A stretch of 32,615 bases of DNA, from the IMG/VR virus record IMGVR_UViG_3300044956_001053, positions 1 to 32,615 of that record, one strand, 5' to 3'. Below the pieces are notes generated by a model. The model had not been told where the DNA came from. It searched no databases and was given only the letters and a program-made list of their open reading frames with translations. Positions 1 to 32,615 of this stretch are shown piece by piece (position 1 is the stretch's first letter; every line of letters begins with the position of its first letter). Both the position numbers and the translations under genes were made by a program. This stretch comes from a virus. Lineage: Duplodnaviria; Caudoviricetes.

Positions 1-5
1 CGACC

Positions 6-551
6 GTGGACTACCAGAGCGCCAAGGGGCGCACGTTCTACAAGCACGCGTCGCTCGCGGGCATCATGGACGCGATCACCCAGCCGCTCACGGCGCACGG
101 CTTCTCGCTCGCGTGGGTCCCGTCTACCGGCGAGCGCGGAGGCGTGCGCGTGACGTGCCGCCTGACGCACCAGGACGGCCACCACGAGGAGTGCGCGCTC
201 GAGGCCGGCGCCGACACGAGCGGCAGCAAGAGCGCGCCGCAGGCCATCGCGAGCACGATCACGCTGCTGTCCAGGTACACGGCGCTCGCGCTACTCGGCA
301 TCGCTACGGCCGACATGCCCGAGGACGGCGCGACCGTGCAAGACGCGCCGAAGGACGCGATCGACGCGGATCGGAACATGCGCGCGATGCGCTGGCTCGC
401 AGACCGCAAGATCTCGCGTGAGGCGGCCGAGTCGCACGTTGGGAGGCCGATCAGCGCCTGGACGGCTGACGACCTCGCGCGCCTCCGCGCCTACGGCGAA
501 GAGGTGGGCCGCGCCGAGGCCATCGCCCGAGGCGAGGACCCGGACGCCTGA
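6..551 (+). CDS. ERF-family single-strand annealing protein (probably 5'-truncated by window edge)
   Basis: YKHASLAGIMDAITQPLTAHGFSLAW...VRVTCRLTH..GH...QAIASTITLLSRYTALALLGIAT follows the ERF family pattern; typical phage early gene. Confidence 0.8.
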   Translation: MDYQSAKGRTFYKHASLAGIMDAITQPLTAHGFSLAWVPSTGERGGVRVTCRLTHQDGHHEECALEAGADTSGSKSAPQAIASTITLLSRYTALALLGIATADMPEDGATVQDAPKDAIDADRNMRAMRWLADRKISREAAESHVGRPISAWTADDLARLRAYGEEVGRAEAIARGEDPDA

Positions 552-555
552 TCAC

Positions 556-718
556 GCTCGGATGACCCGAGCAGGTCGGCGCGCGGCACCACGACACGCC
601 CGTCGTGCGTGCTGCGCGTCGGCCGACCCTACCCCCACAGCGGGCGCGTCGGCGGGCCTCCCTCGCCACATCCACCGACGACGCGCTGGAGCTTTCCGTT
701 CGATTCGGTGCGTGGGGA
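556..718 (+). ncRNA. Candidate structured RNA in the ERF-ParB intergenic region
   Basis: Hairpin 556-572; 13-bp stem 577-589/609-621 with two G-U pairs plus inner stem 590-595/602-607; element 633-718 closed by CCCCAC/GTGGGG with a ccgTTCGATTcgg T-loop-like arm. Confidence 0.4.
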
Positions 719-738
719 TTCCGGCGAAGGAGAAGACC

Positions 739-2511
739 GTGAAGACGACGCTGAGAGACATCGCGATCGAGGAGATCGCCGAGAGCCCCCACAACCCCAG
801 ACGCGTCTACGACGAGGCCGCGCTCGAGGAGCTGGCGGACTCGATCCGCGAGCAGGGCGTCCTCGAGCCGCTGCTCGTGCGACCGCGCGCGCAGGATCCG
901 CGCCCGCCCGGCGTGTTCTTCCCGTTCGAGCTCGTCGCGGGACACCGCCGCCTGCGCGGCGCGCGCAAGGCAGGCCTCCGCGAGGTGCCGTGCATCGTGC
1001 GCGAGCTCGACGACGCCCAGGCCCTCGAGGCCGCCCTCGTCGAGAACGGCCACCGCGAGGACGTGACGCCGCTCGACGAGGCGACCGCGTTCGCGCGCCT
1101 CATGGAGCTCGGCCGCGAGGTCCACAACATCGCGGACCGGATCGGCCGCACGCCGGGCTACGTGCGGTCGCGTCTCCGACTCCTCGAGCTCGTGCCCGAG
1201 GTGCGCTCGCTCCTGGAGTCGGGCCGCATCCACGTGGGCTCGGCGCTGCTCCTTGCCCAGGTGCACGAGAAGCAACAGCGCGAGCTCGCCGAGCGCATCG
1301 CGAAGGGCGTCTACCGGCCGCGGAAGGCCGTCGACGACCCGTGGTCGAGCACGGACGTCTCGGCGCTCCTGCGCGACACACAGCGTCGCGTCTCGCTCGC
1401 CGTATGGTCGCTCGACGACGAGAACCTCGTGCCGTCCGCGGGCCCGTGCACGACGTGCCCGCGCCGGAGCGGTAGCCAGCGCGCGCTGCTCGCCGAGATG
1501 GAGGGCGAGGACCAGTGCCTCGACGCCGAGTGCTGGTCGACCAAGGCGCGCGCGGCCGTCGACGCAGCGCAGAAGCGCGGCGCGCTCGTGCTCGCGGGCC
1601 CTCTCTTCGACCGAGCGCTCGACACGGGCGCGTTCTTCGACCTCGACAGCGACGTCGACGACCAGGACTTCGAGGACGTGCTCGAGGACGTGGCCCACGC
1701 CGAGACGTGGCGCGAGGCGCTCACGCGGGTCGGCGAGGAGCCCTCCGAGTGGACGCTCGCGGTCGACCATCACGGCGACGTTGGGCGGCTGGTGAGCGCG
1801 GCGCACCTTGCAGACCTCGTCGAGGACCACTGGCCGGAGGCCGCGCGCGTGCTCCACCTGCGAGAGCGTGCGTGGAGCCAGCGCGAGGAGGAGGAGCCTG
1901 CTCGCGCGACGGCTCCGAACGCGCCCTCGGCGAAGGCCGTGGAGGACGATGGGGCGCGCGAGAAGCAAGAGGCCGAGCGCCAGGCGCAGCGCGAGAAGCA
2001 AGCGCGCGAGGAACGCGCGCGGAGGGCAGCCGCGGACGACCTCGCCGCCGCGATCGTCGCCGCCACCACCGACGAGCGCACGACCGTGGACGTGTGGCGC
2101 GCGATCGTGCGTGTCGCGATTGCGCGCGCCGACCCCGCGCACCTCCAGGCAATCAAGCTCAGGCGCGAGCTGATGGACACAGATCACGCGCGCGCTCTCG
2201 CGACGTGGGTCATCGCCACCGAGTCGACGGCCGACCTCCGCGGGCTGCTCTTCGAGATCGTCGCCACACCCGCGCTCCGGTCGCAGTGGCTCTTCGAGGA
2301 ACACCCATCACAGCAGCACGGACCGCTCGGGATCGATCGGCTGCTCGACGCCATCGGCACGAACCCTGGTCAGGTGCTGGCCCGCGCGCGGAAGCGGATT
2401 GCCGACGAGGAGCGCGCGGCCGAGAAGGCCGCCGTGAAGGCGAAGGCCAGCGAGGCGAAGAAGGCGACGAAGAAGGCCCGCGCGGCCCGCGAGGTGCGCG
2501 ATGGGGCGTGA
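739..2511 (+). CDS. ParB/RepB/Spo0J-family protein (PRTRC ParB-like, with Cys cluster)
   Basis: GTG at 739 after AAGGAG; NPRR, GVLEPLLVR, ELVAGHRRLR, ENGHREDVTPLDEA and HTH; CTTCPRRSG...CLDAECW; Lys/Ala-rich tail. Confidence 0.85.
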   Translation: MKTTLRDIAIEEIAESPHNPRRVYDEAALEELADSIREQGVLEPLLVRPRAQDPRPPGVFFPFELVAGHRRLRGARKAGLREVPCIVRELDDAQALEAALVENGHREDVTPLDEATAFARLMELGREVHNIADRIGRTPGYVRSRLRLLELVPEVRSLLESGRIHVGSALLLAQVHEKQQRELAERIAKGVYRPRKAVDDPWSSTDVSALLRDTQRRVSLAVWSLDDENLVPSAGPCTTCPRRSGSQRALLAEMEGEDQCLDAECWSTKARAAVDAAQKRGALVLAGPLFDRALDTGAFFDLDSDVDDQDFEDVLEDVAHAETWREALTRVGEEPSEWTLAVDHHGDVGRLVSAAHLADLVEDHWPEAARVLHLRERAWSQREEEEPARATAPNAPSAKAVEDDGAREKQEAERQAQREKQAREERARRAAADDLAAAIVAATTDERTTVDVWRAIVRVAIARADPAHLQAIKLRRELMDTDHARALATWVIATESTADLRGLLFEIVATPALRSQWLFEEHPSQQHGPLGIDRLLDAIGTNPGQVLARARKRIADEERAAEKAAVKAKASEAKKATKKARAAREVRDGA

Positions 2512-2529
2512 GTGGCCGGAGGTGACGCG

Positions 2530-3345
2530 ATGACCGCCGACGATCTCCGCGAGCTCGCGGTCCGCACCGCTCGCGCATGCAGCGAACGCATGGCGCGCAC
2601 CGCACGACGTGACGACGAGGCGCGCCGCGCTCACGCCGCGCTGCTCGCGCGAGTCGATGAGGCCGAGCGCGAGGCGCGTGACATGCGCGAGGACACGGCG
2701 CGGCTGGCGGCGCTGCAAGCGTGCGTGATGCGCATCGACGCCGCGATCATCGAGCACGACGGCGACGAGGCCAGGTACGAGCCGTCGCTGACGTGGCTTG
2801 CTGCGCGCGTCGAGCAGGCGTTGCGCGAGGCGCGCGCGGAGATCGCTGCGCGCACGTCGGAGCGCGACGAGGTTCGCGGCAAGCTTGCCGACCTGGAGCG
2901 TGAGCACGCAGATCGCGACGATGGCGACGAGGTCGCCGACGATGAGATCGCAGCGCGCACGCAGGAGCGTGACGAGGCGCGCGCCGATGCGGAATCGTGG
3001 CGCGCTCAGTGCGATGACGCTCGCGAGGACGCGCTACGCTACGGGCGCGAGCGCGACACGCTCGCGGCAGCGCTCGCGGAGTTGCGGGAGGTTTGTCGGA
3101 ACTACGACCGATCGCTCGCGCTCACGCGGTGGCATGACCCGGAGCCGCGTATTGCGTGGGAACGCGCGCTCGCCGCGGACCCCGAAGACCTCGCGGCAGC
3201 GCACGATCGCGAGGTGGAGGCGAGGGCGCTCGAGGAGGCGGCGCGAGACGCTGACGACCCGCGCGCATGCGCGCCGATCCCAGGGTACCGCCAGTGGGCC
3301 GACTGGCTCCGCGGTCGCGCGGCAGAGAAGCGGGGTGCGCGATGA
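2530..3345 (+). CDS. Coiled-coil hypothetical protein with ERDE-type repeats
   Basis: GGAGG RBS before ATG 2530; E/R/A-rich heptads; ATGA coupling to the next gene. Confidence 0.7.
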   Translation: MTADDLRELAVRTARACSERMARTARRDDEARRAHAALLARVDEAEREARDMREDTARLAALQACVMRIDAAIIEHDGDEARYEPSLTWLAARVEQALREARAEIAARTSERDEVRGKLADLEREHADRDDGDEVADDEIAARTQERDEARADAESWRAQCDDAREDALRYGRERDTLAAALAELREVCRNYDRSLALTRWHDPEPRIAWERALAADPEDLAAAHDREVEARALEEAARDADDPRACAPIPGYRQWADWLRGRAAEKRGAR

Positions 3346-3551
3346 CGCGCGACGATCTCGCGGACGGTGACGCGTGTACCAACATCGCCGGCGCCGTGCG
3401 CGCGCTGTCTGTGATCGCCACGTGCGGTGAGTGTGGGTGGTGCGAGGCAGAGCGGTCTAGCGGGATCTGGTGCGAGAGAGACCCGCGATCGCGCGCTGTG
3501 GAGCGCGACGCCGAGCCGCCCGAGTGGTGCCCGCTGCGAGGCAAGCCGTGA
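3342..3551 (+). CDS. Small Cys-rich (putative Zn-binding) phage protein
   Basis: ATGA/GTGA overlaps at both ends; CGECGWC...C...PEWCPL. Confidence 0.7.
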   Translation: MTRDDLADGDACTNIAGAVRALSVIATCGECGWCEAERSSGIWCERDPRSRAVERDAEPPEWCPLRGKP

Positions 3552-4003
3552 CCGAGCCCGCGCGCACGTCACCGTACCTCACGACTGAGGAGGCCGCGGC
3601 CTACCTGCGGTATCGCTCGGCGTCGGGTGTGCGGAAGGCCATCGCGCGCGGTCTGCTCGTGCCCGACGGGCGTGGGCCTCACGGCATCGCGCTGTTCCGA
3701 CCTGCCACGCTTGACGCGTTCATCTCGACGAGGGCCCGTCTCCATGACCATGCAGCGAACGAAGCACCCCGGCGTCTACAGGCTGCCCGACGGACGCTTC
3801 CGCACGATCAGCGCCTTCCGCGACCCGCGCACGGGCCTACGGAAGCGGAAGGTGGACACGTGGTCGACGGCGGACGCGCCGACGCCAGCCCACGCGGCGA
3901 CGCTGCGCCTGCGCGCGCTCGAGCTCGAGCTGGCCGGACTGCGGCCACAACGGATGCGGCTGAGCGAGTACGCCGCCTCATGGCTGACGCGAAAGGGCGC
4001 TGA
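3548..4003 (+). CDS. xis: Excisionase-like HTH (HTH_17/MerR-like) protein; C-terminal tail overlaps int
   Basis: YLTTEEAAAYLRY.S..GVRKAIARG...LFRPATLDAFI; directly upstream of the integrase. Confidence 0.7.
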   Translation: MTEPARTSPYLTTEEAAAYLRYRSASGVRKAIARGLLVPDGRGPHGIALFRPATLDAFISTRARLHDHAANEAPRRLQAARRTLPHDQRLPRPAHGPTEAEGGHVVDGGRADASPRGDAAPARARARAGRTAATTDAAERVRRLMADAKGR

Positions 4004-4850
4004 GCTCGCGCCGAGCACCGTGGATCGGTACGGGCGCACGATCCTCCTGCACATCCTCCCGAGGCTCGGCGACCTCTTCCTCGATGCGCTCCAGCCCGTC
4101 GACATCGTGACGTGGCGCGACACGATCGCGAAGGTCTCCGCGCCCGCGACGACGAACAGCCATCTCCGCGTGCTGCGAGAGATCCTCGCCGACGCTGCGG
4201 CCGAGCTGCAGCTCCCGAATCCGGCCGCGCGCGTGCGTCAGGTCGCGGAGTTGCCGCGGTCCGACGGCAAGGCTCTCTCAGCCGACGAGCTCGGGCGCGT
4301 GCTCCTCGCGATGCGCGAACTCGACCTGGGCGTCTACGCGATGCTGCTGACGCTCGCGCTCACGGGAATGCGCTGGAGCGAGGCGAGCGCACTGCAGTGG
4401 CACGACCTCGGCGAGACAGAGATCCGGATCCGGCGCTCGCAGTGGCGGGGGCGCGCGCGCGACATCACGAAGAGCAAGCGGTCGCGCACCGTGCCGTGCG
4501 TGCCGGAACTCCGCGCCATCCTCGAGCAGCACCGTGCCCGCGAGATGCGCCGCCGCTCGGTCGCATGCCAGCTCGTGTGGTGCACCGAGGCGAGTAAGCC
4601 GCGCTCGCGCACCTGGGCGAGCAAGGCCCTCCAGCGCGCGATCGTGGCGGCCGAGGTGCGTCGGGTGACGCCGCACGGGCTTCGGCACACGTGGAACGAC
4701 CTCCTGCGGAGGGTCACGTCGACAGACGTACAGAAGGCCATCACCGGGCACGTCACCGAGGCGATGCGCGAGCACTACTCGCACGTCGACGCGGACGAGA
4801 AGGCAGCCGCGGCGCTTGGCGCGCTGCGGCTGGTGAAGGGCGGCGCGTGA
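3744..4850 (+). CDS. int: Tyrosine integrase
   Basis: Catalytic R (GMRWSEA), K (TKSKR), HGLRH, GH and Y (EHYSH); N-terminal arm-binding-like PGVYRLPDGRF; start may be 3744 or 3750. Confidence 0.95.
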   Translation: MTMQRTKHPGVYRLPDGRFRTISAFRDPRTGLRKRKVDTWSTADAPTPAHAATLRLRALELELAGLRPQRMRLSEYAASWLTRKGAELAPSTVDRYGRTILLHILPRLGDLFLDALQPVDIVTWRDTIAKVSAPATTNSHLRVLREILADAAAELQLPNPAARVRQVAELPRSDGKALSADELGRVLLAMRELDLGVYAMLLTLALTGMRWSEASALQWHDLGETEIRIRRSQWRGRARDITKSKRSRTVPCVPELRAILEQHRAREMRRRSVACQLVWCTEASKPRSRTWASKALQRAIVAAEVRRVTPHGLRHTWNDLLRRVTSTDVQKAITGHVTEAMREHYSHVDADEKAAAALGALRLVKGGA

Positions 4851-4860
4851 TGGGCGGTGC

Positions 4861-4882
4861 TGTGGCTTTTCCTGTGGCTTTC
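4861..4882 (+). repeat. Integrase arm-type site pair (left arm of attP)
   Basis: TGTGGCTTT at 4861 and 4873, 12-bp period. Confidence 0.7.
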
Positions 4883-4972
4883 TTTGTCTCGGATGGCCCC
4901 GCGCGGTCCCGCGGTGACGCGCGATCGTCGAGGAAAACGCGCGAAACCCTGATCGGCCGCACAGTGCGGGCT

Positions 4973-5017
4973 ACCTTGCCAAGGTTGAAGTCGAGGGTTC
5001 GAATCCCTTGTCCCGCT
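4973..5017 (+). mobile_element. attP: attP core: 3' half of tRNA-Gly(GCC)
   Basis: ACC-TTGCCAA-GGT anticodon arm, TGAAGTC, GAGGG-TTCGAAT-CCCTT T arm, GTCCCGCT acceptor 3' strand; no D arm; about 120 bp downstream of int. Confidence 0.88.
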
Positions 5018-5047
5018 TGGTCGATCGCGCGCCCGTCGCCCTCTAGC

Positions 5048-5070
5048 TGTGGCCCAAAATGTGGCCTTTC
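5048..5070 (+). repeat. Integrase arm-type site pair (right arm of attP)
   Basis: TGTGGCC at 5048 and 5060, same orientation and 12-bp period as the left pair. Confidence 0.7.
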
Positions 5071-5097
5071 GCAGAGGGCCGCCGAGGAGGCCGCGGG

Positions 5098-5400
5098 ATG
5101 ACTGCCGACCCCTTCGCGCTCGAGCTCACGCGCGCCGCACGCGCCGAGCTCTTCGAGTCCGCCCGCCACGCTGCGCGCCACGGCACCGCGCCAGACGCGT
5201 GGCTCGTGCACCACGCTGCACAGTGGGCGCTCGACGCGGTGACGCAGCGCGAGGTGGACGCGGTGATCGCGTACGTGTGGCGCTCAGCACCGCCCGACGC
5301 TCACGAGCACGAGTCGCCCGCCGAGGAGCCACGCGGCACCGCTGGCGTCGACGAGGAGCCCGCAGCGGGCGCGAGGCCACCACAGATGCACGAGACGTGA
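5098..5400 (+). CDS. Hypothetical protein adjacent to attP
   Basis: GAGGAGG upstream of ATG 5098; helical N-terminal part with a low-complexity tail. Confidence 0.55.
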   Translation: MTADPFALELTRAARAELFESARHAARHGTAPDAWLVHHAAQWALDAVTQREVDAVIAYVWRSAPPDAHEHESPAEEPRGTAGVDEEPAAGARPPQMHET

Positions 5401-5516
5401 GCACGATAGGTCGGTCATGCGCGCGGTATCGGCCGACATCGACGGCTGGTGCTACCCTCACCGTCGCTGACGCACCGCCCGCGCGTGATCTCCTCGCGCG
5501 GGCACGCGGCAGCCAC

Positions 5517-5554
5517 GCTCCCGGCCGGTCCATCGGCGCGGGAGCATCTTTTTT
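5517..5554 (+). terminator. Intrinsic terminator
   Basis: GCTCCCG-GCCG/CGGC-G-CGGGAGC stem followed by ATCTTTTTT. Confidence 0.65.
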
Positions 5555-5582
5555 CGCCGTGTTTTGTTGGCGATCGTGAAAA

Positions 5583-5626
5583 TTGACATGGCAGCCCTTG
5601 CGTCATACACCGTGGGGATGTATATC
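5583..5626 (+). promoter_or_regulatory. Sigma70-type promoter region with overlapping inverted repeat
   Basis: TTGACA 5583 -17- TACACC 5606 and TTGCGT 5598 -17- TATATC 5621; ATACA-N9-TGTAT palindrome 5605-5623; locally AT-rich. Confidence 0.55.
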
Positions 5627-5674
5627 TAGGCAGTCGACGGGATGGACCCCGGCGACGAAACGGGAGACAGAGAC

Positions 5675-5962
5675 ATGACGACCACGACCCGCATCTACAC
5701 CGTCACCATCCGCCAGTGCTACGGCTCGCACGAGGAGCGCGAGGTTCGCGTCCGCGCCGCTGACGAGTCCGAGGCGATGGGCCGAGGCATCGTGAAGGCG
5801 TACGGCGCACGCTGTTCGCTTGCACAGGACAGCGGCCTCCCGCGCGGCTACGGGCAGATCGTCCGCACGCTGTCCGAGTCCGATCGCCGCCGCCGCGCGA
5901 GCGGCACGACGTGGGCCGCGGACTGCATCACCGGTCGCGTCCGCGTGACCGTCGAGGCCTGA
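5675..5962 (+). CDS. Small hypothetical protein
   Basis: GGGAGA RBS; first gene after the promoter; beta-strand-like IYTVTIR and VRVTVEA segments. Confidence 0.7.
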   Translation: MTTTTRIYTVTIRQCYGSHEEREVRVRAADESEAMGRGIVKAYGARCSLAQDSGLPRGYGQIVRTLSESDRRRRASGTTWAADCITGRVRVTVEA

Positions 5963-6060
5963 TCGCACCACAGCGCCCCGAGAGGATCGGGACCGGCTCG
6001 CTACCGGCAGGGCGCATCACGCGGCGCATGGACGCGCCGCGGAGACAGGAGACCACCCGA

Positions 6061-6495
6061 ATGACCGCCATCCGCGTGCAGGTCACGCTCGACGCCGACG
6101 CCGCGTCGCTTCTCGATGCGCAGCCGCCGCGGACGGGCAGCGCGTACCTCTCGAGGCTCGTGCTCCTGACGCACAGACGCGCGTACCAGGCGCGAGGCTA
6201 CGTCGCGGGCATCATGTCGCGCGAGGAAGCGCAGGCCGCCCTAGCGGCGCTCCTCGGCGCATCGCTCGACCATCCGATGGCGCGCTCCTCGGCAGCGGTC
6301 GCGGGCGAGATGCACGACGCGCTCGAGATCGTGCGCGATCGCGGCCTCGGCGACACGTGGCCCGCGCTCTGCGCGCGCGTCGCAGCCGACCCGCTCGCGG
6401 GCCCGGCGCTCTGCGAGCTCGCGGACGCGTACTGGAGCGGCGAGGCCGCTACCGTCGCAGCGATCGACGCGGGACGTGGGTGGCGGGCGCGGTGA
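6061..6495 (+). CDS. Hypothetical protein with possible N-terminal ribbon-helix-helix
   Basis: AGGAG RBS; IRVQVTLDADAASLLD...SAYLSRLV pattern; GTGA coupling to the next gene. Confidence 0.6.
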   Translation: MTAIRVQVTLDADAASLLDAQPPRTGSAYLSRLVLLTHRRAYQARGYVAGIMSREEAQAALAALLGASLDHPMARSSAAVAGEMHDALEIVRDRGLGDTWPALCARVAADPLAGPALCELADAYWSGEAATVAAIDAGRGWRAR

Positions 6496-6836
6496 GCAGA
6501 CCATCCGATCGCCGCCGCCTGTCGCGCCCAGACCGCCGGATCGTCGCCGCGGTGCGCGGGGCAGCCGAGCGGTGGGAGCGTGACGCGTGGCTCACGGACG
6601 TGCGCGCGAGCCGACCCGGCGATCACATCGTGTCTCGCTGCCTCGCGCTCGTCGCAGCGCTGGCGGAGACGGCGGACGGGATGCGCTCGGTGGAGATCGC
6701 GGAGCAGCTCGGCGTGTCGCGTGCGACGGTCGACCGCGATCTCGAGGCGCTGCGCCGAGCTGGCGTGCTGATCGAGACGGAGATGGCCGTCGAGGACGGC
6801 GTGGCCATGCGGTGGCATCGGCTACCCGGCACGTGA
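6492..6836 (+). CDS. Winged-HTH (HTH_11-like) DNA-binding protein
   Basis: MRSVEIAEQLGVSRATVDRDLEALRRAGVLIE. Confidence 0.8.
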   Translation: MSRPSDRRRLSRPDRRIVAAVRGAAERWERDAWLTDVRASRPGDHIVSRCLALVAALAETADGMRSVEIAEQLGVSRATVDRDLEALRRAGVLIETEMAVEDGVAMRWHRLPGT

Positions 6837-7232
6837 CCGCCACGCCTCGACGATCACGCCGACCTCTGGCACCGGCTCCTCGACGTGCCCCAGCCCGGCA
6901 TCGAGGAGTGCCTCCGCGAGCTCTACGCAGGCCTCGCGGCCCGAGACACCTGGCACCGCGAGCCCGAGCGGACCGAGCGTGAGCGCCTCGTGGCCGGCGT
7001 GCAGCGTCACAGCCCACGAGCCTTCCCGCCAGAGGACGCGGGCGCGCCGGGGGCCGTCGACGGTGCGGATCTTCGTCGCGGTCGCGGCCCCGCACGCGTA
7101 CGCCGCCCACGCCGCGGCGACCTCGCGTGCGTCCGCTCGGGAGTCACGCACCGGCGCGGGGCGCAGGAGCTTCGGGCGGGGCAGCGGCGGGACCGGAGGG
7201 GTGTGGCGAGCGAGCGACGACCAGGCGGTCAT
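6822..7232 (-). CDS. Hypothetical protein, last gene of the late operon
   Basis: ATG 7232; protein-like composition; fills the gap after the lysin. Confidence 0.5.
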   Translation of the reverse strand: MTAWSSLARHTPPVPPLPRPKLLRPAPVRDSRADAREVAAAWAAYACGAATATKIRTVDGPRRARVLWREGSWAVTLHAGHEALTLGPLGLAVPGVSGREACVELAEALLDAGLGHVEEPVPEVGVIVEAWRSRAG

Positions 7233-7272
7233 GTCCGATCGACGGGCGCGGGACCCGCGGACTGACGCGCGC

Positions 7273-8028
7273 TCACCACCCGATGCGCTGCGTCCAGCCG
7301 CGTAGCGCCTGGAGCTCGTCGCGCTCGAGCGATGCGTCCGACCAGATGGCCGCGGCCTCGACGTCCACTCGCCCGTCACGCGAGCACGCGCGATCGAGGT
7401 CAGCCACGAGGTCGGCGGCCGTCGTCTCGTACGCACGCACGTGCGGCACGACGCGCGGGCCGATCGCGCTCACGAGCTCGCGGACACCGGCATCGACGCG
7501 CCGGTCCTCGCGGGCCCGCTGGTAGCACTGCCACCACAGCTCGCACTCGGGGTGCTCGCGCATCCACGCGATCAGCGTGGGCCACGGCCACGCGCCCGGC
7601 GCGCTGGGGAGGCCTAGCGTCGTCACGCCCATGTGCCGGCGCTCCTCGGGTGTCGCGAGCTCGTGCACTGCGTCGAGGAGCACTCGGAGCAGCTCGCCGC
7701 GCCTCGCGTAGGGCGCCTCGACGTCTGGGATGGGACCGACGCCGCCCGCGGCGCGCAGAACGCGCAGCAGGTCGCCAGCCACGGCGCGAGGCACGCGCGT
7801 GCGCGTGATGCCGGGGAAGGAGAAGGCGCGCACCTCGAGGCCCTCGCCGGCCGCAGCGCGGCCCCACTCGGTGGCGCGAACGGTGGGGGCGATCCAGCCG
7901 TCCACGGCCTCCGCGCAGACGACGACGCCGCGCACACCGTGGGCACGCAGGGTGCGCGCACGCGATGCCGTGAGGCCACCGCGTCCGAGGTAGACGTGGA
8001 TCCCGTGTGTCGCGGCTCCGTCGCTCAT
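7273..8028 (-). CDS. Putative endolysin, GH25-like TIM-barrel glycoside hydrolase
   Basis: Alternating beta/alpha pattern: GVRGVVV, GLEVRAFSF, PIPDVE (D-x-E), WWQCY, AIWS; no other lysin candidate in the window. Confidence 0.55.
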   Translation of the reverse strand: MSDGAATHGIHVYLGRGGLTASRARTLRAHGVRGVVVCAEAVDGWIAPTVRATEWGRAAAGEGLEVRAFSFPGITRTRVPRAVAGDLLRVLRAAGGVGPIPDVEAPYARRGELLRVLLDAVHELATPEERRHMGVTTLGLPSAPGAWPWPTLIAWMREHPECELWWQCYQRAREDRRVDAGVRELVSAIGPRVVPHVRAYETTAADLVADLDRACSRDGRVDVEAAAIWSDASLERDELQALRGWTQRIGW

Positions 8029-8198
8029 GCGTGCACCTCCCCTTGCGCTTCCATCCACCACAACAGCGCGATCGCCTGCAATTCGGACATCTCGATCTCG
8101 TCACTCTCCGTGAGAGTCGAGATCAGCAGTTCGCGCGCGGTGCGCGGCTCCTCGCGCATGCGCCGACGCACTGCCGCGATCTGGCGCCTCGAGGTCAC
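8025..8198 (-). CDS. Small hypothetical protein
   Basis: GTGA/ATGA coupling at both ends (VTSRRQIAAV...GEVHA). Confidence 0.55.
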   Translation of the reverse strand: MTSRRQIAAVRRRMREEPRTARELLISTLTESDEIEMSELQAIALLWWMEAQGEVHA

Positions 8199-9550
8199 GC
8201 CGCTTCGCTCCTGCCGCCGAGCACGCGCTGTCGGATCGCGTCGCTCTCTGCGGGACGCAGGACGTGATCGTGATCGTCGTCGCGCACCCAGATCGGCGTC
8301 GACATGCACACGCCACGACGGCGGTCGATGAGGCACGCGGCCTGCCGCGCGGGCTCATGCTGAGCCTTGATCCAGTCGCTGAAAGGGGCATGGCCGATCA
8401 AGCTGCCGTTCACGAGTGCGCGCTGCGCCGAGAGGTACTGATGCCAATGGCCCATCACGGTGAGGTGCGCACGACGTGTCGTGTCCCAGCCGGCGATCGC
8501 CTTGTTGATCGGAATGCTGATGCCCCCGACACCGCCCGAGTACTTCACCGCATCGCCGTGCGTGAATCGCACCGTCCAGTCGTAGACGTCGAGGTACAGC
8601 AGCGGCCCACGCGCGACGTGGAAGACGACGCGCGGCTCGTCGGCGAAGTCTGATGCGAGCGCGTGGTAGAGGTGCTGCTCGTAGCTGTTCTCTGCGCCGC
8701 TCGAGACGCGCGGCTTGACCGTCGTGCGGCCGTGATTTCCGTAGCTGCACGGGACGACGATGCGCTCGAGCGAGGTCTCCGCGAGCAGCATGCGAATCCC
8801 GCTCGCAATGAGCTCGTGCGCGAAGCGAGTAGCTGGCAGCGGCGCAAGCTGGTTCGTCTCGACGAGCTCGTCATGGATGTAGCCGCCGATGAGATCGCCG
8901 CCGAGCCACAGGACGAGATCGCGCACTGCGAAATGCCCGTGATGGTGATCGAGGAGCCACACGACCGCGTTGAAGAAGCGCTGTGCGGAGCGCTCTGCGA
9001 TCGCGAGATCGTAGGCGTTCACTCCGCCGATCTTCGCGGGGTCGACGTACTCTTCAACGTGCCAATCACTCGCACACACGAGAAGCGCGGCCTCGCGCAC
9101 GCCATACAGGCGCTCTCGAGGCTGCACGCTCGGGGGCGGCGCATTCGCGGCGATCGAGCGAGACGTCTCGAGGTCCGCGCGTAGCCGCGCGATCTCCCGC
9201 ATGAGCTCGCGCTCGCGCTCGCCGGCCTCGCGCAGACGGTCGCGTTCGATCATCGCGCCGATCGGATCTGGCGGCGGCGATGCCGGAATGGGCGCAGAAA
9301 CGGCAACGGTGTGCCCGGTCCACGGCGACGCAGCAGGCGATCCGGCGAGGATGTGTGCGCGCTCGCGCGCATCTACGAATCCGCCGATGTCGACGTCGCT
9401 GCGAACGAACATCGGCACGTGGTGACCTTGCTCCTGCATGTCTCGGCGCGACACCTCGCGCGGAGGTCTACCGAGAATGCGCGCGACAGTGAGGATCGCA
9501 TGCGCCATCCACTCGACGCGCTGCGGAGTGCCTGGAGAGGGCTTCTTCAT
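8195..9550 (-). CDS. Calcineurin-like metallophosphoesterase
   Basis: All five motifs present: SDWH, GGD, GNHGR, THGD, GHWH; N-terminal extension with coiled coil. Confidence 0.88.
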   Translation of the reverse strand: MKKPSPGTPQRVEWMAHAILTVARILGRPPREVSRRDMQEQGHHVPMFVRSDVDIGGFVDARERAHILAGSPAASPWTGHTVAVSAPIPASPPPDPIGAMIERDRLREAGERERELMREIARLRADLETSRSIAANAPPPSVQPRERLYGVREAALLVCASDWHVEEYVDPAKIGGVNAYDLAIAERSAQRFFNAVVWLLDHHHGHFAVRDLVLWLGGDLIGGYIHDELVETNQLAPLPATRFAHELIASGIRMLLAETSLERIVVPCSYGNHGRTTVKPRVSSGAENSYEQHLYHALASDFADEPRVVFHVARGPLLYLDVYDWTVRFTHGDAVKYSGGVGGISIPINKAIAGWDTTRRAHLTVMGHWHQYLSAQRALVNGSLIGHAPFSDWIKAQHEPARQAACLIDRRRGVCMSTPIWVRDDDHDHVLRPAESDAIRQRVLGGRSEAA

Positions 9551-9891
9551 GCGTGCTCCTCCTCGATTGCGCGCTCCAGATCACGACGCGCACGCTGGAA
9601 CTCGGGCCCGTGATCCGACACGTCGCGTCCGTGCCGGTCGTAGGCGATGAGGTGCGCGAGCTCATGGCGAATGGTGTCTTCGCGTTCATCGGGCGTGCTC
9701 ATCTCGAAGACGTACTCGTCGATGAACATCCACGGCACATCCGCATCAACACACGCGTGCGTGTGCCACGCATCCCCCTCGGGGAGACGTCGACACCAGA
9801 TCACATGGAGCCTTCTCGTGATATGCGGCGCGACGAGCCCGAGCGTCCGAGACGCGTACTTCTCGACGCGAGCACGCTCACGCGCTCGCAC
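9547..9891 (-). CDS. SprT-like zinc metalloprotease
   Basis: DTIRHELAH...DHGPEFQR; GTG 9891 preceded by GAGGAGG. Confidence 0.75.
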   Translation of the reverse strand: MRARERARVEKYASRTLGLVAPHITRRLHVIWCRRLPEGDAWHTHACVDADVPWMFIDEYVFEMSTPDEREDTIRHELAHLIAYDRHGRDVSDHGPEFQRARRDLERAIEEEHA

Positions 9892-10174
9892 GAGCAGCCT
9901 CCTCCTCATCGAGCAGAAAGAGGACGCAGCATGCGGCGTGCGCGAGGTGGTGTTCACCCGTCTCCGGGTCGACGGCTTCTCCGCGCTGCCACGCCCACAT
10001 GTGGCGCATGGCGGCGGCGAAGTAGCGCCAGCGTCGACCCTCGACGAAGCGCCAGTTGTCCGGCGCATACTTGCGCGCGCCGATCTCGAGAACGCGGGCG
10101 ATCGCGTCGAGCGCATGCGGCGGCACGAGGTCGTATCGAGCCTTGCCGCGGTCGTCCTTCCGCCCGTCTGTCAT
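9878..10174 (-). CDS. DUF5664 / dATP-dGTP diphosphohydrolase N-terminal domain protein
   Basis: GRKDDRGKARYDLVP...GARKYAPDNW...AAMRH...DPETGEHHLAHAACCVLFL. Confidence 0.88.
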   Translation of the reverse strand: MTDGRKDDRGKARYDLVPPHALDAIARVLEIGARKYAPDNWRFVEGRRWRYFAAAMRHMWAWQRGEAVDPETGEHHLAHAACCVLFLLDEEEAARASA

Positions 10175-10284
10175 CGCCGAAGTCCTCCCGCGAGCGCGAG
10201 GTAGACGAGGTCGAGACCGAGCGCGAAGCACGCCCCGAGCGCGCCCGGCGCGAGGGAGCCGAGCGCGACGAGCACGATGGTCAC
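10171..10284 (-). CDS. 37-aa hydrophobic membrane peptide
   Basis: GTGA/ATGA coupled on both sides; VTIVLVALGSLAPGALGACFALGLDLVYLALAGGLRR. Confidence 0.5.
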   Translation of the reverse strand: MTIVLVALGSLAPGALGACFALGLDLVYLALAGGLRR

Positions 10285-10469
10285 GGCCGCGCCCGCTCCG
10301 AGCGCACGAAGACGCCGACAAGGCGCACGGTGCCGTCCTCGTCTTCGACCTCGCGAGCCTCGTACACGTAGACACGCGCACCGCGCGCGATGCGCACCTC
10401 GCTGCCGACGTTCGCCACCTCGGCGGTCTCGCCACCGAATTCTCCGCCCGTGAGCGTGATCGTATTCAT
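10281..10469 (-). CDS. Small hypothetical protein
   Basis: ATGA-coupled to the upstream gene; ITLTGGEFGG motif, beta-rich. Confidence 0.65.
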   Translation of the reverse strand: MNTITLTGGEFGGETAEVANVGSEVRIARGARVYVYEAREVEDEDGTVRLVGVFVRSERARP

Positions 10470-11908
10470 TCGAACCACCCTTCCACCGTGATGACTCCAC
10501 GGATGATCGAAGACGGTGTCGCGGTCCCGACCGGCATCTTGAGCCCGATGTGGAGGATCTGGCCCGACTCCACCACGAGGGGCGTGTCAGCGCTCCAGTC
10601 GATGGGACTCGCCGCTGCACCGATCGCGGCGCCGACCGGCAACGACTGCACACCGAGCGTCTTGCGGAAGCTGTTGCTCGCGAGCGTCGCCGCGGTCGCA
10701 CGGCCGATGAACCACTGCAGGAGCGTCGGCGTGGTCGCGACCGCAGCGCCCATCACGAACGTCTCGATGCGCACGCCCGAGACGTGGAGCGTCTGCCCCG
10801 TGGGCACCGTGAACGCGAAGAGGGCGTAGTCCGTCTCGCCACCGGCCACCGCGGTGAACTGCCACTGGCCACCGAGCGTCGTGTAGCCCGCTGCCGTGTT
10901 GGAGAGCGTCGCCGACGCGGGCGCCGCGCTGTTCGCGTAGTTGGCGTGCTGCGCCCCGGTGCTCGCGTGAAGCAGCGTGTTGCGGCCCGCGCGAGCCATC
11001 GCCTGCGGCAGTGTCCGGCCCTCGTCGATGTCGTGCTGCATGACCGCGACCTCGCTGTAGAGGAGGCGGTTCGCGGTCGCAGGGACGGTCACGTTGAGGA
11101 TGCGCAGCAGCACAGGAAGCGCACGCTGCGATGTGTGCCGGATCTGCGCGAGCGAGTAGCTCAGCGTCGTGTCGAGGATCGGCGCAGTGGCAGTCGTCCC
11201 GTTCGACTCCCACAAGATCACCCGGACGGAGTCGTCCATCCAGTAGAGGTCGAGGTCGTACCAGAACGTCGGGCGGACGTTGCCAGGTGCGGTACCCATG
11301 GAGACGCCGGTCGACAACGTCACCGTGTCTGCGCTGCTCGTCGCGTAAACGAGCTCGATGGCGCCGCTCGTGGTCACGCGCAGGCACACGCCGTCGACGA
11401 GTTGCTCGGTGGTCGCAGACGCGGTGCCGAAGCCGATCTGGATCGTGGTGCCCGACGCCGTCCAGTCGAAGCGCACGCGCGCGCTGAGGCGCAGTGCTCC
11501 TTCGCGCGGCTTGATGAAGCGCGCGAGCGACGTGTGCGCGGCGACAACGGTCGCCGCGACGCTGTTGCCGGCGTTCAGCGTCACGACGCCGGGCGCTGCC
11601 TGCGTCACGGTCATCGTCGTGAGCGTCTGCGCCCACTGCTGAGTGTTCACCGCAGTGCCATCGACAGGGTCGTGGAAGAGCAGGCCGTTGGCGCGCAAGA
11701 GCGAGAGCCCGCCGAGATGACCAGCACGCAGCGCGCGGAAGACCTTCTTCTGGAAGCCGCCGATCGGCAGGCCGCTCTGCGTCGTGACGAGCGCGCCTGC
11801 CGCGGTGATCGCGGGGTCGCCTGCCGTGTCGGTGAGTAGCGCGTGAAGCGACCCGCTTGTGCCCTTGATCTCGATGTTGTCGTCTGTCGGAAGGATGCCG
11901 ATTCCCAT
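10466..11908 (-). CDS. Beta-rich virion structural / putative receptor-binding protein
   Basis: GAGGAG RBS; 480 aa, Thr/Ala/Gly-rich beta-sandwich-like sequence; follows the collagen gene. Confidence 0.6.
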   Translation of the reverse strand: MGIGILPTDDNIEIKGTSGSLHALLTDTAGDPAITAAGALVTTQSGLPIGGFQKKVFRALRAGHLGGLSLLRANGLLFHDPVDGTAVNTQQWAQTLTTMTVTQAAPGVVTLNAGNSVAATVVAAHTSLARFIKPREGALRLSARVRFDWTASGTTIQIGFGTASATTEQLVDGVCLRVTTSGAIELVYATSSADTVTLSTGVSMGTAPGNVRPTFWYDLDLYWMDDSVRVILWESNGTTATAPILDTTLSYSLAQIRHTSQRALPVLLRILNVTVPATANRLLYSEVAVMQHDIDEGRTLPQAMARAGRNTLLHASTGAQHANYANSAAPASATLSNTAAGYTTLGGQWQFTAVAGGETDYALFAFTVPTGQTLHVSGVRIETFVMGAAVATTPTLLQWFIGRATAATLASNSFRKTLGVQSLPVGAAIGAAASPIDWSADTPLVVESGQILHIGLKMPVGTATPSSIIRGVITVEGWFE

Positions 11909-11918
11909 GCTGTGCTCC

Positions 11919-12767
11919 TCAGGTGATCTGGATCCAATCGATTGCGTACTGACCGGCCGCGCGGCCTCGCGTGCACACCGCGCGCAGGCTGAAGCCGACA
12001 CCGGCGGTCACAGGCCCGACGCGGACGCTCAGCGCCTCAAGCAGCGCCTCGTCTGCGCTGTGGTCCACAGTCGCGACGGCCGCGACCTGCGCGATCACGC
12101 GCGAGCTCCCCGTGACGGTCGGGCTCGAGACCGCCACGGACGCATCCGTCCCGCCCGCACCGAAGTCGACGAGCGCGCGTCCGCGCGTCGGAGGATTCGC
12201 CCACGCGGCGTCGTAGTCGGCGCCGCTTGCCTTCGTGAGCACCTGGCCCGCGCTTCCGCCGGCAGCCACGCCCGGACCCGCGGGGCCGGTCGCACCTGTG
12301 GCACCCGTGGCACCAGCGGGCCCTTGGCTGCCCTGCGGGCCTTGTGGCCCCTGCGCACCGGTTGCGCCAGTGGCACCGGAATCGCCTTGTGGCCCCTGCG
12401 CGCCCGCCGGACCCGTCGCACCCTGCGAGCCCGTCGCACCGGTAGGACCGGTCGCGCCCGCCGGTCCCTGCGGTCCTGTCGCGCCCGTCGCTCCGACGAG
12501 CGAAGCGAGCCACGCTGCCTCGTCACCAATGAACCCCTCGGCGACCGCGACCTCGTACGCGCTCGCGCCGGCCGATCCTGTGGGCCCGGCGGACCCGGTC
12601 GGTCCGGCCGGACCCGTTGCCCCGGCTGGTCCGGTCGCACCTGCGGGGCCCGGCGGGCCCGCGGGTCCTGTTGCGCCCTGCGGGCCCGTGCCACCCAGCG
12701 CGAGCGTCAGCGTATCGGAGGCGAGCGACACCCCGATCGTGCGCGACGTGGTGAGCGTGATCTTCAT
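11919..12767 (-). CDS. Collagen-like fibre protein
   Basis: Two long Gly-X-Y tracts separated by [26 protein letters not shown]; followed by [20 protein letters not shown]. Confidence 0.88.
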
Positions 12768-13096
12768 TCCGTGATCCTCTCGACCACGTCGATCAGCCAG
12801 GTATCGGTGTAGTCCACTCGCGACGGCGACTCGATCCGCACGTCCATGCGGAGCGCTCTGCCAGCGGTCCACGTCTCGGTCGACGCAGCCGGCACGGTGA
12901 TCGTGAACCGCCCTGGGTCCGTGACCTGGTCGAGCATCGTGACGGTGGCCGCGGACGCGAGCGTCAGCGACGCATCACGCAACTCGCACGTCACCGTGTA
13001 GCCGGTGAGATCGATGGGCACGTCGGAGCTGTCGGCGACGAGCCCGGCGTAGCTCAGCGTGGCCCCGCGCTTGTGCCGGATCGTGATCGTGGGCAT
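12764..13096 (-). CDS. BppU-N-like Ig-fold adaptor protein
   Basis: KRGAT...[14 protein letters not shown]...GRFTITV...MDVRIE pattern; precedes the collagen gene. Confidence 0.6.
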
Positions 13097-13515
13097 CACG
13101 TCCCCTTCGACGGCAGCGCGTCGAGCGAGTGCGGAACGACGCTCACGAGCTCGCCGCGGAGGCTCGCGTCGACGAGGCGCGTCACGGCCGCGAGGTCCGC
13201 GGTCTCGGAACCCTCGGCGTGCTGCATCGCGCGAGCGAGCGCGAGGCGCGCCGTGTCGCCGAGGCCGTACCGCCCGCGCACCGTCTCGGCGCGCGCCTGT
13301 CGGTGCGCTCGCACGCGGCTCGTGTGCTCTGCGATCGCGGCCTCGATCGTGGCGGTCGTTGACGGCACCGTGTCCAGCGCATCGCGGTCGCGCGCAAGCG
13401 CGTCGAGCACGGCCTCTCGGCCATCGTCGGTGAGTGCCTCGAGGAGCGCCGGGAGCGCCTCGCCTGCCGCGCGTGCGGCTGCGACGAGGACGGTGATGAT
13501 CTCGGCGGGGATCAT
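13096..13515 (-). CDS. Hypothetical helical protein
   Basis: Coupled ORF in the late operon. Confidence 0.6.
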   Translation of the reverse strand: MIPAEIITVLVAAARAAGEALPALLEALTDDGREAVLDALARDRDALDTVPSTTATIEAAIAEHTSRVRAHRQARAETVRGRYGLGDTARLALARAMQHAEGSETADLAAVTRLVDASLRGELVSVVPHSLDALPSKGT

Positions 13516-13685
13516 GACGCGCCGCCGATCGCGGCCTCGCGCTCGAGCAACTCAATCGCCGCGTCTAGCTCAGCCGCCGTGGCACGGAGCGACCGCGCTG
13601 CGTCTTCGTCGCTGACCGTCCTGGCCTGGTCGGCACAGTCGTATCGCTCCTTCCGGAGCACCTCGAGCGTCCACGCGAACGTCAC
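13512..13685 (-). CDS. Small hypothetical protein flanked by direct repeats
   Basis: GTGA/ATGA coupled; VTFAWTLEVLRKE...AAIGGAS. Confidence 0.55.
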   Translation of the reverse strand: MTFAWTLEVLRKERYDCADQARTVSDEDAARSLRATAAELDAAIELLEREAAIGGAS

Positions 13686-14668
13686 GACGCACCGCCGATC
13701 AGCGCGCGCACGATCGCGATCGCGCCCGCGGGCAACGCGGGCAGGTCGTAGCCGGTCGCCGCGCGGATCGCGACGCGCGCGGCTTCGTACGCGTGCACGA
13801 CGAGATCGAGCGCGCTCGACAGCGCGGGACCGACGGCGCCCTCGTCGGCGTGCGCTGCGATCTCGATGGCGTCGACGTACGCGGCCACTGCCTCGTGTGC
13901 GGTGTCGCGTGCGGCGGCGGCGGTACGACAGTCGGCGCCCACGCGCTCGAGGCACGCGTCGTCCGTGCACGTGGCCAGCGCGCCCTCGCAGGCGCGCACG
14001 ATGGCAGGATGCGCGGCAACGACACCCACGCGCGCCACGGTCGCGATCGTCGAGTGCGTGCGCAGCGCGGAGGGTGAGCAGCCGGCGATGACGAGGACTG
14101 CGATGGACGCGGCCAGTGCCGGCAACGCGAAGAGTCGACACCCCTGGCGGTACCCATCCCAGAAGGACGCACGGAAGTGCGCGCGCATCGGGACATCTGG
14201 GCCGAAGAGCATGAAGAGCGTCGGGCTCGAGATCGGCGCGATCGGGCGCTCGATCACGGGGAAACACAGGGAAAACGCACGAAGAGCGCCGGGCGCCAGA
14301 CGACGAATGCGGTGCGTGCGCGTGTCGTCGTCGTCATCGTCGACAGCGGACGCGCTCGGCGGAGGAGGCGGCGCCGGTGGGCCGCGCCACGGTCGCGGGC
14401 GACCGAACGCGTCCTGGTTCCACGGCGGCTCGCGGTCAAGGCCATTGGCCTCGGGAGGCTCGGGCCGCTGTTCGCGCAGCATGGCGCGCATCAGCGCCAG
14501 CGCGACACCGCCGACCGCAGCGATTCCGGTGAGCATGTCCGCGCGCTGCTCGGGGGACGCGAGTGCCCAGACGCCGACGAGCGCCGCGAGCATGACGCAG
14601 AGCACGAGCGCCGTGGGCCACTCGATGTGAGGTGCGCGGATCTTCGGGATCGGGGGAGGTGCGGTCAT
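13682..14668 (-). CDS. Membrane protein: two N-terminal TM helices (holin-like) plus internal lipobox and helical domain (spanin-like)
   Basis: Hydrophobic aa ~19-37 and ~45-63; Pro/Asp linker; LFALPALAASIAVLVIAG-C197. Confidence 0.55.
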   Translation of the reverse strand: MTAPPPIPKIRAPHIEWPTALVLCVMLAALVGVWALASPEQRADMLTGIAAVGGVALALMRAMLREQRPEPPEANGLDREPPWNQDAFGRPRPWRGPPAPPPPPSASAVDDDDDDTRTHRIRRLAPGALRAFSLCFPVIERPIAPISSPTLFMLFGPDVPMRAHFRASFWDGYRQGCRLFALPALAASIAVLVIAGCSPSALRTHSTIATVARVGVVAAHPAIVRACEGALATCTDDACLERVGADCRTAAAARDTAHEAVAAYVDAIEIAAHADEGAVGPALSSALDLVVHAYEAARVAIRAATGYDLPALPAGAIAIVRALIGGAS

Positions 14669-15081
14669 GACGTCTCTCCGGTGTCGTGGTGGTCGTGGTG
14701 CCCGCGCTCGGCGAGCAGCTCCTGCGTGAGGGACGCGTGGCGTCCGGTGTTCTCCCGGCGGCTCGCTCCGATTCGGACGTTGCCTGGGATGACGCGTCCC
14801 GAGTCGATCGCGTCGCGGAGCTCCTCGTTCTCGTCGATGAGCGCGCGCTCGCGTCCTTCGGAGAGGCGCAGGCTCGCCTCGAGCTCGGCGATGCGCGCCT
14901 CGAGGCGCACGATGCGGTCGTCTTGGAGCTGGACGCGCCCGAGCAGCGACTGCACGAGCTGCGCGCTCGCGTCGGCGCGGCGACGCATCACGTAGGCAAC
15001 GCTGTTCACGAGCGCGGCGAGCGCGAGAGCGATCGTGCCGGCGCTCTCGGCAGAGAGGCCGAGGTGCGAAAGGTCAGGCAT
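14665..15081 (-). CDS. Single-TM coiled-coil protein (lysis-cassette type)
   Basis: TIALALAALVNSVAYVM followed by RRR and heptad repeats; located just after the tail fibre. Confidence 0.6.
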   Translation of the reverse strand: MPDLSHLGLSAESAGTIALALAALVNSVAYVMRRRADASAQLVQSLLGRVQLQDDRIVRLEARIAELEASLRLSEGRERALIDENEELRDAIDSGRVIPGNVRIGASRRENTGRHASLTQELLAERGHHDHHDTGETS

Positions 15082-15739
15082 TACGCGGCCCCCCGTCGGT
15101 GAAGCTGATGCGAGCCGCCAGCAGCTGATCGTTGAGGCCCAGTGATCCCGTTGGCCCCGTGATCACAAGGTGGGCCGTGTACTCGTTCACCCGAATGAAC
15201 GGCGTGAGCGACCCGACCGTGATCACAGAGTACCCAGACGAGCCGCCGCCCTCGGTTGTGCTGCCCTGCTGGGTCGCAACCGGCGCGCCCGGTGAGCTCC
15301 ACGGCTGGCTCTCTTCGTAGACACGAACCGTCCATCGGTTCGAACCGGTGCGCACCGCAGCGCTCTGCACGAGAACCTCGACCGCGGAGATGGTGCATCC
15401 GCTCGGCAGATCGATCGGCACGAAGACCTCGGCCGCGTCCACGAGCGGCTGCAGTGTGAGCGCGCCTCCCACGCGGCTCGGAAACCACCGCCCGATGTAG
15501 GTGGTCGGCGCGATGCATGGAAGCATCGATGCCGGCGTGATCGTGAGCTTGCGCGTCTTCGTTGCCGCGTAGATGAACTCGTCGCCACCCGCATTCAAGC
15601 GCGCTCGCAGATACGCGGTGCGGTCGCCGAGTTCACTCATTGGCGTTGAGAAACTCGCGCGGTTCTGCGCGTCTGTGCCGGCAGGCAGCGCGATGTTCAC
15701 AGGGTAGCTCGCCGGGTCTCCGGGCGTCGGGATAGGCAT
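15074..15739 (-). CDS. Short tail fibre protein
   Basis: GAGGAG RBS; ELGDRTAYLRARL motif typical of myovirus fibre N-termini; follows the gpI-like gene. Confidence 0.65.
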   Translation of the reverse strand: MPIPTPGDPASYPVNIALPAGTDAQNRASFSTPMSELGDRTAYLRARLNAGGDEFIYAATKTRKLTITPASMLPCIAPTTYIGRWFPSRVGGALTLQPLVDAAEVFVPIDLPSGCTISAVEVLVQSAAVRTGSNRWTVRVYEESQPWSSPGAPVATQQGSTTEGGGSSGYSVITVGSLTPFIRVNEYTAHLVITGPTGSLGLNDQLLAARISFTDGGPRNA

Positions 15740-15741
15740 GC

Positions 15742-16500
15742 TCAGGTCTCCTCGTGCGTGATGGTGATCGGCGCCTCTGCGTCCCAGGCATCCCAGGTCA
15801 GCCCGGTCTCCCAGTCGTCCCAGTCGCCGCTCGGAGGCGGGTAGTCCCACAGACGTCCATAGCCCCACAGGATGACGACGTGCTCTCGAAGCACGTGAGC
15901 CGCAGTCCAGTCCACGGGCACCGCGAGATAGGTAGCGTCGTCGATGGGCCGCGGATCGGAGGGCACGTGCAGGAACAGCCAGAACTGGGCCCAAGTCGTG
16001 GTCCCGTCGGCACCCCAGGCGATCAGGTCGCGAGTGACGGTCTCGCTGCCGACCGACGTCGAGTGGCGGACACCGCGGTGCGAGACAACCTCGATGTCCG
16101 TCACACCGGTACCGGTCCAGAACGCGCGTGCCTGCGCGATGAGGGCGTACGCGCCAGCTCGCCCTCGATGGTCGTCCCACCACCGGATGACACGCGACGA
16201 AAAGACATGCGCGAGCTCGGCCGGACCGCGTCGTATGCCACGCTCCTGTCCGATGAGGGCTAGAGCTTCGCTTTGGTCCCACCGCGGGAAGCGCGCGCGC
16301 ACACCGAGGGACATACGTCTTGCGAGAGTGTCGATGGGAGTCGCGATGCCGGCGAGGATCTTCTTCGACCACGTGCGCTGGAGCCACGGTGGCCCGATGC
16401 GCCACACGAGCTCCGCGAACCCGCCCTCAATCGGCGCGCTCTCTTCCGCATCGCCGAAGGGGTGCGGAAATCCGTGCGGGAATGAAGGGGTGTAGGTCAT
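15742..16500 (-). CDS. Baseplate wedge / tail protein (P2 gpI, Mu gp48-like)
   Basis: ALALIGQERGIRRGPAE...RVIRWWDDHRGRAG motif; synteny. Confidence 0.65.
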   Translation of the reverse strand: MTYTPSFPHGFPHPFGDAEESAPIEGGFAELVWRIGPPWLQRTWSKKILAGIATPIDTLARRMSLGVRARFPRWDQSEALALIGQERGIRRGPAELAHVFSSRVIRWWDDHRGRAGAYALIAQARAFWTGTGVTDIEVVSHRGVRHSTSVGSETVTRDLIAWGADGTTTWAQFWLFLHVPSDPRPIDDATYLAVPVDWTAAHVLREHVVILWGYGRLWDYPPPSGDWDDWETGLTWDAWDAEAPITITHEET

Positions 16501-16501
16501 G

Positions 16502-17428
16502 TTACGTCAGCGACTTCACGAGTAGGCGTGCAATCGAGAGGTTCGCTGCCCCTGCGCTTCCAGAGTCGTTCCACATGCCCAGTGCGATGGTGGACAGTGG
16601 GCGTCCGTTGAGTGCCGCTTGCGGGTGTGAGACGCCGGACACGGCCACTCGCCTCACCTGGCTGTCGGTTGGGTAGCAAGTTGCCGCAACGCTCCACTGG
16701 GCAGGCGTCTGCGACGCCTGCCGGCGGAACTCGACCACCAGGCGCACGGTGGCCTTGTTGAGTTCTGTGGGAGTCGGCGACGTTGCCCAGGGACTCAGCG
16801 TCACGAACGGAGAAGAGGGATTGCTGAATCCTGCGCCGAGAGGAATGACGCTCGGCTGGATGAAGCCAATCGCTCCAGTCATCAGTTGCAGTCCTGCGAC
16901 AGTGTCGCTGCCGCCAGGGCTGACAAGGTCGACGAACCCTATCGACGGCACCGGAATGCCTCCACCCGAGTTTCCAGCCTCATCGATCTCGACATCGAGG
17001 ATGTACCCCTCAGCGGGCAAGGCAGGCAGGCCCTGGAGTGGCCACATCCAACCGCCCTGGACGGTCGCGGCGAGGCGCAGGACGTTGCGTCCCGGCATCG
17101 ACCGAGAAGCGACCACCGACGCGCTCTTCGATGTGTCCGTGAAGGCTCCTCCAGCCGTGTTCAACCGCCGCGGCGTGCCCACGCTCGCGGTGGAGATGGG
17201 CATGTCGTAGAGGACCGCTCCTGAGACCGAGCCGAGACTCGCCTCGAGATCGGTGATTGCGATCGCCTGCTCGTTGAGCGCATTGGCGTGCTCAATGAGC
17301 GCGTCCTTCTGTCGCTCGTGCTCGGCCGCGGTCTCGTAGTAGTCGAGGTCGGGAGAGGGGTTTGAGTCTGGCAGGGTGTTCTTCACCCTGCCCAGAGATC
17401 CGTCGGTCTTCGAAAGTGCGGTCACCAT
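16502..17428 (-). CDS. Putative fibre / receptor-binding protein (lower GC)
   Basis: Short coiled coil followed by a beta-rich domain; sits between the J-like and I-like genes. Confidence 0.55.
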   Translation of the reverse strand: MVTALSKTDGSLGRVKNTLPDSNPSPDLDYYETAAEHERQKDALIEHANALNEQAIAITDLEASLGSVSGAVLYDMPISTASVGTPRRLNTAGGAFTDTSKSASVVASRSMPGRNVLRLAATVQGGWMWPLQGLPALPAEGYILDVEIDEAGNSGGGIPVPSIGFVDLVSPGGSDTVAGLQLMTGAIGFIQPSVIPLGAGFSNPSSPFVTLSPWATSPTPTELNKATVRLVVEFRRQASQTPAQWSVAATCYPTDSQVRRVAVSGVSHPQAALNGRPLSTIALGMWNDSGSAGAANLSIARLLVKSLT

Positions 17429-17431
17429 GGC

Positions 17432-18577
17432 TCAGCTCCCCACGTGGATGGCAGTCGCGGTCACGGTGTCGCTCACCGGTGCTTGGGCCGTCGTGACGAC
17501 GACGTCGGCCGCAGGGACCGTCACGACGACTCGGGTCGTGTCGCTCCGCACCGAGCCGATCACTGCCTCGAGCGCGCTCTTGCGGACGTAGCCCCCGTCA
17601 CCGCCAATCGGCACCTGGGAAAGGTACGTCGCGAGCGCGGTCTGCACGAGCGGCTCGATGTCCGAAGAGCGCACACCATCGAGGCCGCGCACCCAGAGCT
17701 CGTACGTGACCGCGATGGTCGCTGCCGTCGCGCTCTGCACGGTGGCCTCGATGCAGAGGGGCTCGCACTGCGTCCAGATGGCGTCGGCCACGGCGCCGAG
17801 GTCGGTGAGCGGGTCGGTGTCGGTGCCGGTGACACCGCCCGTAGCCGTCGCCACGTACACGTCGACGCCGCCGACTCCGTCGGGGATGGTGCGCACGCGC
17901 GTGACGCCGATGGGGTGACCGTCCGACGCGACGGCCGACCGCGCGATGTACTCGTAGGCGGCGCGCGCGCCGTTGGGCGAGAGCGTGCCGAGCTTGGCGC
18001 GGCATCGGACCTTGAGGTCCGGGTCGGTCTCTTCGTCAGTGCCGACGAGCGCGATCGCGTTGGTGACGGTCACGCCCGACATCGTCGTGACGAGCGTGTC
18101 GATGGTGCCCGCGGGTGCCGTCGAGTCGGCACCGAGCTCGGTGGCTGCGAACGGGATCTCGACCCCCGTCGCGAGCGCCCCGATCGTGAACGCCGCCGTG
18201 TTCCGGTACGTCTTGTTCGTCGCGCTCGAGCGGACGGTGAGGTCGCCGATGCCGCCCGAGTAGACGCCGCCACCCGCGTTGTCGAAGGTGAGCGTCCCGG
18301 ATGCGAAGGAGCCCGGCGAGCGCGTCACGCCGTAGACGTAGAGCGCGACCTGATCGAGCCACACGTCCTCGGCGGTTTCGAGGAAGCCGCCCTTCGCGAT
18401 GAGCGCCTGAAGGCGCGAGAAGGCCGCGAGCACGATCGCGACGCACGCGATGATGGTGCGCACGACTGCTCCGGGCTTCCACGTCGTCGTCGTCACGCCC
18501 TTGGCGGCGAGCGCGTCGTAGATGGCCGTCTTGGCCTCCTCGACGGTCATGGGAGTGGTGAGCTCGTCGAGCGTCAT
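17432..18577 (-). CDS. Baseplate J-like protein (Mu gp47)
   Basis: WLDQVA..VYGVTR...ASGTLTF; GTDEETDPDLKVR; GGVDVYV. Confidence 0.9.
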   Translation of the reverse strand: MTLDELTTPMTVEEAKTAIYDALAAKGVTTTTWKPGAVVRTIIACVAIVLAAFSRLQALIAKGGFLETAEDVWLDQVALYVYGVTRSPGSFASGTLTFDNAGGGVYSGGIGDLTVRSSATNKTYRNTAAFTIGALATGVEIPFAATELGADSTAPAGTIDTLVTTMSGVTVTNAIALVGTDEETDPDLKVRCRAKLGTLSPNGARAAYEYIARSAVASDGHPIGVTRVRTIPDGVGGVDVYVATATGGVTGTDTDPLTDLGAVADAIWTQCEPLCIEATVQSATAATIAVTYELWVRGLDGVRSSDIEPLVQTALATYLSQVPIGGDGGYVRKSALEAVIGSVRSDTTRVVVTVPAADVVVTTAQAPVSDTVTATAIHVGS

Positions 18578-19050
18578 CGGGTCATCTCCTCGACGAGCGC
18601 CCCGCCGTCGGTGAGCGCGAGGGTCAGAGTGAATGGTCCGCCGAGCGTCGGGTCGCGTGGCACGACCTGGATCGAGACGCGGATCGACTCGCCCGTCGGC
18701 GTCGGCGTGACGGTCACGCGTAGCGTGTCGACGCGGTCGTCCTTGGTGAGCTCGCTGCGGATCGCCCCCGCGAGCCCGCGGACCTCGTCGGTCGTGAGCC
18801 CACGATTGAGATAGCCGCGGAGGTCGATGCCGTAGTCGCCGTCATCGGGCACGCCTCCACGCGGGCAGTCGAGCCGGCGCGCGAGGGCCTGCGCGAGTGC
18901 GGTCTGACCAGACACCTCGGGCATGGACTCGTCGAGGTCGCGCGTGCACGAGATGTCGGCGCCGTAGCCGAACGGGGCCGAGGGCGTCGCCGTCGTGCGC
19001 GTGAGCGCGGCTGTCTCAGTCGCGATCGCGTCTGCGACGACGGCGTTCAC
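18574..19050 (-). CDS. Baseplate wedge protein (gp25/gpW, Mu gp46-like)
   Basis: LAQALARRL.CPRG...DYGIDL...ELTKDDRV; immediately upstream of J. Confidence 0.78.
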   Translation of the reverse strand: MNAVVADAIATETAALTRTTATPSAPFGYGADISCTRDLDESMPEVSGQTALAQALARRLDCPRGGVPDDGDYGIDLRGYLNRGLTTDEVRGLAGAIRSELTKDDRVDTLRVTVTPTPTGESIRVSIQVVPRDPTLGGPFTLTLALTDGGALVEEMTR

Positions 19051-20285
19051 TGCGCCACCACCTTCGACGCGGCGACGTCGACGCTCGTCTTCGGCGTGCC
19101 CCATCCGCCCAGGGTCTTCACTGCCGTCTGCAAGGCTGCGCCGCCGTCGTTCGGCACCGGCGTCGCGCCGATGTAGGCGTTGATCGCGGTCGTGAGGTCG
19201 TTGAGCCTGCTGTTCACGTCGGGCGCGAGTGCGACCGCGTCGGAGGCTGCGGAGCCCCCGAGTCGCAGTACCGTGCCCACCGAGAGCGTGAGCTCGTCGG
19301 GCGCGTGCCCAATGCCGTCCTTGCCCGCGAAGCCCGTGACGATGGGCTGGGTCCTGTCGCCCTCGATGAACTCGACGAGGACCTCGGCACCGAGCTGCGG
19401 CTTCGCGTGCGCCCCAGCCACGCCGGGCCACATCGAGATCGGAAGCATCTCCGGCAATCCCGCGTCGCGCCGCACAGGCTGAAGCTCGAGGCGGTCGACC
19501 GAGATGCGCACGACGCGGTACCGCCATCGGCCGAAGAGGCGCTCGCTGGCGACCTGACGCATGAGGCCGGAGATGGCCCGCGTCAGCTGGCTCTGCGCAG
19601 CCTGTTCCCCGCAGCGAGCCACGAGACGCACGCCGCCCTCGGCGACGTGGACCGTCAGCTCACGCACGGTCTGCGCCTCGTCGAGTCGGTCGACGAGCCG
19701 CGACCCGATGCCGATGGCTGAGAGGTCGTCTGCAGCGAGCGTGACCATCCGCTTGCGCGGGTCGTGGGCGAGCACCTCGTACGAGCCCGTGCGAGCGTCC
19801 GACTCCGCGCGAGCGGTGGCGACGCGCGTTGTGCCATCGAGCTCGACCCACCAGAGCGCCGAGCCCATCGCGGCACGCAGTGCGCGCGAGGCCGGGCCTG
19901 CCTCGCGGACGAAGTCGACGCCCAGGCTGCGCGTGCCGACGTCCGCGTCGACGACGATGCTCTCGCCGACCTCTCGTGCCGCGTCCTCGAGTACGAGGCT
20001 CGCGCGCACGCCGAGGTCGTTGTGGTAGTGGCGCGCGGCGAGCATTGACGCCCACGCGCCCGCGCCCGCCACGATCCGAACCGTGCGCCGCTGGCCGTAC
20101 GTGCCCGCACGCGTCGGGTCGACGGTGCCGCTGAGGGTGATGCCGCCGACCTCGAGGCTCACGCGCCCGGACACGTCGGGCGCGAGCTCGAAGTCGACGT
20201 CGGCCCACCACGCGCCGGACGCGGGCACGACGATCGTGGCGCGTGTGACAGGCTGGCCCGCGAGCGTGGCGTACGACGACGTCAC
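19047..20285 (-). CDS. Fused baseplate hub and spike (VgrG-like architecture)
   Basis: Hub-like N-terminus (WWVELDGTTRV) and C-terminal OB-fold motif PQLGAEVLVEFIEGDRTQPIV. Confidence 0.7.
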   Translation of the reverse strand: MTSSYATLAGQPVTRATIVVPASGAWWADVDFELAPDVSGRVSLEVGGITLSGTVDPTRAGTYGQRRTVRIVAGAGAWASMLAARHYHNDLGVRASLVLEDAAREVGESIVVDADVGTRSLGVDFVREAGPASRALRAAMGSALWWVELDGTTRVATARAESDARTGSYEVLAHDPRKRMVTLAADDLSAIGIGSRLVDRLDEAQTVRELTVHVAEGGVRLVARCGEQAAQSQLTRAISGLMRQVASERLFGRWRYRVVRISVDRLELQPVRRDAGLPEMLPISMWPGVAGAHAKPQLGAEVLVEFIEGDRTQPIVTGFAGKDGIGHAPDELTLSVGTVLRLGGSAASDAVALAPDVNSRLNDLTTAINAYIGATPVPNDGGAALQTAVKTLGGWGTPKTSVDVAASKVVAQ

Positions 20286-20821
20286 AGCGCCCCCTCTGCG
20301 GCGAGTGCGTTCATCGTGGCGATGCGCTGGTCGATCGCGTGCTCGCGCGCGAGCGCCGCGTTGCCCTCGACGACGGTCGACGTCGAGGACGACTGCACGG
20401 GCGTCGTCGTCACGACGGGCGCGCGGAACTCTCTCCAGTGGATCTCAACCGTCCACTCGCCGTCGCCCGTCTGCTGCGGCGCGAGCACGTCCTCGACCAC
20501 TGCGGAACGGATGCCAGCGTCCTCGAGGAGCGGGTGCACGATGTCAAGCGCCTGCGCGCGCTCGCCCGTGGGTGGGCGGGCGACGGTCGGGCGGAACTCC
20601 TCCCACGCCGTCCAGTCGGACTCCTCGTAGAGGCGCAGGAGCATGGTGAAGGTGGCCAACCGCAGGCCGCGGTAGACCAGCGTCGCGCCGCTCACGCCGT
20701 AGCCGCGGCGCTCGTCCCATTGCCGCGGCGAGCCCGCGCGCTGGATCTCGCAGAGACCCGGCGTGCGTCGGCCCGCGACGATCGCGTAGTCGATGGGCTG
20801 GTCGAGGGGCGTCCAGGTCAC
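20282..20821 (-). CDS. Tail tube initiator / baseplate-associated protein
   Basis: Follows the tape measure gene; WDERRGYGVSGATLVYRG. Confidence 0.6.
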   Translation of the reverse strand: MTWTPLDQPIDYAIVAGRRTPGLCEIQRAGSPRQWDERRGYGVSGATLVYRGLRLATFTMLLRLYEESDWTAWEEFRPTVARPPTGERAQALDIVHPLLEDAGIRSAVVEDVLAPQQTGDGEWTVEIHWREFRAPVVTTTPVQSSSTSTVVEGNAALAREHAIDQRIATMNALAAEGAL

Positions 20822-22620
20822 GCGCCCACCTCCGCGCCCGCGCCCGCGAGTAGGCGCACGAGCTCGTCGTGGATGCCCTCCGCGGCCTCGCGCGCGCCCT
20901 CGAAGGCTCCGTCGATGTGGATGTGCAGGGCGCCGATCACCGGCCCGCGCGAGGCTGCCTGCGAGCGCGATGGCAGAGTCGCGACGCCGTTGACGGCGGC
21001 GCGCGCCTCGGGCGTGCCCTGCTCGACGCCGACGGCGAGGCCTGCGGGGATCTCCGCGCCGAGCGCCGCGAAGACACGTGACGGGCTGTGGATGGCCAGT
21101 GCGGAACGCAGCGCGTCGGTCGCCTGCGTGGCGAGCGTGGTCACGGCGGTGCGCGCGGCCTCGATGCGGCTCGTGATGCCGTTCGTGAAGCCGTCGACGA
21201 GAAGCCGGCCCGCGTCAGTCCACGTCAGGCCCGCGGCGCGCAGCGTCTCGTCGGCCTGCATGATGCCGCGGATCGCGATCGCGAGCGGCGCTGCGAGGAG
21301 GGCGAGCGCGGCAACGAGCGCGATCACGCCGATCGCCACCGGCACCAACGCGATGCCCAGGGCCACCGCGGTCACGGTCGCGGCCAGCATTGCGGCGCGC
21401 ACGGCCTCGACCTGCGTGACGGTCGGACGGCCGAACGTGCGCAAGATGCCGTTGCGGACTCGCAGAACGACGATCGCGAAGTCGAGCGCGTGGATGGTGA
21501 GCTGCTCGAAGAACGCGCGAAGCGCCGGTCCCGCGTCGCCGGCACCGTCCAGCATCGGCTGGAACACGACACGAGCGATGGCCGCGAGCGCGCGACCGAC
21601 GGCGTGCTGCTGGTCGAAGATCTGGAGCACCTCGCGCATGCCGCGGAGGAACCTGTCGAGCCCAAGCCCGTCGAAGATGTGCGCGACGTTCTCGCGCAGG
21701 TGCCTCATCTGCACATCGAGCCCGAGAGCCTGTCGCCGTGCGACGCCGCCGAGCCGCGAGCGCACATCCTCCGCGAGGCCACGCACCGAGCGCCCAGCAG
21801 CGTGCGCTGCGCGCATTGTGCCGAGCAGGCGACGTGCCGACTCTTCGCCCTGGACGCTCGATGCGTCCGTGACCGCCTCGAGCGCCTCGGTGAGCTCGGC
21901 CCCGCGCAGTCCGGCGCGGTAGAGCTGCTCGCCGTAGCGCGTGACGTCGTCGCGACCCGCCGCGCTCGAGGCAGCGACGCGATCGATCGCTCCGATGAGC
22001 TCCACCGCGCTCCCCGCGGCACCGCGTTGGTACTCGCGGAGGGTCATGAGCCCCTCGATGCGCAACATCTCCGTGCGGCGAGCGTCCGCGGACGTGATCG
22101 CGTACTGCGCGAGCTGCACCGCGGCCCTCGCGGCCGCGATTCCGACCGCGATCGCCGCCGCGGCGACTGCCGCGAGCACCACGGCGAGCGCGACGCCTCC
22201 CACGAGCAGCGGCGCGGCAGAGATTCCGCGCCCGAGACGCTCGAAGCTCTCGCCGAGGGCGCCGGTCGGGCCGCCCATGGCCTTCATCGAGAGGATGAGG
22301 CGCTCGAAACCGCTCTTCGCGCGTACAGAGCCGCCGGCGGCACCCTCGAAGGAGCCTCCGAGGGCCAGGATGCCCTGCTGGAGGGCCGCGTTCGCGCCCT
22401 TCTGGGCCTCGATCTCGCTCCGCAGGCGCTGAAACGACTCGTTCGCGGGGCTCACGCCGCCCGCCCTAAGGCGCTGCATCGCCGCCTGCATCTCGCGCAG
22501 GCGCGCGACGCCCGCTCCCATGGCCTCCTTAAGGCGCGCGAGCTCGGCGACGGCATCCTGCGCGGGGGCGGAGATGCCGTCGCGGAGCTCGAGCGTGAAG
22601 GTGGCGCGTTCGGTGCTCAC
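20818..22620 (-). CDS. Tape measure protein
   Basis: Ala/Gly-rich helical protein with hydrophobic stretches; LAIHSPSRVF motif; follows the chaperone genes. Confidence 0.85.
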   Translation of the reverse strand: MSTERATFTLELRDGISAPAQDAVAELARLKEAMGAGVARLREMQAAMQRLRAGGVSPANESFQRLRSEIEAQKGANAALQQGILALGGSFEGAAGGSVRAKSGFERLILSMKAMGGPTGALGESFERLGRGISAAPLLVGGVALAVVLAAVAAAAIAVGIAAARAAVQLAQYAITSADARRTEMLRIEGLMTLREYQRGAAGSAVELIGAIDRVAASSAAGRDDVTRYGEQLYRAGLRGAELTEALEAVTDASSVQGEESARRLLGTMRAAHAAGRSVRGLAEDVRSRLGGVARRQALGLDVQMRHLRENVAHIFDGLGLDRFLRGMREVLQIFDQQHAVGRALAAIARVVFQPMLDGAGDAGPALRAFFEQLTIHALDFAIVVLRVRNGILRTFGRPTVTQVEAVRAAMLAATVTAVALGIALVPVAIGVIALVAALALLAAPLAIAIRGIMQADETLRAAGLTWTDAGRLLVDGFTNGITSRIEAARTAVTTLATQATDALRSALAIHSPSRVFAALGAEIPAGLAVGVEQGTPEARAAVNGVATLPSRSQAASRGPVIGALHIHIDGAFEGAREAAEGIHDELVRLLAGAGAEVGA

Positions 22621-22814
22621 TTCGATGCCGTGGTGAGGGCTTGGCGGATGAGTCGGATGTCGTGGATCGCCTCGGCGAGCACCATCGCGCCCGCGAACGC
22701 GCGCGCGTACTCGTCGTCATCGTCGAACTGGGTGCGTCCGAGCGCTGCGAGGAGGAGCTCAGCGCCGCGCCCGTGGTCGGCGCGAGCTCCGGCGCGCAGC
22801 GCGGCTATTTTCCC
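22617..22814 (-). CDS. Tail assembly chaperone frameshift extension (gpT-like part of G-T)
   Basis: The -1 frame is open from the slippery GGGAAAA (22814-22808) to TGA 22619-22617, which overlaps the TMP start: IAALRAGARADHG...LTTASK. Confidence 0.75.
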   Translation of the reverse strand, partial: GKIAALRAGARADHGRGAELLLAALGRTQFDDDDEYARAFAGAMVLAEAIHDIRLIRQALTTASK

Positions 22815-23140
22815 GCGAGGGCCTTCGCCCCTGAGCCCGCGAGCCCGAGGGCCACGTTCGTGATCGGTGCGAGCGCGGCGGGCTGCTCGTCGAGGAGGCG
22901 TTCGAAGCCGTCCTTGTCCGGGTAGACCACGCAGCTCTTCACGAGCGCCATCATCGCGGCGCTCGTGATCTTCTCCGCGTCCATGAACTTCTGGACGTTC
23001 AGTCGGTGCGGCCGGCGCACGATGACCGCACCCTCGTCGGTCATGACGAGCGCCACGCGCCGCTCGCCGTGCTCCTTCTCGGCTGCCTCGAGGGCGACGC
23101 GCGCGGTCACGTCGAGGTTCTCTCGGTCGATGCTCGACAT
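22805..23140 (-). CDS. Tail assembly chaperone (gpG-like)
   Basis: Between tube and TMP; ends GCG GGA AAA TAG. Confidence 0.8.
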   Translation of the reverse strand: MSSIDRENLDVTARVALEAAEKEHGERRVALVMTDEGAVIVRRPHRLNVQKFMDAEKITSAAMMALVKSCVVYPDKDGFERLLDEQPAALAPITNVALGLAGSGAKALAGK

Positions 23141-23613
23141 CACGCCGCCGTCCCGTCGTAGAGGGTCTTGCCGTTCCAGTTGATGCGCATGCAGTCGAGC
23201 TCGATGTCGACGGTGAGCGGGTCGGGCCCCTCTTCGTTCGACACCGTGTTTCCGGACCACACGCACGCCTCGAGCGTGTCGGTGACCGGCGTCTCGCCCT
23301 CGTCGACGTACTGCACGACGACCTCGAAGGAGACGTTGCCGAAGCTCTTTCCGTCCGTGGCCTTGCTCGCGAGGAAGTCGCGGAAGGCCTCGGCCGAGTC
23401 GCGGTGCGCGGTGATCGTCACCGGATCGACCTCGTACTTGCCGCGCGAGCGCCCGCGCGGAGCCTGGTGCCGGCCCATGCCGTAGCCCTTGGTGCGCGGG
23501 CGCTTGTCGGCGTAGGCGATCTTCGAGAAGCCCGTGAACTCCTCGCCGCCGCACTTCACGCGGATCGATCCCCACGAGAAGAGGTTGCCGTTGACGTTGA
23601 CCTGGTCGCTCAT
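23140..23613 (-). CDS. Tail tube protein
   Basis: 157 aa following the sheath; NGNLFSW...YGMG...RGRSRGKYE. Confidence 0.8.
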   Translation of the reverse strand: MSDQVNVNGNLFSWGSIRVKCGGEEFTGFSKIAYADKRPRTKGYGMGRHQAPRGRSRGKYEVDPVTITAHRDSAEAFRDFLASKATDGKSFGNVSFEVVVQYVDEGETPVTDTLEACVWSGNTVSNEEGPDPLTVDIELDCMRINWNGKTLYDGTAA

Positions 23614-23624
23614 GGTTCAGCCCT

Positions 23625-25076
23625 TCACGCCGAGACGGTGGTGAGCGCGGGGTTCGAGAAGCCGATCTCGGTGACGAGCTCCTCCGCGTACGCGAGCGGG
23701 ACGATGCGGGCCTGGCCGTTGAGCCGCCGCGTCGAGAGCAGGTTGTCCGTGCGCGAGAGCACGTAGGAGACCGCGCTCGCCTTCGGCACGCCGAGGAGGG
23801 CGGACTCGAGGATGCGGCGCGCGCCCGTCTCGATCTCGAGCGCCTCGCTTTCGAGGATGAAGCCGGTCTTCGGATCGATGCGGATCGGCTTGTTCAGCCG
23901 GGTCTGCAGGTAAGGCTTGAGCGTCTCGCACGCGAGGTTCATCACGCGCCGGTGCGTGAGCAGCCGGAAGTCCGAGCCGGTCGCCGCGAACGTGCGCGGG
24001 ATGTTCACGTAGGTTCCCTCGATGCCCTCCCACGTGCGCAGCACGTAGAAGCGCGAATCGTCGAGGCCCGGGTTGATCGACTCGTCGTGCTCGTCGGCGT
24101 TGCCGTTCGCGGTCTTGATGCTCACGGCGGTGAGCGGACCGAGGTTCACGTCGGCCGTGTTGATGTGCTCCTCGACGTTCGCCTCGAGCGAGGCCGCGAT
24201 GAAGCTCACCGGGCGCTTGTACTTGCGCCCGCTGACCGCGCTCGTGTGCTTCACAGCGCCTGCGCAGAGCGCGCCCGTCTTGCTCGCCTTGCTCGCGAAG
24301 ATCGCGTCGAGCGCCGTCTTGTAGGCGCTCTCGGTCTCGGCGATGTTCGGCACGCGAGCGTTGCCCACCCACGCGCGGTACTTGCCGAGCGCGCGCATCG
24401 CAGTGATCGCCGTGTCGATCGCGTCGAAGAGCGTGGCATCGACAGGGAAGGCGCAGAGCACGATGCCCCAGCTGCCAATCCAGTTCTGGAGCGCCGTGAG
24501 CGCCGTGGTCACCTCGGAGCCATTCGGTGCCGCAGCGACCGTGCGGAACGAGTAGACGTCGCCCGCGACGAAGGTGCCCGCGGCGAGCGCGAGGATCACG
24601 CCGCCCGCTCCCGATGGCGTGATCGAGATGTCGACGCCGAGCGCCGTGACGGGGCCGTAGGTGCGTCCGCCATCGAGCGAGACCTGGTAGGTCACGCCAG
24701 GAGTGCCGCGCGTGCCGCCGGTGACGATCTTGACCGAGACCTCGTAGTCGTCGTTCGCGAGGTTCGCGCTCGAGACGGTGCCGACGCTCGTGCCGGTGCC
24801 CACGAAGGTCACCGCGCTCGCGGTGGCGGCTGTCGTGGCCCCCGTCTTCACGACCACGACGGGCCGACCCGTCACGCGGATGTGATGAGCCGCGGCCTCC
24901 ACCATCGGGCCCGCGCCGAACGCGGCGACGAGGTCGGTGATGCGCGCGTAGGTCGCGGGCGCGTTGGTGGTGCCGGTGGACGAGACGCCGACGACCGCGA
25001 GGAGCTTGCCCGAGCTCGGGGGCAGGACTCCGAGCGATCCATCGAGCTCGGTGAGGGTGACGGCAGGCTGGCTCAT
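23625..25076 (-). CDS. Tail sheath protein (DUF2586-like)
   Basis: PAVTLTELDGSLG N-terminus; LRTWEG..GTYV...GSDF..L..RRVMN; size and synteny. Confidence 0.85.
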   Translation of the reverse strand: MSQPAVTLTELDGSLGVLPPSSGKLLAVVGVSSTGTTNAPATYARITDLVAAFGAGPMVEAAAHHIRVTGRPVVVVKTGATTAATASAVTFVGTGTSVGTVSSANLANDDYEVSVKIVTGGTRGTPGVTYQVSLDGGRTYGPVTALGVDISITPSGAGGVILALAAGTFVAGDVYSFRTVAAAPNGSEVTTALTALQNWIGSWGIVLCAFPVDATLFDAIDTAITAMRALGKYRAWVGNARVPNIAETESAYKTALDAIFASKASKTGALCAGAVKHTSAVSGRKYKRPVSFIAASLEANVEEHINTADVNLGPLTAVSIKTANGNADEHDESINPGLDDSRFYVLRTWEGIEGTYVNIPRTFAATGSDFRLLTHRRVMNLACETLKPYLQTRLNKPIRIDPKTGFILESEALEIETGARRILESALLGVPKASAVSYVLSRTDNLLSTRRLNGQARIVPLAYAEELVTEIGFSNPALTTVSA

Positions 25077-25621
25077 GGCTCCTCGGTGGTGTCGACGGTG
25101 TCGGGGTCAGTGCCCGCGTCGGTGCTCGACGCGGTAGTGGTGGATGCGGCGGTGAGGGTCGTGTCGGCCGTGTCCGGCACCATCGCCTCGACGCTCAACA
25201 CGACGCGGATCGCCGCTCCAGCGCGGCGCAGGTTCTTGTCGTTCACCCACCGCATGTCGGTGATGGCGACCGTGCCGTGCGCCTCGAGGTAGACGGCGCG
25301 AAGCCACGCATCGAGCAGCTCGCGAACTGCCTGGTACTGCGCGCGCTCGTCCTCTGCGGCGGCCTCGTCGAAGGCCTCGACGTAGACCGTGCAGAGCTCG
25401 AAGAGCGTCCAGAGGGGCCGTGCGGGGAGGCGGCCGGGCTTCTTGGGCGCGCCGATCTCGCCGACGTCGTCGTCGTCGCCCGGCACCCACACGATGCGGC
25501 GTCCCGCGAGGCGTTTGGCCGGCTCGCGCCAGCCGAACGGCTGCTCGCCGGTGTAGCCGGCAGCCTCCATGCGGGACACGACGCCGTCGTAGAGCGACGT
25601 CAGCGCGAGGACGTAGCTCAT
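25073..25621 (-). CDS. Tail terminator / completion protein
   Basis: Coupled ORF immediately upstream of the sheath. Confidence 0.6.
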   Translation of the reverse strand: MSYVLALTSLYDGVVSRMEAAGYTGEQPFGWREPAKRLAGRRIVWVPGDDDDVGEIGAPKKPGRLPARPLWTLFELCTVYVEAFDEAAAEDERAQYQAVRELLDAWLRAVYLEAHGTVAITDMRWVNDKNLRRAGAAIRVVLSVEAMVPDTADTTLTAASTTTASSTDAGTDPDTVDTTEEP

Positions 25622-25998
25622 GCGCCCTCCATCGTGCGGCGCCACTCGTCGACGACGACGTCGCCGACTGAGGCGGGAGTGCGCGTGGGGAGGATCTGCC
25701 GGCGCACGCCACCGCGTGCGCGACCGTCGTTGTGGAGCGCCTCGGGGCCGTCGAGGGAGATGCTCACGCGCGACCCGTCGACGCTCACCTGCGCCTTCGA
25801 TGCAGCGCGCTCGAGGACGCGCCCCCCGGTCTTCGAGGGTGTCCACGGCGAGCCGCCGGGAGAGCGCTGGCCTGCGACCGCGGCGTTCACCTCGCTGCGC
25901 AGCACCTCGCCAACGCGCGGGGCGACGCGCTCGGCCATGCCGGAGAGCAGGTCGACGCGACGGATCATGCCGTCGAGCTGACGCATCCCGTCAGCCAT
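25618..25998 (-). CDS. Virion morphogenesis / neck protein (Mu gpG, P2 gpS-like)
   Basis: QRSPGGSPWTP...HNDG...RRQILP. Confidence 0.7.
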   Translation of the reverse strand: MADGMRQLDGMIRRVDLLSGMAERVAPRVGEVLRSEVNAAVAGQRSPGGSPWTPSKTGGRVLERAASKAQVSVDGSRVSISLDGPEALHNDGRARGGVRRQILPTRTPASVGDVVVDEWRRTMEGA

Positions 25999-26482
25999 AG
26001 GTGCCCTCACCAGCGGCGTCCTCGTCGTACGCGCGCGACGCCTGCACGTCCTGTTGCACGTACGGCGATGTCTCGGTGTATCCCAACGGCACCGGCGCAC
26101 GCAGGCCGGTGGTCGTGGTGTCGGCGCGCAGAGGGAGATCGTAGAGGCCCGTGACGGAGTCGGCGGCCTCCTTCGCCTCTGCGAGCGCGGTCTTCGCGTC
26201 CTCGTCGTACGCCGACCACTGCTGGTCGGTCGGATCGATGCCGCGCTTGAGGTAGCAGATGCGCGTCACGATGCGCGCGCACCACGCCTTGACCTTGATG
26301 GGGTACGGCACGGAGAACGGCACCGCGTAACGCTTGCGGAGGAGCGCATCGAGGTCCGCGGTCACAACCTCGCACTGCCCGGCGATGAAGCCGGGCACGC
26401 GCGCCTCGAGCTCGTCGACGTCGGACGCCGGCATGAGCGAGAGCGCGCGGAACTCCGCGAGGGTGAGGTACGAGGTCGGCAT
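25991..26482 (-). CDS. Head-tail adaptor (Mu gp36 / DUF1320-like)
   Basis: SYLTLAEF...DALLRKRYAVPF..PYP. Confidence 0.78.
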   Translation of the reverse strand: MPTSYLTLAEFRALSLMPASDVDELEARVPGFIAGQCEVVTADLDALLRKRYAVPFSVPYPIKVKAWCARIVTRICYLKRGIDPTDQQWSAYDEDAKTALAEAKEAADSVTGLYDLPLRADTTTTGLRAPVPLGYTETSPYVQQDVQASRAYDEDAAGEGTYG

Positions 26483-26492
26483 GATGCTGCGA

Positions 26493-26566
26493 TAGCGACG
26501 ACTGGATTCGCACCAGCGATCTCCGGCTTATGAGGCCGGCGAGGACGACTGCTCCTCTACGTCGCG
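26493..26566 (-). tRNA. tRNA-Met(CAT), initiator-like, non-canonical D/T loops, no encoded CCA
   Basis: CGCGACG TA GAGG AGCAGTCGT CCTC G CCGGC CTCATAA GCCGG AGATC GCTGG TGCGAAT CCAGT CGTCGCT A folds into a full cloverleaf. Confidence 0.85.
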
Positions 26567-26571
26567 ATGAG

Positions 26572-26601
26572 CGCTCCCCTCGACGTCGGCCGAGGGGAGC
26601 G
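26572..26601 (-). other. 11-bp perfect hairpin after the capsid stop codon (mRNA stabiliser or attenuator)
   Basis: CGCTCCCCTCG-N8-CGAGGGGAGCG; no U tract. Confidence 0.55.
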
Positions 26602-26606
26602 ATGGG

Positions 26607-27695
26607 TCAGGCTCCGCGGCAGCGAAAGAGCTGGAACGGGTGGCCGGGGGCCACCGTGTTGCGGCCCTGGGCGATCCACTGGAGCTCACGGGCGCGCGCG
26701 AGCTCGGCGTCGGTCTCGGGACCGACGTAGGTGATCGTGATGGGTTCGCGGTTCGAGTAGATGAACGCGCCCATCTGCGGAGAGCTGAGCTCCTGCACGA
26801 TGAGGTAATAGGTCGTTGCCGACCCGCCCATTGCAGCGCCGAGCTCGTCGGCGATGATCGGCACGCCGAGGTTCAGGTAGCTGACCACGGCCTGGATGTC
26901 GCCGGAGAGCGCGCCGCTCGCGGCCGACTGCGCGATGAACTTTGCGCTCGTGAGCAGCGTCGCGCGCGCGGCGAGCTCGGGCGGGACCATGATGCCCGTG
27001 ACGCGCAGCTTCCGGAGCAGCACGCCGTTCGGCATCTTGATGAACCCGCGGATGTAGGCGATCGCCTTCGCGAGATTCTGGAGCGCGACCTCGGCCGTCA
27101 CGGAACCAGCACCGGTCTCGTGGATCGGCAGCGCGCCGGGGTAGGCGCCGCTTGCGGCGCCCGTGAAGTCGTTCGCGAACGCACCGAAGCTCGCGTCGAG
27201 GGGGTTCACCGGATGGTCCGTCGCGAAGAAAGCCTTCGCGTCGTACGCGACGGGGTTCGCGATGATCGCCTCGGCCAGCTTCTGCTGTGGCCAGTAGGCC
27301 GCGTGCGCTGCGATGTCGCGCGTCCACTTCGAGATCGCGTCGAAGCCCGCGCGGCCAGCGACGCGTCCGCCCGAGAGCATCACAGCACCGCCGTCGAGGT
27401 CCTCGAACTCCTCGAACTTGACCTTGAGGCCCTTGCGGACGAACCGGTTCTCGAACTCCGTCGAGGCGCGGAGCAGCGTGTCGTAGGCGACCTCGCCACC
27501 GTCGTGCGCGACCTCCTCGAGCAGGCCAGTCGAAAGGAGCCAGGTGAGGCGCTCCTTCTTCGTCGTCGAGTTGAGGGTGGTCGCGATCTTGTTCCACCAG
27601 ATGTCCTGCTTCAGGCGCTGGTAGTCCTCGTTCGCGATGTCCTGGACGCGTGTCTTGAGGTCCGAGACGAACGTGGGGGTGATGATACTGGTCAT
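26607..27695 (-). CDS. Major capsid protein (Mu gpT-like)
   Basis: WWNKIA...STTKKE..TWL; AYDAKAFFATDHPVN; IMVPPEL; 362 aa; strong RBS. Confidence 0.88.
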   Translation of the reverse strand: MTSIITPTFVSDLKTRVQDIANEDYQRLKQDIWWNKIATTLNSTTKKERLTWLLSTGLLEEVAHDGGEVAYDTLLRASTEFENRFVRKGLKVKFEEFEDLDGGAVMLSGGRVAGRAGFDAISKWTRDIAAHAAYWPQQKLAEAIIANPVAYDAKAFFATDHPVNPLDASFGAFANDFTGAASGAYPGALPIHETGAGSVTAEVALQNLAKAIAYIRGFIKMPNGVLLRKLRVTGIMVPPELAARATLLTSAKFIAQSAASGALSGDIQAVVSYLNLGVPIIADELGAAMGGSATTYYLIVQELSSPQMGAFIYSNREPITITYVGPETDAELARARELQWIAQGRNTVAPGHPFQLFRCRGA

Positions 27696-27723
27696 CGTCG
27701 TGGCCCTTCCTTCTCAGCGCGCA

Positions 27724-28440
27724 TCAGGGCGCGACGTAGGCGTTCGCCACCCACCTGCCGTTGAGGAAGGCGCAGCGAACGAGGTGGCGCTTGCTTGCCG
27801 TCAGCGCCGTGGTGAGGTTCGTGGGGCCGGTCGCGTCGCGGTACTGGACCGTGTGGCCGTTCTTCGTGCCGTCAGCGACGAAGGTGACCTCCGTCCCCTC
27901 CAGCGTGTTCGCGGGCAGCGTCACTGTGCTCACGCCCGCTGACGTCGGGATGTCGTAGATCGCTCCTGGACGCGGGAAGTCCGGCACGACGGCGTCGTTC
28001 GAGACGAACGCGAGCGTCGGGCCCGTGTGCGACGGCATCGGCGCGTCCATGAGCGACACGACCAGCACGCCGATCGTGTCGACGCCGATGACCATGCCGG
28101 CCCGCATGCGGCCGCCCGTCGAGGACTTCGACACCGTCGAGTCGTCCTTGACGAAGCAGATGCGCCCGACATCCGCCGCGGCGAGCGGCGCGACGCCGTC
28201 GTTGGCCCAGCGGCGCGAGACGAGTTCGCGGTGCAGCCGCACCATGACGCCCTGCGTGCCGTTGCCGGTGCGCGTCTCTGCGAACTCGCCGAGGTCGATG
28301 CTCGAGCTCGTCGCTGCGACCACGATCTTGCCGGTCGTGACGTCGAGGTAGGCACGCTTGCCCTTCTCGGCGACGGCAAGGTTCGTCAGCGGCAGGCCAA
28401 CGTAGCTGTGCTCCTTGAGCTGGGTGATGCGCTCGGCCAT
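27724..28440 (-). CDS. Capsid cement/decoration protein with extra C-terminal domain
   Basis: Between protease and MCP; AADVGRICFVKDDSTVS...AGMVIGVD..GVLV. Confidence 0.7.
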   Translation of the reverse strand: MAERITQLKEHSYVGLPLTNLAVAEKGKRAYLDVTTGKIVVAATSSSIDLGEFAETRTGNGTQGVMVRLHRELVSRRWANDGVAPLAAADVGRICFVKDDSTVSKSSTGGRMRAGMVIGVDTIGVLVVSLMDAPMPSHTGPTLAFVSNDAVVPDFPRPGAIYDIPTSAGVSTVTLPANTLEGTEVTFVADGTKNGHTVQYRDATGPTNLTTALTASKRHLVRCAFLNGRWVANAYVAP

Positions 28441-28443
28441 GGC

Positions 28444-29832
28444 TCACGCCCCCTTCTTCGGAAGCTCGACGACGTCGGCCCCGAGGGTGATCGAACGGCC
28501 GTCCGCGCTGCGGACGACGCCGGTGGAAGAGACCGAGGCGCGGCCGAGCGCGATGTCCATCGCGTCGCCATCGCTGCTCGGTTGGATGGCGGTCGGCGTG
28601 CTGGCGCCGCTCGTCTGCGTCGCGCCCTGCGTCGCGGGCACGGTCGCCGTCGCGGCCGGGTTCGGCACACGCTTCGGCATCGAGTCGAGGATCGTCCGCA
28701 CCTGCGCGCTCGGCAGGTGCGCGAGAGCCTTGCGGGTCTCGGCGCCGACATCAGGGCGCGCCGCGAACAGCGAGGCCTTGCGCTCGTCCTCGCGCTCGGC
28801 CTCGAGCGCCGCGAGGCGTGCCTCGATGTCGGCGTGCGACTTCGCGATCGGCGCGACCGCGGCCGCTGCCTTCGCACTCGCCGCTGCCGCCTTCGACTTC
28901 GCCTCGTCGCCGGTTGGCTCGTCGCTCTTCTTCTCGTCCTCGCCGTCCATCGCGGCGAGGGCAGCCTTCGCGCGGTTCTTCGCCTTCTCGTCCGACTTCT
29001 CGTCGTCGAGGATGGCCTTGAGCGCCGCGCGCGCCTTCTCATCTTCGGTCATGGGTCCTCCCTGCGCACGCGGCGCAGCGCTCTCGCTCGCGAGCATCGC
29101 GACGAGGTCATCGAGGGAGCCGACGCGGTCGGCGAGCCCTGCTCGCACTGCGCCAGCCCCGGTGAACAGGCCCGCTTCGAGCGCTCGCACCTGCTCGGCG
29201 TTCAGCGGGCGGAACGTCGCGACGTGCTCGAAGAACACGCTCGCGAGCTCCTCGACACGCGCCTTCACCGCGGCGCGCGCGCCGTCGGTGATCTTCGTGT
29301 CTGGGTTCTGGTCGGTCTTGCGCGCGCCGCTCGCGACGAGCTCGACGACGAGGCCCATCGCGGTGTTCTGTGCAGTCGCGTCGACGATGCCGTCGATCAC
29401 GCCGACCGAGCCGGCGATGCCAGCGACGGGGATCGTCACGCTCTTGCCGACGCAGGCAAGCGCATAGCCCGCCGACGCGGCAAGCCCGTCGATGTAGGTG
29501 TGTAGCGGCACGCCGGCCGACTCGCACGCCGCAGCGATCTCGAGCGCGGTGTCGAAGCACCCGCTCACGAGCCCGCCGGGCGAGTCGACGGCGAGCACGA
29601 TCGCCTTCGGCTTCGCCTCGAGCGCCGCGAGCACGCGCCCCTTGACGCCATCGTAGCTGTCGCACCACCAGTCCGCGTGGTGCACCAGCGGGCCGCGCAC
29701 GGACACGACGGCAACGTCGCCCGCGATCTGCTCGGTGGTTGGTGCCGTCATCACAGGGAAGAGGCCACCGAACGCGCTGGGCTCGAGCGCGAGCGGACCG
29801 CGGCCGCGAGGTTCGAAGCGCTCAAGCTTCAT
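28444..29832 (-). CDS. S49 (ClpP/SppA-like) prohead protease with C-terminal scaffold
   Basis: VDSPGG, AASAGYALA, GSVGV, SGARK; charged helical C-terminus. Confidence 0.9.
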   Translation of the reverse strand: MKLERFEPRGRGPLALEPSAFGGLFPVMTAPTTEQIAGDVAVVSVRGPLVHHADWWCDSYDGVKGRVLAALEAKPKAIVLAVDSPGGLVSGCFDTALEIAAACESAGVPLHTYIDGLAASAGYALACVGKSVTIPVAGIAGSVGVIDGIVDATAQNTAMGLVVELVASGARKTDQNPDTKITDGARAAVKARVEELASVFFEHVATFRPLNAEQVRALEAGLFTGAGAVRAGLADRVGSLDDLVAMLASESAAPRAQGGPMTEDEKARAALKAILDDEKSDEKAKNRAKAALAAMDGEDEKKSDEPTGDEAKSKAAAASAKAAAAVAPIAKSHADIEARLAALEAEREDERKASLFAARPDVGAETRKALAHLPSAQVRTILDSMPKRVPNPAATATVPATQGATQTSGASTPTAIQPSSDGDAMDIALGRASVSSTGVVRSADGRSITLGADVVELPKKGA

Positions 29833-31160
29833 GCGGCCTCCGCGCGCCGAATCGGCACCACGTTGGAAGGCTGCGCGGCCTGCTCCGGCTCTGCGTCGAC
29901 CGTGCGCGTCTTCGTCGGGATGCCGAAGCGTGCGAGCACGAGCTCGGCGTCGACTTCGAGGCCGCGTGTCGCGAGCGCCTCGTCGAGGCTCTTGATCGCG
30001 TTCGCGACCGTCTGCATCGCGTTCGCCTCGCTCGTCTTGTCCTTCGGCGGCGTGACGTCCCACTCGACGACGACGCCGTCGTAGAGCGCCTCCTCGCCGA
30101 ACCGCGCGAGAAGGAACTGCGGGATGCACTGCGTGTTGACGGTGTGCGCGAGCGCGTCAGCGGTGGCCTGCGTGAGGTCCGCACGGATGCTCTTGTGCAC
30201 GTCCGCGTTCGCGAAGCCCGTGCCGCCGTCGGTCGTGACGGTCTGGCCGCAGATCGCGATGATGATCTCGCGGTTCGATCGCTCCTCGCGCTCCGCGAAG
30301 CTCTCGTGCCCGCGGCCGTTGCTCTCGAGGAGCTTCACGTCCCAGCCGGGCGTGAGGGCGAAGACCGTGTTGATGCCCCACGCCATGAGCTTGCGGAAGA
30401 AGCTGTTGCGGTCGTCCTCGGTCGCGCCCTGTGGCGAGATGGCGACGCGCGCCGGGTTCGCGAGCTTTGCGATCCAGTTGTCCTCGTGCAGGCCCGCGTG
30501 GTCCTTGCGGATGTACGCGCGGCCCACGGCACGCCAGAGACCCCACTGCCACGGTGCGCTGCGTCCACACGTGTGCAGCACCCATCGCCCGTCACCGGGC
30601 GTGATCGGCAGGAGACCGATGAGGCTCTTGTAGTACCAGCGGTTCTCGTTCCAGTAGTAGACGAGGAACTCGGGGTTGAGCCGCACGAAGACCGGGTAGT
30701 CGCGACCGATCACACGCTGGAACTCGCCGACGCCCACGCCCAACATCACCCAGTCCGCGGCGAGCTTCTCAAGCTCGCTCGGGGGCAACATCTCGTCGAA
30801 GACGCTTCGCGCTTCCTCGACGCCCGTCTCGAGCGCCTGGACGTACTCGCGCTTGCCGCGGAACTTCTTCGGCAGCCGCACGAGCCCGCCGGTGCGCGTC
30901 GACATCGCGCCGCTCACGACGCCGTCACGCATCGTCGCGCGCATGAGCTGAGCGGCGAGGCCAAGCTGGCCGCGGTCGGCCGCGTGCTCAGCCTCCTCGA
31001 GGTCCGCCATGTACCAGCGCGTGCGCGTGGTCGGCAGGGGAGCGAGTTGGCCGCCGAAGCGCTCGCGAGCGTCCTCGACGTCGCGCGCACCGGGCGACGG
31101 CAGAGCCGGAGGACCCCCGGCGTATGCGGAGATCCCCAGCAGCGCCGCGATCGCTCGCAT
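29829..31160 (-). CDS. Portal protein (DUF935 / Mu gp29-like)
   Basis: MRDGVVSGAMSTR; NREIIIAICGQTVTTDGGTGFANADVH; lies between terminase and protease. Confidence 0.85.
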   Translation of the reverse strand: MRAIAALLGISAYAGGPPALPSPGARDVEDARERFGGQLAPLPTTRTRWYMADLEEAEHAADRGQLGLAAQLMRATMRDGVVSGAMSTRTGGLVRLPKKFRGKREYVQALETGVEEARSVFDEMLPPSELEKLAADWVMLGVGVGEFQRVIGRDYPVFVRLNPEFLVYYWNENRWYYKSLIGLLPITPGDGRWVLHTCGRSAPWQWGLWRAVGRAYIRKDHAGLHEDNWIAKLANPARVAISPQGATEDDRNSFFRKLMAWGINTVFALTPGWDVKLLESNGRGHESFAEREERSNREIIIAICGQTVTTDGGTGFANADVHKSIRADLTQATADALAHTVNTQCIPQFLLARFGEEALYDGVVVEWDVTPPKDKTSEANAMQTVANAIKSLDEALATRGLEVDAELVLARFGIPTKTRTVDAEPEQAAQPSNVVPIRRAEAA

Positions 31161-31212
31161 GGCCCGGTTCACACGTCGAGGATGTCGGTTCCGAACACAG
31201 CTCCGCACGCAA

Positions 31213-31244
31213 CACCCGACCGTCACCCGGTGACGCGTCGGGTG
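31213..31244. repeat. Near-perfect inverted repeat upstream of the portal gene
   Basis: CACCCGAC-CGTCACC-C-GGTGACG-C-GTCGGGTG. Confidence 0.6.
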
Positions 31245-31257
31245 ACGTCAACGCGCG

Positions 31258-31437
31258 TCACCACGCGTCGGGAACGCCGTAGATGTCGCGGAGCCGCGCG
31301 CGAGCTCGCGCCGACGGTCGCCCGTCGCCAGACGCCCACCGAGAGACGCGAGACGTCGTCACCCCGCACCGAGCGGCAACGTAGGTCGCCGTCGTGCGCT
31401 GGAGCACCGCGAGCAGCGCTCGACGTCCTGCGGTCAT
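31258..31437 (-). CDS. Small XRE/Cro-type HTH protein
   Basis: ATGA-coupled to the terminase; TYVAARCGVTTSRVSRWASGDGRP. Confidence 0.72.
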   Translation of the reverse strand: MTAGRRALLAVLQRTTATYVAARCGVTTSRVSRWASGDGRPSARARARLRDIYGVPDAW

Positions 31438-32615
31438 CCCCGCCACGCGTCCTCCGCGGAGTACGGGTCGAGACCGCGCTCGGTGCGATCGTGCTCGTCG
31501 TGCAGTACAGCCGCGCGTCCTGTCGCCGTGGGCTCGCTCGACGCGGTTGGGGGTGCCTGGGGGCGCAGGAAGCCTGGCCGCAACCACGCGGGCTCCCAGC
31601 ACGCGAGCGCGAGCGCGTCGTACCGATCCGGCGATCTGTCGAGCACCTTCCGCAGCTCGTCTTTCGGCGTGACCTTGAGCTTCTGTCGCACGTCCTCGTG
31701 CCACCGAAGCGCGTGCATCTCGGCGGCGAGCTTCGTGTCTTCGGGGATCGCTCCCCCTTCACGCAGCCACGCCTCGACCGAGGCCGCGAGCTCGTCGCGC
31801 AGCGTCCCGTAGTGGTCGGGCTTGCGCTCCGGCTTGTCGCTCGAGCGGACGCCGACGAGCGCGAACGGGGGCGGCGCGCCGACGGCCTCGAAGGTTCCGA
31901 GGTGTGCGCGCAGCGTGCCGTAGAGCTCGGCACCGACGCTGCCGGACCGGTCGATCACGATCACCGGGCACCTCTCGAGGACGCGGTCCTCAGGCTCTTC
32001 GAGGTCTGCGAGCATGCCGAGCGCGTGCGCCTTGTGCGCGTCTGCGGTGAGCCCGCGCATCGTGACGAGCCGCATCGCCTGCGGCCCGCGACGCGCGCAG
32101 AAGGCGCTCTCGTCGCCCGTGCCCGTCGCGCCCGCGGGGTCGATCCCGAGCCAGAGGCGGCCGCGGTAGACGCGTCGCTCAGACGCCTCGAGCTCGAGCT
32201 CGTACCAGCGCTGCTCGGCCGAGACGATGGCGTGCACCGAGAAGATGCAGCCGTCCTCGCTCTCCGCGTGCACGCCCTTCACGCGGATCTTGTACTGCGG
32301 CGACTCCTCGCCCCACTCGAGCTTCTTTTCCTCGATCCACTCGCGCTCCGCGAGCCCGGGCACGAGGCACTCACCGGAGACCGCGTTCGGCGTCTCTTCG
32401 CTCGAGACCGTGATGCAGTGGTAGAGGTGCTTCTTCTTCGTGAAGGCCTCGTAGTGCTCGCCGCTCGTCTTCGTCGGGTTGCCGATGAGCAGGATGCTCG
32501 CGCCGCCCGCGCGGTTGCCCTCGATGGCCTCGTAGATGACGTCGGGCACGCCCGAGGCCTCGTCGACGATGTAGAGCAGGTGCTTGCCCGAGACGCCCGC
32601 CACGGCCTCGGCCTC
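31434..32615 (-). CDS. terL: Terminase large subunit (5'-truncated by window)
   Basis: Walker B LLYIVDEA, coupling motif IGNP, nuclease LGIDPA...D and SPDRYDAL. Confidence 0.92.
   Translation of the reverse strand, partial: EAEAVAGVSGKHLLYIVDEASGVPDVIYEAIEGNRAGGASILLIGNPTKTSGEHYEAFTKKKHLYHCITVSSEETPNAVSGECLVPGLAEREWIEEKKLEWGEESPQYKIRVKGVHAESEDGCIFSVHAIVSAEQRWYELELEASERRVYRGRLWLGIDPAGATGTGDESAFCARRGPQAMRLVTMRGLTADAHKAHALGMLADLEEPEDRVLERCPVIVIDRSGSVGAELYGTLRAHLGTFEAVGAPPPFALVGVRSSDKPERKPDHYGTLRDELAASVEAWLREGGAIPEDTKLAAEMHALRWHEDVRQKLKVTPKDELRKVLDRSPDRYDALALACWEPAWLRPGFLRPQAPPTASSEPTATGRAAVLHDEHDRTERGLDPYSAEDAWRG

Follow-up and report, generated by a model that had tools for sequence, protein, structure and literature searches.

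A hairpin and an A18/G55 initiator-type tRNA-Met behind the major capsid genes of phages

In phages of three capsid lineages, the capsid region is followed by a hairpin and then by a tRNA-CAU that carries A18 and G55 and has no encoded CCA, and six distinct tRNAs occupy this position. One of them lies in the DNA analysed here (the window, the whole stretch of 32,615 nt), where an earlier note had drawn attention to an atypical initiator-like tRNA-Met. The explanation we prefer, with about even confidence, is that the cassette tRNA functions as an initiator late in infection, is made from the transcript of the capsid gene, and yields cutting of the message as a by-product. The novelty lies in the mobile cassette linked to capsid genes and in the graded forms it takes; in literature searches of main texts, with few subscription papers among them, we found no paper on a tRNA behind a capsid gene and none on a natural A18-G55 tRNA.

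Results

The capsid-adaptor locus of the window

The late operon of the window lies on the minus strand and encodes terminase, portal, protease, head protein, a gpT-like capsid protein and a gp36-like adaptor, and further neck, sheath, tube and baseplate proteins; an integrase gene is located at 3627-4850. The phage is a temperate myovirus. Elsewhere, the window encodes a 697-aa ParB-domain protein (418-2511, plus strand) and an SprT-like protein (9547-10116, minus strand). The parts of the locus, in the direction of transcription, are as follows.

26607..27695, minus strand: major capsid gene (Mu-like gpT, 362 aa; PF10124, E 5e-12; phrog_371, E 1.4e-14)
26572..26601, minus strand: GC-rich hairpin with 11 Watson-Crick pairs, 13 pairs in the predicted fold and a 4-nt loop
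26567..26571, minus strand: 5-nt single-stranded leader ending in U(-1), a predicted RNase P leader (from sequence)
26493..26566, minus strand: initiator-type tRNA-Met(CAU), 74 nt (ARAGORN, Rfam, fold)
26550, minus strand: A18 replacing G18 (aligned to G18 of the 44RR2.8t, D3 and phi92 tRNAs)
26530..26532, minus strand: anticodon CAU (ARAGORN, Rfam; invariant in 6/6 capsid-linked copies)
26511, minus strand: G55 replacing U55 (from sequence and from covariation with position 18)
26483..26492, minus strand: 10-nt trailer from A73 to the adaptor ATG, without a Shine-Dalgarno
25991..26482, minus strand: head-tail adaptor gene (Mu gp36-like, 163 aa; PF07030, E 8e-4, under the Pfam cut-off)

The complete 74-nt cloverleaf with CAT that the earlier note had placed between the capsid and adaptor genes was recovered by three methods in agreement. 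ARAGORN found one tRNA in the window, tRNA-Met(cat) at 26491-26567 (minus strand), Rfam RF00005 matched 26493-26566 with 51.5 bits (E 2e-08; gathering threshold 29), and the cloverleaf is the minimum-energy fold of the tRNA (z -2.15). The 11-bp hairpin described upstream of it is likewise present, and is more stable than expected from its composition (z -5.2; 0/200 shuffles). As the hairpin has no U-run, the stem being followed by CTCAT, and is absent from the terminator-scan list, it was rejected as an intrinsic terminator; it is predicted instead to serve as a 3' shield of cut capsid mRNA. A hairpin of -15 to -27 kcal/mol lies upstream of 7/7 capsid-linked elements, and U is found at position -1 in 5/6 full capsid-linked copies. 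The capsid gene has a Shine-Dalgarno (anti-SD pairing -8.6 kcal/mol), and the cassette would be carried on the transcript of this gene.

An adaptor gene follows the capsid gene in most relatives, and the adaptor of L122 matched that of the window weakly (E 0.023). The adaptor ATG of the window lies 10 nt beyond the tRNA and shows no anti-SD pairing (+0.7 kcal/mol), as had been claimed. The missing Shine-Dalgarno carries little weight as evidence, however, and was rejected as proof that the tRNA punctuates the message, because it is also absent from the adaptor in 20/54 tRNA-free relatives.

Features of a bacterial initiator tRNA, and departures from them

All the sequence features attributed to the tRNA at the outset were found. 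Its acceptor has a C1xU72 mismatch followed by G2-C71 and C3-G70, and the stems contain A11-U24, G29-C41, G30-C40 and C31-G39; the D-loop reads AG instead of GG (A18-G19), the T-loop reads TGCGAAT, and A73 is followed by TCG with no encoded CCA. A11-U24 is a mark of initiator tRNAs, and with CAU and the 1x72 mismatch with 2-71 and 3-70 the window tRNA has the features of an initiator tRNA-fMet. The 1x72 mismatch and pairs 2-71 and 3-70 are the marks read by the formylase, while a Watson-Crick 1-72 pair permits elongation (excerpt of PMC6393288). Owing to C1xU72, the window tRNA lacks the Watson-Crick 1-72 pair of an elongator tRNA-Met or a tRNA-Ile2(CAU). It also lacks three consecutive G-C pairs (29-41, 30-40, 31-39), the third being C31-G39, and has A18/G55 in place of the G18/U55 elbow contact of the tRNA family, and we therefore file it as a variant of the bacterial initiator.

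Comparison with bacterial initiator tRNA-fMet of the E. coli metZWV/metY type makes the extent of this variation clear. CAU, the 1x72 mismatch, G2-C71 and C3-G70 are common to both (excerpts of PMC5389676 and PMC6393288). Also shared are A11-U24, G29-C41, G30-C40, A73 and the AGAUC variable loop, whereas the window tRNA differs in C31-G39, the A18/G55 elbow, U21 and the lack of an encoded CCA, and in being a single copy inside a phage late operon. The altered third pair need not disable initiation: C31-G39 corresponds to the '3rd CG' form of E. coli, which retains the essential G30-C40, and the E. coli '3rd CG' mutant sustains growth as sole initiator, whereas the 'mid CG' mutant (C30-G40) does not (excerpt of PMC5389676).

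The tRNA-Met/fMet genes of cultured phages (44RR2.8t, D3, phi92, SEL21, Eos, VH7D, pf16, Bajun) belong to the same D-arm families and share relaxed 29/31 pairs. That of 44RR2.8t has acceptor pairs 2-7 in common with the window tRNA and is 84.5% identical to it over 71 nt. Unlike the window tRNA, 8/8 of the cultured-phage tRNAs inspected have G18G19, U55 and an encoded CCA. For three of them wide flanks were viewed, and these place the tRNA amid further tRNA genes and not behind a capsid gene.

Covariation of positions 18 and 55 in phage initiators

G18 and U55 are generally regarded as near-universal among tRNAs. A search pattern for the T-arm in which G55 was fixed retrieved 71 viral stretches, nearly all of them initiator-type tRNA-Met with an AG D-loop. 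To avoid circularity, positions 18 and 55 were then left free in a scan whose best 119 of ~190 estimated loci yielded 84 distinct phage initiator-type tRNAs. Within this sample 28 were A18/G55, 54 G18/U55 and two G18/C55, with no mixed combination (Fisher p 1.5e-22, n=84, kinship between sequences ignored). The suggestion that the two changes compensate each other and do not reflect decay is thus borne out, 18 and 55 covarying without exception in 84 distinct tRNAs. On a weakly resolved tree built with columns 18 and 55 masked there were 12 state changes, at least three of them forced by well-supported branches, so that A18/G55 is not a single inherited event. We infer the geometry of the A18-G55 contact; G is a known turn-building option at this place, as riboswitch-type T-loops prefer G at position 2, in contrast to tRNA T-loops, which strongly prefer U there (excerpt of PMC12641257).

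Two of the oddities listed in the earlier note lost most of their weight in this comparison. Phage initiators have as a rule lost the third G-C pair, and just 9/84 retain the full set of three; G30 is kept in 81/84 while 29 and 31 vary, a pattern that would be expected if initiator function is under selection across the class. The missing CCA likewise says little, since CCA is not encoded by a tRNA gene from the likely host group either. CCA is encoded in 25/28 distinct A18/G55 copies, and 33/51 distinct G55 CAU tRNAs lie in tRNA arrays and have an encoded CCA and G30-C40. Across the 35 array loci that hold a G55 initiator, U55 is present in 193/198 neighbouring tRNAs. The 18/55 swap is therefore largely limited to the initiator in the sampled arrays, and G55 does not give general protection from a broad T-loop nuclease; perhaps it is a variant that is tolerated in the initiator only. 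Lack of TruB in the host was rejected as a cause of G55, because TruB was found in 5/5 genomes searched.

These scans yielded several further observations. L111, L132, L153 and their near-copies, and L107, L112, L118, L141, L142 and L148, contain A18/G55 tRNA-Met of a second D-arm type with a short D-loop; these copies are solitary, and some end in CAA instead of CCA. An A18/G55 tRNA-Met without CCA is found on a metagenome contig (L340:1808-1880, plus strand), not beside a capsid gene. A solitary initiator-type tRNA with G18/C55 lies ~170 nt upstream of a major head gene (L258:681-758), and another solitary initiator-type tRNA adjoins a portal-like ORF (L227). In the metagenome scan with the D-arm pattern, 42/44 loci were chance coding matches and just L313 and L340 were tRNA-like. 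Chance accounted for four of the eight matches that the 5' pattern gave in viral sequences, and 599 pattern matches in the metagenome scan with the close-capsid alignment gave no confirmed case.

The cassette in three capsid lineages

Lineage A comprises the window, L002 and contigs from sequencing runs X8, X15, X19 and X21. L002 (93% capsid identity) has the hairpin and a tRNA with compensated anticodon and T stems, and the contigs of the four runs carry a tRNA identical to that of L002. By hand reading, the hairpin in X8 and X15 is rewritten yet retains a 13-pair stem; runs X4 and X6 gave just short pieces across the spacer, and runs X1-X3, from which the window DNA may itself derive, were left out. 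The lack of any tRNA difference among the four runs is not counted as proof of selection, as the identity extends into the adaptor gene.

Lineage B (L386/L387) has a distant gpT capsid, 24% identical in a profile alignment. Its order is capsid, small gene, hairpin and tRNA, with the adaptor GTG one base past position 73, and the L386 tRNA is identical to that of L002 at 70/73 positions. L388, of the same lineage (74% capsid), has no cassette; stop and start codons overlap there, and ARAGORN with a relaxed score gave spurious calls only on L388 and L389. This overlap at the cassette site is consistent with insertion of the cassette as a unit.

In lineage C (L390, L391 and L392; 68-76% mutual identity), a stop codon, the hairpin and a CCA-less A18/G55 tRNA-CAU follow each other in 3/3 loci, and a Shine-Dalgarno-like GGAG precedes the next gene in 3/3. 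The capsid label here comes from Atlas features (score 0.98) and gene position; this protein gave no alignment to the window capsid profile (probability 0.1) and no Pfam or PHROG match. The tRNA-CAU of L390 (2818-2888, plus strand), which was missed by ARAGORN and scored 44 bits with Rfam, has C54, G55, A18 and U11-A24, having lost A11-U24 and U54.

The six capsid-linked tRNAs differ strongly, with just 38-70 identical positions of 73-75, and 99% of cells in the stem alignment are nevertheless paired, with two-sided changes in 11/20 pairs. The stems of the capsid-linked copies thus vary by paired changes and not by random decay. Invariant in 6/6 full copies are CAU, the C32-U33 loop, G2-C71, C3-G70, A73, A18 and G55; 1x72 is a mismatch in five and U-G in one, and an encoded CCA is absent from all six. 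C30-G40, the 'mid CG' form, occurs in L002, L386 and runs X8, X15, X19 and X21. From the element to the adaptor start, the trailers measure 10, 7, 1 and 0 nt.

More distant capsid loci lack the tRNA. ARAGORN found none in 112 of them (82 loci at 33-54% capsid identity plus 30 from prophages), and an RNA model built from alignment A5 gave no convincing post-capsid match in the same set; the cassette is therefore dispensable for the capsid family. Most of these loci have a plain hairpin. Matches of the RNA model in L368, L376, L029, L030, L016 and L359 (E 0.002-0.98) were excluded as lying off the capsid 3' end or lacking the loop consensus, the underlying alignments having been inspected for L368, L376 and L029 only. 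Separately, L067 and L072 have long capsid-adaptor spacers (~170-180 nt) with several motifs in common, and in both the spacer is closed by a long helix; a further conserved structured RNA behind the capsid gene is thereby suggested.

An anticodon-less relative and the question of punctuation

In five contigs with 88% capsid identity and a single spacer sequence (L003-L007), the element is reduced to its upper half. The hairpin is kept and is followed by the anticodon-less top half at L003:4115-4175 (plus strand). The acceptor stem is 6 bp long and carries U1xC72, G2-C71 and C3-G70; the T-stem is identical to that of L002 and has a canonical loop, a GNRA-capped helix replaces the D and anticodon arms, and the adaptor TTG starts directly after position 73. 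A top half of this kind arose in 1/20000 shuffles, and when 87 loci were searched with the RNA model, L003 gave the best non-tRNA match (E 0.016). The minimum-energy fold of L003 is, in fact, an alternative long hairpin (-29.3 kcal/mol, against -27.8 for the tRNA-like fold), and its spacer found no full-length match in cultured phages. No other tRNA-Met was present in the L003 phage (60% complete), which does carry a separate tRNA-Arg(TCT) at L393:1640-1712 (plus strand; G742); the tRNA-Arg has a canonical elbow and lacks CCA.

tRNAs that lie between genes can act as punctuation, directing RNase P and RNase Z cuts that make mRNA ends. It is a somewhat unlikely alternative that the element is mainly such a mark, a phage t-element whose decoding function is vestigial: excision by RNase P/Z would end the capsid mRNA at the protective hairpin, and the near-leaderless, poorly translated adaptor mRNA that remains would set capsid-to-neck ratios. 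A tRNA-like top half abutting the predicted mRNA ends, as in a t-element, is found in the window and in L003, and the retention of hairpin, acceptor and T-stem in L003-L007 without an anticodon arm is what this reading expects, as are the short trailers, the loss of G30 in L002 and L386, and the fixed position after the capsid region together with the absence of CCA. Plant mitochondrial t-elements act in this way, and a tRNA-like fold between genes would similarly direct RNase P/Z cuts and mRNA ends in the cassette (excerpt of PMC1920247). In contrast to the plant elements, the cassette lies in a phage late operon and consists mostly of full tRNAs with a conserved anticodon. Excerpts of PMC11143913 cite titles on RNase P cutting of phage C4 RNA and of polycistronic mRNA. 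A pure processing mark would need neither CAU nor the C32-U33 loop, yet both are kept unchanged in 6/6 full copies while all four stems turn over. Lineage C, in which GGAG precedes the next gene, and the tRNA-free relatives whose adaptors also lack a Shine-Dalgarno point the same way, and the anticodon-less form is a single lineage that could be a relic.

Probable host and attachment site

The 3' half of a tRNA-Gly(GCC) adjoins the integrase gene at ~4974-5018 (plus strand) and is identical at 45/45 bases to a gene in G431, a genome from the order of a Sorangium genome; judged from this match, it is the likely attP. The matching host tRNA-Gly gene has no encoded CCA. Named capsid relatives at ~50% identity are from Sandaracinus and Polyangiaceae, and together with the tRNA-Gly match they indicate that the host is probably a Polyangiales myxobacterium. 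The fMet tRNAs of the likely host are canonical, with G18/U55 and all three G-C pairs. In 401 genomes from the order of G431 the D-arm pattern found no match, and in 401 genomes from the phylum of G001 the G55 initiator pattern found none; the N55 version of the pattern matched in 5/5 and 1/1 genomes searched separately. No other full tRNA is present in a 43-kb record (96% complete) whose capsid protein and spacer are identical to those of the window.

These data bear on whether the tRNA is a neutral passenger or an attachment-site relic, left by recombination and tolerated in the spacer, which we consider improbable. The patchy distribution of the cassette would suit such an origin, as would the tRNA identity between L002 and the four runs, which reaches into the adaptor gene and fits a recent recombination block. 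At the end of contig L313 (4-76, minus strand), the 5' half of an L386-type tRNA with A18 runs into a 3' half that is canonical and has U55, and the acceptor stem is broken; this chimera or recombinant is likewise in keeping with a passenger. However, a passenger would not be expected to show paired changes in all four stems or the same position in three lineages, and the attachment site lies elsewhere, at the tRNA-Gly half. The window tRNA-Met was accordingly rejected as attP: the host fMet tRNAs differ from it, its D-arm pattern had no match in the 401 genomes from the order of G431, and identity to a host tRNA end near the integrase is shown by the tRNA-Gly half instead.

Discussion

A maturing tRNA is cut at its 5' end by RNase P, is trimmed at its 3' end by RNase Z or exonucleases, and receives CCA. 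If the cassette tRNA is a working late initiator, then by analogy with this established pathway host RNase P would cut at +1, after the short leader, RNase Z or exonucleases would trim after A73, and the host would add CCA, charge the tRNA with Met and formylate it. The tRNA would thus be made at the level of the capsid message, at the time when initiation is most in demand and defences are triggered. Through these cuts the capsid mRNA would come to end in the protective hairpin, and the adaptor mRNA would have a 10-nt leader and no Shine-Dalgarno. The resulting step-down from capsid to neck genes would be a by-product in the window, and would have been kept by the L003 lineage after loss of the anticodon arm.

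The most specific benefit that we can identify for such an initiator is a predicted escape from T-loop nucleases. Cleavage by the Cash nuclease falls 5' of U55, within the UUC of the T-loop, and is abolished by substitution of U55, adenine substitutions being those named (excerpt of PMC13462974); CdiA-CT E479 likewise cuts in the T-loop (excerpt of PMC9086364). G55 abolishes the UUC motif in the window tRNA, and this tRNA is predicted to escape T-loop-cutting defences such as Cash through removal of the site. Phage tRNAs that evade nucleases similarly differ from host tRNAs at the nuclease target sites, the changes there being in the anticodon loop; the terms 'T-loop' and 'D-loop' are absent from the main text of that report (PMC10264068). 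Against escape from defence, the U55 neighbours of G55 initiators in arrays would be left unprotected. Against a working initiator as such, C30-G40 in L002, L386, X8, X15, X19 and X21, the loss of A11-U24 and U54 in L390, and the lack of an anticodon arm in L003 would all have to be accommodated.

The copies with C30-G40 also suggest that the RNA could be a decoy or inhibitor, made in bulk, that soaks up host tRNA-binding nucleases or initiation factors, although we think this improbable. A position on the capsid transcript is predicted to give high expression, and the G30-less form present in L002, L386 and the four runs is charged and formylated in E. coli and poor at initiation, such mutants being toxic in an initiator-depleted strain (excerpt of PMC5389676). 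The window copy and lineage C retain G30-C40, however, the phage needs late initiation, and G55 removes a known nuclease motif where a decoy would be expected to display one.

The earlier note had posed a substitute initiator and a punctuation mark as alternatives. Each has support, the former from CAU and the formylation marks in 6/6 full copies and the latter from L003, which keeps only the RNase P/Z-type top half; the opposition between them need not stand, as the evidence suggests that both arise from one cassette. A tentative proposal that would join them is that tRNA punctuation operates in phage late operons, through a mobile cassette that would insert downstream of capsid genes in unrelated phages and is graded from a nuclease-proof initiator to an anticodon-less t-element. 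If this is true, the series would run from the A18/G55 initiator of the window and lineage C, through initiation-dead copies (L002, L386), to L003, and cutting by host RNase P/Z would turn the late message into two parts, a stable mRNA for the capsid and an mRNA for the neck genes with almost no leader.

The strictly covarying A18/G55 elbow is a natural alternative to the near-universal G18/U55, largely confined to initiators in these loci, and it bears on tRNA folding, on independence from pseudouridine 55 and on escape from T-loop nucleases such as Cash. Why phages carry tRNAs is an old question, to which the elbow is also relevant. With its recurrence behind capsid genes, the cassette suggests an inexpensive way to produce one tRNA in bulk late in infection. 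If excision of the tRNA also sets capsid-to-neck ratios, a phage would be using tRNA punctuation of the organelle type, and the intermediate stages would be visible in living relatives.
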